From Spirochaetia bacterium (GTDB lineage: Bacteria; Spirochaetota; Spirochaetia; DSM-27196; Salinispiraceae), in contig JBBRCZ010000001.1 in the NCBI GenBank assembly GCA_038204425.1, positions 256,001 to 320,000 on the forward strand: DNA of 64,000 nt. The letters are read 5' to 3'. The number at the start of each line of letters is the position of its first letter. Position 1 is the first letter of the stretch. Made by a program: the position numbers and the translations under genes. The notes below the pieces were generated by a model that made no database searches, was not told the origin of the DNA, and saw only the letters and a program-made list of their open reading frames with translations. This document shows, one piece after another, positions 1 through 64,000 of the stretch.

Positions 1-468
1 AAAGGCGCCAATTATTTCATGGGCCAGATACAAGGTAACAATCGCTATAAAAGTGAGCGGTATCTCGCCAGAACGTATGTTGGTAAAACTGGTGAGTAAT
101 ATGAACATAAACACTATACCACTGGCACCCAAGAGCCCGGTTGAAAACAGAAGAAGATTAAAGATAGCAGTAACAAAAGCTGTAATCAGGATCATCCACA
201 AGACCGTAAGGCTACCGTATTTCTCTTCAAGTATTGGTCCCAGTAGCAACAAAAAGGCGAGGTTAGAAAAAAGATGCTCCCAAGAGGCGTGACCAAGAAC
301 GTGTCCAAACAAGCGCAGCCAGGCAAAGATATCCGTCCATACCATTGGACCATAAACCGAAAATAATAGCCTAGTACTGGCTCCTGCTGTCAAAAAAGCG
401 ATTAAAAGTATGGCAAAAGAAGCTAGAGAAAAGCTTAGGCTAACTGGCGCGTTGTACTTGATCGTCAT
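1..468 (-). CDS. Rhomboid family intramembrane serine protease (3' end runs off the window)
   Basis: Not in the ORF track. Manual translation from ATG 468 gives MTIKYNAPVSLSFSL...GHASWEHLFSN...LEEKYG...LLGASGIVF, with the HxxxN and GASG rhomboid motifs. ATGA overlap with the xth stop. Confidence 0.88.
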   Translation of the reverse strand, partial: MTIKYNAPVSLSFSLASFAILLIAFLTAGASTRLLFSVYGPMVWTDIFAWLRLFGHVLGHASWEHLFSNLAFLLLLGPILEEKYGSLTVLWMILITAFVTAIFNLLLFSTGLLGASGIVFMFILLTSFTNIRSGEIPLTFIAIVTLYLAHEIIGAF

Positions 469-1232
469 GGCAACTCCAAAATAATACTTACAGGGCAGTG
501 ATCAGAACCCATTTGCTCAGGCATTATCGCTGCGTTTTTTATCAAACCTGCGCTGGCCGTATCACAGCAAAAGTAGTCGATACGCCAACCGACGTTGCGT
601 TCGCGCGCTCGAGTTCGATAGCTCCACCAGCTGTATTGCTTGGCCGACTTGTTAAACATTCTAAAACAATCAACATATCCTTGTGTTAGAAACTCATCCA
701 TCCATGCACGTTCTTCGGGCAAAAAGCCAGGATTGCCAACGTTGGCTGCTGGATTCTCAAGGTCGATAGCTTTGTGTGCAATATTGTAGTCGCCACAAAT
801 TACCACGTGTTTTCCTTGCGCTACTAAGCCGTCGCAAATGAGCTTAAGTGCTTTGCAAAAGGCGAGCTTATAGGCCAGTCGAGCGCCGGCATCCTGACTG
901 TTTGGAAAGTAGCAATTGAACAAGACTAGCTGGCCAAATTCAAGTCTAAGCACTCGACCCTCGTTGTCAAAGTCATCCAGCCCCATTAACTCCATTTTAT
1001 CAGCTTTTAACTTTGAATAGACGGCGACACCACTGTAGCCTTTCTTTTGTGCTGACGCCCAATAGTCGTGGTAACCCTCAGGTTTAAAGACAGAATCGTC
1101 TAACTGGTCTTGTTGGGCCTTGGTCTCTTGAATACACACTATGTCAGCATCTGATTCCTTTAGCCATGCATAGAAACCTTTGCCCGCTATCGATCTAATT
1201 CCGTTAACATTCCATGAAATAAGGTGCAACAT
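465..1232 (-). CDS. xth: Exodeoxyribonuclease III / AP endonuclease
   Basis: SWNVNG, QETK, GDYNIAH, GWRIDY and GSDHCP motifs. Confidence 0.96.
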   Translation of the reverse strand: MLHLISWNVNGIRSIAGKGFYAWLKESDADIVCIQETKAQQDQLDDSVFKPEGYHDYWASAQKKGYSGVAVYSKLKADKMELMGLDDFDNEGRVLRLEFGQLVLFNCYFPNSQDAGARLAYKLAFCKALKLICDGLVAQGKHVVICGDYNIAHKAIDLENPAANVGNPGFLPEERAWMDEFLTQGYVDCFRMFNKSAKQYSWWSYRTRARERNVGWRIDYFCCDTASAGLIKNAAIMPEQMGSDHCPVSIILELP

Positions 1233-1241
1233 AGCCGCATA

Positions 1242-3254
1242 TTATGGTAAGAGCGCATTGTTTTCAAGTAAAATCAATTGCTCTAAAGCTGCAACACAGT
1301 CTTCCCAGTTATTGTTGAGTGTGCCTTCCTTCATTTCTAAGTCTGACAACAATGCTTGACGCTTTTTTACTTCCAGTCCGTTGCTGTAGACAGATTCTAG
1401 CCCCATTTCCTCGTTAATGACTTTCCGATCTAACGAAAGGGTATCAATAGCGGCCAATATTTCTTCTTCTCTTTTTTGTAATTTCTTAATTTCAGACTTA
1501 CGGCGCTTGTCTTCCTCTCTACGCGTTTTTTGATCGCTATCACTCTTTAGGCGCAATTTCTCTGGCTTTAAATGATTGTCCAGTAATCCATGAATCAAGG
1601 CTTCTGATTTTTCCACACTTTTTGAGCTGGGCCCCGCCAAACTGTTTTTCCACAAAAAATAGTCCCAATCTCCATCATAAACAGTGTGACGAGAAGCTTC
1701 CCCATCAGGACCGGGCTTGATTTCAACGATTCGAGTAGCTAGTTCTTCTATAAAATCCTGATCATGGCTAACAAAGACTATTGCACCGTCAAAGCTTTTG
1801 AGAGCATCAAGGAGAACACGTTTTGAACTCATATCAAGGTGATTGCTTGGTTCGTCCAAGAGAAGCAGGTTAGCTGACTGCATAAGCACTTTAAACAGCG
1901 CTAGGCGGCTACGTTCGCCCCCAGACAACACCGTCAATGGCTTTTCGATATCGTCTCCACTAAAAAGGAACGAACCCAGCAAGGTTCTGATTGTTTGTTC
2001 ACTCAGAGCAGGAAAGTCACTCGCCACTTTTTGGATTACCGTCAGATCTTCGATGGTAACTTCATTATCCTGCATAAAATACGCTTGGCGAACACCATTA
2101 CCGATGGCGATTGAACCTGAGTCTGGCTTGTCAACTAGTGCGCACAATCGCATCAGAGTTGATTTTCCCGCACCGTTTTTGCCAATTACTGCAACCCTGT
2201 CACCGCGTTGCAAATCAAGAGAAAAACCCCTCAAAACCTGGTGAGATCCATAGCTGCGGCTTAGGTCACTTAAACTTAGCATGTTTTGCGAACAAGGCGG
2301 TGCAGACGAACACCTAAACTCGGCAGTCTTGATTCCATCAGGAATTTCGATTATTTCGATTCTTTCTAGTTCTTTAAGCCGACTCTGAGCCTGACTTGCT
2401 TTGCTTGCTTTATAACGGAAGCGCTCAACAAATTTCTCAAGGTGTGCAATTTGGTCTTGTTGCTTACTCCAGGCAGCCAGTACCTGCTCAAGTTCCAGAC
2501 GGCGTTTAAGTTGATACTGGTCATAGTTGCCCGGATAATTACGTAGCTTGCCTTGATAAAGTTCAACAATGTTGTCTACAACAGCATTCAGAAAGCTTCG
2601 GTCGTGACTTACCAAAGCCACAGCACCAGCAAAGCGTTTTAAAAAGTCGCGCAACCACCAACGCGCAGGCAAGTCAAGATAGTTGGTTGGTTCGTCCAGC
2701 AATAGTACATCGGGATTCTTTAGAAGCACTTTAGCTAGCGCAATTCGCATTTGCCAGCCGCCAGAAAACTCACTACACGACCTAAAAAAATCGCTCTCAA
2801 TAAAACCAAGCCCACTTGCAACCTCGTGAATTCGTGCTTGTCGTTGGTTAAAACCTGAGAACTCAAGCATTTCTTCTAGGTCCTGCAGTTCTTCAAGAAT
2901 TTTGTCCAGATGCGCTTGTTCTCCAGAGCCTAACTCTTGATTAATACTATCGATTCTGGCCATAGCTTTGTGACCTTCATCAAAAGCGGTTTCTAGCTCT
3001 TGTTCGAGTGTATGACCAACAAAAACTATGCCACTTTGTGGCAAATATGCTAAGCGCAAGCCTTTTTTCTTGCTCAAGGTGCCAGAATCAGGCTTTCTTT
3101 CTTCAGAAAGAATCGTAAACAAGGTTGATTTTCCACAGCCGTTAGCACCAACTAATGCATAACGGCGACCGGCTGAGAGTACCAAGCCGGTATTGTCGAG
3201 AATTTTCCGGTCTCCAAATTCAAGTGAAACGTTAATTGCTTGTAACAATGACAC
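1242..3254 (-). CDS. ABC-F family ATP-binding protein (two ABC domains, C-terminal coiled coil)
   Basis: Two Walker A motifs (GANGCGKS, GKNGAGKS), signatures FSGGW and LSGGE, LDEPTNYLD and LDEPSNHLD; no transmembrane segments. Confidence 0.93.
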   Translation of the reverse strand: MSLLQAINVSLEFGDRKILDNTGLVLSAGRRYALVGANGCGKSTLFTILSEERKPDSGTLSKKKGLRLAYLPQSGIVFVGHTLEQELETAFDEGHKAMARIDSINQELGSGEQAHLDKILEELQDLEEMLEFSGFNQRQARIHEVASGLGFIESDFFRSCSEFSGGWQMRIALAKVLLKNPDVLLLDEPTNYLDLPARWWLRDFLKRFAGAVALVSHDRSFLNAVVDNIVELYQGKLRNYPGNYDQYQLKRRLELEQVLAAWSKQQDQIAHLEKFVERFRYKASKASQAQSRLKELERIEIIEIPDGIKTAEFRCSSAPPCSQNMLSLSDLSRSYGSHQVLRGFSLDLQRGDRVAVIGKNGAGKSTLMRLCALVDKPDSGSIAIGNGVRQAYFMQDNEVTIEDLTVIQKVASDFPALSEQTIRTLLGSFLFSGDDIEKPLTVLSGGERSRLALFKVLMQSANLLLLDEPSNHLDMSSKRVLLDALKSFDGAIVFVSHDQDFIEELATRIVEIKPGPDGEASRHTVYDGDWDYFLWKNSLAGPSSKSVEKSEALIHGLLDNHLKPEKLRLKSDSDQKTRREEDKRRKSEIKKLQKREEEILAAIDTLSLDRKVINEEMGLESVYSNGLEVKKRQALLSDLEMKEGTLNNNWEDCVAALEQLILLENNALLP

Positions 3255-3261
3255 AAATAGC

Positions 3262-4566
3262 TCAGTAGTTAAAAAAGATAATCAAGGCATCGGTGCTTGT
3301 TCTTGTTACTATTTGGTCTTTAATGTTTGCTCTTGAAACAGGTTCGAGTCTAACACCATTTCCATGTATCTGAAACAAAAAATTAACTTCTTCTATGCCA
3401 CCCGCGTAGTTAAAGTTAAAACTTAAGACACCTTGATAGAGAGCTTTTATTTCGTCGCCCAAATAGTACTTGATGCGTGCGCTACCTGTTCCGTCTGCCG
3501 AAGAAGGTATCAAACTTGGAGCAAGAACTTCAAAGCCTTGCCAAACAAACGAACCGTTGGCCTTTAATGCCAAGCTACCGTAGGCTTGGCTGGTCAGAAG
3601 ACCGTTTCCCCTTAGGCGAGCAATTAACTGTTCTCGTCGTAGGCGTTCCTTCTCGTAGATTTCTTTTATGTTTGCTGTAAAGTTGGTGAACTTCATAACT
3701 CTAAGAGTTTTTTCCTTGCTGCGAAACCATTCGATAATGATTTCATCAGCTGAGTTAACGGTTATCTGTACGCCAGTATTCGCAATAAAAAAACTTCTTC
3801 TACCGCGAGAATCAAATCGGTTATACTTAATGTCAACGTTTTCATCCGAAAGTCTTAAACGAAAACGTTTATTTTCCTGATCAAAAAAAGCACCATATTC
3901 GGGGTTAAATTCGTCGAAATCAAACTTGTCGTCTTTAATCATGCCCAAGTATGAATCAGGTCGCCAGTTGCCAGCAAACAAGTCCAGCAATGGGTCTTGG
4001 CTCACTTTAGCGATCCCACCATTGGCTTCGCCGCTTACTTCCAGCTCATAATCAAAAACCCAGCCTTTGGTTCCACCATCTGCAAGAACCTCGTACCAGT
4101 ATCCAAACAAGTCGGCTTCGCTAGATGGTAGGACTGCACGGCTAACAACTTTGACTTTTTCGTCGGTCCTTAAGCGATATACCATAGGACTATCGCGTTG
4201 GGCGGCCTGCCTAATTGGCAAGGCCTGACGATTAGATCTTGCCCATGCGGACCAAAGTGCCTTGCGATCATTCGTAAAAGTCTGGGCTTCTTTGAGGCTT
4301 GCAAAGACTTGAACCCTCCAGAAAGGCATATTCATAATTACCGTTTCAGACTGATTTAAATCAGAAACTTTGTGGACTTGAAACTCTTTCCTAACATCTG
4401 ACTTGCCCAGTATGCCAAAAATAGATCCATTTTCTAGTGTAACTTCATCCTCTGACCAGAGTAGAACTGCGAAGGAGCGATATTCCTGTGCACAGCTAAG
4501 AATCAACGTAAGTAAAAGCACTAGCAGAAAGGCACGTGAAATTTTAGTTTTTTGAAAAATGAACAT
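3262..4566 (-). CDS. Putative lipoprotein with bacterial SH3-like domain
   Basis: Lipobox-like LILSC after a hydrophobic stretch; LPIR...VYRLR...WYEV...GTKGWVF resembles SH3b. Confidence 0.65.
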   Translation of the reverse strand: MFIFQKTKISRAFLLVLLLTLILSCAQEYRSFAVLLWSEDEVTLENGSIFGILGKSDVRKEFQVHKVSDLNQSETVIMNMPFWRVQVFASLKEAQTFTNDRKALWSAWARSNRQALPIRQAAQRDSPMVYRLRTDEKVKVVSRAVLPSSEADLFGYWYEVLADGGTKGWVFDYELEVSGEANGGIAKVSQDPLLDLFAGNWRPDSYLGMIKDDKFDFDEFNPEYGAFFDQENKRFRLRLSDENVDIKYNRFDSRGRRSFFIANTGVQITVNSADEIIIEWFRSKEKTLRVMKFTNFTANIKEIYEKERLRREQLIARLRGNGLLTSQAYGSLALKANGSFVWQGFEVLAPSLIPSSADGTGSARIKYYLGDEIKALYQGVLSFNFNYAGGIEEVNFLFQIHGNGVRLEPVSRANIKDQIVTRTSTDALIIFFNY

Positions 4567-4572
4567 GCAGCA

Positions 4573-4601
4573 AGGATAGCAAAGCTCAGTCTATTCTGCA
4601 A
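4573..4601 (-). promoter_or_regulatory. Sigma70-type promoter; probable leaderless mRNA
   Basis: TTGCAG-N17-(TGc)TATCCT, then 6 nt to ATG 4566; no SD. Confidence 0.6.
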
Positions 4602-4603
4602 CG

Positions 4604-5512
4604 CTATTGCCAGTTTTTTGTTAGAGCGTCCTTGGAAAGCACTATAATAACTCGCCCTTCACGCAAAGCCTTGCGACTCGTCTCGCTATAGAGAAGCAAA
4701 TCAGCATCAGCTTCGGAAATTACAGGATCAACAGCTATCTTACCAAAAACAGCGTTGGCGCTGATAATGTAAGGGTTAGCCCCAATACGGTCTTCGTTTT
4801 TTTGCGCATCATATATGCTTTGGGCATATCCAGAGCTGCCCCATTTTTTTGCAAAGTTTGCTTCTATGTATTCAATGTTGAGTACAAGTCGACTCCGTTG
4901 ATCATATATTTTTGGAAAGAGTGCAGCCTGCGCCATGGTAGTTCCGTCTATGCCAAACCAAGGTAAGGCCTCGGCCATGTAAATAATTAAACCAGTGTAC
5001 TCGGCCTTAGGCTGCCAAGCGTAAACGCGAGCAAGTGGAATGGTTTGATTATGTTGCAAAAACAGCGACGCGAGTTCAGGAAAGACGGGGACGGATGCCA
5101 CAAGCGTACTGCCGGCTAGGTTCCGGTCCGGCGCATGGACTAAGCTTGCTTGGCTGCGCGCAAGATCTTGGAGTTGATTGGTCAATTCTGGATAGGTATC
5201 AAAAAGGTCAGATATGACTGTTTTGGAGTCAATAACTAGTCGTTTAATGCTATCAGGAAAGTTTGCTACAAAATGTTCTTCAAGCGCTGGCTGAGATTTG
5301 CTGACCGCACTTAGCCGGTTAAGAGGCTCACTGCGAACGATTGATTGACTCAGTTCGATGTGAAACGATGTAGTGGGCCACGTAAAATAATGCCGGGTCA
5401 TGCTAATTTGCTTGTTTTGAGCATTCAGGTTGCTTGCAAGTATTAGGATGAATACAAAATATAAGCCAGTTCGGAGAGAAATACTTGTCTGGAAATGTGC
5501 ACGAGTCTTCAT
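4604..5512 (-). CDS. Exported hypothetical protein (spirochaete-type; possibly motility/envelope associated)
   Basis: 302-aa ORF with an N-terminal signal/TM segment; C-terminal YTGLII...FPKIYD...RIGANP...RVIIV block; sigma28-like promoter upstream. Confidence 0.6.
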   Translation of the reverse strand: MKTRAHFQTSISLRTGLYFVFILILASNLNAQNKQISMTRHYFTWPTTSFHIELSQSIVRSEPLNRLSAVSKSQPALEEHFVANFPDSIKRLVIDSKTVISDLFDTYPELTNQLQDLARSQASLVHAPDRNLAGSTLVASVPVFPELASLFLQHNQTIPLARVYAWQPKAEYTGLIIYMAEALPWFGIDGTTMAQAALFPKIYDQRSRLVLNIEYIEANFAKKWGSSGYAQSIYDAQKNEDRIGANPYIISANAVFGKIAVDPVISEADADLLLYSETSRKALREGRVIIVLSKDALTKNWQ

Positions 5513-5519
5513 ATCTATA

Positions 5520-5546
5520 AGATCGGCAGAAAATCAAATACTTTGA
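5520..5546 (-). promoter_or_regulatory. Sigma28 (FliA)-type promoter
   Basis: TCAA-N15-GCCGATCT versus the consensus TAAA-N15-GCCGATAA, 7 nt before ATG 5512; overlaps a 9-bp inverted repeat at 5530-5550. Confidence 0.65.
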
Positions 5547-5552
5547 TTTTGC

Positions 5553-6506
5553 TCAATTGCTTTTCTTCAATTTACTTAACAAATGATCTAAAACTTGTCT
5601 TTGCGCATAGATTGGATGTCTAAGTGTTTGATTTGCAATGTTTTTTTCATTGCGCCAAGATTGGTTTACGAGTCTCAGACTTCCGGGAAAAAGTGCAAAC
5701 TGCTGCTCCAGTTTTGACAATGTGGGGACTTCGTCAAGAATCAGTGCATCCCAGAAAACAGCAGGTTTCCAATCAACTTGCATTCCCAAACGGCCGGCCT
5801 GCTCACCAATCCACATAAAAGCAAGTATTTTAGGAACATACTGTTGAGTTTCTCTTCTAATCTGGCCTGCGTTCTTCAGACCAAGGAAGCTTTTTTCTTT
5901 GACCTGAGCTAGTCCTCGTTGAATCGCACCGAGACCAGCATTGTATGCGGCAAGTGCAAGTTGCCAGTCACGAAGAACTGAGTAGTTTTGGCTTAGTTTT
6001 CGTAAGCCGGAGTCAGTAGCTTTTACAAAATCAAAGCGTTCGTCATACCACGGTTCGATGGTAAAGTATCCTAGGCTGGAGTTGGGCATAAACTGCCAGA
6101 TCCCTCCAGCCCCCGAGCGACTTACCGCATTAACAACAAACTCTGATTCTACAAACGGCACATAGTAGACCACTTTGGGCATGCGATATAGTGCCATTCG
6201 AGCTTGAATTAAATATCGAAACGGATGAGCCGTGTTAAACACCGATTGTAGCCAATCTTTACGCGTTGTTTTGAGCAGTTGATCAACAAGAGCCATGCTT
6301 TGTTCATCTAACTTGGGAAGATTCTCATCTAAGGGAGACATTAGTGATGGAAACTGCGCGGGCAATTGCCCACTTTGAGATTTGCTTGTATCAGGCGAAG
6401 CCCAGGGCTCGCTTGCCTGGCTCGCTATCATCTGAGCACCGATCGTGCCGATAGATGAAAGCAGAAAGCCTATTGCAATGAGTCGCCGAAAAATATTCCA
6501 GCCCAT
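5553..6506 (-). CDS. Lytic murein transglycosylase (MltD-like SLT domain)
   Basis: Signal peptide; VES catalytic Glu, GAGGIWQFMP, DERFD, ALAAYNAG, ETQQYVPK. No clear LysM repeats. Confidence 0.88.
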   Translation of the reverse strand: MGWNIFRRLIAIGFLLSSIGTIGAQMIASQASEPWASPDTSKSQSGQLPAQFPSLMSPLDENLPKLDEQSMALVDQLLKTTRKDWLQSVFNTAHPFRYLIQARMALYRMPKVVYYVPFVESEFVVNAVSRSGAGGIWQFMPNSSLGYFTIEPWYDERFDFVKATDSGLRKLSQNYSVLRDWQLALAAYNAGLGAIQRGLAQVKEKSFLGLKNAGQIRRETQQYVPKILAFMWIGEQAGRLGMQVDWKPAVFWDALILDEVPTLSKLEQQFALFPGSLRLVNQSWRNEKNIANQTLRHPIYAQRQVLDHLLSKLKKSN

Positions 6507-7507
6507 TCCCAGTTTCCATTAATTTCTGGATCGGCAGGAAAATTGATCTTCCTGAAGTAGAGAAACCATGTTGGAATAAAGGCATTCCAACCCCACGTCT
6601 TCAAATAAGCCTCTTGCGAATTTGAGTTTGCGTCAAGTCCATTGGCAAAGTAGAGCTGTGAACTATTTTCTATAAAACGTTTAAGATCGTAACTCACTTG
6701 GCTATTAAAATCTGCCTTTTCTTGTAACCAACTCATAGAAAAGAAATTGACTTTGGCTTGTAGTTCCAATATTCGAATGGTGTCTTTCTGCGAAAGTGCG
6801 CTGCGCACTTCGCTTACTAATCGATCGAGAGAAGTTCTTGTCCACTCAGGGTTTGATTGCGATACCGACAAAAGCTCTCTAACTCTTTGTTCTTCATTTA
6901 CCTTGCCTGGAATTTGCGTGCCTGGAAAAGCTAAGTAATGTCGATAGGCCGCAAAGGATTCTTGATAGTCACCATTTTCCTCATAGGCTTTAGCCAGTTG
7001 ATAGTTGATCAATCCATGATCAATCTTTTTTGGAAATCTGCTTAAAAGTAGATTTAAAAGCTCAATTCTGAGGCTGGGGTCGATGCTAAAGTTTAGAACC
7101 TTTTGAATCGATTTAAATTGCACTGACTTGCCCTTAATTTCTACGTCCAAGGGTGCCTTAATGGCCCACTCGTAGTAGAAGCTCGCCAATTCTTCTTGAC
7201 CGGATTGGCTCTTCATACTGGCTACCAGATAGCGGTAGTAAGATTCAAAAGGGTCGTTTGGGTGACTTGCTAAGTAACGAGTTAAGTATGGTGTTATTTG
7301 CTCAACCAAATTTCGAGAAGACAAACTTTCAATAGCCTGCTCGATTATGACTGTTTTTTCTTGATAGGAACCAGAACCTTCTATGATGGAAAAAAGGGAA
7401 TCAAGATTTTGAGTACTCTGTATGTCGATATTTCCTTCCAATAGAGTACCATATCCACTACAAGCATGCAGAAATAAGAAGATAGCTAAAGTCCATAAAA
7501 TTCTCAT
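6470..7507 (-). CDS. TPR-containing lipoprotein
   Basis: Start moved to ATG 7507 (promoter directly upstream). Lipobox LHAC; TPR-like YQLAKAYEENGDYQES; Trp-rich C-terminus. Confidence 0.7.
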   Translation of the reverse strand: MRILWTLAIFLFLHACSGYGTLLEGNIDIQSTQNLDSLFSIIEGSGSYQEKTVIIEQAIESLSSRNLVEQITPYLTRYLASHPNDPFESYYRYLVASMKSQSGQEELASFYYEWAIKAPLDVEIKGKSVQFKSIQKVLNFSIDPSLRIELLNLLLSRFPKKIDHGLINYQLAKAYEENGDYQESFAAYRHYLAFPGTQIPGKVNEEQRVRELLSVSQSNPEWTRTSLDRLVSEVRSALSQKDTIRILELQAKVNFFSMSWLQEKADFNSQVSYDLKRFIENSSQLYFANGLDANSNSQEAYLKTWGWNAFIPTWFLYFRKINFPADPEINGNWEWAGIFFGDSLQ

Positions 7508-7515
7508 CGCAAGCA

Positions 7516-7544
7516 ATAGTAGTCAGAAAAGCTAATCTACTCAA
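7516..7544 (-). promoter_or_regulatory. Sigma70-type promoter (short or no leader)
   Basis: TTGAGT-N17-TACTAT, then 8 nt to ATG 7507. Confidence 0.55.
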
Positions 7545-7554
7545 GCTTTTGCTT

Positions 7555-7583
7555 TTGCTTTTTTTTTCATTTGAGTTTATGTT
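7555..7583 (+). promoter_or_regulatory. Sigma70-type promoter of ferritin
   Basis: TTGCTT-N17-TATGTT, followed by an AAGGAG SD. Confidence 0.5.
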
Positions 7584-7612
7584 TAGTCAAAGTACAGCAA
7601 GGAGCTAACCTT

Positions 7613-8110
7613 ATGAAGATTTCGGCAGACGCACAAGCGTCAATCAATAGTCAAATTAAAGAAGAGTTTGAATCGGCGTTTATCTATTTGTCCATGGAAG
7701 CATGGTTTTCGGCGAAAGACCTAGGCGGTTTTGCGTCATGGATGAGAGTACAGTATCGGGAGGAGACCGAGCATGCATTCAAGATGCTTGACTATTTGGT
7801 GCAGCGAGACGGAAGTGCCGAGATTCCAGCTATCGCAAAGGCGCAAGGCGTATGGAAGAGTCCTTTAGAGATTTTTGAAGCCGCGTACAAACATGAGCAG
7901 TACATCACAACAAAGATTTACGCCATTGTCGAAGCAGCGCGCAAAACAGGCGATTTGGCGACCGAGAATTTTTATCGTTGGTTCGTGAGTGAACAAGTAG
8001 AAGAGGAAGCCTCCGCTCTAAGCATTGTGAAACAACTTAAAATCGCCAACGATAATCCAGCTATAATTCTCATGATAGATAGACAATTAGCTGCTCGAGC
8101 AAGAGCTTAG
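7613..8110 (+). CDS. ftnA: Non-heme ferritin
   Basis: EFESAFIYLSM, EETEHA, HEQYIT and FVSEQVEEE ferroxidase motifs; SD AAGGAG before ATG 7613. Confidence 0.93.
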   Translation: MKISADAQASINSQIKEEFESAFIYLSMEAWFSAKDLGGFASWMRVQYREETEHAFKMLDYLVQRDGSAEIPAIAKAQGVWKSPLEIFEAAYKHEQYITTKIYAIVEAARKTGDLATENFYRWFVSEQVEEEASALSIVKQLKIANDNPAIILMIDRQLAARARA

Positions 8111-8112
8111 AA

Positions 8113-8144
8113 AGCTTGACTTTTACGTCAAGCTCACCCATGAT
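8113..8144 (+). promoter_or_regulatory. Rubredoxin promoter with overlapping 8-bp inverted repeat
   Basis: TTGACT-N17-CATGAT; AGCTTGAC-N6-GTCAAGCT at 8113-8134. Confidence 0.5.
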
Positions 8145-8194
8145 GTGAACTGATGAAGTATATAACTTCGTAAATACGAACAAGGAGCATAAGG

Positions 8195-8356
8195 ATGAAG
8201 AAGTACGTATGCCAGGTTTGTGGCTATATTTATGATCCCGCTGAAGGCGATCCAGACAATGGTGTAGCCCCTGGTACAAGCTTTGAAAACATTCCCGAAG
8301 ACTGGGTATGTCCAATGTGTGGAGCTGATAAAACTGACTTTGTTCTCGAAGACTGA
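8195..8356 (+). CDS. Rubredoxin (53 aa)
   Basis: Below the ORF-track cut-off. [53 protein letters not shown] with two CxxCG motifs; SD AAGGAG. Confidence 0.97.
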
Positions 8357-8370
8357 ACAAACTGTTTAAA

Positions 8371-8421
8371 AAAACGAAAGAGCCTGTCCCAGAATAAAAA
8401 TCTGAGACAGGCTCTTTTTTT
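8371..8421. terminator. Bidirectional intrinsic terminator between rubredoxin and aroC
   Basis: Stem AAAGAGCCTGTC...GACAGGCTCTTT with a T-tract on the + side and an A-tract upstream. Confidence 0.85.
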
Positions 8422-8441
8422 CGTGGTTCGCTTCGCTTATT

Positions 8442-9497
8442 CTATGCTAGCAATGCTGCTTGGCGTTTGTAGGCGTCCTCTAGTACTAAACACACCATAG
8501 CCTCCACGACAGGAATAATACGTGGACAAATACAAGTGTCATGTCTACCTTCTGTTTTGATTTCTGTTTCTTGGCCTTGGATAGTCACGGTTCTTTGAGT
8601 TGAGGATATGGATGAAACAGGTTTTACTACGATTCTAAAAATCAGCTCGGCTCCAGTTGAAATTCCACCAATAATTCCACCAGCGTGATTGCTTATGAAG
8701 CCATTCTTGTCCATCCAGTCATTGTGTTCACTTCCCAGCATGTCTGCCGCTGCAAAGCCAGTTCCAAACTCTATGCCTTTTACCGCACCAATTGAAAGCA
8801 TCGCATGCGCAAGTTCAGCATCAAGTTTGTCAAACACTGGTTCGCCGAGTCCCGCTTGGAGGCCATTTACTCTGCACTCAATAATGCCGCCAGCACTATC
8901 TTGGTTATCTTTTATTGTCGTTAAGCGCTTTACCATTTCATCAGCAGCTACAAGATCGCAGGCTCTTAGTAGATTTTTTTCGATAACCGAGGGGTCGTAC
9001 GTTTGGCACTCCACGCCGGCCACTCGCTTTGAATATGCTATCACCGATACACCGCGTTGCGAGAGCAGTTTGCGGGCTATGGTGCCTGCTGCTACTCTTG
9101 CCGCGGTTTCTCGGCCCGATGCTCGGCCAGACCCACGATAGTCACGTAATCCGTATTTTTTTAAGTAGGTAAAGTCTGCGTGGCCAGGACGAAATTTGTT
9201 TTTAATATCATCATATGCAGAAGGTTGGGCGTCCTGATTGTACAAGATCAAAAGCATGGGTGTACCGGTTGCCTTTCCCTCAAAATGCCCTGAAAGAATA
9301 TGAATTCTGTCTGGTTCTTGACGTGGGGTAGTGATAAAATTTTGGCCTGGTTTTCTTCTATCTAACTGGATTTGAATTTCTTCTTCACTAATCTCAAGGC
9401 CTGGAGTAACACCATCAACAACTACTCCAACTGCGCCACCGTGGGATTCGCCAAAAGTACTAATCTTAAAAACGTGTCCAAAACTACTTCCTGCCAT
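8442..9497 (-). CDS. aroC: Chorismate synthase
   Basis: GESHG, RPGHAD, RASGRETAARVAAG and GRHD motifs. Confidence 0.97.
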   Translation of the reverse strand: MAGSSFGHVFKISTFGESHGGAVGVVVDGVTPGLEISEEEIQIQLDRRKPGQNFITTPRQEPDRIHILSGHFEGKATGTPMLLILYNQDAQPSAYDDIKNKFRPGHADFTYLKKYGLRDYRGSGRASGRETAARVAAGTIARKLLSQRGVSVIAYSKRVAGVECQTYDPSVIEKNLLRACDLVAADEMVKRLTTIKDNQDSAGGIIECRVNGLQAGLGEPVFDKLDAELAHAMLSIGAVKGIEFGTGFAAADMLGSEHNDWMDKNGFISNHAGGIIGGISTGAELIFRIVVKPVSSISSTQRTVTIQGQETEIKTEGRHDTCICPRIIPVVEAMVCLVLEDAYKRQAALLA

Positions 9498-10077
9498 TGA
9501 AATACTCCTCTAGTGAACGCTCGGTTCTTGCTTTAACATCAGGGATATCTAAAAAGTTGCCATCAATTACTATATCCGCTTGCGTATGCGCCAGATCCCG
9601 TCGCTTTGAATAAATTAGTGAAAAACTCTCACGAGGATAATCTTGATCTAAAAAAGCTGGAATACCTGTTTTGATAATTCTAGAATACAAGACAGACTCT
9701 TCTACGTCTATGAAGACTACTACGGTTCCACTGCTCTTGATGATGCTCATCAAGGCAGTGTTCTCCATAGTGCCGCCACCAAGAGAGAGAACATTGCCCA
9801 CTATTTGGTTTGGCATATCGTTTTCTAGGTACTCAAAGGCCCTAAGTTCAAATTCCTTGAAGGTCTTTTGTCCTGCACTTTGGTAAAACGATCGAATACA
9901 GACTGAGTCGTCTAGCACTTCCGAAAGCCCATCGGTTCTAATCAAATCCGCAATGATCTTATCAAGGTCAAAACATCTTAGGCCCAAGTCGTCGGCAAGA
10001 AGACGAGCGACTGATGTCTTGCCGCAATGCTTAAGTCCGGATAGTGCAATGGTGGGCAAATCTACTAATTTTTGCAT
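9484..10077 (-). CDS. aroK: Shikimate kinase
   Basis: GLKHCGKT P-loop, DLD, SLGGG; overlaps the aroC start. Confidence 0.85.
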   Translation of the reverse strand: MQKLVDLPTIALSGLKHCGKTSVARLLADDLGLRCFDLDKIIADLIRTDGLSEVLDDSVCIRSFYQSAGQKTFKEFELRAFEYLENDMPNQIVGNVLSLGGGTMENTALMSIIKSSGTVVVFIDVEESVLYSRIIKTGIPAFLDQDYPRESFSLIYSKRRDLAHTQADIVIDGNFLDIPDVKARTERSLEEYFNGRK

Positions 10078-10116
10078 ATCGACTCATAGCACGAAATCAA
10101 AGCCATGTTAAGTCAA

Positions 10117-10566
10117 TTAGTACAAAACCTCTTTTATGTCCTGTGGGTTAATTCTAAAAATGGAACCTCGGCCTTGTAGAAAGTGATATTTTTCAAACAT
10201 ATGCAGGCTCAATTCATTGTAAAGCAAATGCAAACCAGTTCCGATTCTCTCCACTTCACAATTGACTTTGTGGAATATGCCGTCTTCCCAAGGCGACGGC
10301 AAGGTACCCCTAGTTTCATCAACTTTTACCAACCATTTGTTGTCGACAGTTATTGCTACACTCAATCCAGCTTTGCCGGCTTCCAATAGTTGCTTTAAGA
10401 GCAAAAAACTTTGGTCCCAGTCAAGGCCAAGTTTAGTCATAACTTCTTCATCGGCTTCGATGATATCAGTAATAGGCCGCTTGTCGCGCCCGAGAAATCC
10501 TGTTGCGGTGATAACACCAGCTTGCATATTTTCTTGTGCTTTAATACTATCAAAACTCTGTTTCAT
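10117..10566 (-). CDS. Hypothetical soluble protein, last gene of the Nqr-like operon
   Basis: AGGAG SD before ATG 10566, immediately after the nqrF stop; GFLGxD and HMFEKYHFLQGRGS motifs. Confidence 0.75.
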   Translation of the reverse strand: MKQSFDSIKAQENMQAGVITATGFLGRDKRPITDIIEADEEVMTKLGLDWDQSFLLLKQLLEAGKAGLSVAITVDNKWLVKVDETRGTLPSPWEDGIFHKVNCEVERIGTGLHLLYNELSLHMFEKYHFLQGRGSIFRINPQDIKEVLY

Positions 10567-10584
10567 GGTTAACTCCTCATCCAA

Positions 10585-11709
10585 TCAGGCAAATTTATCA
10601 AAGTAGATATTTTCTTCTTTCATGGAATTTTTACGCATTACATTCATGCATGCGTCAAGCATTCCTGGACTTCCACATAAATAACCTTCTTTGTTCTGTT
10701 CAAGTGGCATCTTTTCTTGCAAGTACGTGTTGAGCACTTCGGTGATTAGACCAGTAGCACCTTCCCATTTTTCGTCGGGCTGGGGTTCAGATAGAGCAGG
10801 AACAAAATGAAAGCGTTCATATTTTTTGTCCAAGTCCCAAAGCCAATCTAAGTAAAACATATCTCGTGTGGTTCGGGCTCCAAAGAAGTACCAAATGTCA
10901 CGTTTGCCCATGGAGCCACTTTCAATCATACCATTAAAAATTGACTTAAATGGAGCCATGCCAGAACCGCCTGCAACACAAATCATAGCTGCGTCGTTGT
11001 CTTTGACATGGAATTCACCTACTGGTGCAACTATGTTAATCTTTTGCCCTTCCTTGAGTAAAGTGTGAACATAACTGGTTACGATGCCGCCTGGCACAAG
11101 CCTAATCAAAAACTCAATATGGGTTTTGAGCTGTGGATGACTAGAAAAAGAGTAGGCACGTTGAGTTGATTCTTTTATATCACCATATGCGGGTACTTCA
11201 AACTGACCGTATTGTCCGGCAATATAGTTGAGTTCTAGTCCTTCTGGCAGCTTCAGAAGTACTTGCTTAATGTCGTGGGTAACGGTGCTAATTTTTTCAA
11301 CGTTACAGCTAAACTTTTTTATGTTAAAAAGTTCTTCAGGAATTTTGATGGCTAAGTCGGTTTTAACTTTGACCTGACAAGACAGATGCACGTTATCTGC
11401 TATCTCTTGTGCATTTAAGTAAGGAAGTTCAGTTGGCAAATGTAGACCAACGTCGCTTTGAATCTGGCACTTACAAGCCCCACATGAACCTCGACCGCCG
11501 CAAGCGGAAGGGACGTAAATTCCCTGTTCTGCGAGAGTCCCAAGCAGTTTGCTTCCGCCTTTAACTAAGAGTTGCTTTTTTCCATCGTTTATATCAATGG
11601 TTACTTCACCATAGTTGTTGACGATACTGTCGGTTATGGAAAGCAAGGCACCCAGGATCGCACTTATAAGTGCAACTACCAAAGGCGCCAAAATTATTGC
11701 TATAGACAC
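10585..11709 (-). CDS. nqrF: NqrF-like NADH dehydrogenase subunit (TM anchor, 2Fe-2S, FAD, NAD)
   Basis: N-terminal TM; CGGRGSCGAC...LSCQ; RAYSF FAD motif; GGSGMAP; YLCG; C-terminal DKFA. Confidence 0.88.
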   Translation of the reverse strand: MSIAIILAPLVVALISAILGALLSITDSIVNNYGEVTIDINDGKKQLLVKGGSKLLGTLAEQGIYVPSACGGRGSCGACKCQIQSDVGLHLPTELPYLNAQEIADNVHLSCQVKVKTDLAIKIPEELFNIKKFSCNVEKISTVTHDIKQVLLKLPEGLELNYIAGQYGQFEVPAYGDIKESTQRAYSFSSHPQLKTHIEFLIRLVPGGIVTSYVHTLLKEGQKINIVAPVGEFHVKDNDAAMICVAGGSGMAPFKSIFNGMIESGSMGKRDIWYFFGARTTRDMFYLDWLWDLDKKYERFHFVPALSEPQPDEKWEGATGLITEVLNTYLQEKMPLEQNKEGYLCGSPGMLDACMNVMRKNSMKEENIYFDKFA

Positions 11710-11727
11710 GTGCTGTACCTCACTTTC

Positions 11728-12321
11728 TTACTGTACCTTGAGCATGCCGGAAAAACCAATAAATGCCATGGCCATAAAGCCAATCGTGATGAGTGTTATA
11801 CCTGGACCTTGGAGGCCTGCCGGTACAGGATTTTTGTCCACTTTCTTTCTAATGGCCGAAAGTGCCATAATTGCCATCCACCAGCCTATACCTGAACCTA
11901 ATCCAAACGAAATTGATTGAACAAAGTCATAATTCCTGATCTGCATAAACAGAACCGCGCCCAAAATAGCACAATTAACCGTTATGAGAGGCAAAAATAT
12001 TCCTAGACTCATGTACAGGCTTGGAGAAATTCTTTCAATGACCATCTCAAGAACCTGAACAACTGCGGCAATTACAACAATAAAAACAATAAAGGCAAGG
12101 TATTCGATGCCAAGCGGAACAAGTATGAACTTAAGCACTAGCCAGTTAATGGCCACTGTCAAGACCAAGACAATGGTTACAGCTATTCCTAAGCCATTGG
12201 AACTCTTGAAATCTTTTGAAATTGATATGAATGAACACATTCCCAAAAAATTTGCCAAAAGTATATTGGATGTAAAAATAGACGCAAACAAAAGTGTAAT
12301 CGGATCAACAACTGGACTCAT
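11728..12321 (-). CDS. nqrE: NqrE/RnfA-family membrane subunit
   Basis: FLGMCSF and LPLITVNCAILG; GGAGG SD and ATGA overlap at 12321. Confidence 0.88.
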   Translation of the reverse strand: MSPVVDPITLLFASIFTSNILLANFLGMCSFISISKDFKSSNGLGIAVTIVLVLTVAINWLVLKFILVPLGIEYLAFIVFIVVIAAVVQVLEMVIERISPSLYMSLGIFLPLITVNCAILGAVLFMQIRNYDFVQSISFGLGSGIGWWMAIMALSAIRKKVDKNPVPAGLQGPGITLITIGFMAMAFIGFSGMLKVQ

Positions 12322-12950
12322 TTTTTGCCTCCTTGTGTGCTGTCTTTGAGCATCTTGGTTTTTGAAATCCAAAGAAGGATTCCAACTAAGAAAAACGCTG
12401 AAGGAGCCATAACCATAATTGTCCAGTTGTTACCACCGGCAGCAAACTCAAGGGGGAGAATTTGGACACCAAATAAAGTCCCAAAACCTAAGAACTCACG
12501 TACTACGGCAATTAGCATCAAGACCGCCATGTATCCCAAACCACTAGTCAATCCATCCCAGAAACTTAATAGTGGGGGATTGGCTTGGGCATAGGCTTCG
12601 GCACGACCCATGATAATACAGTTGGTTATAATTAGGCCTACATAAGGGCCAAGGTTCTTAGAAACTTCTGGGGCATAGGCTCGTAAAAGAATATCTACGA
12701 TAATTACGTAAAACGCTATTACCATAGTTTGCACTATCATTCTAACCTTGCGCGGAATCAAGTTGTTGATAGCTGATAGGGTAAAACTTGAAAAAGCGGT
12801 AACCAAGGCCACCCCAATGGTCATTATTAGTGTATTTGACAGTAAATTGGTTACTGCCAGCGTGGAACAGATCCCTAAGATTTGTATCAAAATGGGGTTG
12901 TTTGTCCAAACATTGTCTTTTAGTACGGCAATTATTTTATTTTCGCTCAT
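12318..12950 (-). CDS. nqrD: NqrD/RnfE-family membrane subunit
   Basis: NNPILIQILGICSTLAV, VGLIITNCIIMGRAE, REFLG. Confidence 0.88.
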   Translation of the reverse strand: MSENKIIAVLKDNVWTNNPILIQILGICSTLAVTNLLSNTLIMTIGVALVTAFSSFTLSAINNLIPRKVRMIVQTMVIAFYVIIVDILLRAYAPEVSKNLGPYVGLIITNCIIMGRAEAYAQANPPLLSFWDGLTSGLGYMAVLMLIAVVREFLGFGTLFGVQILPLEFAAGGNNWTIMVMAPSAFFLVGILLWISKTKMLKDSTQGGKK

Positions 12951-13636
12951 TGTACCGCTCCTGAAAGTATGCTCTTGAGGTCGGCAATTGACTTGTTAAC
13001 GAGGTCGCGAACACCGTTAGTAGTCAGGGTAGCTCCGGTGACTCCATCAACAACGTCGTCATTATAGTTCTGGTCGCCAGTACCATCTCCGGCCTTGTAT
13101 CTCAGGATTCCGCTTGCTGGGATAGCTTGGCCATTAAACTGATTATAGAACCATGGTTCACCAATCCGAGCGCCAAGGCCCGGTGTCTCAACTTGAGCCA
13201 GAACTTGCAAACCCTTAAATTGGCTTACTTCACTATTTACCCCGATCGCAAGTGTGATGTTTCCCCAGAGAGCGGGACCTATAAAGGTGCCAGCCCAACG
13301 TGTTTCTTGATTAACAACCGTTCTATAATAGATTTGAAATATCGGGGAGCCACTTTTTCGAGCCTGTTCCAATTGTTGATTGCTTACTTGGGTTAGTTTC
13401 TTGTTTCCATCCAGCGTGAACTTATCTAGGTCTGCAAATAGCTTGAGGATATTGTCTGTATCACTCACCGAATAGCTGATACCCAATGCTGTTAAAATGC
13501 CGTTTGCATCGCTGAGCTTGCGATTCTGCTCGACAATTGGCTTGGTTGCTTCATTGGCAAGTGCCAAAGGAAAAACTAGTACAAAAGTTGCAATAAACGA
13601 AAATATGACCGTGTAGATCAAACTGTTTTTGTTCAT
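12947..13636 (-). CDS. nqrC: NqrC/RnfG-family FMN-binding subunit
   Basis: N-terminal TM; LWG, ETPGLG and VDGVTGATLT (FMNylated Thr motif). Confidence 0.85.
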   Translation of the reverse strand: MNKNSLIYTVIFSFIATFVLVFPLALANEATKPIVEQNRKLSDANGILTALGISYSVSDTDNILKLFADLDKFTLDGNKKLTQVSNQQLEQARKSGSPIFQIYYRTVVNQETRWAGTFIGPALWGNITLAIGVNSEVSQFKGLQVLAQVETPGLGARIGEPWFYNQFNGQAIPASGILRYKAGDGTGDQNYNDDVVDGVTGATLTTNGVRDLVNKSIADLKSILSGAVQ

Positions 13637-14838
13637 GCTTTTACCTCAGCCTTAGGCGCGGCCTTTTTCTTTGCGGGTAGCAGCTCATCCAATAACGCGG
13701 CAAAGGTATTTGCAGTCAGGATGCCAAAGCTTACCCCCTCTGGAAAAGCTGAGAAACAACGAACCACAATAGTTACACCGCCGATTAAAAAACCGTAAAA
13801 CCATTGTGAAAGTGGCTTTTTAGGTGCTGTTACCGGGTCGGTTGCCATAAATACTGCAACAAAAAACAAACTACCCGCCATCATGAAGGCTGCAATGTCA
13901 CTAAGTTGGGCCAGTATGTCTTTTCCACTTGGATCGAGTAGGGGCAACTTGGCCTTCATGAGGCCAGTGTAGTAAAAGATTACAGTCAATATTAGCGCTG
14001 ACAACAAAGTTGAAACTATCATCTTCCAGTTGGCGACTCTGTTCCAGACCAAATAGATGCCAGCCAGTATTATTAAGAAAATAGGACCCTCGCCAATGCT
14101 CCCCACTCTAAGTCCAAAAAACATATTTACAAGATTGTTTTCCTTTAGGTAAGCAAGTGACGCTGGTGGATTCCAATCCGCTCCCAGTCCCCTAAACAGT
14201 TCTAGCGGTGTTGCAGTTGCAATGGCGTCGACTTCTAACTGTCCATTGCCTCGCCATCCGGTATAGGCGCTAACAATGTAAAAGGCGATTACCAAAGCTG
14301 TAGCACCAAGCGAAGTTACAATAACTCTTTTTTTGTCTTCTGGTTTCGCTTTTATTATTAGAAAAGCAACGATTGAGATTATCAAGAAGAATACTGCTTC
14401 GGTCCAAACACTTGGCAAGACTTGGACGTTAATTCCCAATGTTCCTGCAAAGCCTGGGAACATCCAGGTTGTCTGCATCAACAAAGGAAAACTGATGTAG
14501 GTAAACATCCGGCCTGCGATAGCTGGATTAAAAATATTCCGTCCAAATCCGCCGTAAGCTTCTTTTCCAATCAAAATAGCAAAAACGATGCCGACAGCTG
14601 CTACCCACAAAGGTACTGCAGGCGGCAAGGAAAGTGAGAACAGAGCTGCAGTAACCCAAACGGCTTCTGAAACCTTTTTGTTTCGCGATTTTTCCACGAC
14701 CATCTCGGTAAGAATACCCAATAAGAATACTACCGCTGTCACCACAACGCTGCGCCATCCGTAAAGCCAGATAGACCACAGAAAGATGGGTGCCAAAGAG
14801 TAGACGACTTTGCGCATCGGATCCTGTTTAATGAACAC
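13633..14838 (-). CDS. nqrB: NqrB/RnfD-family membrane subunit
   Basis: KEAYGGFGRNIFNPA, DAIATATPL (FMN-Thr), GSIGE, FMATDPVTAP, PEGVSF; GGAGG SD before GTG. Confidence 0.85.
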   Translation of the reverse strand: MFIKQDPMRKVVYSLAPIFLWSIWLYGWRSVVVTAVVFLLGILTEMVVEKSRNKKVSEAVWVTAALFSLSLPPAVPLWVAAVGIVFAILIGKEAYGGFGRNIFNPAIAGRMFTYISFPLLMQTTWMFPGFAGTLGINVQVLPSVWTEAVFFLIISIVAFLIIKAKPEDKKRVIVTSLGATALVIAFYIVSAYTGWRGNGQLEVDAIATATPLELFRGLGADWNPPASLAYLKENNLVNMFFGLRVGSIGEGPIFLIILAGIYLVWNRVANWKMIVSTLLSALILTVIFYYTGLMKAKLPLLDPSGKDILAQLSDIAAFMMAGSLFFVAVFMATDPVTAPKKPLSQWFYGFLIGGVTIVVRCFSAFPEGVSFGILTANTFAALLDELLPAKKKAAPKAEVKA

Positions 14839-15041
14839 GGTGCCTCCTTGTTCTCAAATAACTACAAATTTTCGTAAAAACATACCCTTTTATTCTACCT
14901 TTTATCGACCTGCTTAGGTAGTGTTTTTTGCACAAAACCGTTTGCACCAAAACACGACTGGGTTAGTCATAAATAGACAAGATCAAGATATGTAATCATG
15001 CTTATTTTATCAATATGAAAAGTGTGATTGGAAGCAAGGAT

Positions 15042-15070
15042 TTGTAAAAATAGTTTAATATAGCTATAGT
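15042..15070 (+). promoter_or_regulatory. Sigma70-type promoter of the lipoate ligase-PDH operon
   Basis: TTGTAA-N17-TATAGT. Confidence 0.55.
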
Positions 15071-15147
15071 GATGCCGGCAAATCGTTGCCTTTTATGACT
15101 GATTGTGTCATATTTTACCGGCTTTACTGGAACTAAGGAGTACCTGC

Positions 15148-16053
15148 TTGCCTTTTGAATCGTTTGTCTACCTCATGACATCCAGCAATACTTGCAGCAA
15201 TCTGTCTTGGGAAGAATGGCTTTTTGACCATTTGCAAGCAGATCAGCGTGCGTTTTTGGTATATGAAAATATGCCATCTTTAGTAATCGGCAAGAATCAG
15301 AATGCGTGGGTAGAAGGCGATCACACTTTTCTGAGTCAACAGAATGTAGGGGTGGTGCGCAGAGTCTCTGGCGGAGGTACGGTAGTTCATGGTAAAGGGA
15401 ATGTGAACTACTCTTTTGTGGTTCCGCGTCAAAGCTTCAGCCAGACCCAAAATCTTAGCTTGTTGCAAAGATTTTTTGGATCTTTGGGACTTATGACAAC
15501 TCAGTCAGAGCGAGGCGATCTTTTGTTTGAAGATAGAAAGTTTTCGGGAAACGCAATGGCATATCGTCAAAGGAGTGTTTTGCACCATGGGACACTATTG
15601 TTCGATCTCGAACAGGAATTTTTGTTCCGTTGTCTCAAGCGCCCTATCGCGTCTGGATGGCTTAGAAAAAATAGTTCAGTTAAATCAAACCCTATGCCTA
15701 CCGTCAATTTGGGTCGCCATTTGAAGTTCGCCAGTCAAGTTGATTTTGCTCGAGATTTGGCGCACTGGATAGCTTCGCAATGGGGAGTGGGTGTAAAAGA
15801 GATAGACAGCAGTTTGCAGCCCACAAAAACTGTGGCTTATGCAGAAAAATATAGCAATTGGCAGTGGAATTTTGGGCATTCGCCTAATTTTAGTTTTGCG
15901 GATCCTGAACCAGAGTCGCATAGGACTATAATTGAAGTAGAAAATGGCATGATGGTACGGAGAATCAATTCGGACGGCAGCCGTTTGGATTTTGATCCTT
16001 TACCCTTTGTTGGTTTTGACGATGAAGACGCCTTACGTAGATTGGTAAACTAG
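15148..16053 (+). CDS. lplA: Lipoate-protein ligase A
   Basis: IGKNQN, RRVSGGGTVVH, KFSGNA, HHGTLLF, WNFGHSP; TAAGGAG SD before TTG 15148. Confidence 0.9.
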   Translation: MPFESFVYLMTSSNTCSNLSWEEWLFDHLQADQRAFLVYENMPSLVIGKNQNAWVEGDHTFLSQQNVGVVRRVSGGGTVVHGKGNVNYSFVVPRQSFSQTQNLSLLQRFFGSLGLMTTQSERGDLLFEDRKFSGNAMAYRQRSVLHHGTLLFDLEQEFLFRCLKRPIASGWLRKNSSVKSNPMPTVNLGRHLKFASQVDFARDLAHWIASQWGVGVKEIDSSLQPTKTVAYAEKYSNWQWNFGHSPNFSFADPEPESHRTIIEVENGMMVRRINSDGSRLDFDPLPFVGFDDEDALRRLVN

Positions 16054-16072
16054 TAGAACTTGGAGGAAAGTT

Positions 16073-16513
16073 ATGGAAGTACGCGCAATGTTAGGAATTT
16101 TGGACAGGCTGTTGGATGATGCAAAGATTGCAGTTTTGGCTAACTCGGCTGAGGATGGAAGTCCCTCGGTTAGATGGATGAGTCCGGCTCTTGTTAGAGG
16201 ACGAGAAGGTTACCTATATGCGGTTACTTCGAGTAAGTTTACTAAAACCAATCAACTAGAAAAGTCCCCCAAGGTGATGTGGATGGTCCAAACCAAGGCT
16301 TTGGATGAAATTATGAGCATCAAGGGAAATATGCATGTTTTACGCAATCCTTCTTTGCAACAAGAGGTCATTGAAGCAATTGGTAGCAAGCTGGGTACCT
16401 TCTGGAAGCTCAATAAAGACACGGATGACGTAGTGGTGCTAGAAACGGTAATTGAAGAACTGGAATACTTTGCTCCTGCAAAAAATGAAAAGTCCAGCGT
16501 ACGAATTAAATAA
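16073..16513 (+). CDS. Pyridoxamine-5'-phosphate oxidase-like FMN-binding split-barrel protein
   Basis: VLAN..DGSPSVRWM...LYAVT...KTNQL..SPKV pattern; GGAGG SD. Confidence 0.7.
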   Translation: MEVRAMLGILDRLLDDAKIAVLANSAEDGSPSVRWMSPALVRGREGYLYAVTSSKFTKTNQLEKSPKVMWMVQTKALDEIMSIKGNMHVLRNPSLQQEVIEAIGSKLGTFWKLNKDTDDVVVLETVIEELEYFAPAKNEKSSVRIK

Positions 16514-16524
16514 GGAGCTTCTTA

Positions 16525-17547
16525 ATGTCGGACAAAAAATTGGGTGTAAAAAAATTGGCCATTAAGGACTACGACCCCAAGTTCCTTGAAAAGCTGCTCT
16601 ATGACATGCTGTTGATTAGGCGTTTTGAAGAAAAAGCCGGTGCGATGTATGGCCTTCGCAAAATTGGTGGGTTTTGCCACTTATACAATGGGCAAGAAGC
16701 TGTTGCTATAGGCAGTATTGGTGCCTTGGATCTTAGTAGAGATTACGTTCTCACAGGGTATCGAGACCACGGTCATGCACTGGCTTGTGGCATGCATCCC
16801 AACCAAATTATGGCCGAACTCTACGGAAAAGTGACCGGCTCGTCAAAGGGGAAAGGCGGCAGTATGCACATTTTTGATGCCGAAAAGCATATGATGGGCG
16901 GTAACGGTATTGTTGGCGCACAGATACCGATTGCAACCGGAATAGCCTTTGCCAGCGCCTATGACTTTAAACTAGGAAAAACAAAAGATATGGGTGTCAC
17001 ACTTTGTTATTTTGGTGACGGAGCGATCCATCAAGGGGCCTTTCATGAAAGCCTAAACTTGGCTAGAATTTGGAATTTGCCGGCGGTTTATATTGTTGAG
17101 AATAATCACTTTGGCATGGGAACTGCCGTTAGCCGTGTCTCGGCCGTCAGCGACTTTGACGTAAAAGCAAAGGGCTACAACATGCCAGGCATTACCGTAA
17201 ACGGCATGGACGTCCTAGAAGTATATGAGACACTAAAGTCGATTGTAAAAGAAGTGAGAGAAAACGGTATTCCTTGGTTGGTTGACATTAAGACCTATCG
17301 ATACAAAGGCCACTCGATGTCTGACCCTGCCAAGTATCGAAGCAAGGACGAAGTCGACAGTTTTAAGAACCAAGATCCAATTGTGCAACTAAAGCAGAAG
17401 ATGTTAGAAGCAGGCGTGCTTTCGGAAAGTGGATACCAAAAAATGGATGATGGTATCAAAGAACTGGTTCAAGCTTCGGTTACCTTTGCCGAAGAAAGCC
17501 CTGAACCGGCATTGGAAAGTATCTATCAGGACGCCTACGCGGAATAA
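16525..17547 (+). CDS. pdhA: Pyruvate dehydrogenase E1 alpha
   Basis: GGFCHLYNGQEA, GKGGSMH, GDGA...ENN TPP motif, YKGHSMSDP. Confidence 0.96.
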   Translation: MSDKKLGVKKLAIKDYDPKFLEKLLYDMLLIRRFEEKAGAMYGLRKIGGFCHLYNGQEAVAIGSIGALDLSRDYVLTGYRDHGHALACGMHPNQIMAELYGKVTGSSKGKGGSMHIFDAEKHMMGGNGIVGAQIPIATGIAFASAYDFKLGKTKDMGVTLCYFGDGAIHQGAFHESLNLARIWNLPAVYIVENNHFGMGTAVSRVSAVSDFDVKAKGYNMPGITVNGMDVLEVYETLKSIVKEVRENGIPWLVDIKTYRYKGHSMSDPAKYRSKDEVDSFKNQDPIVQLKQKMLEAGVLSESGYQKMDDGIKELVQASVTFAEESPEPALESIYQDAYAE

Positions 17548-17561
17548 CGGGAGAAATAATA

Positions 17562-18539
17562 ATGGCATTAATTACTTATCGTGAGGCCCTCAATCAGGCC
17601 ATGGATGAAGAAATGGCGCGGGATGACCGGGTCTATTTGATGGGCGAAGAAGTTGCCGAATATAACGGCGCTTACAAGGTTTCTAAAGGTCTTTTGGATA
17701 AATATGGTCCTATTAGGGTCATTGATACGCCAATTGCCGAGCTCGGCTTTACCGGCTTGGGGGTTGGTTCCGCAATCGTTGGTTTGCGACCAATTATCGA
17801 ATGGATGACCATGAACTTTGGAATTCTTGCACTTGATCAAATCGTAAACAACGCGGCCAAGTTAAGGCACATGTCAGGTGGACAACTTAAATGCCCGATG
17901 GTAGTCAGAGGACCCAACGGTCCAGCCGAATATTTATCAAGTCAACACAGCCAGGCCCTGGCAAGCTACTTTGCACACATACCCGGCCTAAAAGTTGTCT
18001 CTCCAATTACGCCTTATGACGCCAAGGGTTTGCTCAAGAGTGCAATCCGGGATGACAATCCAGTCATCGTGCTAGAAGCTGAAATGGTCTATGGCCATAC
18101 AGGCGAGGTTCCAGACGAAGAGTATCTGGTTCCTATCGGCAAGGCCGACGTAAAGAGAAGCGGAAGCGACGTAAGCTTTATTGCCTACGGCAAGCCGGTT
18201 TTACTCGCATTGCAGGCAGCCGCAGAACTCGAAAAGCAAGGAATTAGTGCGGAGGTTGTCGACCTTCGTTCAGTTAGACCAATTGATGAAGCAGCAATCT
18301 ACGAAAGTGTTCGTAAGACCAATCGAGCAGTAGTAATAGACGAAAGCTGGCCGATCGCATCGATAGGAAGTCATGTCTCTCATTTAATAGCGACTAATTG
18401 TTTTGATGACCTTGATGCTCCGGTTGAGTATGTTTCTTGTGAGGATGTACCCATGCCTTATAATCATGCACTTGAACTTGCAGTGCAGCCAAGCGTTGAA
18501 AAAATTGTAAAAGCGGCAAAGAAGGTTCTTTACCTTTAA
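17562..18539 (+). CDS. pdhB: Pyruvate dehydrogenase E1 beta
   Basis: MGEEVAEYNGAYK, DTPIAE, QHSQ. Confidence 0.96.
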   Translation: MALITYREALNQAMDEEMARDDRVYLMGEEVAEYNGAYKVSKGLLDKYGPIRVIDTPIAELGFTGLGVGSAIVGLRPIIEWMTMNFGILALDQIVNNAAKLRHMSGGQLKCPMVVRGPNGPAEYLSSQHSQALASYFAHIPGLKVVSPITPYDAKGLLKSAIRDDNPVIVLEAEMVYGHTGEVPDEEYLVPIGKADVKRSGSDVSFIAYGKPVLLALQAAAELEKQGISAEVVDLRSVRPIDEAAIYESVRKTNRAVVIDESWPIASIGSHVSHLIATNCFDDLDAPVEYVSCEDVPMPYNHALELAVQPSVEKIVKAAKKVLYL

Positions 18540-18593
18540 GAGATTGAGAGTATGTTTGTTCACTCAAGAAATAGAGCAAACTAGGAGACCAGC

Positions 18594-19835
18594 ATGGCAG
18601 AAAAAATTCAAATGATCGCGCTTTCTCCCACCATGGAAGAAGGCACAATAGTAAAATGGAACCTCAAAGTCGGCGACAGTGTTAAAACCGGCGATGTTTT
18701 GTGCGAAGTAGAAACAGACAAAGCCACTATGGAGTACGAGTCTTCCCAAGAGGGTACTATACTCAAAATAGTTCTTGACCAAGGAAGCACAGCAAAAGTT
18801 GGCGACATGATTGGCATAATTGGTGCCAAGGGTGAGGATATTTCTGCAATTGCCTCTAGTCCAGCTGAGGCAAGCCCAGCAGCAAGTAGTGATGCCAAGT
18901 CAGCTTCCAAAGCGAATGAAACGCCAGCTTCGACAGTCCAAGCAAGTAATCAAGACTCCAACCATGCAAGTGGTTCTACCAAGGCAAGTCCCTTGGCGCG
19001 AAAACTTGCCGCCGATCGCGGCATAGATTTAACTAACGTTTCGGGGACTGGTCCTGACGGTCGTGTAATCAAACGAGACTTAGAAGGTCAGGCAAGTGGC
19101 AAACCAGCTGGCCAAAGCCCATCGGCCTCAACAGTTGTCAGTTCCGGACAGGATCAAAAAATACAAGTTACTGGCAAGCGCGCAGTTATTGCCAAGCGTT
19201 TGGCTGAGTCCCTTTTTACAGCTCCACATTTCTTCTTGACATCAAGTGTTGCAATGGATAATTTAATTGCCACCCGCAATTTATTAAACAAACAAGTTGA
19301 TCCCAAGTCCAAGGTAGGCTTTAATGCCTTTATTATCAAACTTGCCGCCGAAGCCTTAAAGCGTCACGCTGCGGTCAACGCTTCTTGGCAAGGTGATCAT
19401 ATCTTGCAGTTTGGCAGCATTGATATTGGTCTTGCAGTGGACCTAGGTAACGGCCTCATCACGCCGATTGTGCGTAACGCAGCCAACAAGGGTGTTTACC
19501 AAATTGATCAAGAACTAAAGGTGCTTATAGAAAAAGCAGGAGCCGGCACTCTCAAACCCGATGAATATTCTGGCGCAACATTTACAATATCTAACCTCGG
19601 CAGTTTTGGAGTAGAAGAGTTTACTGCCATAATTAACCCGCCAGGCAGCGCAATTCTTGCCCTTGGCGAAGTCAAGAAAACGCCAGTTGTGGGTGAAAAT
19701 GATCAAATTGTCGTCGCAAGCATAATGAAAATGACCGTTTCATGCGATCATCGCGTTATTGATGGTGCACTTGGTGGTCGGTTTATCGCGGAACTTAAAG
19801 CACTGCTGGAACAGCCAGCACGAGCAATTTTTTGA
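18594..19835 (+). CDS. pdhC: Dihydrolipoamide acetyltransferase E2
   Basis: One lipoyl domain (ETDKAT), ASPLARKLA binding domain, DHRVIDG catalytic motif. Confidence 0.96.
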
Positions 19836-19876
19836 TCCGACTTTGATTTTTACGACGCACGAGGAGAGATACAGAT

Positions 19877-21277
19877 ATGGCAGAATTTGACTACGATTTG
19901 GCAATTATTGGAGCAGGGCCTGGTGGCTATGTAAGCGCGATTAGAGCAAGTCAGCTGGGGCTAAAAACCGTTGTAATAGAAAAAGACAAACCGGGCGGCG
20001 TATGTGGCAACTGGGGCTGTATACCTTCCAAATCATTGTTGAGTATGGCAGAAACCTTTCATTCTATTAAGTCGTTAGAAGCCATGGGTGTCAAAGTTGA
20101 CAAAACGAGCTTTGACTACCAAAAAGTACATGCCCGTTCCCGCGCCGCCAGCGACCGATCCGGCAAAGGTGTCGCCGGACTTCTCAAACGAAACAAAATT
20201 GAACTATTAAGTGCCACAGCGACCCTTACCAGCCCACACGAACTGCAGCTCACGACTGCTGAAGGCAAGCGAACAGTTACAAGTAAGAACATTCTAATTG
20301 CAAGTGGCAGCAGCCCGCGTGTAATTCCTGGCTTTGAGTTTGACGAACAACAAGTGCTTTCATCAACGGGAATTCTGGCGATGGACAAGCTTCCAGAAAG
20401 TCTGGTTATCCTTGGTGCTGGCGCCATAGGTATGGAACTTGCCTATATAATGAACGCTTTCGGCGTTAAGGTAAGTGTAGTTGAAATGCTCGACAGAGTG
20501 TTGCCGCTTGAAGACGCCGACATCAGTAAAGTCGTTGAGTCAGAATTGAAGAAGCAAGGAATTACTTTTTTAACCTCAACAAAAGCTTCTGATCTAAAGA
20601 AGTCTAAAGCAGGCATCAGCTTGCAGATAGAAACTAAGTCAGGCCAAAAAAGTAAACTAGAGGCAGAAAAGATTCTGGTAGCGGTCGGACGCAGTCCCAA
20701 CAGTGCCAATTTGGGACTTGAAAAACTCGGCATTGCAATCGAAAAAGGCTTTGTCGTCACTGGAGACTACTACCAAACCTCAGTAAAGAGTGTCTTTGCC
20801 ATTGGAGATCTTATAGCTAGCCCCTTACTGGCTCATGTGGCTAGCAAAGAGGGTGAGATTGCAGTTGAGTATATTGCCGGACATGGACACGAAAAACGAT
20901 TAGATCCAAGTCTTATTCCCGGCGCAGTTTATACCGAACCTGGGGTGGGTAGCTTTGGATTGACTGAAGCAAAAGCGCTTGAGCAAAAACTTGATATAAG
21001 TGTTTACAGCTTTCCCTACCAAGGGATAGGCAAGGCAAATGCGATCGAAAAAGCAGTAGGACTGGTAAAGATTGTTTGCGATAAGAAAACACACGAGATT
21101 TTAGGCGGGCATGTAGTAGGTTACAGCGCCACCGAAATGATTCATGAAATCTTGCTGGCACGAAAAGCCGAGCTTCTACCTGAAGACATTGCGAGCATGG
21201 TTCATGCCCATCCCACCATATCTGAAGGTATAATGGAAGCTATGCGCGGCATCGAAGGTTGGGCGATTCACGTTTAG
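19877..21277 (+). CDS. lpdA: Dihydrolipoamide dehydrogenase E3
   Basis: GAGPGG, GGVCGNWGCIPSK, HAHPTISE. Confidence 0.96.
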   Translation: MAEFDYDLAIIGAGPGGYVSAIRASQLGLKTVVIEKDKPGGVCGNWGCIPSKSLLSMAETFHSIKSLEAMGVKVDKTSFDYQKVHARSRAASDRSGKGVAGLLKRNKIELLSATATLTSPHELQLTTAEGKRTVTSKNILIASGSSPRVIPGFEFDEQQVLSSTGILAMDKLPESLVILGAGAIGMELAYIMNAFGVKVSVVEMLDRVLPLEDADISKVVESELKKQGITFLTSTKASDLKKSKAGISLQIETKSGQKSKLEAEKILVAVGRSPNSANLGLEKLGIAIEKGFVVTGDYYQTSVKSVFAIGDLIASPLLAHVASKEGEIAVEYIAGHGHEKRLDPSLIPGAVYTEPGVGSFGLTEAKALEQKLDISVYSFPYQGIGKANAIEKAVGLVKIVCDKKTHEILGGHVVGYSATEMIHEILLARKAELLPEDIASMVHAHPTISEGIMEAMRGIEGWAIHV

Positions 21278-22530
21278 GCTTTTCTAATGATGGGATTTGG
21301 ACCTTTTAAGTAGTGATACAGACCAAGATAGACTTCGTTCTTGGTCTGGTTTATCACTCGGTTCCGGTCGCCATTGTAGATTTTTTTTAGGAATCTGACC
21401 TCTTTTTCTAAGGCGAAAGCAACGTGGACAAGTCCCAGTGGTTTTTCTTGGCTTCCGCCACTTGGCCCGGCTATGCCGCTGACTGCTACTGAAATATCAC
21501 TTTTAAAGCGCGCTTTGGCGCCAAGGGCCATTTGCTCCACGCAGCGCTCAGAAACTTCTCCTTCTTGGTTGATTGTCAACTGAGATACTCCCAGTAGATC
21601 CACTTTGCTCTGGTTTGAATAGCTGGTAATACTACCCAAAAAGCAACTAGAAGCGCCTGCCCATTTGACAAGTTCAGAACCCAAAATGCCTCCAGTCAAA
21701 GACTCTGCAAAACTGACAGTTAATCCACGTTTGCTTAGTTCTTCAAGTAGTAGTTGGCCTAGGTCCCTTTTTTCAGTGTAAAGAATATGGTTTAGATCCA
21801 GAAGTTCTTTGACTTTGTCCAGCTCTTCCAATAGGACTTGAGGTTGCGCTTCGTCGTCTGACCACTGCGAGAGGTGTAGATCCAAGTAACCTTCGCTGCT
21901 AAAATAAGTGCCCCAATAACACAGTTTGCTAAAGTCTTTGCTAAGCTCTGTAAATTGGCTTTCGCCAATTGAATACAGACGCAGACACTGCTTGTGCAGC
22001 TTGCTACCCAGTAGGCCCCATGCCTTTAACAAACGTGGTAATTCTTCATCAATCATGGGGCGATTCTCTCGAGGTGGGCCAGGAATAACAATCAGAGAGT
22101 GCATAGAATCGTGATAGCAGAGTCCAGGCGCCGTTCCGAGTGGATTTTCTAGGTAGCCGCCGCCATCAATTATCATCGCTTGTTTGCGATTAGATTCGTT
22201 GCAAGAGAGTTGTCGTTTGGCAAAAAAATCAACAATAGTCTGCCAAATTTTTGGTTCAAAAATTAGTTCCTTTTCCAAGAACTTCGCAACAGCTATTCTG
22301 GTTAAATCATCATCTGTCGGTCCCAAGCCGCCACTTAGAACTACAAGTTGGCAGTCTTTGCAAAAATTGAGAACATCGATAATCTGATCAATTCTATCAG
22401 CTACCGAAATACGTTTGTAAGGCAAAACGCCATGGGTCACTAAAAACCGAGACAAATATGAGGCATTGCTGTCCTCAATCAAACCTTCCATTACTTCGTC
22501 GCCTACCGTTATGATAGCTGCTTTATACAT
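21274..22530 (-). CDS. cinA: CinA family protein (MocF-like domain plus NMN deamidase PncC)
   Basis: VGDE, SGGLGPTDDD, AESLTGG, SGIAGPSGG. Confidence 0.92.
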   Translation of the reverse strand: MYKAAIITVGDEVMEGLIEDSNASYLSRFLVTHGVLPYKRISVADRIDQIIDVLNFCKDCQLVVLSGGLGPTDDDLTRIAVAKFLEKELIFEPKIWQTIVDFFAKRQLSCNESNRKQAMIIDGGGYLENPLGTAPGLCYHDSMHSLIVIPGPPRENRPMIDEELPRLLKAWGLLGSKLHKQCLRLYSIGESQFTELSKDFSKLCYWGTYFSSEGYLDLHLSQWSDDEAQPQVLLEELDKVKELLDLNHILYTEKRDLGQLLLEELSKRGLTVSFAESLTGGILGSELVKWAGASSCFLGSITSYSNQSKVDLLGVSQLTINQEGEVSERCVEQMALGAKARFKSDISVAVSGIAGPSGGSQEKPLGLVHVAFALEKEVRFLKKIYNGDRNRVINQTKNEVYLGLYHYLKGPNPIIRKA

Positions 22531-22607
22531 TGTTGCTAACCTTTAGCGAACTTTAGCATTACACTTGGTCTGTAACAAGCGCCCAAAACATGTTAAGCTA
22601 CTTTACC

Positions 22608-23699
22608 ATGGAACGAAAACGAATCCTTACCGGCGACCGACCGAGCGGGAAGCTTCACCTTGGTCACTATGTTGGTTCACTCAAAAACAGAGTAAAGCTA
22701 CAAAATGACTACGATTGTTTTTTTATTATCGCTGATTTACATACATTGACTACAAAACCCGACAAGTCGTCGATTGAGCAGATTGCTCAGAACGCGCGGG
22801 ATATGGTCTTAGACTATCTTGCTTGTGGCATTGATCCCAATAAAAGTGTCATTTACTTGCAGTCGGCTGTTCCAGAGATCTACGAACTCAATCTAATTTT
22901 TGAAATGCTGGTTAGTGTCCCTCGTCTACAAAGAATGCCTAGTCTAAAAGATATGGCTCGTAATGCCGACCTAAGTGAAATGCCTTTTGGCCTCTTGGGT
23001 TATCCTGTCTTACAATCAGCCGATATTTTGCTACCCAGAGCCAACTTGGTTCCGGTAGGTAAAGACAATGAAGCCCACGTCGAACTTACCCGAGAAATAG
23101 CTCGACGTTTTAATCACCTGTATGGTGAGGTTTTTAGCATCCCAGAAGTGCTGATTGGGGAGGTTCCAACCTTGATTGGCACTGATGGTCAAGGAAAAAT
23201 GTCCAAGAGTGTTGGTAACGCTATTCTTTTGAGTGACGAGACTATCACCGTAGAAAAAAAAGTCAATTCAATGTACACTGACCCCAATCGAATTAGTGCC
23301 GATGTGCCGGGTAAGGTTGAAGGCAACCCTGTTTTTATCTACCACGATGTTTTTAATGAAAACAAAGATGAGGTTAATGATTTAAAGGATCGCTACAAAC
23401 TTGGAAAAGTAGGTGATGTAGAAGTCAAACAGAAGCTTTCAAAAGCGCTCAATATTTTCTTGAAACCAATCCGCGAGACTAGAAGCACTTATGAAAACCG
23501 CAAAGGTTTTGTTGACGAGGTAATTTACGAAGGAACTCTTCGCATGAGGGAAGAGGCACGAAAGACTTTGATTGAAGTTCGCAAAGCAATGGGACTGAGT
23601 TCAATCTGGAATAGAATAGGTCGCAAGGCTGAAGACGGTCGCAAAGCAGAAGATAGAGCCAAAGCACAACAAAAAAACGAGAGTCTTCCGAATGGGTGA
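22608..23699 (+). CDS. trpS: Tryptophanyl-tRNA synthetase
   Basis: [13 protein letters not shown] (HIGH motif), [15 protein letters not shown]. Confidence 0.97.
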
Positions 23700-24438
23700 A
23701 ATCTTTGATTGGTTGATAAGACAAAGAGATCTGCCTGCAGACTTTGATGCGGTAATTTTTGACCTAGATGGAACACTTATAGATAGCGAACCCGTTTACT
23801 TAAAAGCCAACCTTGCATTTATGGCAAGTCACGGTATTCAATTGACCGAAAAGGACTATGGTCGATTTGTTGGCATCGGAGCTCGTTCGTTTCTAGACAT
23901 TCTTAGAGACGAATATGGACTAACAAAAAATCAAGACTTGCTAATGGCCGAAATGGATCATTTTTATCATCTGAGTGCTACCAATGGGATTCCTTTCTTT
24001 GAACCAACCTGTGATTTTGCAAGACTCTTGAAAGAGGCCAAAATCCCAATAGGAATCGCAACTGGTTCTACACATCAAGCAATAATTCAAAGTTTAAAGT
24101 GGGCCGAACTAGACGGCGTTTTTGAAACCGTTGTCTCAGTAAATGAGGTTGCTAAAGGAAAGCCTGCGCCTGATGTTTTTTACGAAACGGCAAAACGAAT
24201 GAAAGTCACGAGCTCTCGCTGTCTCGTGCTAGAAGACAGTCGCTACGGTGTTGAAGCTGGACTAGCAGCGGGTATGACCGTTATGGCACTCACGCCCTTG
24301 CGAAACATATCAGTGTATAGTTCTCAGCCAGATAAAGATTATTCCTTGGCCCACTTACTCGTCGAAGGCGGTCCAGAACACATGAATGCCAAAGAGTTTA
24401 TGGGCATGTTCTTTTCTAGCTACATAGGGCATGTCTAA
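23692..24438 (+). CDS. HAD-superfamily phosphatase (beta-PGM/CbbY-like)
   Basis: [18 protein letters not shown]. Confidence 0.88.
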
Positions 24439-24450
24439 CGGGGTATATGC

Positions 24451-25269
24451 TTGAGCAGCTACCAAGGTTTTATTCAAACAGTCTGGGATTTCTATAGTCT
24501 CAACAAGCGTAAGTTCCCGTGGCGCGATAATTTTGATGCTTGGGCAGTTATGGTATCTGAAGTCATGCTACAGCAGACACAGACCTCCAGAGTCTGCCAA
24601 TACTTTGAAAGGTTTATAGGCCGATTTCCAAGACCCAAAGATTTGGCAGAGGCTAGCTTAGGCGAAGCTATCGAGCATTGGAAAGGCTTGGGCTACAATC
24701 GCCGCATTCTAAATTTGCGCCTAAGCGCCCAAGAGCTTTGTAAGTCATATCAGGGCAAAGTTCCAAATGATCCTGACTTACTCGTTAGTCTTCCGGGTAT
24801 TGGGCCAAATACGGCTGCCTCTATTCTCAGTTTTGCTTTTAACATAGCTTTGCCATTCATAGAAACTAACATTAGAACCGTCTACATCAAGCATTTTTTT
24901 TTAGATAAAACCGAAGTGAGTGACAAAGAGATACTTGCAATTGTAAAAGCAACTCTTGATCGAGATAATGCTCGACAATGGTATTATGCTCTTATGGATT
25001 ATGGTGTATATATAAAGAAATCTGAAGGCAACTTAAACAAAAGTTCCAAACACTACCATAAACAAAGTCAATTCAAAGGTTCGCTGCGCCAAATTAGAGG
25101 CGAAATTCTGTCTCTATTGATCGAAAAATCAAAGACCTCATTGGCCGAGATCTACGATTCACTCGCTCACAAGCAGATCAAGGACTGCGACAAAATCCAA
25201 CGTGCCCTGGAAGCGCTAGAAAATGAAGGTTTCGTTTCAGAGCATTCAGGAGACTATCGTACTAGATAG
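24451..25269 (+). CDS. MutY-like HhH-GPD DNA glycosylase lacking the 4Fe-4S motif
   Basis: FPWR, SEVMLQQT, GLGYNRR, LPGIGPNTA; no Cys cluster motif. Confidence 0.85.
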   Translation: MSSYQGFIQTVWDFYSLNKRKFPWRDNFDAWAVMVSEVMLQQTQTSRVCQYFERFIGRFPRPKDLAEASLGEAIEHWKGLGYNRRILNLRLSAQELCKSYQGKVPNDPDLLVSLPGIGPNTAASILSFAFNIALPFIETNIRTVYIKHFFLDKTEVSDKEILAIVKATLDRDNARQWYYALMDYGVYIKKSEGNLNKSSKHYHKQSQFKGSLRQIRGEILSLLIEKSKTSLAEIYDSLAHKQIKDCDKIQRALEALENEGFVSEHSGDYRTR

Positions 25270-27183
25270 AGCTTCAGCTTGCTCTATCATTGCTCTGTGC
25301 CAATCTAACAAAAAGGTTTCACCTTCTGGATTGTTACCCTTTAAGTCGACCAGAATCCTAAAGACAGGTTCCGTTCCTGACCCGCGCATCCAAAGAAAGC
25401 CGAGTTCGTCACCATTTTGGTCAGCAAAAAGCACCTTAAATCCTCCGCGCTCTTTGCCGGTCCGCTTACTTGCGCCCATGCCAATGATAGTGTTGATGCC
25501 TTCGTAATTTACAACCTGATAATCAACTATGCCAAATTTATTTCTGAGCATCGCTTGTTCTTTTTGCCACTCTTTTTGAAATATTTTTTCGTAGGCCGCT
25601 TTAAGTTGAGCATGATCGGCAGCAATCTTCATGATCGCGCAATCCTCATAGGCTGAGGTGGTGGTCCATTGTGGTAATGATGCAATGATGTCACTGAGCG
25701 TATAGGTCTCAGAATAGGTTCTATTCTGCAACGAACACCAAATACCAAAAAGCCCCTTGTGCTTGCCTTCATCACGCAACACGAGCAGTTTGACTAAACT
25801 CATGACGGTGTCTAATGGGTCTCTGACCGAGGACGGGTGGGTAATATTACCACCATTTGACCCCTCGCCTAAGATTCTGACTATATAGCCTTGATCCCTT
25901 AGTTTTTGCGCTAACTGCACCACGTTGGCTTCGCCCACTTCTGCTCGCCAAACTTCTGCACCAAACACTTTGGCAAGTTCTTCAATACGCATTGAGGTGG
26001 CGTCATTGACCGCAATCGCAAGCTTTGTGCTTGGCTGCATTGCAACTGAATAACTAATGTCTCCACAGTAGACCAAGTAGGCGAGTTCCGCCAAACAAGA
26101 CAATGCAAAAACTTCTTGGGCTTCAAGAATTAGTGCTCCAGCTTTTTTTTGGTCAATGTAGACGATATTGCCGCGATCGCCATCGTTGTCTGGCATGTAG
26201 CCAAGTGAAAAACCAGCTTTGTTTTTCCAAATCTTTTCCAGTTCTTGGCGACAGACATCTAACGACTGTCCTTCTGGTACTATCCGGTGAGCTATCTGCC
26301 GTGCGGTTCCGTTAACGGTCAAGAATCTAAGTCCATTGTTTTCAAAAAACTGTTTGTCTATGCTGAGGCAGCGAGCACTTCCGTTCATATCGGCAACTAT
26401 GCCCAAGTCCACATTACGACTGGCAAGAGCAATCTTTGTCATTCTTTCTTGAGAAAGCTTCTCGTCCCAAGAATTGCTGACAATAGTTGCACTTAGGGTT
26501 GTGTAGTTTTCTAAGGCAGCCTGCTTATTTTTGTTAGCTAGTGCAAATATAGCGTCAAGCTCAGTGCTTTTGATAGCATGTATTGCTTCAAAGGCCAGGC
26601 TTCCAGCCGTTTCGAAACTGAGGGCATATTTATATGATTCAATCAAAGGATTGACTTGACTAGCCTTCAGAACCCCACCACTTTTAAGCCCAAACTTGAC
26701 GCCATTGTGTCCCACGGGGTTGTGACTAGCTGAAATATAGACCAAGCCGTCAACTTGTTCGTCCAATTTTGCATGCGCCATAGCTTCGGGTGTCGAAGCA
26801 ATAAAAATATATTGAACCTTAACTCCAAGGCCGACTAGAGCGCGGATCATTACATCGGCTAAAAGTGTCCCGGTTGGTCGACTATCCATGGCCACTAAGA
26901 CAGTGCTGTTATGTTGATTCTTTCCAGTTAGGCTTGGTAAGGCCTTAGCAAAAGTCTGCGCCATATACCAGGCAAGAACCAAATCAACTGGACCAACCAG
27001 CTCTGAGGCATCTTCTTGATCCTGTGATGCAACAAAAACCTTACGCCACCCCGACGCAGACAGAATCAAATTTTCAGTGGCTCTCACAATTTCAATTTGA
27101 CTTGGCGGCTTGGTCAATAATCTAGGGATAAGAGTGGAATCACCAATGCTGAGTTTGCTAATGGGATCAATGAATGTTGGCAA
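25246..27183 (-). CDS. Alpha-D-phosphohexomutase (PGM/PMM family)
   Basis: SASHNP phosphoserine motif, DNDGDR metal loop, GEGSNG, RGSGTEP. Confidence 0.88.
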   Translation of the reverse strand: MPTFIDPISKLSIGDSTLIPRLLTKPPSQIEIVRATENLILSASGWRKVFVASQDQEDASELVGPVDLVLAWYMAQTFAKALPSLTGKNQHNSTVLVAMDSRPTGTLLADVMIRALVGLGVKVQYIFIASTPEAMAHAKLDEQVDGLVYISASHNPVGHNGVKFGLKSGGVLKASQVNPLIESYKYALSFETAGSLAFEAIHAIKSTELDAIFALANKNKQAALENYTTLSATIVSNSWDEKLSQERMTKIALASRNVDLGIVADMNGSARCLSIDKQFFENNGLRFLTVNGTARQIAHRIVPEGQSLDVCRQELEKIWKNKAGFSLGYMPDNDGDRGNIVYIDQKKAGALILEAQEVFALSCLAELAYLVYCGDISYSVAMQPSTKLAIAVNDATSMRIEELAKVFGAEVWRAEVGEANVVQLAQKLRDQGYIVRILGEGSNGGNITHPSSVRDPLDTVMSLVKLLVLRDEGKHKGLFGIWCSLQNRTYSETYTLSDIIASLPQWTTTSAYEDCAIMKIAADHAQLKAAYEKIFQKEWQKEQAMLRNKFGIVDYQVVNYEGINTIIGMGASKRTGKERGGFKVLFADQNGDELGFLWMRGSGTEPVFRILVDLKGNNPEGETFLLDWHRAMIEQAEALSSTIVS

Positions 27184-27224
27184 ATTTAGCCTCCGTTAAA
27201 TTAACAATATTTATCAGTATGGTA

Positions 27225-28382
27225 TTAGAAATGCAAGCCTATATCGAAGCCAATCAATGGGCCATGTTGCCCACTAAAGGCTGGCTGAAAAGGTAGAAAC
27301 TGAAGATATATAACGCCATGAGTATAGTCAAAAAAATTGAGAGTCAAGCCTAGGCCGAGACTAAGCGCATCCTTTAGATTTCCTTGATAGTCTGAGGACA
27401 ATCCCCAGTCGGCGTAGACTACCATTCCGGGAACTAGGTCGAGGCCAAAAAGTGTTGGTCCGCTAAGGTACCAGTCAATGTTAATGGCAAACTTTTGTAA
27501 TCCTGGCAAATAGCCATCGCCAAGCCCGCGGATTAGGCCACCGAGGCCAGAGCGCTCGTCAAAACCACCTATACTTCCGTACACCAAATACGGCAGTCGG
27601 GCGTCTGAAACGTTGCGTACGTAGTCATAGACAGCTTGAAAGCCCAGGTAGGAGCTTAATACGTTACTTAATAGTTCTTTGCTGTTGGGACCATAGTCTT
27701 TGTGTTCAAACAGTGGCAAATAGGCTTTTGCGAGGCCTCCAAATCTAAACCAAGCTTGGTCTTGTGTATTTAACGAAGGAGAAAACTCTGCGTAAGCTTC
27801 CAAAAAAAGGCCTGCGACGTTTTTGCTTATTGGATCAACTTTGGTACCATCAAAAGCCAGATCAAGTAAGATGCGACCGTACATCCCACCAGTGCGAAAA
27901 GAGTCGTTTGATTCAACCAAGAGCAAAGACTGATCGGCTGTATCGGGTGGACTGATGTATTCAAACAGATATGCTAACAATAGATTTGCATTGTTTCTAT
28001 CTTTGGCGGTGTCAAACGAAAGGCCTTGCTTAATTCCGAGTGCCGCCTTGAAGTTCCATGCATTAAAATAGCTTTTGATTGATAACAAGGAAGCATCTTC
28101 TTCTATCGACGAATTTAATGTTGATTCTTGGGGATCCAAAAAATAGCCGAGATTGTCGTACACCAAATGGGTTCGACCCCAGACAACGGTATCAACACCA
28201 TCAAGTATGCGTAGTCCTAGGTCAAAGTCACTTGCCAAACCCCAAAACTTGGGAGATGGATCTATTTCGAAATATCTAAAAACTTCCTCGCCATGTGCAG
28301 TTGGGCAAAAAAGCAAAGTTGCCAAGATCAAGATTGTGTAAGCTTTCACAAAAATCGTCCTAATGAAGGATTTTTTGGTCAT
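27225..28382 (-). CDS. Putative outer-membrane beta-barrel protein (Omp85-like)
   Basis: Signal peptide ending AHG, alternating amphipathic strands, GGLIRG loop, C-terminal GFDIGLHF. Confidence 0.6.
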   Translation of the reverse strand: MTKKSFIRTIFVKAYTILILATLLFCPTAHGEEVFRYFEIDPSPKFWGLASDFDLGLRILDGVDTVVWGRTHLVYDNLGYFLDPQESTLNSSIEEDASLLSIKSYFNAWNFKAALGIKQGLSFDTAKDRNNANLLLAYLFEYISPPDTADQSLLLVESNDSFRTGGMYGRILLDLAFDGTKVDPISKNVAGLFLEAYAEFSPSLNTQDQAWFRFGGLAKAYLPLFEHKDYGPNSKELLSNVLSSYLGFQAVYDYVRNVSDARLPYLVYGSIGGFDERSGLGGLIRGLGDGYLPGLQKFAINIDWYLSGPTLFGLDLVPGMVVYADWGLSSDYQGNLKDALSLGLGLTLNFFDYTHGVIYLQFLPFQPAFSGQHGPLIGFDIGLHF

Positions 28383-28440
28383 GTTTCACCTAGGCAAGTG
28401 CTGTGATTGCAAAAGACTGGGCAAATGACTCAACAATTCA

Positions 28441-28469
28441 TTGTACACGTAAAAATCTTATTTTACACT
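28441..28469 (+). promoter_or_regulatory. Sigma70-type promoter of the hybrid kinase, with a palindrome in the spacer
   Basis: TTGTAC-N17-TACACT; GTAAAA-N6-TTTTAC at 28449-28466. Confidence 0.5.
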
Positions 28470-28507
28470 TGCTATAGAGACATGGATAAAAATATTTGTG
28501 AAGGCAC

Positions 28508-30868
28508 GTGGTAGTTTTAATGTCAAATGAGAGTGATGAGAGCCTAAGTTTAATATTTAGACAAATTCTTAACGATGTTAGTTTTCCCGTGCTCTTGATT
28601 GATCGTCTTACTAAAATTCGATCTTGCAATCCTATAAGTGCAGAATTTCTTAATTGCGAACCTGGGCAACTTGTGGGACGACAATTTGAAGACTTTCTCA
28701 ATGCCGATTCCCACAGGATTTTTCTCGATGCTATGCAGGTTCTAAGTGTAGACAATACTTCAAAACGGGATCTTATGTTGCAAACCAAACTGCTTGGTGA
28801 CAAGCATCATTGGCTAGAAGTGCGGCTCGCACGCATTCGCACAAGTTCACCAAACTCAATCTTTTACATGATTCTGCACGACGTTTCGCCGTTTATGGAC
28901 CTCAATCAACAACTTAGAGAAGAAAAAGACATTGCAGAACAAGCAACGCGTTCGAAGTCAAGTTTTTTGGCAAACATGAGTCATGAAATTCGAACACCGA
29001 TCCATACCATCACCGGTATGACCGAGCTTCTAATTGAAACAAAACTCGATGACGAACAACAAGAGTATGTCAAGCAAATTAGCTTTGCGGCAGAAGTTCT
29101 CTTGAGCCTAATTAATGATATACTGGATTTTTCTAAGATTGAAGCAGGCAAACTTAATCTAGAGCTGATTCGATTTGATATGCAAAAGGTAACTGAAGAC
29201 GCCCTAGATATGCAGAGCTTAGAAGCGTTCAAAAAAGGCTTGGAAGTAATTCTAGATATTCGCACCAGACTTCCCAACAATTTTCTCGGAGATCCATCCC
29301 GAATCCGCCAGGTTATAACCAATCTTTTGTCCAATTCAATTAAGTTTACCAAAGAAGGGCAGGTACAGCTAATCGTTGAGTATATTGCTCAGACAGCGAT
29401 TCTGCGCCTAGAAATTGTTGACTCAGGAATTGGAATTCCTGAAGCAAAGAAGGATCTTTTGTTTCAATCTTTTAGTCAAGTTGACGCCTCCACCACGCGC
29501 AAATTTGGGGGGACAGGACTCGGCCTGTCAATTTGCAAGAGTCTAGTTCAGATGATGCAAGGGAGCATAGGCATCGAAAGTAAGGTTCAACAGGGTTCAG
29601 TCTTTTGGTTTGAACTTCCATGTCCTCCGGAGTCTTTTATTGCACCAGCGCCTCATTCTGATTTTCGTTTAGACGGTTTGGCAATCTTATTGTTAGACGA
29701 TAATGCAATTGTGCGCTCTTACATTAAAGCAAATATAGAAGCGCTGGGGGGCAAAGTTACCGAATCATCATCAGCAATGGATGGGCTAAATATACTGAGA
29801 GAAAACCACAATAAGCCAAGCAAGATTCATCTCGTCCTGGTTGACCTCGATATGCCAGGCATGGATGCTTGGCAATTTGCAAGTGAAGTCAACAATGACA
29901 AGTCAATTAATGAAGTTCGTTTGATACTTCTCAATCCTCCAGGCAAAATGGCCGGCGAGGCCAAAATGAAGCTTCTCAATTGGTTTGATGCCTACATCTC
30001 AAAACCAGTCAAGGTTAAAGAGCTAATAGAAACGCTAAGAAAAACGCTTTCAATCAAACTGGACTTGAGACCAAATGATGATGACGTGAGTTCTGAACAT
30101 AGCGATCAAAAAAATGACCAAGGCTCCAATCGGGAGCCTCTGCTAGTAGCTAACAAATATTTGGCCGCCAGAATCTTGGTGGCTGAAGATCATTTTGTAA
30201 ATCAAAAACTCTTCGTAACGATGCTTAATAGTTTGGGTTGTCAAACCAGTTTGGCTTCGGATGGCAAGCAGGCATACGAAAAAGCATGCGCTGACAATCC
30301 GGACCTGATATTTATGGATGTGCAAATGCCGGTCCTTGATGGCTATGAAGCGACTAAACTACTGCGTCAGTTTGGCTACTCAAATCCAATCGTAGCCGTA
30401 ACAGCCAACGCGCTAAAAGGAGACATTGATAGATGTTTGCAGTCTGGCATGGATGACTATCTTGCCAAACCGTTTCAAAAAAAAGACCTTCAAAACCTGA
30501 TCGTAAAATGGACTAAACGAAACCTTGCAGTTTTTGACACCAATAAAGCACTTGATGCATTTGTTGGCGACAAGGCAACTCTAATGAACGTCCTAAAGAC
30601 GTATCTAGAAGAAAGTCCCGAAAGCATTTTGAGTCTAATGGCGCATATTGAGGCAAAGAACTATCCAGCAGCTGCATCAATAGCGCATCGCTTTAAGGGT
30701 TCTGCCCTAAGCATTGCCGCCGATGCTCTCGGCACAAGTGCTGGACTATTGGAATCAGCATTGCTTTCCAAAGACATCGAAATCTTCAACCTTTCATCGC
30801 TATCTCAAGCATTGCAGCGTGACTGGGACAGTTTTGTTAGAAAAGCAAGCCAGTTTATGATCGGCTGA
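28508..30868 (+). CDS. Cytoplasmic hybrid histidine kinase (PAS-HisKA-HATPase-REC-REC-HPt)
   Basis: SHEIRTP, NSIKFT, DSGIGI, GGTGLGL, two DxxMP receiver domains, AHRFKGSA HPt; no TM segment. Confidence 0.93.
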   Translation: MVVLMSNESDESLSLIFRQILNDVSFPVLLIDRLTKIRSCNPISAEFLNCEPGQLVGRQFEDFLNADSHRIFLDAMQVLSVDNTSKRDLMLQTKLLGDKHHWLEVRLARIRTSSPNSIFYMILHDVSPFMDLNQQLREEKDIAEQATRSKSSFLANMSHEIRTPIHTITGMTELLIETKLDDEQQEYVKQISFAAEVLLSLINDILDFSKIEAGKLNLELIRFDMQKVTEDALDMQSLEAFKKGLEVILDIRTRLPNNFLGDPSRIRQVITNLLSNSIKFTKEGQVQLIVEYIAQTAILRLEIVDSGIGIPEAKKDLLFQSFSQVDASTTRKFGGTGLGLSICKSLVQMMQGSIGIESKVQQGSVFWFELPCPPESFIAPAPHSDFRLDGLAILLLDDNAIVRSYIKANIEALGGKVTESSSAMDGLNILRENHNKPSKIHLVLVDLDMPGMDAWQFASEVNNDKSINEVRLILLNPPGKMAGEAKMKLLNWFDAYISKPVKVKELIETLRKTLSIKLDLRPNDDDVSSEHSDQKNDQGSNREPLLVANKYLAARILVAEDHFVNQKLFVTMLNSLGCQTSLASDGKQAYEKACADNPDLIFMDVQMPVLDGYEATKLLRQFGYSNPIVAVTANALKGDIDRCLQSGMDDYLAKPFQKKDLQNLIVKWTKRNLAVFDTNKALDAFVGDKATLMNVLKTYLEESPESILSLMAHIEAKNYPAAASIAHRFKGSALSIAADALGTSAGLLESALLSKDIEIFNLSSLSQALQRDWDSFVRKASQFMIG

Positions 30869-32084
30869 GTTCCTTTTTGATGAGCTCAACAGCTTCTATA
30901 ACATTTTGGCGATGGTTAAAGGCAGAGAAACGCGCATATCCCTGACCACTCTGCCCAAAACCTACTCCTGGTGTACAAACTACGCCCTGGTTGTTTAATA
31001 ATCGGTCAAAAAACTGCCAAGAATCCATGCCCGTGTCAAACCAAACGTAGGGTGAGTCAAGACCACCACTAACCTTGTATCCGAGATCAGAAATAGTCTT
31101 CCTTATGATCAAGGCATTTTCTAGGTAGTAATCACACAATGCCTTGCTTTCAACTTTTCCTTTTGCCGAAAATACAGCACCTGCTGCTTTTTGAACAGGA
31201 TAAGAAACGCCGTTAAACTTAGTTGTGTGTCTTCGGTTCCACATTTCATGCAAAGATTGAGCATTTCCTGATTCATCATATACTTTAACTTCTTTTGGAA
31301 TGACTGTGTAAGCAAGACGTGTTCCAGTGAACCCAGCTGACTTGGACAAGCTCCTAAACTCGACCGCAACTTCCCGAGCACCTTCTATCTCAAAAATACT
31401 GTGCGGCAACGCAGGATCTCGTATAAAAGCTTCATAGGCTGCATCAAAAAGAATAAGTGCTTTATGTTGATGCGCATACTCCACCCATTTTTTGAGATCG
31501 TCCTTGCTTGCGCAAGCTCCAGTTGGATTGTTGGGGAAACATAAATATATTAGATCGACGGCGTGATTGGGTGGTGACGGCACGAATCCATTTTCTGGAT
31601 TAGAATCCAGGTAGGTCAATCCTTGGTAACGACCGTCCACAAATGTTCCCGTGCGGCCGGCCATGACATTGGTGTCTACATAGACGGGATAAACCGGATC
31701 AGGAACGGCTATGCGAATGTCTTGAGAAAAGAGCTCCTGAAAATTGCCCGTATCACACTTAGCACCGTCAGAAACAAAAACTTCTTCTGCAGAAACCTTA
31801 GCTCCCTTTGATACAAAATCGCTTTCTGCAATAAGTTCTCTTAAAAAGGAGTAACCTTGTTCAGGGCCATAACCTTTAAATGTTTCATCAGCAGCCATTT
31901 CATCGACTCCCTCGTGAAACGCCTTTATTATTGCTGGTGAAAGCGCCCGCGTAACATCGCCAATGCCAAGCCGAATAAGCGGCTTTTGTGGATTGTTTGT
32001 TTGAAAATCTTTTACTTTCTTGGCAACCGTAGAAAAAAGATAAGAAGATTGAAGTTTTTGGTAGTTTGGATTAACACGAATCAA
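30855..32084 (-). CDS. dapL: LL-diaminopimelate aminotransferase
   Basis: SYLF, LGIGDVT, GYGPEQGY, SDGAKCD, PNNPTG, SLSKSAGFTG; AGGAG SD before TTG. Confidence 0.95.
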   Translation of the reverse strand: MIRVNPNYQKLQSSYLFSTVAKKVKDFQTNNPQKPLIRLGIGDVTRALSPAIIKAFHEGVDEMAADETFKGYGPEQGYSFLRELIAESDFVSKGAKVSAEEVFVSDGAKCDTGNFQELFSQDIRIAVPDPVYPVYVDTNVMAGRTGTFVDGRYQGLTYLDSNPENGFVPSPPNHAVDLIYLCFPNNPTGACASKDDLKKWVEYAHQHKALILFDAAYEAFIRDPALPHSIFEIEGAREVAVEFRSLSKSAGFTGTRLAYTVIPKEVKVYDESGNAQSLHEMWNRRHTTKFNGVSYPVQKAAGAVFSAKGKVESKALCDYYLENALIIRKTISDLGYKVSGGLDSPYVWFDTGMDSWQFFDRLLNNQGVVCTPGVGFGQSGQGYARFSAFNHRQNVIEAVELIKKELSRS

Positions 32085-32123
32085 GTCAGACTCCTCTTGG
32101 TAACAATCTGCTTGAACTATGTA

Positions 32124-34142
32124 TCACCAATCGATCTTTTTTTCCAGCGCTATACCGGCTTGACCATAAGAATCTGTTGGATAAAATTTAAAGCTCGCGC
32201 TCCCCAAAAAATCTTCTTCAATTACAAGTTCTATTTTTAGTCTTATGGGAGGATTAGTACCGAGTAAGACAAGAACTTCTCCATCCTCAAGATATTTTAC
32301 TGGAAAGTTGCAGTAGAGAATTTGAGTGGTCTCGCCAGTAACATTAATTGTTAGTTCAATTTTCGCAAGCTGCTGATTGGCGTCAATTTGAAATACCCGT
32401 CTTTTGCGACCCAGAAAGACAGAGTCGGCAAAAGTTACACTCACATCAGTGCTTTGCAATTCACTAGTGTTTTGCTCAATAGTCCAAGGCTTGCCAGGGA
32501 ACCAAGATTGCGGCAGAACCAAAAATGACAGACAGCTTGCCAAGATAAAGAAAATTAGAACTGTCGTAAACTTAATCAGGCTGGGGTGTTTACTTCGATG
32601 CAGTGGAAATATTCTTGAGAGCCTTTGTATTTGAAATAGATGCGGCAGGATAAATAAACTTGCTACTAGGCTAGAAGTCAAATGCTTACTGTGAGCCGCA
32701 GCGTCAGTAGTCCCTTGACCGTAACCTGACAAGGTCACAAGCAAAAGTGTGATTGCAGAAAGAAGTGACAATAACAAAAAAAGCAATTTTAAACGCCTGC
32801 TTCTTAAAAAGACAACCGCAACCATCAATAGAGAAGGAACTAGTGCAATGATAGTTAAAGTGATGTTAATAATCGCCATGAGCAGTAAAGACAGATTAGT
32901 GAAGACTAAAGCGTTAACAGATAGAAATGCGGAGTTCCTCGGGATCACTGTTTCAAATTTGTCGAGAAGAAACAGGCTCAGAACCACGCTAGACAATATG
33001 ATGCTTGAAGTCCAAAGAATTGACCAACCCGTCAGTCCCTCAAATATTGGCAGCACTAGGGCGATACCAAACCAAGCGATACTAAAATAAAGTAAAGTGA
33101 CTAACAGACTTGCACTTAGATCTCTAAAAAAAACAAAGAAATACTGACTTCTGCTGCTTGCAGTAAACAGGAAGAGCATCTGCAAAAAAAAGAATAGAAT
33201 TAAGGTTACAACCAAGTCAAACTCTCGGACAACGAAGATTTGGTTCAAAAAAATTAACGGAACAAAATTCTTTTCAGCATAGTCAATTGCGCCGTCCTGT
33301 GTGTAGTTTTTATTTGACCAAGCTTCCACAAGTCCTACGTAATTAGCAATGCCTTGAGCCGTGTTGAGTGTTGAACTTAAAGGGTCTTCACTAACGGCTA
33401 TTGCAGCAAGTCTCTCATCAAGATAGCGCCCTAACCTTAGATCGTTTCCAAAACCGAGCATGGCCAAAAGAGTGTCACGGCTATCCACCGATAGACTTAG
33501 ATCATTTTCTTTGGCGATGGAGACTATGCTTTGAAAGAGTTCATAAGGGCTTTGTCTATTTTGAGAAGTATAAAAGAGTTTAAAACCGCTGCGAAACGAG
33601 GCAAAAGAAAGCACTATAATCTGTTCGTCTTTTCTAACGTTGGTATTTCTTAAATAGATCAAAGCAGAATTTCCAGGCTGAACTACAGACGCATCGCCCA
33701 ATACGACGACTTCAATAGTGTTCAACTGTGTACGCTCTTTAAACTTCTCAATAATTGATTTCAACAAGAGGACGTTTATATTTGGGTCAAACTGCCTCAA
33801 CGGAACAGCGACTGGCATTGAAATGGGAACTATTAATCTAAGTTTATGCGCCAATCTGCCTGCAATTTGGATCGACAGAATGGACGAAAATGAATGAAAC
33901 TCGCCTTCGCTACTGATAGCGGTCCTTTTTACAGGATAGCCTTGCTGCATTGCATATCTTTCAATTTCGTCTATTTGGGATAATTCTTCGGCTGTTCCGC
34001 CATAAGGCAAGCTATTTTGTTCATCATCTACAGCGTATTTCTCGGAACTGGACATATTATCGCTTGCGAGAACTAAATATCCTTGTGAGAACATAACAAG
34101 TATGGCTATAATGACGACAGTCTTAAGTGTTCGAGAGTTCAT
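32124..34142 (-). CDS. Polytopic membrane protein with a large exported N-terminal domain
   Basis: Signal segment, ~280-aa soluble domain, ~8-9 TM helices, soluble tail. Start set to ATG 34142 from the promoter position. Confidence 0.7.
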   Translation of the reverse strand: MNSRTLKTVVIIAILVMFSQGYLVLASDNMSSSEKYAVDDEQNSLPYGGTAEELSQIDEIERYAMQQGYPVKRTAISSEGEFHSFSSILSIQIAGRLAHKLRLIVPISMPVAVPLRQFDPNINVLLLKSIIEKFKERTQLNTIEVVVLGDASVVQPGNSALIYLRNTNVRKDEQIIVLSFASFRSGFKLFYTSQNRQSPYELFQSIVSIAKENDLSLSVDSRDTLLAMLGFGNDLRLGRYLDERLAAIAVSEDPLSSTLNTAQGIANYVGLVEAWSNKNYTQDGAIDYAEKNFVPLIFLNQIFVVREFDLVVTLILFFFLQMLFLFTASSRSQYFFVFFRDLSASLLVTLLYFSIAWFGIALVLPIFEGLTGWSILWTSSIILSSVVLSLFLLDKFETVIPRNSAFLSVNALVFTNLSLLLMAIINITLTIIALVPSLLMVAVVFLRSRRLKLLFLLLSLLSAITLLLVTLSGYGQGTTDAAAHSKHLTSSLVASLFILPHLFQIQRLSRIFPLHRSKHPSLIKFTTVLIFFILASCLSFLVLPQSWFPGKPWTIEQNTSELQSTDVSVTFADSVFLGRKRRVFQIDANQQLAKIELTINVTGETTQILYCNFPVKYLEDGEVLVLLGTNPPIRLKIELVIEEDFLGSASFKFYPTDSYGQAGIALEKKIDW

Positions 34143-34151
34143 GTCAGATTT

Positions 34152-34180
34152 AAGATAGGTTAGTGGTCGTTGAAGGTCAA
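34152..34180 (-). promoter_or_regulatory. Sigma70-type promoter (short or no leader)
   Basis: TTGACC-N17-TATCTT, then 9 nt to ATG 34142. Confidence 0.6.
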
Positions 34181-34195
34181 GCACGGGAGGTACTC

Positions 34196-34705
34196 TTGTC
34201 GTTGATGCCAGAAATATCGCAAAGATACTCTTGCAAACTCTTCAAAAAAACTCCAATTGACAGCGCCTCGATCAAGTCACTATTAGAATCTGCGCGTAGC
34301 GCCCCGTCAGCAAAAAATCGCCAAGCATGGCGGTTCGTGGCGGTAAGCAGGATTGATCTTCTGGAAAAAATAACTGTTGCATGTTATGGACAGGATCAAG
34401 TTGAATCTGCGCCACTAATCATCGCTTGTGGAACCACCAACCTTGACTACCGGATGCCCAATGGACAACTCTCTTATCCTATTGATCTCGGCTTGGCAGG
34501 TGGTTTTATATTACTTCAAGCTGCACATTTAGGATTAGGTAGTTGCGCAATTACAACATTTGACGAAGAGCAAGTCAAAAGAATCATCACCATGCCCAGC
34601 CTGATGAAGATAGTTATGTTAGTTGCAGTCGGGCAGGCTGATGATGAACCTCCGCTTAGAAGTCGCCTGCCATTTAGTCGCGTTTGTGCCGAAAACCATT
34701 GGTAG
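34196..34705 (+). CDS. Nitroreductase family protein
   Basis: RYSCK, APSAKNRQAWRF, LQAAHLGLGSC. GGAGG at 34186-34190, so the start is 34196-34205. Confidence 0.9.
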   Translation: MSLMPEISQRYSCKLFKKTPIDSASIKSLLESARSAPSAKNRQAWRFVAVSRIDLLEKITVACYGQDQVESAPLIIACGTTNLDYRMPNGQLSYPIDLGLAGGFILLQAAHLGLGSCAITTFDEEQVKRIITMPSLMKIVMLVAVGQADDEPPLRSRLPFSRVCAENHW

Positions 34706-34728
34706 CGTTTATCGAATCACCCATGGTA

Positions 34729-35847
34729 CTAAGTGTTACTGTAGGCAAGACTATTCTTCTGAATGAACTCTTTCTTACCCAGGTCAAGTAAAGTGTCGAG
34801 CAAATCACTATACGACAAGCCAGAGGCCTGACACATCATTGGGTACATACTAACGTTGGTAAAGCCCGGCATAGTGTTGATTTCATTGAGCAGCAGCTGT
34901 CCGGTCTTTTTGTCCAAGAAAAAATCCACTCGAGAAAGACCTCGTGCTTCGCAAAGCTGGTAAGCTTTTATTGCAATATCGCGAACCAAATCTATTTGAT
35001 CCTGGTCGATAGCAGCTGGTATTTGAAACCGCGCACCATCGGGATCAAGATATTTAGCATCATAGTCATAATACTCGTGTTGAGGGACAATTTCACCGGG
35101 CAAAAATGCTTGTAAGGTGTCATTTCCTAACACTGCGACTTCTATTTCTCGGGCGTCGATGCCGGGCTCGATGAGAACCTTATTGTCAAATTTAAATGCA
35201 AGTTCCAATGCTGGCAAAAACTCTGCTTCATTGAGCACTCGACTAATTCCAACTGAAGAGCCGCCCCGCGATGGTTTAACAAATACTGGCACAGTATAGA
35301 TTGTTAGTATTTGCTGCCAGAGCTGATGACTTTGTTTGGCATCAAACAAACTCTTCTCAAGTGATCTAAAAGGAACCACTGGTAGACCGGCTTGCATCCA
35401 AACCCGTTTGACTTTTTCTTTGTCCATGCCAAGCGAACTTCCCAAGACTCCTGAGCCAACATAAGGCAGCTCTAGCAATTCTAACAGGCCCTGGATGGTT
35501 CCATCTTCGCCAAAACTGCCATGCAAGACCGGAAAAACAACCTCACACGCTATAGAAATAAGTTGGTCTTTTTCTTGATAGACGAATCCTTGGCCTGGGA
35601 TGAGCAAAATAGCCTTGCCACCTTGGATCTTTAGTTCAGCACCCTGGCGGACTTCCTCTATCAGCGATTGAGTCTGTAGTATCCAGTTTCCGTCTTTATC
35701 AATTGCAATTAGACAGAGCCGATTTGAGGGTGTCCTAAGGTGCCTAATGACACTGGCAGCCGAACGAAGAGAAACCTCGTGCTCACCGCTGCGCCCGCCG
35801 TAAACAATAATAGTTTTCTTGTCATGATCGTGAGGTAATGTGACCAC
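34729..35847 (-). CDS. ddl: D-alanine--D-alanine ligase
   Basis: GGRSGEHEVS, HGSFGEDG, YDYDAKY, NEINTMPG. Confidence 0.96.
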   Translation of the reverse strand: MVTLPHDHDKKTIIVYGGRSGEHEVSLRSAASVIRHLRTPSNRLCLIAIDKDGNWILQTQSLIEEVRQGAELKIQGGKAILLIPGQGFVYQEKDQLISIACEVVFPVLHGSFGEDGTIQGLLELLELPYVGSGVLGSSLGMDKEKVKRVWMQAGLPVVPFRSLEKSLFDAKQSHQLWQQILTIYTVPVFVKPSRGGSSVGISRVLNEAEFLPALELAFKFDNKVLIEPGIDAREIEVAVLGNDTLQAFLPGEIVPQHEYYDYDAKYLDPDGARFQIPAAIDQDQIDLVRDIAIKAYQLCEARGLSRVDFFLDKKTGQLLLNEINTMPGFTNVSMYPMMCQASGLSYSDLLDTLLDLGKKEFIQKNSLAYSNT

Positions 35848-35865
35848 CGTTTATTCCTTAATAAT

Positions 35866-37470
35866 TTAATTTTTGAAGCCCATAGAGAGCAACACTTCTC
35901 GCACTTGTGTCTCTTCGTCCCAAGGCATTTTTCTGTCGCCCACAACTATACTTCGCTCGTGACCCTTGCCCAAAAAGGCGACTGTATCTCCGACCTGAGC
36001 GATGCCCAACGCTTTCTCAATTGCCAAGCGCCGGTTTGGTATGCACTCAATTGGAATATCCTTTGAGAATAGCCTGGCGCCGGCTTTGATTTGATCAATG
36101 ATTGCCAGCTCGTCTTCCAATCTGGGGTCTTCATTGGTTAAAACTAAAACCTGCCCATACTGCGCCGCGAGACTGCCCAGCATTGGTCGCTTTTCTTTGT
36201 CTCGTTCACCAGCAGATCCAAATACGATTATCAGTCGATTCTTGCAGACTGCAGCAATTTGAGGGAGAATTTTGGCAAACGAACCAGGGGTATGGGCGTA
36301 GTCAATCAAAACAGTATAGGGCTGTCCCAGCTTAACCGGAACTAAACGGCCTTTTACTCCAACGAGGCTGGGCAAAAACTTGACTAAATTTGAAACTGAA
36401 CAGTTGAGACACTGAGAAGCCAAGACCAGTGCTGCACAAACGTTTTCTACATTGAAAGCACCCGGAAAACCTATGCTACAATTTTTAATTGTGCTTTGAC
36501 CTATGCACAGGTCAAACTGAACTGCATCAGGGCTCTGTACAATGTTAATGGCTCTCAGATAGGCATCAGGTAGAGTAGGTTGTTTGGTGAGATTTAGCTC
36601 GCTCTCGTATAGTAAAATATTTTGGGCCTGAAGATGATCAGAACTCGTCTGATAAAACCACTCTGCTTGAGAGTCACCCCTATTAATTACGGCTTTTGGA
36701 CTTGGAAAGTTGCACGCTAAATTGGCTTGTAGTTTTCTAAAAAGATTTCCTTTGTCATTACGGTAGTTTTCATAAGTACCGTGAAACTCGAGATGCTCGT
36801 GGCTTAGGTTAGTAAAGGCTGCCGCCTGAAAAGCAATCTCCTGAAGTCTAGCGGTTTTTTCTGATAGACCGTGCGACGTTGATTCCATAACTACATGGCT
36901 AAGCTGCTCGTCTCTCATTCTCGCTAGGATAGAAAAAAGCTCTAAAGGTTCTGGCGTAGATTGCCTTAAATCATTGTCCAAAACGTTGCCACCGTAAGAA
37001 ATGGCAACTGTCGAAAAAAAACCTGCCTTAATACCGGCTTTGATCAATAACTGCCAGGTAAAAAAAACTGTACTGGACTTTCCGTCAGTTCCAGTTACTC
37101 CAACCATTACAAGCTCGTCTTGAGGTCTGCCAAACCACTGTGACGCTGCATAGCTTAGGGCTTCTCGTGTATGTTTTACTCTTACACAACAGGTTCGGTG
37201 ATGTAGACAAAGCGCGATTGTTTCCGGTGCCAGTTCAAGTTCATGTACAATAGCTGATGCGCCTGCCTTGACCATTTCAGGTATCTGCAAGTGACTGTCA
37301 TGGTGGTCGCCAACAATAGCAAAAAAAACATTTCCAGTCCTAATTTTCCTGCTGTCTGCACAAAGACCAGTAATTGATATTTTGTCTAAGTCTAGGCCAT
37401 GCAAGCCAAAGTTTGACTCGGAGCAATTCGCGTAGTGACCAAGGACATATTTAAGATTTTCTCGAGACAT
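35866..37470 (-). CDS. murE: MurE tripeptide synthetase
   Basis: GVTGTDGKSS, STSHGL, DYAHTP, NEDPR, GKGHE. Confidence 0.93.
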   Translation of the reverse strand: MSRENLKYVLGHYANCSESNFGLHGLDLDKISITGLCADSRKIRTGNVFFAIVGDHHDSHLQIPEMVKAGASAIVHELELAPETIALCLHHRTCCVRVKHTREALSYAASQWFGRPQDELVMVGVTGTDGKSSTVFFTWQLLIKAGIKAGFFSTVAISYGGNVLDNDLRQSTPEPLELFSILARMRDEQLSHVVMESTSHGLSEKTARLQEIAFQAAAFTNLSHEHLEFHGTYENYRNDKGNLFRKLQANLACNFPSPKAVINRGDSQAEWFYQTSSDHLQAQNILLYESELNLTKQPTLPDAYLRAINIVQSPDAVQFDLCIGQSTIKNCSIGFPGAFNVENVCAALVLASQCLNCSVSNLVKFLPSLVGVKGRLVPVKLGQPYTVLIDYAHTPGSFAKILPQIAAVCKNRLIIVFGSAGERDKEKRPMLGSLAAQYGQVLVLTNEDPRLEDELAIIDQIKAGARLFSKDIPIECIPNRRLAIEKALGIAQVGDTVAFLGKGHERSIVVGDRKMPWDEETQVREVLLSMGFKN

Positions 37471-37560
37471 ATAACTGTATTAAAACCTATTCTTTGGCTT
37501 GAAACAACAAGTGAAGAGCGCCTACAAAGAATTATTGTTGGCACCCTTCAATCGCAATTT

Positions 37561-38580
37561 TTATCTACCGCTGACACTATACAAGTAGCGGAAGTAGTCA
37601 GAGTCAGTTGACATTGTCTTATCAAAATTAGCGAGCGTCTTTCTATACGACTCCATTGCACGCCAAAACTGGAAGAAGTCAGAATCCTGCCGATAGGCAT
37701 CAGAATAAATGCGAGAAGCACGAGCATCTGCTGTACCTTTGATGGTTTCTGATTGACGATAAGCATCAGAAAGAATGTTTTTAACTTCATTCTCCATTTG
37801 ACCTTCAAGTTCCTTCTTGCGACCTTCACCGACCGATCTATATGCCTGAGCAATTCTATTTCGTTCTGAAATCATACGATCATAAACGTTTTGAGTTACT
37901 TGATCGGAGTAGCGAATTTGTCTTACCAAAACATCTATCAACTCAATTCCCAAAGTATCAAGTATCGTTTTAGCTGAGTCATACATACGAAGGCTCAAGT
38001 TTCGGCGGCCTTCAGCAGAAGTTAGGTTTTGGTATCGTTCTGCTGTATCAATTAGATTTTTCAACTCTTTGGTCACCAAAGAAGTCTCGTCACCTGATTC
38101 AGCAGTAACCAAATTGCCAGTTGCGTAGTTGCTCTCATTGATGATGTTGGAGCTCCGGACTACCGCACTCAAAGAGTTTTCTGCTACAACCGTACGTACG
38201 GCTGATTCGAGAACTGCCGTTAGTCTAGAATTAGCGCTCTCAATTGAAATTAGCTTGGAATAGAATACCTTAGGGTCTTTAATACGCCATCGTGCAGTGC
38301 TATCAACCCAAACCTCCTGTTTTTCAGAGGTGAGCATTTTGAGCGGATCGCCATCCCAGTTAATAATCTTTCTTGTATAAATGGATACCGTGTCAATAAA
38401 TGGGAGCTTAAATCCAATTCCCGCATCTTGCCTAACGTCAACTATTTGACCAAAACGAACAATAATTGCTTGTTGACCTTCAGTGAGGATAAAAAATGGG
38501 CCAAAAAAGATTAACACGACTGCCAGGATTACAACTGTCACCAAAAGTGCGACTAGTCTATTTCTTTGGACGAGTGTCAT
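37561..38580 (-). CDS. hflC: FtsH modulator HflC
   Basis: N-terminal TM, SPFH domain, RMISER, FWRAMESY. Confidence 0.93.
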   Translation of the reverse strand: MTLVQRNRLVALLVTVVILAVVLIFFGPFFILTEGQQAIIVRFGQIVDVRQDAGIGFKLPFIDTVSIYTRKIINWDGDPLKMLTSEKQEVWVDSTARWRIKDPKVFYSKLISIESANSRLTAVLESAVRTVVAENSLSAVVRSSNIINESNYATGNLVTAESGDETSLVTKELKNLIDTAERYQNLTSAEGRRNLSLRMYDSAKTILDTLGIELIDVLVRQIRYSDQVTQNVYDRMISERNRIAQAYRSVGEGRKKELEGQMENEVKNILSDAYRQSETIKGTADARASRIYSDAYRQDSDFFQFWRAMESYRKTLANFDKTMSTDSDYFRYLYSVSGR

Positions 38581-39569
38581 TGTGTGACTCCTTTTCTAGC
38601 TGGCAAGTTGAGCAACGGCACGGTGTTATCAAGGTTCTTGTCAATTAGAGTTGGTCTGTTTTCAGCGTTTGATTGGCCAAAAATTTCTTCCATCATCTCA
38701 TTGTAGAGCCGTATGCGCGTGTTGCTTGGGTCGGTCCTATATTGCGTAAGAACAGACAAGAAACGAGCAACATCACCAGTTGCCTTGTTTACACGTTCAG
38801 TAGCATAGCCCTGTGACTGTTGGATTACTTGCTGTGCCTCACCGCGTGCTTTGGGAATTTCAGAGTTAAACCTCTGTTTTCCTTCATTTATAAGCTTATT
38901 CATATCTTGTTGTGCGCGGTTAACATCGTCAAAGGCGTCAGAAACTTTTCCCTGGGGCGGAACAATACTTTGAAGTTTGACTTCATTAATCTTTACGCCC
39001 AATTCATACTTTTCGAACAAACCGTTCATTTTTGTAACGGCAAGATTCTCAATTTCGGTACGAGCCGGCCCAAGAATTGAAAATATAGTGCGGTCTCCAA
39101 CCAATTCATTGATAACTGACTGAGAAATATCCCTAATTGTCTGAACGCGGTTTTCAACCTTAAATAGCCACTGTAGAGGGTCATAGATATTGTATTGGAT
39201 TATCCATTGCATCTCAATAATGTTGAGGTCACCAGTTAGCATGATTGCTTCTTCTGGCATGGTTCGGCGAGCGTCAGCATTACCAGCCGCGCCTTGACCG
39301 CGAGAACCAAAAACCATGTTTTGAGTAATCTGCGTTGGCACATTATTGTTCTGTTCAATGCCAAAGGGCAATTTAAAATGCAAGCCTGCACCCACAACAC
39401 GATTAAACTTTCCAAATGTTGTAACGACAGATTCTTCAGATTGGTCGACGATAAATATGCTCGTAAAGGCACCTACGAGCACCAATACCACAAAGACGAC
39501 CACAATTATAAGCTTGACGCTAATCGGCGGTAGCTTAAATGGTACATTTCCTGACATGAAAGAGCCCAT
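38577..39569 (-). CDS. hflK: FtsH modulator HflK
   Basis: N-terminal TM, MLTGDLN, AFDDVNRAQQD, IPKARG. Confidence 0.93.
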   Translation of the reverse strand: MGSFMSGNVPFKLPPISVKLIIVVVFVVLVLVGAFTSIFIVDQSEESVVTTFGKFNRVVGAGLHFKLPFGIEQNNNVPTQITQNMVFGSRGQGAAGNADARRTMPEEAIMLTGDLNIIEMQWIIQYNIYDPLQWLFKVENRVQTIRDISQSVINELVGDRTIFSILGPARTEIENLAVTKMNGLFEKYELGVKINEVKLQSIVPPQGKVSDAFDDVNRAQQDMNKLINEGKQRFNSEIPKARGEAQQVIQQSQGYATERVNKATGDVARFLSVLTQYRTDPSNTRIRLYNEMMEEIFGQSNAENRPTLIDKNLDNTVPLLNLPARKGVTQ

Positions 39570-39629
39570 CCATCCTCCTCTTTTTTCATCAAAACAGGGT
39601 CTAAACCCACCCTAGATCAATGAGCTTAT

Positions 39630-39659
39630 AAGATACGCTCTGCGGATAGGTAGGGTCAA
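39630..39659 (-). promoter_or_regulatory. Sigma70-type promoter of hflKC
   Basis: TTGACC-N18-TATCTT. Confidence 0.5.
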
Positions 39660-39714
39660 GGACTCAAAATTACGATTACTTGCACTAGCAAGACCAATTT
39701 TACCAAAAAAATTC

Positions 39715-39743
39715 TTTTCATTTTATGGCAATCCGGCTACTAT
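39715..39743 (+). promoter_or_regulatory. Sigma70-type promoter of rpe; probable leaderless mRNA
   Basis: TTTTCA-N17-TACTAT, then 7 nt to ATG 39751; no SD. Confidence 0.55.
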
Positions 39744-39750
39744 CCTGTTT

Positions 39751-40410
39751 ATGAGACCGAGAAAGATCCGCATTAGCCCTTCAATTCTTAGCGCCGATTT
39801 CACAAGAATTCATGAGGCCGTCTATGCCATCGGGCGCACGAGTGCAGACATGATACATTGTGACGTAATGGACGGAGTCTTCGTCCCCAACTTAACTTTT
39901 GGTCCAAAAATGATTGCCGATATGCGATCGCAAACTTCTTTGCCACTCGATGTTCACCTTATGGTTGAACATCCAGAATCATGCTGGCGAGACTATGCTG
40001 ACGCTGGTGCTGATATAATTACTTTTCACCTAGAGGCATGTCGGCATGCACATCGGCTTATCCAAGCAATCAAAGACGCAAACATTAAAGTCGGAATTAG
40101 TCTTGTTCCGTCAACTCCCGTTTCACATTTGAGTGAGATTCTGAAAGATCTTGATCAAGTTCTCGTAATGAGTGTCAATCCGGGCTTTGGTGGTCAGATG
40201 TTTATTCAGGCATCAACGGATAGAATTTTTCAGCTCTGTCAACTGAGAAAAAATTTGGCTACTAACTTTGACATTTCCGTAGACGGTGGCATAAATCTTG
40301 AGACTGCAAGTCTTGTAAATCGAGCTGGTGCTGATATATTGGTAACGGGAAACGCTTTTTTTTCCGCTACTGACAAAGAGCACTTGATAGCCGGTCTGCG
40401 AAAAGCGTAA
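39751..40410 (+). CDS. rpe: Ribulose-phosphate 3-epimerase
   Basis: SPSILSAD, HCDVMDG, DVHLM, MSVNPGFGGQ, VDGG. Confidence 0.97.
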   Translation: MRPRKIRISPSILSADFTRIHEAVYAIGRTSADMIHCDVMDGVFVPNLTFGPKMIADMRSQTSLPLDVHLMVEHPESCWRDYADAGADIITFHLEACRHAHRLIQAIKDANIKVGISLVPSTPVSHLSEILKDLDQVLVMSVNPGFGGQMFIQASTDRIFQLCQLRKNLATNFDISVDGGINLETASLVNRAGADILVTGNAFFSATDKEHLIAGLRKA

Positions 40411-40469
40411 ATGTTTTGTTCTTGTCGAAACAAGAGGAACATCCGAAACTTAAAAAGGGGGCTCGGGTA

Positions 40470-41489
40470 ATGAAAATTCGTTTGTTCTTGATGGGGATAT
40501 TTTTTGTAGTAGCTTCAGCAGCATTGAATGCTCAGGCCATTCGCTCTGGATTGGATCAAGCCACCACCTTGCTAAATCAAGGCAAAGAGCTGATGCAGCA
40601 GGGAAAATACCAAGAGGCGCTCCCTGTCTTTAGGCAAGTTGTGCTTGTACCAGGACCGGCAACAAGCTATGGAGAAGCCTATTTTTATCTTGCCAAAACG
40701 CTTTTTGTACTCGCGCGAATCGACGAGTCGGCCAGGAACTTTGAATATTTTATTGATAACTATGCGGACAATAGCAACTTGCATGAAGCCCTTTACCTTA
40801 GAGCACGCATTCTGTACTTACAATCAGAGTTCAAGAACGCTGTTGAGGCTTTTGCCTATTTTATAGAAAAGTTTCCGAAATCCATTTTTGTAGCCAATGG
40901 CTACTACTGGACCGGTGAGGCACTTTATTCTCTTGGTCAATTTGATGAAGCACGAAAAATGTTTTTATCAGTTGTTCAAAACTTTCCAAATGGTGCTCGC
41001 ATTGAAGCTGCACGTTATCGACTCTCACTTATAGAACTCAGAAAACGAGAAACTCAGCTGCTTGAGCTGGTAAAGTGGAGTCATCAAGAAAATATTAAAA
41101 ATCTTGAAGATTTTCAGACAAGGGAAAAAACCTACGAAGAAGCGATCCGCTCTTATCAACGAAAATTGGCAAGTTTGGCCAGCGAAGATTTTAAAGATGA
41201 AATTACCAGTCTACAAAAAAAGCTATTGGATGCAGAGACAAAAATACCGGCCTTTGATTCCAGAATCAACGATCTAAACGCCCAATTAAGAAAAAGTCAG
41301 TCTGACGCCATTTCAATGAGACAGTCATATAGTTTAGCGCAGGAGAGACTTAAAGCACTAGAAACGCAATTACAAAAGCCCTTCGCCGAAGCTATGCTGG
41401 ACTTAGAAAGGCAAAAACGTCTATTGGAAGCTAAAGAAGAAGCACTTAAGCTCAAAGAAGCGTCGCTATTGCAAGGAAATATACCGTGA
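40470..41489 (+). CDS. Exported TPR protein with C-terminal coiled coil
   Basis: Signal peptide from ATG 40470; four BamD/YbgF-like TPR repeats; heptad-rich tail. Confidence 0.8.
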   Translation: MKIRLFLMGIFFVVASAALNAQAIRSGLDQATTLLNQGKELMQQGKYQEALPVFRQVVLVPGPATSYGEAYFYLAKTLFVLARIDESARNFEYFIDNYADNSNLHEALYLRARILYLQSEFKNAVEAFAYFIEKFPKSIFVANGYYWTGEALYSLGQFDEARKMFLSVVQNFPNGARIEAARYRLSLIELRKRETQLLELVKWSHQENIKNLEDFQTREKTYEEAIRSYQRKLASLASEDFKDEITSLQKKLLDAETKIPAFDSRINDLNAQLRKSQSDAISMRQSYSLAQERLKALETQLQKPFAEAMLDLERQKRLLEAKEEALKLKEASLLQGNIP

Positions 41490-42514
41490 ATAAGTACTTG
41501 GTAGGCCTACTCGCCGGCCTCCAGTTCCTTTGTTCACTTGTTGTGGTCGACGCTCAGTCTAGCAAGTTGTTTTCTTTGTCATTTGACGACTTCGGTGGTT
41601 TCTTTTTTTCAAATTTATACAACCAAGGCGAAAACCAAACTTCATTTCTAAATCCTTCAAACCGAAGACCTGCTACTTTTTACATTCGAGTCAATGGTCA
41701 CAGCCAAGCGGTTCGTTTAGTCAAACGCAGTTTTGCTGCTAGCAATAGCACCAAAATTGTTGGGCCTGAGTTTCAGACTGACACGATATCTTTTAAACCG
41801 CTTTTGTTCAGAAGTCCAAAAGTTGATGGCTTGCTTGGTTTGCGCTATGACGTTAAAAATGAGAGTGGCGCAAGCATTATTGTCAGTATGGTGCTGATTC
41901 TTGATACCTGGTTTGGCGAAGCCAGTGGCGTGCATTTTGTCTTGCTAGACGAAAACTCACGAGCTTCTATCACCACAGAAACAACTTTGAATGACAGTAA
42001 TACCTTGAGGCTTTTGCTATCTAGTAACAGTGATGCTAACAACGTGTTTTCTATGCTTTTTCCAAGTCAAGGGTCAGATTTTAGTGGTATGACCAAGGTG
42101 ACACTGGCCAACTATGAAAAATTGATTCGATCGCCTTTTACGGTCGAGACTGGCGAGGGCTCCACCTTTAACCTTTTGCCTTTCTCAATAAATGATTCTG
42201 CGATCCGAGTTTTTTTTGGCGATATCATAATTCCACCAGGCGGAAGCGTTTCGCGTTATATCATCCTTTCTGACAAAATTTCACTTGAACCCAAGACTGT
42301 TGAGAACATAAAAATATTGTTTACTGAAGACGCAGCGCCAGCTATCGTTAACCAAACTGGCAACGCGGGCAATCCAAATACTGATACTAGTCTTACCAGT
42401 CGCACAAGTGTAGATGAAATCCTAAAAGAAATTGATCAATTGCAGTCGAGACCAAACTACTCGCAAGCAGAGCTCGAACGACTATTGAGAAGGCTGCAGG
42501 GTGCACAACGCTAA
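41486..42514 (+). CDS. Exported hypothetical protein
   Basis: 342-aa ORF with a signal peptide (VDA); GTGA-like overlap with the upstream stop. Confidence 0.75.
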   Translation: MNKYLVGLLAGLQFLCSLVVVDAQSSKLFSLSFDDFGGFFFSNLYNQGENQTSFLNPSNRRPATFYIRVNGHSQAVRLVKRSFAASNSTKIVGPEFQTDTISFKPLLFRSPKVDGLLGLRYDVKNESGASIIVSMVLILDTWFGEASGVHFVLLDENSRASITTETTLNDSNTLRLLLSSNSDANNVFSMLFPSQGSDFSGMTKVTLANYEKLIRSPFTVETGEGSTFNLLPFSINDSAIRVFFGDIIIPPGGSVSRYIILSDKISLEPKTVENIKILFTEDAAPAIVNQTGNAGNPNTDTSLTSRTSVDEILKEIDQLQSRPNYSQAELERLLRRLQGAQR

Positions 42515-42541
42515 TGGTCTTGGGAATATGAGCTATTTATC

Positions 42542-43690
42542 ATGAATGTAGCCGACGATGAACTTAAAACCGCAAAAAAGCTCTACCAGCAAAAAAAATT
42601 TTCAGAACTCATAAAGCTTTTGGCATCGCATGTATTTATATACCGCCAAGTGGCTGAATATTTTAAATTAATTGGGCTTGCTTCCTTACAACTTAACGAT
42701 TTTGCAGGAGCGCATTCTTATCTACTGCGTGCCAACGACTTAAAGCCAGAGTGTTTTGAAGTCCAAACCGGTCTAGCCTGTACTTTTCTACAAAGACGAG
42801 ACGAGACCAACGCAGTGAGTATTTTGCTAAAACTTCAGGAACAAAAGCGTCATAAGGCTTTTGCTGAAAATTTTCTAAATTTCATTCGTAACCACTCTGG
42901 CGCCGATTGGAGCAAACTGGCTCAATCGGATCAGCTGGCTGATTTTTTTCCCCACATATCCTTTAATCTGATGCGCTTTTTGGTGCAACATCATTTGGCA
43001 GTGTGGTCAGGCATAAGTGCTGTTGCCGTCTTGGTGACAGTTTTGAGCATAGTCAATCTTGAGCAACAAGCATCGGATAGGTTTAGGGACATAACGCTAA
43101 AGCAGAATTTGGACCCAGCGCTTTTGAAAGAAAGCGAAGCTAAGCTGCTATCTACTGACGAGCTGTTTTCTAAGTTAAAGTATGCAATTCCAATTACGCA
43201 ACTCAATCAGACAGAGCAGAACAAGCTTTTTGCAGATACAAGCAACTATTTTAACCAATACCGAGACAATCTTGCCCGACAAAGTGCTAACAAAATTCTC
43301 CTCGCAAATGCTAACGATGTTTTGGTGCAAAAGCTCAAGCAGCTGACCATCTACTTTCGTGAACCAAATTTTGTCAACTTTCGAGACAATGTTGACTACA
43401 AAGACTTAGTCAAAGCACCTTGGTACTTTGCTGGCTGTTATGTGCGCTGGACAGGGAAGGTTAGTAATCTTTTAGTAAAAGAAGATCAAATATCTTTCAC
43501 CCTCTTGAAGGGCTACGAGAAGGGGCGACTGGTAGAAGCTGAAGTTGATGTTAAGCTCTACTTTCCTATCCAGCTTTATAACGACGCCGCCATTGAGCTG
43601 ATTGGCCAAGTTAATCTTGATCGAATCACCAAAGGGTTGTTCTTTCTCAAGGCTATCTCAATCCGCCAAATTCGACCGTCTGTTCTATGA
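42542..43690 (+). CDS. Membrane-anchored protein with N-terminal TPR-like helices and C-terminal beta domain
   Basis: 382-aa ORF with one central TM segment. Confidence 0.7.
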   Translation: MNVADDELKTAKKLYQQKKFSELIKLLASHVFIYRQVAEYFKLIGLASLQLNDFAGAHSYLLRANDLKPECFEVQTGLACTFLQRRDETNAVSILLKLQEQKRHKAFAENFLNFIRNHSGADWSKLAQSDQLADFFPHISFNLMRFLVQHHLAVWSGISAVAVLVTVLSIVNLEQQASDRFRDITLKQNLDPALLKESEAKLLSTDELFSKLKYAIPITQLNQTEQNKLFADTSNYFNQYRDNLARQSANKILLANANDVLVQKLKQLTIYFREPNFVNFRDNVDYKDLVKAPWYFAGCYVRWTGKVSNLLVKEDQISFTLLKGYEKGRLVEAEVDVKLYFPIQLYNDAAIELIGQVNLDRITKGLFFLKAISIRQIRPSVL

Positions 43691-43728
43691 CGCAGATGGT
43701 AACGAGCCAGTGAGCTCCAATTTTTTTC

Positions 43729-44832
43729 TTAAAAGAAGAGCTTCAAACCGCCAAAATAATTGTCCACATCAAAGTCGTCAAAGAACGGTGTCAGTGATTT
43801 TTGTTGGTGCACGCGCATAATTAACTCGGCCGCGAGTTTTGCAGCTGATACTACATGCAGGTAAGGCATTTGGCTGCGAACATAGTCAGTAATTTCAATG
43901 CTGTCGGTTGCCACAACGTTGTTCAACAAACCCTCTTGATAGAGCTGATTGAGTCGCTTAATCGCAGGGTCGGAGAAAACAGCGTGTACAATCGCAATAT
44001 TAACTTTAGCAACTTTTCTATTCTTTAGCTCTTTGACAAGTGCATACACAGAACCTGCCGTGTCAATCATGTCATCAACAATCCAAATTTCTTTTCCTTC
44101 AAGTGCGATGTCAGAAAGTATACGAATTGACTCCACGGTGTTCTGTTGATTGTAGTCACGTTGTTTGTGTGCAATCACTAAGGGTGCGCCAAAGGCCTCA
44201 GCATACTTTTTTGCAAGCTTCTCACCACCTGCGTCAACCGAGCAAAAAGCCCAGTTGGAACGAACATGGTTACGTAGATTTTCTTGGTCACCTATAAACT
44301 GACTTGCAATAAACTCCTTTACCAAGGGAGTCGCTGGCACATCGTCAATTGCACATAAGAGCGGATCAATCGCTGATCTACTTTTGTCGGAATGTAGTTG
44401 AAAAGTTATAATATGATCAACACCGAGACTAATCAGCGTTTTAGTGTGAACCCAAAAGCCAACCGAGTTGCGTCGTGTGGTTCTATCTGAACGGCTTGAG
44501 CTAAAGAATGGTTCTACCAAGGTAATTCGCCCGGCATCTGACCGCTTGATAGCATCAACAGCGTGGTAGAGCTCCATCTTATTTTCATCAAGTGGAATGC
44601 CTTGAGAATTTCTACCCGCGCCAGCAATTAAGAAAACGTCTTTGCCACGAAGCGACGAAAGTATTTCAACTTCCATTTCGCCGTCAGCAAATTTTACACA
44701 ACGCATCTTGCCGATAAAGTCCTTGGCATATGATTTGTTGTGGAGTTCTGGAAAACTTAGTAGTTGATAGGCAACCTTCGATGCAAAATCAGTCATCGAG
44801 CGGGTCGCAAGCACAAGTAAATCGCCTCTCAT
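43729..44832 (-). CDS. prs: Ribose-phosphate pyrophosphokinase
   Basis: FADGE, SVDAGG, IVDDMIDTAGS PRPP loop. Confidence 0.92.
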   Translation of the reverse strand: MRGDLLVLATRSMTDFASKVAYQLLSFPELHNKSYAKDFIGKMRCVKFADGEMEVEILSSLRGKDVFLIAGAGRNSQGIPLDENKMELYHAVDAIKRSDAGRITLVEPFFSSSRSDRTTRRNSVGFWVHTKTLISLGVDHIITFQLHSDKSRSAIDPLLCAIDDVPATPLVKEFIASQFIGDQENLRNHVRSNWAFCSVDAGGEKLAKKYAEAFGAPLVIAHKQRDYNQQNTVESIRILSDIALEGKEIWIVDDMIDTAGSVYALVKELKNRKVAKVNIAIVHAVFSDPAIKRLNQLYQEGLLNNVVATDSIEITDYVRSQMPYLHVVSAAKLAAELIMRVHQQKSLTPFFDDFDVDNYFGGLKLFF

Positions 44833-44843
44833 AATTGTTGGTC

Positions 44844-44872
44844 ATTGTAGAGAATTGTTAGCGATTTGTCAA
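44844..44872 (-). promoter_or_regulatory. Near-consensus sigma70 promoter of prs
   Basis: TTGACA-N17-TACAAT, 11 nt before the ATG. Confidence 0.75.
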
Positions 44873-44901
44873 AAGGCTTGTTATTGAGAAAGTTTGCTCG
44901 C

Positions 44902-44931
44902 TTGACGACAAAATTGGCCTATCGGTATACT
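44902..44931 (+). promoter_or_regulatory. Sigma70 promoter of recA
   Basis: TTGACG-N18-TATACT; GGAGG SD downstream. Confidence 0.7.
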
Positions 44932-44996
44932 GATAAAATCCGCAGTCGTTCCGGCCGCGTATTATATCAGCAGAGTAACTAGGCCGGGGAGGAATC

Positions 44997-46181
44997 ATGG
45001 CAAAGAAAGAAATGAAAGAAGCAGTACAGGTTGTAACTGTTGGAGCGGAAAAAGTTAAGGCACTTGAGGTTGCTCGTTCGCATATTGAGCAGCAGTTTGG
45101 CAAGGGCGCATTGATGAAGCTAGGGTCGGGTAATCAAAATCTTAACATTGAAGTCATATCCTCAGGAGCAATCGCAATTGACGAGGCTCTTGGTGTAGGT
45201 GGGTTTCCTAGGGGAAGAATAATTGAAATCTTTGGTCCAGAGTCTTCTGGAAAAACAACTTTGGCATTGCATGTTGTAGCCGAAGCACAAAAACAAGGTG
45301 GTATTGCCGCTTTTATTGATGCAGAACATGCACTTGATCCTGTCTATGCCAAAAATCTTGGCGTAAACACTGAGGAGCTGTGGGTTTCGCAACCTGACAA
45401 CGGAGAACAAGCGCTTGAAATAGCTGAAAGCTTAGTTAGGTCCGGCGCTGTGGATGTAATTGTGGTGGATTCTGTAGCTGCTCTTGTTCCACAGGCCGAA
45501 ATTCAAGGCGAGATGGGCGACAGTCACGTTGGCTTGCAAGCAAGATTGATGAGTCAGGCGCTGCGTAAACTCACTGGCACTATTTCAAAATCAGGCACGT
45601 GCCTTATTTTTATCAATCAAATCCGCATGAAGATTGGTGTCATGTTTGGGAATCCCGAGACTACTACAGGCGGCAACGCGCTTAAGTTCTATGCCTCAGT
45701 GAGAGTTGAGGTAAGACGGGTAGAAACGATTACGCAAGGCGCGGACAACGCGGTTGGTAATCATGTTAGAGTCAAGATTGTAAAAAATAAGGTTTCACCG
45801 CCCTTCAAAAAGGTAGATGTGGACATATTTTTTGGAAAAGGCATTTCTGCTTTATCTAGTTTGATTGATATTGCAGTTGCTCACGAATTGATACAAAAGA
45901 GTGGTAGTTGGTATTCCTATGGAGAGGAACGTATTGGTCAGGGAAAAGACAATGCGCGCGAATTTTTGGAAAAGAATCCAACTATAGCAGCAGAAATAGA
46001 CAAAACTCTGCGTTTGAAGCTTTTTCCTTATCATTACAATAAAGAAGGCATTGCTAAACATGCGTCTAGTGACAACCTGCAAGAAAAGTCTCCGCCGAAG
46101 GCGCCTAGTGCGGGTGCAAACGCCAAGGCCACTGTTGCAAAGTCGCTTGAGTCAGCTGCACCGAGTGAGGACCTTTTCTGA
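44997..46181 (+). CDS. recA: Recombinase RecA
   Basis: [35 protein letters not shown]. Confidence 0.99.
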
Positions 46182-46687
46182 TACAAAGCGAGCAAACCGT
46201 ATTCATTGGAATTGGTGGAAACCTAAAAACAAGTGGCCTGGCCATTGCCGCAGCTTTGACAAAATTCAAAGCTGACGGTTTTCTTTTGAAAGTATCTTCT
46301 CTCTATAAGTCCGCTCCGCAAGACTATCTTGAACAAGATGATTTTCTAAACTGCGTAGCAAAACTACACTGGCAAACTAACTCTGTTGATTTGCTGGAGT
46401 ATCTACAATCGATCGAATACGCTGCAGGTCGAAGGCGGAGTGAGCAAATAGCAAAGGGTCCTCGTGTTCTTGACCTTGATATTCTTTTATTTGGTGACCA
46501 AATTATTGATACTGAGAGACTGAAAGTTCCCCATAAACAGATGCACCAGCGACGCTTTGTGCTTGAGCCACTGCTTGAGCTGGCAGCGGATATCAAAGAT
46601 CCTGTTTCAAAAAGGCAGTACAAGAACTTCCTCGAAGCCTGTGCAAGTCAAGCTATTTACTCAAAACGGAGCATTCTGGTACACTGA
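46178..46687 (+). CDS. folK: 6-hydroxymethyl-7,8-dihydropterin pyrophosphokinase (probable CTG start)
   Basis: VFIGIGGNL lies upstream of the ORF-track start; [30 protein letters not shown]. Confidence 0.9.
46656..46685 (+). promoter_or_regulatory. Internal sigma70-type promoter for scpAB
   Basis: TTTACT-N18-(TGg)TACACT, 11 nt before ATG 46697. Confidence 0.45.
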
Positions 46688-46696
46688 TCCACTCGT

Positions 46697-47494
46697 ATGA
46701 AAAACACAGCAGAAATAGATCAAGAAAAGTCTGAGGGCGATTCCTATCGCATTCACCTGCAAGAATTTGAGGGGCCGCTAGACTTACTGCTTTTTCTTAT
46801 TAAAAAAAACGAAGTAAACATCTACGATATACCGATTTCGCGCATCACAGAACAGTATCTTTTATACATTAAGTTCAATACGCGCGTTGATTTAGAAAAT
46901 ATAACTGAGTTCTACCTGATGGCAGCGACTCTGATCTACGTTAAATCAAGAATGCTGCTTCCAGTAGAAGTTGATCTTGAACAAGAAATGGATGACCCAC
47001 GAAAAGAGTTGGTCGAGCGCCTAATTGAGTATCAAAAATATAAAAAGTTGTCGCAGCTGATGTCAGAAAAAGAAGAAGAGGCTGAGTGGTACATTGAACG
47101 CAGAAAACTGCAACAACCATTCAATTTTGCCGACGACCAACAGTTATGGGAGCAGATTGAGGTCTGGGATCTACTGAAGACTTTCTCAAGTGTCATGAAG
47201 GGATTAAGTCCCGAGCGAATCATCAACCTTTACGAAGAGGTTTCGGTTAATGAAAAAATCAGTTTGATCAATGAGCTCTTGGAACTAAAAGGGTTTTTAC
47301 TCTTTACTGAGTTGATTACCAGGTCTGAGTCGTTGATGGAAATTATTTGCGCCTTTTTGGCCGTTCTTGAGTGCGTTAAAGTGCGAAGAATTAGAATTCT
47401 ACAAAACAAAATTTTTGGGGATATTCGCATAGAGGCCCGGGCGCAAGAATTGCACGATACTGAATATACTGAGGTACCTGGAGAGGAGGAATGA
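46697..47494 (+). CDS. scpA: Segregation and condensation protein A
   Basis: FEGPLDLLL, KSRMLLP, FLAVLE. Confidence 0.95.
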   Translation: MKNTAEIDQEKSEGDSYRIHLQEFEGPLDLLLFLIKKNEVNIYDIPISRITEQYLLYIKFNTRVDLENITEFYLMAATLIYVKSRMLLPVEVDLEQEMDDPRKELVERLIEYQKYKKLSQLMSEKEEEAEWYIERRKLQQPFNFADDQQLWEQIEVWDLLKTFSSVMKGLSPERIINLYEEVSVNEKISLINELLELKGFLLFTELITRSESLMEIICAFLAVLECVKVRRIRILQNKIFGDIRIEARAQELHDTEYTEVPGEEE

Positions 47495-48027
47495 AACTGG
47501 AAAAGGAAATGGCAATTCTCGAAGCGCTTCTGTTTCTTGAAAACGAAGCTGTTGACAGCAAAACACTTTCGAGGTTAAGTGGCATTCCACTTCAAGCGGT
47601 TGAGCAAATTCTGGTGCAGATCAAAGAGCACTTTGACTTGGAACAACATGGAATCGAGTTAGTACAACTGGGAAGCGGCTATACCTTTGCTCCCAAAAAA
47701 GACCTTTGGGAAAATTTAAAGGACCGATACGGAAAAAAGAACGAACAGAAGCTTTCTAAAGCTTCGATGGAAACATTGTCTATAATTGCCTACTCCCAAC
47801 CAGTAACAAGGCCCGAGATTGATAGTATACGGGGCGTTTCTTCAGACGGGAGCATAAAAATGCTCTTGATGCGAAATTTGGTTCAAGAGGTTGGCAAGAA
47901 AGACGCACCAGGCAGACCGATCCAGTATGGGACAACACGGGAATTTCTTAAAGTTTTTAGACTTACAAGCATTTCTGAACTACCAAAACTTGGGGATATT
48001 GAAAGGGAAAGATTTGAACTCAATTGA
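47491..48027 (+). CDS. scpB: Segregation and condensation protein B
   Basis: LEALLF, ETLSIIAYSQP, IRGV, GRP..YGTT. Confidence 0.95.
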   Translation: MKLEKEMAILEALLFLENEAVDSKTLSRLSGIPLQAVEQILVQIKEHFDLEQHGIELVQLGSGYTFAPKKDLWENLKDRYGKKNEQKLSKASMETLSIIAYSQPVTRPEIDSIRGVSSDGSIKMLLMRNLVQEVGKKDAPGRPIQYGTTREFLKVFRLTSISELPKLGDIERERFELN

Positions 48028-48847
48028 CGACGAAGGAAATGACTTTGAAGCAACAAAACAAGAATTGGTAAAAAAAGACTGGGATTTCAAGAAAGAAGAA
48101 ATCGAAGACAATCTTCAGTCAATTAGACTGCAAGTGTATCTGTCACATGCCGGTATCTCTTCGAGACGGGCAGCTGAAGAAATCATTGAATCCGGAAAAG
48201 TACGCGTTAACGGTAAAATCATCAAAGAACGCGGTCACCGTGTGCTTACCAGCGATGAAGTCCGTCTCGATGGTAAAATTATCCATCTTGTCCAAAAAAA
48301 AATATACGTCGCTCTCAACAAACCCGAAATGTTTGTTTGCACTAACGACGATCCGGAAAACAGGAGTCTGGCTGTTGATCTCATCCATAGTTATCACGAT
48401 TTGAGACTATTCTCTGTTGGCAGACTAGACTTTCTGTCTTCAGGTTTGATCATTTATACCAATGATGGCAATTTTGCCAACACGGTTGCACATCCGCGAT
48501 CAGGAATCGAAAAAGAGTATGAGATTGAAGCTCGAAAAGAAATCACTGATGACTTCCTCAATGAATTTGTAAAGGGTATCCATGCTGCTGGTGAGAAGTA
48601 CCAAATCAAATCATACAAAAAGTTAGCTCCTCGTAAGGTTTCGCTTGTACTCACTGAAGGAAAAAATCGAGAAATTCGCAATGCTTGTGCAGCCCGTAAG
48701 GTAACTATAAAGTCACTAAAAAGAGTACGTATAGGAACCTTAAAAATAGGAAATCTCGCGCTTGGCGCCTACCGTTTGCTCAGCCAGTCTGAATTAGAAT
48801 GGTTTATGTCCCAATCAAAGAAGGGAAGTCATGGTCGTCGCCATTGA
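48014..48847 (+). CDS. rluB: rRNA pseudouridine synthase (RluB/RsuA family)
   Basis: S4 domain SRRAAE, NKP, VGRLD, EGKNREIR. Start uncertain. Confidence 0.88.
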   Translation: MNSIDDEGNDFEATKQELVKKDWDFKKEEIEDNLQSIRLQVYLSHAGISSRRAAEEIIESGKVRVNGKIIKERGHRVLTSDEVRLDGKIIHLVQKKIYVALNKPEMFVCTNDDPENRSLAVDLIHSYHDLRLFSVGRLDFLSSGLIIYTNDGNFANTVAHPRSGIEKEYEIEARKEITDDFLNEFVKGIHAAGEKYQIKSYKKLAPRKVSLVLTEGKNREIRNACAARKVTIKSLKRVRIGTLKIGNLALGAYRLLSQSELEWFMSQSKKGSHGRRH

Positions 48848-49484
48848 TGGCCCTGCAGGAGCAGGCAAAAGTTCAGTTGCTCGTTTTGTAAGCCAAAGTC
48901 TGGGTTTTACCTATCTCAACTCCGGAAGTCTTTATCGTGGGATTGCCGCGCTCTGTATTCGCAGCAAGCTGGCCCATAGCGAAGAAGAGATTTTAAAGCT
49001 GTCCAGACAGATCCAATTTTCCTTTAAGGATGACCAACTCTATAATGGGTTTGAAAATATCGAGGGACTGCTTCGGACTGACACTGTTGATGCCTTGGTT
49101 TCTGAGGTAGCTGTATTTCCTGAACTACGAATAAGTGTAAATCAAATATTGATTGAGCAAAGCAAAAATAAAAACGTTGTTGTCGAGGGACGAGATATGA
49201 CAACTGTGGTCTTCCCCAACGCAGAAATCAAGTTCTACCTCGACGCACATTCATCAACTCGAGCCCTTCGCAGACACGCTCAAGGAACAAGTCAACTTAG
49301 CATCCTTGACATCGAAAGTTCAATCAAGCAAAGAGATAGTGCAGATCAAAACCGCGAAATTGGTCAGCTCAAAATTGCAAGCGACGCCGAATATATAGAC
49401 ACTACAGGCTTGACGATCCAACAAGTTTGTGCAAGAGTAGTCCAATCCATCCAAGGATACTTATTGCGGCAGGAGAAAAGTTAA
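48831..49484 (+). CDS. cmk: Cytidylate kinase
   Basis: IDGPAGAGKS, EGRDM. Confidence 0.95.
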   Translation: MVVAIDGPAGAGKSSVARFVSQSLGFTYLNSGSLYRGIAALCIRSKLAHSEEEILKLSRQIQFSFKDDQLYNGFENIEGLLRTDTVDALVSEVAVFPELRISVNQILIEQSKNKNVVVEGRDMTTVVFPNAEIKFYLDAHSSTRALRRHAQGTSQLSILDIESSIKQRDSADQNREIGQLKIASDAEYIDTTGLTIQQVCARVVQSIQGYLLRQEKS

Positions 49485-49488
49485 GGAC

Positions 49489-51195
49489 ATGGCACATAAG
49501 GCATTGAACGGTACAAACGGACCTATTTCTGGGTCTCAGCAGGAATTACAGGAAGAGTATTTAAAATCTTTGGATGAGCTTGAAGCCGGGCAGCTTGTCG
49601 AGGGGACAGTTGTTGCACTCAGTGATGAGCACGTTTTTGTTGACGTTGGATACAAATCAGAAGGAAAAATCCTTCTTGATGAGTTTGATGTCAAGCCAAA
49701 AAACGGTGATAAAATTCAAGTTGTATTGATTACAAAAGAAGGCCGTCATGGCGAAGTTGTTGTTTCAAAGCGAAAAGCAGATGAGAAGGTCTCTTGGCGA
49801 GATCTAAAAGATGCGTTTCAAGAAGGCCAAGCAGTACCCGGCAAGGTTGTTAAGATTGTTAAGGGCGGCTTTGAGGTTCTCTTGATGAAGGCCAGTAAAG
49901 CATTTAACCCCATTTCTAAGATGGATCTATTTCGCATAGAAAACCCCGAAACTTATTTAAATCTGGAATCTACTTTTTTAATCGAGCGCCTTTTTCATGA
50001 GGGAAGAATAAACATTATTGTTTCTCGCCGCGCTTGGTTAGAAAAAGAAGTAGCAAAAAACAAGTCTGAGTTTTTTGATAGCAAAAATGAAGGTGATACC
50101 GTAGAAGGTGAAGTTAAGTCTTTTACCAGTTTTGGCGCCTTTGTTGACCTTGGTGGATTTGACGGACTACTTCACATTAATGATATGAGCTGGGGCCACG
50201 TAACAAGGCCAAAAGACTATGTTAAAAAAGGTCAAAAACTACAGCTAATCGTTTCAAAACTTGACAAAGAAACACAAAAAATCAACCTTTCTCTAAAGGA
50301 AACTACAGCTAATCCTTGGGATTCTTTTAATGACCGTTATCAGGTCGATGACGTGATAAAAGGTAAGGTTACTAAACTAACTGACTTTGGTGCTTTTATA
50401 GAACTTGAGGAAGGTATTGAAGGTCTTGTCCATATCTCAGAATTGTCTTGGACCAAGAGAGTCAAGAATCCCAAAGAAATCCTAAAGGTTGGTGATGACG
50501 TCGAGGCCAAGGTGCTCGGCTTTGACCTCGAAGCAAGAAAAGTCTCTTTGGGAATGAAGCAGATCATGACTAATCCTTGGGATAGCATCGATACGCTGTA
50601 CCCCGTAGGTACTAAACTTACAAGAAAAGTAAAAAAAATTACCCAAAATGGAGCGTTCATAGAGCTTGAAGAAGGTATTGATGCCTATTTGAGTCTTGAT
50701 GATGTGTCTTGGACTAAGAAACCAAAGTCAATGAACCAAGTTGTTCAAGAAGAGCAGGATATTGAAGTTGTGGTAATTACAGCTGATCCTGAACACAGAA
50801 ATATTCGTGTTGGAGTTAAACAGCTATCTGACGACCCTTGGACAAGTCTCAAGGCCAACTTCCCAGAAGGAAGTGCCATCAGCGGAGAGATTACTAATAT
50901 TACTGATTTTGGCATGTTCGTTCGTATTGCAGGCGGAATCGAAGGTTTGATTCCAAAGTCTCATATTTGTGATACTCGGTATCAGAACGCGGATGAAGAA
51001 ATCAAAAAATTTAAATCCGGAGATACAGTAAAGGCAATCGTAGCAGAGATTCAACTGTCCAAACAAAAATTGTCATTGTCTTTAAAGGACTTACAGCGCC
51101 AAGTTGAACAAAGTGATTTTGCCAAATACCTGCATGATGCCGACGGTGAAAAAAGTACCATGTCACTAGGTGACTTTATCAAAAAAGAAGACTAG
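49489..51195 (+). CDS. rpsA: 30S ribosomal protein S1
   Basis: Six S1 repeats (FGAFVD, EGLVHISELSW). Confidence 0.97.
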   Translation: MAHKALNGTNGPISGSQQELQEEYLKSLDELEAGQLVEGTVVALSDEHVFVDVGYKSEGKILLDEFDVKPKNGDKIQVVLITKEGRHGEVVVSKRKADEKVSWRDLKDAFQEGQAVPGKVVKIVKGGFEVLLMKASKAFNPISKMDLFRIENPETYLNLESTFLIERLFHEGRINIIVSRRAWLEKEVAKNKSEFFDSKNEGDTVEGEVKSFTSFGAFVDLGGFDGLLHINDMSWGHVTRPKDYVKKGQKLQLIVSKLDKETQKINLSLKETTANPWDSFNDRYQVDDVIKGKVTKLTDFGAFIELEEGIEGLVHISELSWTKRVKNPKEILKVGDDVEAKVLGFDLEARKVSLGMKQIMTNPWDSIDTLYPVGTKLTRKVKKITQNGAFIELEEGIDAYLSLDDVSWTKKPKSMNQVVQEEQDIEVVVITADPEHRNIRVGVKQLSDDPWTSLKANFPEGSAISGEITNITDFGMFVRIAGGIEGLIPKSHICDTRYQNADEEIKKFKSGDTVKAIVAEIQLSKQKLSLSLKDLQRQVEQSDFAKYLHDADGEKSTMSLGDFIKKED

Positions 51196-51211
51196 TAGCG
51201 AGATTAGTTGA

Positions 51212-52369
51212 TTGAGCATAGAATCGGAATTGTTTCACTGCTTTAGAAAGGATCATTTGGCCATTATTGGTGTAAATGATCCTTTTTTTTGGCGAATGTT
51301 AAATGACGTGCTTATCCATTTGGGATTGACAGCCGACGATCTCAGTCTTGATGGTAGTTTGTTGACGCTATTAATCTCCAGTAAAACTGAGGTTGACTTA
51401 ATAGCGTTGGCTTATCTGAATGACTTGATGCAGTATCTCTTTCACAAAATATTCATAGAGATGTCCTTTAGCATCACTACGGATAAAAAGAAGGCATTGC
51501 TATCTGTAAGTGTTCCTTGCCCAAGTCTCGAGCATGATTTTAAAAAGCTAGAAAAGATGGCTCATAGCAAGCTTCCCGTGTTTATTAGTGGCGACACAGG
51601 AGTAGGCAAGTCCTTTCTTGCTTCCTATATTCACGAAATATCACAGTGCATCGGTGAAAAAGTGGTAGTTCCACTGGCTACGCTTCCAAATGATTTGTTT
51701 GAAGCTGAGTTGTTTGGCACAGTCGCAGGTGCCTTTACCGATGGTGTCTATGACAGAAAGGGTAGGGTGGGGCAAGCAATTAACGGAACCCTGATCTTAG
51801 AAGAGATTTCGGATGCGTCACTTCAAGCCCAATCTAAGCTTTTTGAAATTCTTGATAGTGGTATGTATAGGCCACTTGGTGCAGGCCATGACAAGCCGAG
51901 TCGTATAAAAATTATAGTTACTTCTCGGTTTCCCTTGGAAACCTTGCTCAGCAAAAAAGTAATCCTGCCGGATCTTCTGTTTAGACTTAATGCTCTTCAG
52001 ATTAACCTGCTTCCAATTTCTAAACGACCAGAAGATATTTTGCATACGGTAGAACAGTTTGTCACTGAGCGGGGATTGGATGCTATGGCTAGAACTAAGC
52101 TAATGGATACCTGTCTTTCAGGGGCGTGGCCTGGGAACTTCAGAGAACTTAAGGGGTACTTGGAGACTCTAAATATAGAAGAAACTAAGACCACGAGTGC
52201 GGTAGAAAGCACGCAAAAAACGCTAAGATTCCGACTTGATCGCTACAAAAAAATTGTACTGTATGATACAATCCTTCAGTGTAATGGAAACATCACTCAA
52301 GCTTCGAAGGAGCTTGGAATTCAAAGATCGTATCTAAGTAGATTGGTCAACGAAAAAAATAAAGATTAA
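51212..52369 (+). CDS. Sigma54-activator-like AAA+ protein with Fis HTH (degenerate)
   Basis: GDTGVGKS, ELFG..AGAFTDG, LILEEI, WPGNFREL, GNITQASKELGI. Confidence 0.85.
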   Translation: MSIESELFHCFRKDHLAIIGVNDPFFWRMLNDVLIHLGLTADDLSLDGSLLTLLISSKTEVDLIALAYLNDLMQYLFHKIFIEMSFSITTDKKKALLSVSVPCPSLEHDFKKLEKMAHSKLPVFISGDTGVGKSFLASYIHEISQCIGEKVVVPLATLPNDLFEAELFGTVAGAFTDGVYDRKGRVGQAINGTLILEEISDASLQAQSKLFEILDSGMYRPLGAGHDKPSRIKIIVTSRFPLETLLSKKVILPDLLFRLNALQINLLPISKRPEDILHTVEQFVTERGLDAMARTKLMDTCLSGAWPGNFRELKGYLETLNIEETKTTSAVESTQKTLRFRLDRYKKIVLYDTILQCNGNITQASKELGIQRSYLSRLVNEKNKD

Positions 52370-52398
52370 TGACTTGACGCAAGTACTAGGAGTTACAG

Positions 52399-53073
52399 AT
52401 GGCGCATGTTGAAAAAATTGGTTTTGCCGAAAGAATATCTCACTTTGTAGAAAAATACCGAACGATAGTCATTGTCTTTTCCTTACTTATAGTGGCCGTC
52501 GTTACCTTTCTTTTTGTAAATGATCTTAATACTCAAAACTTAAACATGCAAACTTCTGTGGCGATAGAAAAGATTGAACAAACTTATTCTGAATGGGAAA
52601 TTGCAGAGGAAGGTGTTAAAGCGACATCAGAAGCTGGGCTTATTGTGGTTCTTGATGAAGCCGCGCAGAAAGATGGTGCCTTAAAACAGTTTGCATTGTA
52701 CTATAAGGCGCGTTATTCTTTCCAGAAAAAACTGTTTAATGAAGCCTATGATTTATTCCTGCAGTCAGCAAGCGTACTCGAGGCTTCCTTTCTTTCACCG
52801 AGCGCAGTCTATCTCGCGGCTGTATCCGCTGAAAACGCCAACGAAATAGAAAAAGCTAAGGCATTATATAACCAAATTAGCTCCGGTGACTCTGAGAAGA
52901 ACACTTTTGTACCACGGGCATTGTTTTCGATGGGCAGAATACTTGAATCCGAAAAAAAGTACAAAGAGGCTGAATCCTTCTATCAGCAAGTAGTAGATAA
53001 GTTTAATGTAAGCAATTGGACAAAACTAGCGAAGAACCGTATAATTTTCTTGAAAGCAAATTCGCTACTGTAA
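52399..53073 (+). CDS. Membrane-anchored TPR protein
   Basis: N-terminal TM plus TPR repeats; AGGAG SD. Confidence 0.8.
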   Translation: MAHVEKIGFAERISHFVEKYRTIVIVFSLLIVAVVTFLFVNDLNTQNLNMQTSVAIEKIEQTYSEWEIAEEGVKATSEAGLIVVLDEAAQKDGALKQFALYYKARYSFQKKLFNEAYDLFLQSASVLEASFLSPSAVYLAAVSAENANEIEKAKALYNQISSGDSEKNTFVPRALFSMGRILESEKKYKEAESFYQQVVDKFNVSNWTKLAKNRIIFLKANSLL

Positions 53074-53102
53074 TTAGCGCAAGTACTTAAAGGAGAATTC
53101 AG

Positions 53103-55448
53103 ATGAGAAAAAGTCAATTTCTTAATCCGAGATACTTCTCGTTTGTAATAGCGATTGTGATCTCAGTCATAGTTTGGGTTTCCCATTCGACCATACTTTT
53201 TAGTAACCTAAACTATACGGTTCTTGATACACTTTTTGCGTTTAAAAGTACTCAGCAGGAAGAAGGAAGCGATTTCTCTAGCAAGATTTCGGAGGACATT
53301 CTGCTGGTCGGCATTGATGACGACAGCCTCTTGGAATTTGGTCGTTGGCCATGGGCTCGGCATAGGCATGCTAACTATTTAAACTTCCTTAGTCGCATCA
53401 ACAATCAAGACAACAGAGAGAGTGCAGCTTTCTTGGATATTTTCTTTTTTGAACCATCCGAGCAAAGTGAAAACGACCTGCTTTTGGCTCAAGCTATAAA
53501 GGATAATAAAAAGGTTTTCTTGGAAACCACGCTTGACGTGCAGGTTCTTGATGGTGAGCTGCAGACATTTACACAAGAGAATCTTAGTAAGGTAATCGAA
53601 CAATTTGGTGTCATAGAGTCTATTCAGGGTGACACCAGTCAGATGCAGCCTTTTATGAGCGGGCACGCGCCGTTGCAGCCCTTTGCTACAGCCAGTAAAG
53701 GTATTGGGCATGCAAGCTATCAACCTGATGAAGACCAAACGTTTCGAAGGCATTTGCTAATAACCAGGGTTTCTCAATTGCAAGAAGAAGTAAGGCTCGA
53801 CGATCTACCAAAAATGAAGCTTGACCTAAGTCTCAATTTTGAACGCTTTGCTTGGACTGACAAATATGGCGCAAGTCACCAAATCAAATGGCCTCTAGAA
53901 GAGGGTGCGTTTGCAGAACTAAAAACCTTAATTGAACGGGATGGGGTAGCGATCAACGAAGACTTTGATGAGTCTGGCTTGGCCACTTCGAGCTCATTCA
54001 TGATTGGGCTCTATAGAGACTACTTTATGCCCTCGATTAACCTAGTACTGGCACTAAATTACTTTAACAAGAAGCTTAGTGACATAGAGGTTATCATCGG
54101 TGAACATGTAAAGATTTCAAAGCCGTCTAAGTTTAATTCAGAATCAGGACAGTGGGAAGACTACCGAATTCGAACCAAGAAGGCGACCTATGACAGTGAA
54201 GGCAATGAATTATCTCCAGCTGAATTTAATCTAGTCCCAGAAATTCTAATACCAATTGACAACAGAGGGCGGATGCTTATTAATTTTCTTGGGCCAAGAA
54301 GCATCCCCGGTGGAAGGCAAACTTTTCCACTTCGGTCTTATCGTGGCTATGCAAATAAGCCAAGTAATCCAGACCCTGACTCTTGGAGAGCTTCTTCAAT
54401 CCGGCTGGAAAACAAAATCGTCATGGCCGGTCCATTCTCGCTTGGTATGGCGGAGGATGAAAAAAAGACGCCATTTGGAACCATGTTTGGCGTTGAGGTA
54501 CATGCTAACGCCTTGAATACAATTTTGATGAACAACTTTATTCATACAGTACCAGATAGTCTCTCGTTTCTATTGCTTTTCTTGTTATCGGTCTTAGTTG
54601 CTTTCTATACCTCTCGTTTGGGTACACATTGGTCAACACTCATTACTTTACTGCTCGTAGTTGCATATTTTCTGTTCTCAAGCTTGGTCTTCGACAGTGA
54701 GGCTTTGCTCTTTGATTTTGCGTCTCCAACAATTGCAGTTCTACTAACCATGTTGGGGGTCATTGCATACAGAGTAATGACCGAAGAAAAAGAAAAACGC
54801 AGAATTCAGTCAATGTTTGGAAAGTACGTCAGCAAGGAAATGGTTGACAGTATGATAGCCACCGGTAGACAGCCGGAGCTTGGCGGAGTAGACAAGGAAA
54901 TAACCGTACTGTTCTCTGATATTAGAGGATTTACTACCTTGTCAGAATCAATGTCACCACAAGAACTTGTAAACCATTTGAATGAATACTTGACTGAAAT
55001 GACCGATATAATCTTTGAGTTCAAAGGGACTCTTGATAAATATGTTGGCGATGAAGTGATGTGTTTCTGGGGAGCCCCCTTGCCACAAGAGGACCATGCA
55101 CTGCTGGCGTGCAAGTGTGCCCTCAAGCAAATGGAACGACTGAATGAACTCAATGCTAAATGGCCACCCGAGAAACGAATTGACATTGGTATTGGTCTAA
55201 ACTCAGGGATTATGACCGTGGGAAACATGGGTTCGCCTGGTCGCCTAAACTATACTCTAATGGGTGACAACGTAAACCTCGGTGCGCGTCTTGAAGGAAC
55301 CAATAAACAGTACTTTACGCATATAATTATCAGTGAGTATACCTATGGATTAGTTAAGGACAAAGTTATTGTCAGGGAACTAGATAACATCCGGGTCAAG
55401 GGCAAGAACAAACCGGTAGTAATTTTTGAGTTAATTGATGTGCTTTAA
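53103..55448 (+). CDS. CHASE2-domain class III adenylate cyclase
   Basis: VGIDD..GRWPW.R, GVEVHA, 3 TM helices, FSDIRGFT, DKYVGD, YTLMGDNVNLGARLE (Lys/Thr pair indicating adenine specificity). Confidence 0.92.
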   Translation: MRKSQFLNPRYFSFVIAIVISVIVWVSHSTILFSNLNYTVLDTLFAFKSTQQEEGSDFSSKISEDILLVGIDDDSLLEFGRWPWARHRHANYLNFLSRINNQDNRESAAFLDIFFFEPSEQSENDLLLAQAIKDNKKVFLETTLDVQVLDGELQTFTQENLSKVIEQFGVIESIQGDTSQMQPFMSGHAPLQPFATASKGIGHASYQPDEDQTFRRHLLITRVSQLQEEVRLDDLPKMKLDLSLNFERFAWTDKYGASHQIKWPLEEGAFAELKTLIERDGVAINEDFDESGLATSSSFMIGLYRDYFMPSINLVLALNYFNKKLSDIEVIIGEHVKISKPSKFNSESGQWEDYRIRTKKATYDSEGNELSPAEFNLVPEILIPIDNRGRMLINFLGPRSIPGGRQTFPLRSYRGYANKPSNPDPDSWRASSIRLENKIVMAGPFSLGMAEDEKKTPFGTMFGVEVHANALNTILMNNFIHTVPDSLSFLLLFLLSVLVAFYTSRLGTHWSTLITLLLVVAYFLFSSLVFDSEALLFDFASPTIAVLLTMLGVIAYRVMTEEKEKRRIQSMFGKYVSKEMVDSMIATGRQPELGGVDKEITVLFSDIRGFTTLSESMSPQELVNHLNEYLTEMTDIIFEFKGTLDKYVGDEVMCFWGAPLPQEDHALLACKCALKQMERLNELNAKWPPEKRIDIGIGLNSGIMTVGNMGSPGRLNYTLMGDNVNLGARLEGTNKQYFTHIIISEYTYGLVKDKVIVRELDNIRVKGKNKPVVIFELIDVL

Positions 55449-56184
55449 AATAAGCCACATGATGACAGCTCTAGATATCGTAATAGCAACAGTTCTGTTA
55501 TCTTGTGGTTTACCTGATCCAGTTGATCTTCTAAAAGAACCTAAGACCGAGACATCAAGTGAAGGAATTAAAGTTCTTGTAAGTTGCACCAATGACTATA
55601 AACAATACGGGCTAAATTTCTATTACTATATTTACAATGCGGATGATGATAGTTCTGCGGGACTAGTGCATAATCAAAAGATTCAGACAATTCTGACTTC
55701 AACTGCCGCAGTAGATGTCACAGCCTCAAGTGCGGCATATTCGCTGTCAAAAAGTGAGAACTTTGCTTTGGTACTCACTAGTGACGTATTTACGATGGAT
55801 CTTCTCAGTCTTAACCCTCCGTTGGCACTAAGGCAATTGGGTGATCCTTTGATCACAGAAGAACGGTCCCTTGTGATCAACTCTAGTAGTCCAATCAATT
55901 TTTTGAAGTTAATTAACAGCGTTAGTAGTTCTCAAGAGTATATTTTAGTCCGGTTGGATCAAAGCAGATTCTATCGTGATAGAATTGTAGAACAGTTGAA
56001 CACTGTTGAGCCAAATTTGCAACCTTTAGATATTAGAAACAGAAATCTCGATACAAATAAACCGTTCTACGTTTCATTTTTCATAGCAAGTTCCGCGCTA
56101 ACCTTCGTTTCGGGACCTGTAACATTGTACTCAATACCAGTCGGATTTGGCTTCTTTAAAATACCTGAGGTAGATCCTTCGTGA
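55438..56184 (+). CDS. Putative lipoprotein
   Basis: LLSCGLP lipobox-like motif; overlaps the cyclase stop. Confidence 0.6.
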   Translation: MCFKISHMMTALDIVIATVLLSCGLPDPVDLLKEPKTETSSEGIKVLVSCTNDYKQYGLNFYYYIYNADDDSSAGLVHNQKIQTILTSTAAVDVTASSAAYSLSKSENFALVLTSDVFTMDLLSLNPPLALRQLGDPLITEERSLVINSSSPINFLKLINSVSSSQEYILVRLDQSRFYRDRIVEQLNTVEPNLQPLDIRNRNLDTNKPFYVSFFIASSALTFVSGPVTLYSIPVGFGFFKIPEVDPS

Positions 56185-56462
56185 GCTTGTTTCTAGTTCT
56201 GCATATTTTTCTCTATATCTTGGCTTGCTCATCTATGACTGCTCTTATAATTGGCTACTTTTTCGAGCCACTACGACATGAGTTTGTAATTTTTTTCATC
56301 TTGTCAGCAATCTTTACCGCAATAGGCACACTTTTTTCACTATTGTTCTCAAATACAATTAATGTTCCTGTTTTTATCGCTAGGTATCTTGTACCTGTTG
56401 TGTTTAGCATCCTTGGAAACACCTTCTATATTCGTATTAGATTCAACAACACTGACCATTAG
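56181..56462 (+). CDS. Small membrane protein (3 TM)
   Basis: 93 aa and hydrophobic; GAGG SD and GTGA overlap. Confidence 0.65.
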   Translation: MSLFLVLHIFLYILACSSMTALIIGYFFEPLRHEFVIFFILSAIFTAIGTLFSLLFSNTINVPVFIARYLVPVVFSILGNTFYIRIRFNNTDH

Positions 56463-56530
56463 TGTGTATAATGTATATTCTGTCTACTAAGATGGCTGGT
56501 GGATCAATTAGAAAACGATGCCGTGTTGCA

Positions 56531-57844
56531 TTAGAATTGATAACGATAGTTGTTGACGCTGTTCAATAGTCCGATCGCAATCATTGAGCTTAGTAAGGCC
56601 GAACCACCATAGGATAGAAAAAGAAGTGGGATCCCAGTTATCGGCATTAGACCAATAGTCATACCTATATTGACCAAATAGTGGAAAAGCAACAAAGAAG
56701 AAATGCCTGTTGCAATTGATACACCAAAAAGATCACGCGCTTTGCTTGCGATATAGAATCCTCTTAAGATCAAAACTAAGTACATAGCAGAAATTAACAA
56801 GCCTCCAACAAACCCAAATTCTTCGCTAACGATCGAAAAAATAAAATCGGTACTTTGTTCTGGCAAGTACCTCAAATGACTCTGTGTGCCCAGAAGAAAT
56901 CCTTTGCCCCAGAATCCACCGGAGCCAACTGCTGTGATTGATTGGATTATGTTCCAGCCAGCTCCGCGTGCATCGATTTGGGGATCAAGAAAGACGACCA
57001 AGCGCTTTATTTGATAATCTCGCAGTACCTCTCGAGCCGCAAGAGACAACAAATATGACAGAAGCACTATCAAGACTACATAGCATATCCAATAGAAATA
57101 GTTTTTCTTCAGAATGCGCAGCGAGATAAAGCTGACTATGACGATTCCGGCCAAGGCGGAAATTAAAATAACGATGAGTTTTCTATCGTTGAAGACAGAC
57201 ATCCAAGCGATTCTTCCGTTGTAAAGATATTTGTCCCAGGATGGTAACAAAACGAATAAGGCTGTTAGCACGAATATTAGAGATAAAAAGAGCACATATC
57301 TGCTTGGATAGTTGGCGAGATAGCAGACAAATAGAAAAATAGGAATAAATACTAGCGAAGTACCAAGATCTGGCTGAAGTAGAATAAATAGTATTGGAAG
57401 CGCGACGACCAAAAGGTTATTTGTAAAACTAAATAATTTGTTGGTTCTAATGGTGGTTTTGTCTATTCTTTTTGCGAGATAGAGAATAGTGGCGATTTTT
57501 AAGAACTCCGATGGTTGGATACCCAACTCGCCTATTCCAATCCAACTTTTGGCTCCATTCACAACCTTTCCGGAAAATACCGTTATCAATACAAGTGTTA
57601 GAAAAAATAAGTAGTAGTAGACGCTAAACTCCCGGTGAAACTCATATTTGACTAAGGAGAAGACGACATATAGTGCTAAACCAAGTACAGCCCAAATTAT
57701 TTGCTTCAACCACTCGTTTGAAACCAATGTACCATCTGAGTTTATCCCGCTCGAGTAGATAAAGAAAATACCAATTATCACCAAACCAAAGAGAGGCAAA
57801 AAAAGATACGGATCAATTTTTAGGTTCAATGATGGTTTATTCAT
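56531..57844 (-). CDS. rodA: Rod shape-determining SEDS glycosyltransferase
   Basis: GAKSW, QPSEF, QPDLGT, PEQSTDFIF, SYGGS. Confidence 0.95.
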   Translation of the reverse strand: MNKPSLNLKIDPYLFLPLFGLVIIGIFFIYSSGINSDGTLVSNEWLKQIIWAVLGLALYVVFSLVKYEFHREFSVYYYLFFLTLVLITVFSGKVVNGAKSWIGIGELGIQPSEFLKIATILYLAKRIDKTTIRTNKLFSFTNNLLVVALPILFILLQPDLGTSLVFIPIFLFVCYLANYPSRYVLFLSLIFVLTALFVLLPSWDKYLYNGRIAWMSVFNDRKLIVILISALAGIVIVSFISLRILKKNYFYWICYVVLIVLLSYLLSLAAREVLRDYQIKRLVVFLDPQIDARGAGWNIIQSITAVGSGGFWGKGFLLGTQSHLRYLPEQSTDFIFSIVSEEFGFVGGLLISAMYLVLILRGFYIASKARDLFGVSIATGISSLLLFHYLVNIGMTIGLMPITGIPLLFLSYGGSALLSSMIAIGLLNSVNNYRYQF

Positions 57845-59729
57845 TCAAAATTGTATCCTGACTCAAAGAGAAAATTTCCGGTTGTGACAAGTACCACAAG
57901 GGCTGCAGATCTTTGACAGTTTGTTCATAGTTAAGACCTGTAAAGATACCGTGATAGATTAGATTGGCGGCCTTTGGCGCCCACCAATCCCAAATGTTGA
58001 CGGCGTCAACCCAAACAGCTACTACGTAGACATCTTCAATACTCTGATAGTCATATGGTGCAAAGGCGACAAACCAAGAGTGTTTGGTTTCTTCAAACCC
58101 GGTTTGTGCTGTTCCGGTTTTTCCTGCAATCTTCACCGCCTTGGTAGTTATTACTTCTTTTGCTGTTCCATCAGTAATTACCAAACGCATAGCCTCTCGC
58201 ACCTGTTGATACACATCTTTTCTCAATTGGAGATCATAAAGAACTTTTTTTTGATTCTCTAAGACAACGTCATAGCTTGAAGAACTTCTTATTTCTTTCA
58301 TTAAGTGGGGTTGGTACACTATCCCTTCATTCACAATCCCTGAGACCATGTTTGCAAGTTGCAATGGTGTGGTAACAAGGTAGCCCTGCCCGATACTCAA
58401 GTTTACCGTGTCACCGCCAACCCATGCTACTCCCGTGTTTTCCTTCTTCCACGCAGCATTGGGAACAAAACCTGCAACCTCTCCGGGCAAGTCAATCCCC
58501 GAAAGTTGTCCAAAACCAAATAGCTCCGCGTATCTTGCTATTTTTTCTACTCCAAGATGTTCAAGACCTAAGGTATAATAGTAAATGTTGCATGACTCAG
58601 CCAAAGCCGAATACAGATTCATGTAACCGTGCCCAGTTTTTAAGTGGTCATTGAATCTTCTATTTCCAATTTGCAGCCAACCTTTGCACAGGATAGTAGA
58701 TGACTTTGGAAAAGCATTTTCTTGAAGACTTGCTGCGGTCATAATAATCTTGAATGTCGATGCTGGAGCAGCCGCCGATTGTATAGCTCGGTTTAGGAAC
58801 GGACTCCTTTGGTCCCGTTGAAGATTGGCAAATTGGCCTTGTGTATCATCAGAGTAGAAACTGTTTGGATTGTAGCTTGGATATGATACCAAAGAAACTA
58901 TTTCACCACTTGATGGTTTAATAACCACAGCTGCCCCTACCCGATTACCTAGTGCTCGAACCGACAGTTCCTGAATCCTTTTGTCTATAGAAAGTACTAA
59001 GTGGTTGCCAAGTTCGGGTGGTATGATTGTCGTCTCAAGATTGTCAACTCCCTTTCCGCGAGCGTCAACTCTTTGAAAGACGATACCATCTTTTCCCCGT
59101 AAGACGTCATCATATACTTTTTCTATTCCATTTTTGCCAACCAAAGAGTTTCTAGTGTATCCTTGATTAAAAAGTACTTGAATTTCCTCCGGTGTAATTT
59201 CTCCAATATAACCTAGCACGTGGGACAAATTGTGAGACAGGTTATACAATCGCTTACTGCGTTGGCTCCAAGAGATGCCTGGAAAATCATCTACTCGCTC
59301 GGCAAAATAGACAAGATCTCTATAGGAAATATCTTTCCTTAGTTCTATTGGTTTGTAGAACTTAAGATTTTTTGGAAGCATGTTGAGAAAATGGTCGACA
59401 GGAACATTAAAGTATGCTGAAAGACTGGTGAGTACCTGACGAAGTTGAAGTTCACTACCAAAATCAGGCAAAAGATTTAGAGAATAGCTGGTAAAACTAC
59501 TAGCTATTGGTGAATCAAAGTTTCTGTCATAAATTTCACCCCTTTTGGCAAAAATAGTGTCTGATCGACTAGAACTTTGCCTAGACGCCTGCTCAAAATG
59601 GGCTTTTTGAACAACTTGCATTGAATATAATCGCCCGAGGTATAGCAGTGCAACAAATATTGAAAAAATGCCTGCTGCAATAAATCTTAATCTGTTGGCT
59701 CGATTGAAACCAACTTCCTCTGCGCTCAT
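57837..59729 (-). CDS. mrdA: Penicillin-binding protein 2
   Basis: RGEIYDRN, STFK (SxxK), SCN, KTGT. Confidence 0.95.
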   Translation of the reverse strand: MSAEEVGFNRANRLRFIAAGIFSIFVALLYLGRLYSMQVVQKAHFEQASRQSSSRSDTIFAKRGEIYDRNFDSPIASSFTSYSLNLLPDFGSELQLRQVLTSLSAYFNVPVDHFLNMLPKNLKFYKPIELRKDISYRDLVYFAERVDDFPGISWSQRSKRLYNLSHNLSHVLGYIGEITPEEIQVLFNQGYTRNSLVGKNGIEKVYDDVLRGKDGIVFQRVDARGKGVDNLETTIIPPELGNHLVLSIDKRIQELSVRALGNRVGAAVVIKPSSGEIVSLVSYPSYNPNSFYSDDTQGQFANLQRDQRSPFLNRAIQSAAAPASTFKIIMTAASLQENAFPKSSTILCKGWLQIGNRRFNDHLKTGHGYMNLYSALAESCNIYYYTLGLEHLGVEKIARYAELFGFGQLSGIDLPGEVAGFVPNAAWKKENTGVAWVGGDTVNLSIGQGYLVTTPLQLANMVSGIVNEGIVYQPHLMKEIRSSSSYDVVLENQKKVLYDLQLRKDVYQQVREAMRLVITDGTAKEVITTKAVKIAGKTGTAQTGFEETKHSWFVAFAPYDYQSIEDVYVVAVWVDAVNIWDWWAPKAANLIYHGIFTGLNYEQTVKDLQPLWYLSQPEIFSLSQDTILNE

Positions 59730-60238
59730 AGACTTTTATACCCACGCTGTTGAAACACTTTGTCCATGAGTCTAAGCAGGAGAAAAATTAAAGGCGAAAG
59801 TACAATTGTGGAAAAGAGCTCAAAAAGATGATTTAACGTAAAAAGTTGATCGGTGATAAAATTGAGGCCAAGTACCCAAGACAATATGAGGATCAAGACG
59901 AATCTAGACAGCATTGAGACTGAGACTATTAGCAAGGGTATAAACAAAAAATCGAGTTTGACGACGTTTACAAAGCGACCTATGGCGTAACCAGACAATG
60001 ACATTACGAAGATGTAAAATCCAAAGGGCCCACTTGAAAAACAGTCGGCAATAAGACCTGTAACGATACCAAGCAATAAGCCAAGGCTCGGTCCGTTCTT
60101 GAAAGAAAAATATACAAGCACAGCGAATGCCAGGTTTGGAAAAAGTCCCGTTTGTAAGAAGTTTGAGATTAGAGTTGAAGAAAGCAGCAGTGTAAGAAAT
60201 TCAATTAGTGAATATACTAAGATATGGATGGACTTCAT
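59726..60238 (-). CDS. mreD: Rod shape-determining protein MreD
   Basis: Hydrophobic, GLIAD motif, lies between mreC and mrdA. Confidence 0.85.
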   Translation of the reverse strand: MKSIHILVYSLIEFLTLLLSSTLISNFLQTGLFPNLAFAVLVYFSFKNGPSLGLLLGIVTGLIADCFSSGPFGFYIFVMSLSGYAIGRFVNVVKLDFLFIPLLIVSVSMLSRFVLILILSWVLGLNFITDQLFTLNHLFELFSTIVLSPLIFLLLRLMDKVFQQRGYKSL

Positions 60239-61074
60239 TGCAAACCACCAATTAGGACATAGATATAGTCAAGTTTGCCGAAGATACATAATGGTTTGAT
60301 GGATAGCTCCAAGAAGGACTCATAAGGTTTTTTTTCGATAGCTTCAACCGTTCCTATCGGTATCCCAGCTGGAAAAATAGAGTTTAGACCCGATGTACTA
60401 ACTTCATCACCAATCTTTAACTGGTTCCTGGCAGCTGGATCAATGTATGTCATGGTGAGATTCTGTTCACCGCTTCCATTTCCTATCAGGAGGCCTTCAA
60501 ATCGACTCGTGCTCAGGCGACCACCTATATTGCTGCGTCTATCATACAATGGCTGAATTCGCGAACTAAATGGAGCTACTGTGCTGATCTTTCCAACCAA
60601 ACTTTGCTTTCCATCTTGGATTACAATGACTGGCATGTCTTTTCGAACGCCATCGTTATAGCCTTTGTTGACCGTAATGGTAGAAAAAATAATCCCCGGG
60701 TCCTTACCTATTACCTGTGCAACCAGTGTTGAAAAGCTAAGACCCCCCTTTAGGTTTAGAATCTCTCCCAACCTAAAATTTTGTTGTCGTAGACTATCAA
60801 TGTCACTTTGCTGTTCCTCTAAGGTACGCAGGCGAGCCACGACCTGATTATAATCTTTCCTTAGTGTCTCAAGCGTTTGCGCAGAATTTACTGTATCGTT
60901 ATACAATCCACCAATCGCGTTGGTGGAATTTTGAAAGAAAGATCCAATGGCCAATCCAAGATCTTTGGGACTTCCCAGTGATGTAGTTTCAGAAAACCAC
61001 ATACTTATAGTTGAACCACTAAGAACAAAAAGAAGCAAAATAATCGTACTGTTTCGTTTAAGAAAATCCTTCAT
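60235..61074 (-). CDS. mreC: Rod shape-determining protein MreC
   Basis: TM plus coiled coil, NKG..DGV, TSGL..IFPAGIPIG. Confidence 0.93.
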   Translation of the reverse strand: MKDFLKRNSTIILLLFVLSGSTISMWFSETTSLGSPKDLGLAIGSFFQNSTNAIGGLYNDTVNSAQTLETLRKDYNQVVARLRTLEEQQSDIDSLRQQNFRLGEILNLKGGLSFSTLVAQVIGKDPGIIFSTITVNKGYNDGVRKDMPVIVIQDGKQSLVGKISTVAPFSSRIQPLYDRRSNIGGRLSTSRFEGLLIGNGSGEQNLTMTYIDPAARNQLKIGDEVSTSGLNSIFPAGIPIGTVEAIEKKPYESFLELSIKPLCIFGKLDYIYVLIGGLQ

Positions 61075-61086
61075 CCTTGATTGAGA

Positions 61087-62124
61087 CTAAGTATTGAGGT
61101 TGCTATACATGCTTCGAGACTTGTTGATCCCCTTAGCATGTTCGAAATACATACCTGCACCGATAGCAACGCATTCTAGGGGAGCCTCCGCTCTAAATGC
61201 CGGTACGCCTGTCTCATTTGAGATAAGTATATCAAGGCCCTTGAGCAAAGAACCGCCGCCGGTCATAACTATACCTCTTTCAACGATATCCGCAGCTAGT
61301 TCTGGCGGAGTCTGACTAAGTGTTTTCTTAATTTCTTCGATAATAGCGTTGATTGGCTCTTGCAGAGCGTCACGAACTTCCACACTATCGATCTCTAAAC
61401 GCCTTGGAAGTCCAGTATGTGCGTCTGTGCCTTTGATTTCCATTTTTTCTATTTTTTTGTCCGGAGTAGCATTTCCGATATTTTTTTTCAGCTCTTCAGC
61501 AGTTCGTTCTCCAATAATTAAGTTGTGAACATTCCTCACATGCTTAATTATTGCCTCATCAAATTCATCACCACCAACTCTAATTGCGTTGGTGACTACC
61601 ATTCCGCCCAAGGAAATAACTGATATTTCGCTGGTGCCACCGCCTATGTCCACAACCATGTGTCCTGCTGGTTCATATATCGGTATGTTCGCCCCAATTG
61701 CGGCCGCAAGGGATTCTTCTATTACCTTGACTTCGCGTGCTCCGGCTTTTAGTGCCGAATCATACACTGCTCGACGTTCGACGTCAGTTATACATGAAGG
61801 GACGCCAATTACCATTCGTGGCTTTACAAAAGGATGCTTTGGTAGAACCTTGTTGATGAAATAACGAATCATCTTTTCTGTAGTATCCATATCAGCTATT
61901 ACACCATCTCTTAGTGGTCGTATGGCAATAATGTCACCTGGCGTCCTATACAACATTCGCTTGGCTTCCTCGCCAACAGCAACTACTTTTTTTGTTCCTC
62001 GTTCAACAGCAACTACTGATGGTTCATTGGCGAGGATACCCTTGCCGCGAACATATACCAAGGTGTTACAAGTACCTAAATCAATACCAAGATCGTTCGA
62101 AAACGCGGACATAAAACCAGCCAC
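61087..62124 (-). CDS. mreB: Actin-like MreB
   Basis: [35 protein letters not shown]. Confidence 0.97.
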
Positions 62125-62133
62125 AAAAACCTC

Positions 62134-63084
62134 CTAAGAATTCAGTCTACTTATTGCACCTGTATGTTTTGAATCGAGCACAAAGGCCTGTCTCCATTGT
62201 GCGCGAGCTTTGACCGTATCGCCTTTTGACGAAAATATTTCCCCAAGGAAAAAATAAGCATCAGCTGACGAAGAGTTGATCTCTATTGCTTTGTTGCAAG
62301 CTTCCAATGCGTCATCATATTGTTTTTTTTTGATCAAAAGATCCGCTTTTTTAACGTACGCCTTTTCCAAGGCTATTTTGTCCTTGGAAACCTTGATGAC
62401 ATCCGCTACGACTTGCAAAGCGCCATCAATATTTGAGCTCATGTCATAAGTGTTTGCTAGTGCAAGGTTGACTAGGTCTCTATTGTTAAGTTGTATTGAT
62501 TTTTTGAAGTACTGAGCTGCACTTTCAAAGCGACTAAAACTTGCTTCAATCAGGCCAAGATACTCGAAAACATCGTATGAGTGGTATCCCAAATCCACGG
62601 TTTTCTTTAAGTGAGTAAGACTTTCTGTTTGGAAAAAGTATCCAAGCTGATAGTAGGCTTTGCCAAGAATATAGTATACGTCAGCATTTTTCCTAAACGG
62701 TTCGACTACTAATGCCTTTCGCAAGCTGAGAATTGATTCATGTAGAAACCTGTTCTTTTGTTCAAATTCGTCTTGAGAAACCGCCAAATAGAAAGCGGAA
62801 AATCCATTAAAGATGAGTGCTTCATGATCCAACGGGTTGCCATTTAGAGTCAGTACGCTTTTATTGTATACATTGAGATAATCTTCTGCATCCCAAAAGA
62901 CTGCGTAGTCGACTACTATCTCAGCGCTTGTTTCAACGCTTTGCTCACTTGGGATATTTGATGTGTTTTTAAGCACCAATACTACAGTCACGAGCGTAGA
63001 GACTATCAATACTCCAACAACAAGTAGTAATATTTTTTTGGATATTTTTGTTTTTATAAAGTTAGTACGAATTCCAAAACTCAT
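62134..63084 (-). CDS. Membrane-anchored TPR protein
   Basis: N-terminal TM and multiple TPRs (YYILGKAY, AYFFLGE). Confidence 0.8.
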   Translation of the reverse strand: MSFGIRTNFIKTKISKKILLLVVGVLIVSTLVTVVLVLKNTSNIPSEQSVETSAEIVVDYAVFWDAEDYLNVYNKSVLTLNGNPLDHEALIFNGFSAFYLAVSQDEFEQKNRFLHESILSLRKALVVEPFRKNADVYYILGKAYYQLGYFFQTESLTHLKKTVDLGYHSYDVFEYLGLIEASFSRFESAAQYFKKSIQLNNRDLVNLALANTYDMSSNIDGALQVVADVIKVSKDKIALEKAYVKKADLLIKKKQYDDALEACNKAIEINSSSADAYFFLGEIFSSKGDTVKARAQWRQAFVLDSKHTGAISRLNS

Positions 63085-63170
63085 ATATTATTGCCATGAT
63101 TATTACACAGCATTGATCTCAAAAAGTCAATCGGCTTTGTAGAGATTGTTGATATGTTGTGGACAAAAAA

Positions 63171-63517
63171 GTGCAGGCCTATAAGCCGGGTTCTGTACCC
63201 TTTCAGGCGGATATCATCTATCTTGCAGTGCGTTTTTGCACCTTTAGCAACCTACCCATACATGTTCATTAAATGAAGGGTGGAAATCCCCATGTACTGC
63301 TTGGTTTTGCTCCCGACAAGGTTTGCCCTGCCCCTATTGTTACCAATAGGGCGGTGGGCTCTTACCCCACCATTTCACCCTTACCTTCCGGCGGTATATT
63401 TTCTGTGGCACTATCTATAGACAAATATTGTCTTCCGGCAATTAACCGGTGTCGTTTTCCATGGAGCCCGGACTTTCCTCCATACTACAAGAGTATGGCG
63501 ATACCCCAGCCTGCACC
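63171..63517 (-). ncRNA. rnpB: RNase P RNA, bacterial class A
   Basis: The minus strand has GAGGAAAGTCCGGGCTC, AGTGCCACAGAAA, GGGTGAAA, GGTAAGAGC and ACAGAACCCGGCTTAT. P1 pairing GTGCAGG...CCTGCAC is followed by a T-tract. Confidence 0.97.
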
Positions 63518-63522
63518 TACTT

Positions 63523-64000
63523 TTATTCTATTTCATCCTCTACTACTTCGTCTTCGTCATCATCAGAACTCAATGGGTCGTCATGTGCGTCGTCAATTTC
63601 ATCGGCTTCTATACCGTCTTCTTCCGAGACCTCGCCGTCTGAATCTATATCGTCGTCATCATCATCGTCGTCATCTACGACTACCGTTTCCTCGTCTTCG
63701 ACAAGGTCGTCACCGGCTTCATCGTCGTCATCATCTAAGTATCCCTCATTCATTTCAGCTTCCATCAGGCGGGCTTCGTCCATTTCCTCATCTTCAACGT
63801 CGTCATCATCCTCAGTATGGAAAAGCATTGACTCATCATAAACGAAGTCATAGTACACTTCGTCGCTGTCTTCATGATAAAGAATCATTGAACAATACGG
63901 GCAAAAATGAGGTTGATCATCGCGGTTACTACGTACTTCATTGACGAACTGCAAAGGGAGTATCATGTTACAGCCGGTACATACTCCTTTGGACAAAGGA
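63523..64000 (-). CDS. C4-type zinc-ribbon protein (DUF164-like) with a long acidic tail; 5' part outside the window
   Basis: CTGC...CPYC motif followed by a D/E-rich tail; sits directly upstream of rnpB. Confidence 0.88.
   Translation of the reverse strand, partial: PLSKGVCTGCNMILPLQFVNEVRSNRDDQPHFCPYCSMILYHEDSDEVYYDFVYDESMLFHTEDDDDVEDEEMDEARLMEAEMNEGYLDDDDDEAGDDLVEDEETVVVDDDDDDDDDIDSDGEVSEEDGIEADEIDDAHDDPLSSDDDEDEVVEDEIE

Follow-up and report, generated by a model that had tools for sequence, protein, structure and literature searches.

A spirochaete Nqr-type operon without NqrA: a candidate ion-pumping route from NADH to rubredoxin

Within the window, a stretch of 64,000 nucleotides from a bacterium of the Spirochaetia, six tightly packed genes on the minus strand (B-C-D-E-F-X) describe an Nqr-type system that has no NqrA. 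From gene neighbourhoods and gene fusions, the operon is tentatively assigned, with a confidence that approaches an even chance, as an ion-pumping NADH:rubredoxin oxidoreductase that would feed the removal of oxygen and peroxide. What emerges is a named candidate for the acceptor (rubredoxin), a sixth subunit that had been overlooked, and compact soluble forms, found in nature, that consist of F and X.

The operon and the missing canonical quinone site

The operon begins with B (NqrB/RnfD type by family scan; 13633..14838, 401 aa) and continues with C (NqrC/RnfG type, with a periplasmic FMN-binding domain; 12947..13636, 229 aa), D (NqrD, with two membrane cysteines and a score over the NF006777 cut-off; 12318..12950, 210 aa), E (NqrE type, also with two membrane cysteines; 11728..12321, 197 aa, from an ATG at 12321), F (a compact NqrF-type input subunit; 10585..11709, 374 aa) and X, a soluble conserved-family protein (10117..10563, 148 aa counted from its ATG, whereas the ORF finder opened the frame at a TTG at 10584). 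Overlaps of 4 nt join B/C, C/D and D/E, and a ribosome site of the GGAG/GAGG type precedes each of the six genes. Family scans matched five genes, to NqrB/RnfD, NqrC, NqrD, NqrE and NqrF, with F reaching 283.5 bits against TIGR01941, just below the cut-off of 295. F is of the FNR type (PF00111, PF00970 and PF00175 domains) and has an N-terminal transmembrane anchor and 2Fe-2S, FAD and NADH sites all present (motifs CGGRGSCGAC, LSCQ, RAYS, GGSGMAP and YLCGSP); its NADH-versus-NADPH motif gave no clean sorting with G6PDH neighbours. The cysteine pairs lie in LGICS and TNCII of D and in LGMCS and VNCAI of E, and the FMN-threonine motifs are ATATPL at 207 in B and TGAT at 200 in C. A sequence-only reading of this DNA had described tightly coupled nqrB-C-D-E-F-like genes followed by a sixth of about 150 aa, with flavin, cysteine and input-subunit motifs intact; the ORFs, the family matches and the motifs, each located in the sequence, agree with it throughout.

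The divergent intergenic region between the operon and lplA (14839..15102, 34% GC) is, as had also been said, non-coding. B is preceded by an in-frame stop 6 codons before its start, and no open stretch in any frame of 14839-15130 exceeds 42 codons, so nothing A-like lies ahead of B. A promoter scan returned 17 sites against 15.0 expected by chance. The supposed lack of NqrA also extends beyond the operon, since an orphan nqrA was looked for across the 95.6%-complete genome and none was found: PF05896 gave 0 matches, and TIGR01936 gave a weak match to the RnfC of C2 only.

B retains FMN-Thr210 and the riboflavin ligands N101, N104 and D334, together with E45, E250 and D384. It can be aligned only from about NqrB residue 50, is without the N-terminal quinone helices AH-I and AH-II, has Ile at the G141 position, and contains, at about residues 140-190, two hydrophobic segments inserted specifically in its lineage. 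Among 105 A-less B proteins the riboflavin positions N200, N203 and D/E346 are kept in all, the FMN residue is Thr in 102, with Ser in the other 3, G141 is replaced in all, and the alignment shows a gap at AH-II position 26 in 102 and at position 29 in 99. Any change of G141 blocks quinone, and residues of AH-II hold it (Hau 2023). With NqrA, both helices and G141 gone, the known quinone exit is missing here, as the first reading had recognized.

It is conceivable, if improbable, that (demethyl)menaquinone is reduced at an altered B site, as in Bacteroidota Nqr, with X as a structural stand-in for NqrA. The menaquinone-using NqrB of Bacteroidota is likewise without G141 (Leu in L267 and L268), but it keeps the AH-I and AH-II that A-less B has lost. 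One MenA-like UbiA-family prenyltransferase is encoded in the genome (UbiA-family genes occur in 37 of 41 genomes of the group), as are SdhA/B, but a search of the genome found no cytochrome bd, SdhC anchor or MenG, and thus no quinol sink is evident. Furthermore, Salinispira pacifica is described as being without respiratory quinones, and a cluster that does have menA/menG neighbours (L260) belongs to the sister clade keeping A, the AH helices and G141.

That the system has no RnfC or RnfB held for the operon and, by the search for rnfC/rnfB-like matches, for 80 related loci; it did not hold for the genome, which has a complete rnf operon on C17, separate from the A-less operon, and a degenerate rnfC-D-E-A cluster without rnfG or rnfB on C2. 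ApbE is present as well. The complex could in principle borrow RnfC from C2 or C17 and function in the manner of an NADH/NAD(P)+ transhydrogenase or of Rnf, and the presence of two RnfC genes, one in a cluster lacking rnfG and rnfB, and of RnfC in 40 of 41 related genomes fits that idea. However, each RnfC gene adjoins its own RnfD, A-less B starts later than RnfD and misses the RnfD N-terminal segment, and transfer from NADH to NAD+ offers no driving force, which leaves such borrowing very improbable.

The sixth gene and its tie to F

X matched no family in NCBIfam or Pfam and has no transmembrane segment. Its predicted structure is a confident model that found 0 matches in a Foldseek search of the PDB at E<=0.001 and a best Z of 2.8 among 48,161 chains with VIA-align, although neither result by itself establishes a novel fold. 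X may be distantly DUF7919-like: Atlas feature matches of 0.92-0.95 lead to clusters with 13% and 95% DUF7919, while the operon's own X does not match DUF7919 (PF25535) and 1 of 118 X homologues matches weakly, below the cut-off. Of the genomes searched, 65 of 121 from Thermotogota and 29 of 201 from Spirochaetota encode X, and it accompanies F in 78/80 genome loci and 61/62 metagenome loci. This bears out the earlier placing of the sixth gene within the system and, by co-occurrence, marks X as the partner of F. The predicted F-X complex scored 0.55 against 0.00 for the best control, which lends weak support to direct binding.

Anchor-less F together with X has outlived the loss of B-E at least 4 independent times in the clade (5 by parsimony), and dN/dS values of 0.09-0.26 in 8 measurable pairs indicate purifying selection; F-X thus has a job without B-E. 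The repeated origin of these pairs and the predicted complex would also suit an arrangement in which rubredoxin is reduced directly at F-X, membrane-tethered but not ion-coupled, the B-E arm then serving a second partner or running in reverse, driven by the ion gradient. This we judge unlikely, since B-E is retained in 33/39 metagenome loci and 59/59 genome loci with room, among them some operons that otherwise hold only O2-defence genes, and no recurrent second partner gene was found near the operon.

The N-terminal MK motif of X is present in 112/122 membrane-linked copies and 1/10 soluble copies, a pattern that suggests contact with the membrane arm. The first reading had offered the sixth gene as a possible electron acceptor. 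That role is unlikely, because no cofactor motif was recognized in X and its association is with F rather than with B; in addition, its sole common cysteine is Ser in 50 of 122 copies. Comparison across loci and genomes favours rubredoxin, an acceptor not named in that reading. X does occur fused to rubredoxin, rubrerythrin or nitroreductase. When a broad alignment was used to look for longer, fused forms, 8000 candidates yielded none, a weak negative given that another search found fusions.

X might otherwise be a maturation or stability factor for F, with electrons leaving to another small soluble carrier (flavodoxin, a desulforedoxin-type protein or free flavin) or to one that depends on lineage. 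Canonical Nqr requires the small maturation protein NqrM, X stays with F after loss of B-E, and Thermotogota loci without stress neighbours would suit a different carrier. Nevertheless, close relatives of F work without X (G170, L260-L262), X is fused to redox proteins, and the distribution of the MK motif points to the membrane arm, so that this explanation appears distinctly unlikely. A literature search, chiefly of the main texts of openly available papers, turned up none that names the sixth gene or connects an A-less Nqr with rubredoxin.

Rubredoxin, oxygen defence and the proposed function

Flavodiiron protein (FDP), rubrerythrin and superoxide reductase (SOR) are the standard sinks through which anaerobes, by way of rubredoxin, dispose of O2, H2O2 and superoxide. 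The genome encodes FDP, rubrerythrin, two rubredoxins, ferritin and Tpx. In the window, the proposed acceptor is a 53-aa rubredoxin (8195..8356, plus strand) that lies 1.8 kb from X across aroK-aroC, directly downstream of a non-heme ferritin gene (7613..8110, plus strand); the aroC and rubredoxin genes converge on a 17-pair hairpin (8377..8417) that is likely a terminator. On the other side of the operon, a divergent lplA - PNPOx-like - pyruvate dehydrogenase E1a/E1b/E2/E3 cluster (15103..21277, plus strand) is a possible source of NADH, as context outside the complex.

At 24 of 82 metagenome loci, a gene for rubredoxin, FDP, SOR or rubrerythrin is a neighbour, compared with an expected mean of 1.1 and a maximum of 9 in 2000 draws; the background is the gene density of this genome alone, and the HMMs derive from these very loci. 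The gene immediately after X, in the same orientation, encodes rubredoxin at 10 of the 76 metagenome loci with room, and likewise in 10 of 29 X-positive Spirochaetota genomes; all 29 encode rubredoxin, which is common in Spirochaetota anyway (132/201 at E<=1e-15). Within close relatives of one lineage, rubredoxin lies no more than 10 kb from X in 22/36 genomes and from rnfC in 0/67 loci. One locus (L199) reads FDP-B-C-D-E-F-X~rubredoxin, a natural fusion in a full operon, and one stress operon occurs both with B-E (L155, L215) and without (L178, L206). Core stress genes were found in 0/13 Thermotogota loci, none is annotated at the Ilyobacter locus, and they are absent from 7/13 Spirochaetota regions examined. 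PF18267, taken as a marker of soluble NADH:rubredoxin reductase in Thermotogota, occurred in 5/65 X-positive and 26/56 X-negative genomes, a contrast that was not counted because 4 of 8 inspected matches lay, by ORF reading, in glutamate-synthase clusters and because kin are not independent.

In the Salinispira pacifica report (PMC4511686), locus tags place a five-gene Nqr-like cluster near pyruvate dehydrogenase and rubredoxin. The organism is said to lack both quinone genes and a gene for an NADH:rubredoxin oxidoreductase, yet to reduce O2, with no gain in growth yield.

In the preferred reading, B-C-D-E-F-X would form a six-subunit Nqr-type membrane complex in which NADH is oxidized at F, by FAD and then 2Fe-2S. 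As judged from the conserved cofactor sites, electrons would pass, as they do in Nqr and Rnf, through the D/E cluster to the FMN of C across the membrane, and back via the FMN of B to its riboflavin. With neither NqrA nor RnfC, and with the quinone helices missing, B should be open on its cytoplasmic side, and rubredoxin, a one-electron carrier, may accept the electron there and deliver it to FDP, rubrerythrin and SOR. X would bind F and position rubredoxin, its N-terminal segment probably touching the membrane arm. Where B-E has been lost, anchor-less F and X would be an uncoupled soluble reductase; the persistence of F and X after that loss means that F, rather than B, may be the site where rubredoxin is reduced.

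A broader proposal, possible but held with more reserve, is that of a third Rnf/Nqr branch in which a novel-fold subunit replaces NqrA/RnfC, giving a quinone-free respiratory ion pump that hands single electrons from NADH on to rubredoxin and collapses repeatedly to a soluble two-protein reductase. Aerotolerant spirochaetes would have in it their missing NADH:rubredoxin oxidoreductase, and in several phyla "fermentative" anaerobes would conserve energy via flavodiiron/rubrerythrin defence against O2 and peroxide. If so, oxygen detoxification in anaerobes could be chemiosmotic with neither quinones nor cytochromes involved, and the Rnf/Nqr core would gain a third kind of electron exit. The A-less system is widespread, and the question of its acceptor can be tested first with the soluble proteins.

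Relation to Nqr, Rnf and soluble rubredoxin reductases

In a quick tree of B+D+E with SH-aLRT support only (29 A-less rows and 5 canonical references), the A-less operons form one clade (98), which includes Pseudothermotoga and Fervidobacterium loci and which the split between Rnf and Nqr (100) places with Nqr. The 5 canonical Nqr references form a separate clade (100), and the sister group of the A-less operons is made up of canonical Nqr together with a group that retains two 4Fe-4S clusters in its A subunit. The suggestion of an intermediate between Rnf and Nqr is therefore not supported; the position of the clade on the Nqr side is better explained if an early Nqr lineage lost or replaced its A.

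The first reading pointed to A-less operons of other anaerobes with no defined acceptor, and genome papers confirm this. The layout has been published since 2014, with the acceptor stated as unknown, and nqrBCDEF without nqrA is described for Pseudothermotoga thermarum/lettingae (PMC4148951) and Clostridium ultunense (PMC5924567); the five-gene cluster of Salinispira pacifica (PMC4511686) is of the same kind. These clusters share with this operon the order B-C-D-E-F, the lack of nqrA and a separate Rnf in the genome; the passages that describe them give five genes, with no mention there of a sixth gene, soluble F+X or a rubredoxin link. Orthology to the Thermotogota clusters was found through congeneric loci (L090, L101) rather than the named strains' own.

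NqrABCDEF of Vibrio cholerae (PDB 7XK3, 8A1U) shares the B-E core, both covalent FMN sites, the riboflavin ligands, the D/E cysteine pairs and an NqrF-type input, whereas the A-less operon has no NqrA or AH-I/AH-II, a replaced G141, a shorter F and the extra X, and is a sister clade rather than a member. Rnf (RnfABCDEG; PDB 7ZC6, 8AHX, 9ERI) has a short RnfD without quinone helices, like A-less B, and, as proposed for the A-less complex, its acceptor is soluble and is served where the riboflavin subunit faces the cytoplasm. The A-less operon differs from Rnf in having no RnfB or RnfC and in the entry of NADH via F, and a long branch (support 100) separates the two. The soluble NAD(P)H:rubredoxin oxidoreductases of Clostridium, Desulfovibrio and Thermotoga are flavoproteins of the pyridine nucleotide-disulfide type. 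They do the job proposed here and have the same partner genes (rubredoxin, FDP, rubrerythrin, SOR) in the same operons, but F, an FNR-type/2Fe-2S subunit, sits on the core of a membrane ion pump and does not have the pyridine nucleotide-disulfide fold.

The A-less operon and its lineage

The six tightly coupled minus-strand reading frames described in the sequence-only reading were confirmed at 10117-14838, as were every motif ascribed to their products and the non-coding stretch upstream; B starts 6 codons past an in-frame stop. Profile scans matched the first five genes to NqrB/RnfD, NqrC, NqrD, NqrE and NqrF, and family scans gave no match for the sixth, X (10117-10563, minus strand), which encodes a 148-aa soluble protein. 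B (13633-14838) has an insert with two additional hydrophobic segments at residues ~140-190 and a length of 401 aa, versus ~300-330 in most relatives; comparably long B proteins occur at loci L047, L049, L050 and L051. Upstream and divergent from the operon lies a full pyruvate dehydrogenase (PDH) cluster with lplA (15103-21277), uncommon among fermentative anaerobes, and lplA adjoins the operon in 10 of the best 80 GTDB loci.

NqrA was not found by profile search of the window genome (2.84 Mb, completeness 95.6%), and ApbE is encoded. The proposed absence of rnfC and rnfB held for the operon and failed for the genome, which has a complete rnf operon on contig C17; that the complex borrows RnfC is nonetheless considered highly improbable. 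A degenerate rnfC-rnfD-rnfE-rnfA cluster without rnfG/rnfB is found on contig C2 (locus L015, 7795-11472), its E- and A-like proteins having no NCBIfam match at 1e-10.

The B+D+E tree (41 rows subsampled from 72, rooted on four Rnf, with quick support by SH-aLRT only) has three groups on the Nqr side: canonical Nqr (100), the L260-L262 group with two 4Fe-4S clusters in an NqrA-like A subunit (100) and the A-less clade (98), with the first two uniting at 92. This topology makes the operon an Nqr-side sister lineage and does not bear out the earlier idea of a Rnf-Nqr intermediate; most simply, A would have been lost or replaced in this lineage. A better candidate for a Rnf-to-Nqr intermediate is the second Nqr-type operon, with compact F, at L260 (G093:C4), L261 (G131:C9) and L262 (G124:C26). 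Its A subunit is NqrA-like and retains two 4Fe-4S clusters as in RnfC (shown for L260 and L261), its B keeps the quinone helices and G141, and at L260 it is adjoined by menA/menG.

X as a probable partner of F

X is part of the system and tracks F. The proposed co-occurrence check showed F directly upstream of X in 30/30 loci of the relatives (X matched in 36 of 41 genomes, with 30 loci among the matches listed). Of 195 GTDB loci, the best 80 include 78 with this arrangement, both exceptions being truncated at contig ends. Among metagenome loci gathered unranked with an X motif, it was seen in 61 of the 62 that had room. B-F were present in 59/59 of those best 80 GTDB loci that had room and in 33 of 39 metagenome loci with 5.5 kb upstream. 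In Spirochaetota, X occurs in 29 of 201 genomes and orthologous F in 30, namely those 29 and G170, whose operon is without X; in Thermotogota each occurs in 65 of 121 genomes, with 64 in common. X has 1035 representatives at E<=0.001, a confidently predicted structure (pLDDT 94) and a distant nearest family label, DUF7919. Family members also include P0061 (885 aa), with three X-family domains and no Pfam match, and one at L201 without F, so the domain is also used outside the complex.

The predicted F-X complex scored 0.55 versus 0.00 for the best control, with contact agreement between runs of at least 89% and partner pLDDT of at least 86. The score mark is attained by 116 of 157 solved pairs and 2 of 215 mismatched pairs (at <=0.60, by 18 of the 157 and both mismatched pairs), and the tool rates the prediction as weak support. 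An N-terminal MK motif, present in 112 of the 122 X copies that are membrane-linked and in 1 of 10 soluble copies, suggests that this segment may contact the membrane arm. That X is a maturation factor, with a different carrier as acceptor, is thought unlikely.

The soluble copies belong to loci in which F of ~338 aa, without its TM anchor, is followed by X and B-E are absent (L157, L168, L171, L178, L198, L206, L280-L283). The genes flanking L280 and L281 are those of full operons L289 and L151, so that B-E were excised there. On the F tree, a quick tree, anchor-less forms need five origins, at least four being forced by starred branches. Their dN/dS is 0.11-0.26 in three F pairs and 0.09-0.17 in five X pairs, and the L178/L206 comparisons, like the membrane control pair, are saturated; one frameshifted copy at L288 indicates that decay does affect some remnants. 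At L148, F retains its anchor and precedes X, rubredoxin and G6PDH, and B-E are absent within 2.5 kb upstream; this is possibly an early stage in membrane-arm loss.

Gene neighbours and fusions

Recurrent neighbours in metagenome loci encode rubredoxin (rd), flavodiiron protein (FDP), desulfoferrodoxin, rubrerythrins (rbr), ferritin (ftn), PerR-like Fur, Tpx and G6PDH. At least one of rubredoxin, FDP, superoxide reductase (SOR) or rubrerythrin was present at 24 of 82 metagenome loci versus an expected mean of 1.1, derived from the window genome's own gene density; among GTDB loci the count was 22 of 66 for spirochaetes and 0 of 13 for Thermotogota. Stress-gene neighbours occur in several separate F-tree subclades, frequently within the operon: rbr-sor-rd-fdp-BCDEFX (L172), fdp-sor-ftn-rbr-like-BCDEFX-rd-g6pd (L215), an L215-type cassette with F+X only (L206), rbr-like-sor-rbr-BCDEFX (three genomes) and BCDEFX-rd (three more). 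As counter-evidence, none were seen in 7 of 13 Spirochaetota regions, nor at the Ilyobacter locus.

The gene immediately downstream of X encodes rubredoxin in 10 of 76 metagenome loci; the same holds, with spacings of 40-352 nt, for 10 of the 29 Spirochaetota genomes that have X, all 29 of which encode a rubredoxin, compared with 132 of 201 overall at a strict threshold. Among close relatives, 22 of 36 genomes have a rubredoxin gene no more than 10 kb from X, a single inherited arrangement, and none of 67 rnfC loci has one so near. At L199, fdp-BCDEF ends in an X~rubredoxin fusion, and 5 of 11 longer X homologues scanned, mostly single records with read-through possible for some, carry a rubredoxin (2), rubrerythrin, nitroreductase or redoxin domain. 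In the window, rubredoxin and ferritin are 1.8 kb from X; FDP, rubrerythrin and Tpx are encoded away from the operon. Gene neighbours point to rubredoxin as a candidate acceptor. That F-X itself reduces rubredoxin, leaving B-E with another function, appears rather unlikely.

Electron exit and known systems

All 105 A-less B proteins compared have the riboflavin ligands N200 and N203 together with D or E at position 346, and the FMN position is occupied by Thr in 102 of them and by Ser in the other 3, so that a return path toward the cytoplasm appears retained. None of the 105 has G141, another residue taking its place, and the alignment shows mostly gaps at the AH-II positions; according to Hau 2023, any change at G141 blocks quinone, and AH-I/II close over it. 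Bacteroidota NqrB likewise lacks G141, having Leu, but unlike A-less B keeps the helices. Menaquinone as acceptor is regarded as quite unlikely. The window genome encodes a MenA-like gene and SdhA/B, but searches of it for MenG, cytochrome bd and SdhC found none. The MenA-like prenyltransferase gene is isolated (C1, 443574-444491; L137, 7574-8491), such genes being common within the group, and sdhA-sdhB precede sucC-sucD on C18 (33577-36124), where a search for their membrane anchor (PF01127) gave 0 matches.

In the most favoured path, given a nearly even chance, we infer that electrons would pass from NADH to F, the D/E cluster, C, the B FMN, the B riboflavin and then rubredoxin, and from reduced rubredoxin to FDP, rubrerythrin or SOR, with ions translocated as in Nqr. 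The riboflavin of Nqr is a one-electron carrier, and with rubredoxin potentials of ~0 to -60 mV the NADH-rubredoxin span resembles the NADH-menaquinone span.

A literature search found nothing published on X or connecting rubredoxin to A-less Nqr; the sixth subunit, the soluble F+X form and the acceptor hypothesis are apparently new. The A-less layout itself is already known. In the parts consulted, NqrBCDEF is described in T. thermarum and T. lettingae, with the second reactant called unknown (Goeker 2014, PMC4148951), and likewise in C. ultunense (CUESP_0375-0379), with a rubrerythrin nearby (CUESP_0386) to which those parts draw no connection (Manzoor 2018, PMC5924567). Excerpts of PMC12174285, PMC4014512, PMC8238504, PMC10643135 and PMC13492135 gave further background only. 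For Salinispira pacifica, the sections consulted of Ben Hania 2015 (PMC4511686) describe active O2 reduction that does not raise growth yield, and report quinone, terminal-oxidase and NADH:rubredoxin oxidoreductase genes as absent. Its five-gene Nqr-like cluster (L21SP2_2184-2188), with PDH (2176-2179) and rubredoxin (2197) nearby, has by locus tags the same layout as the window.
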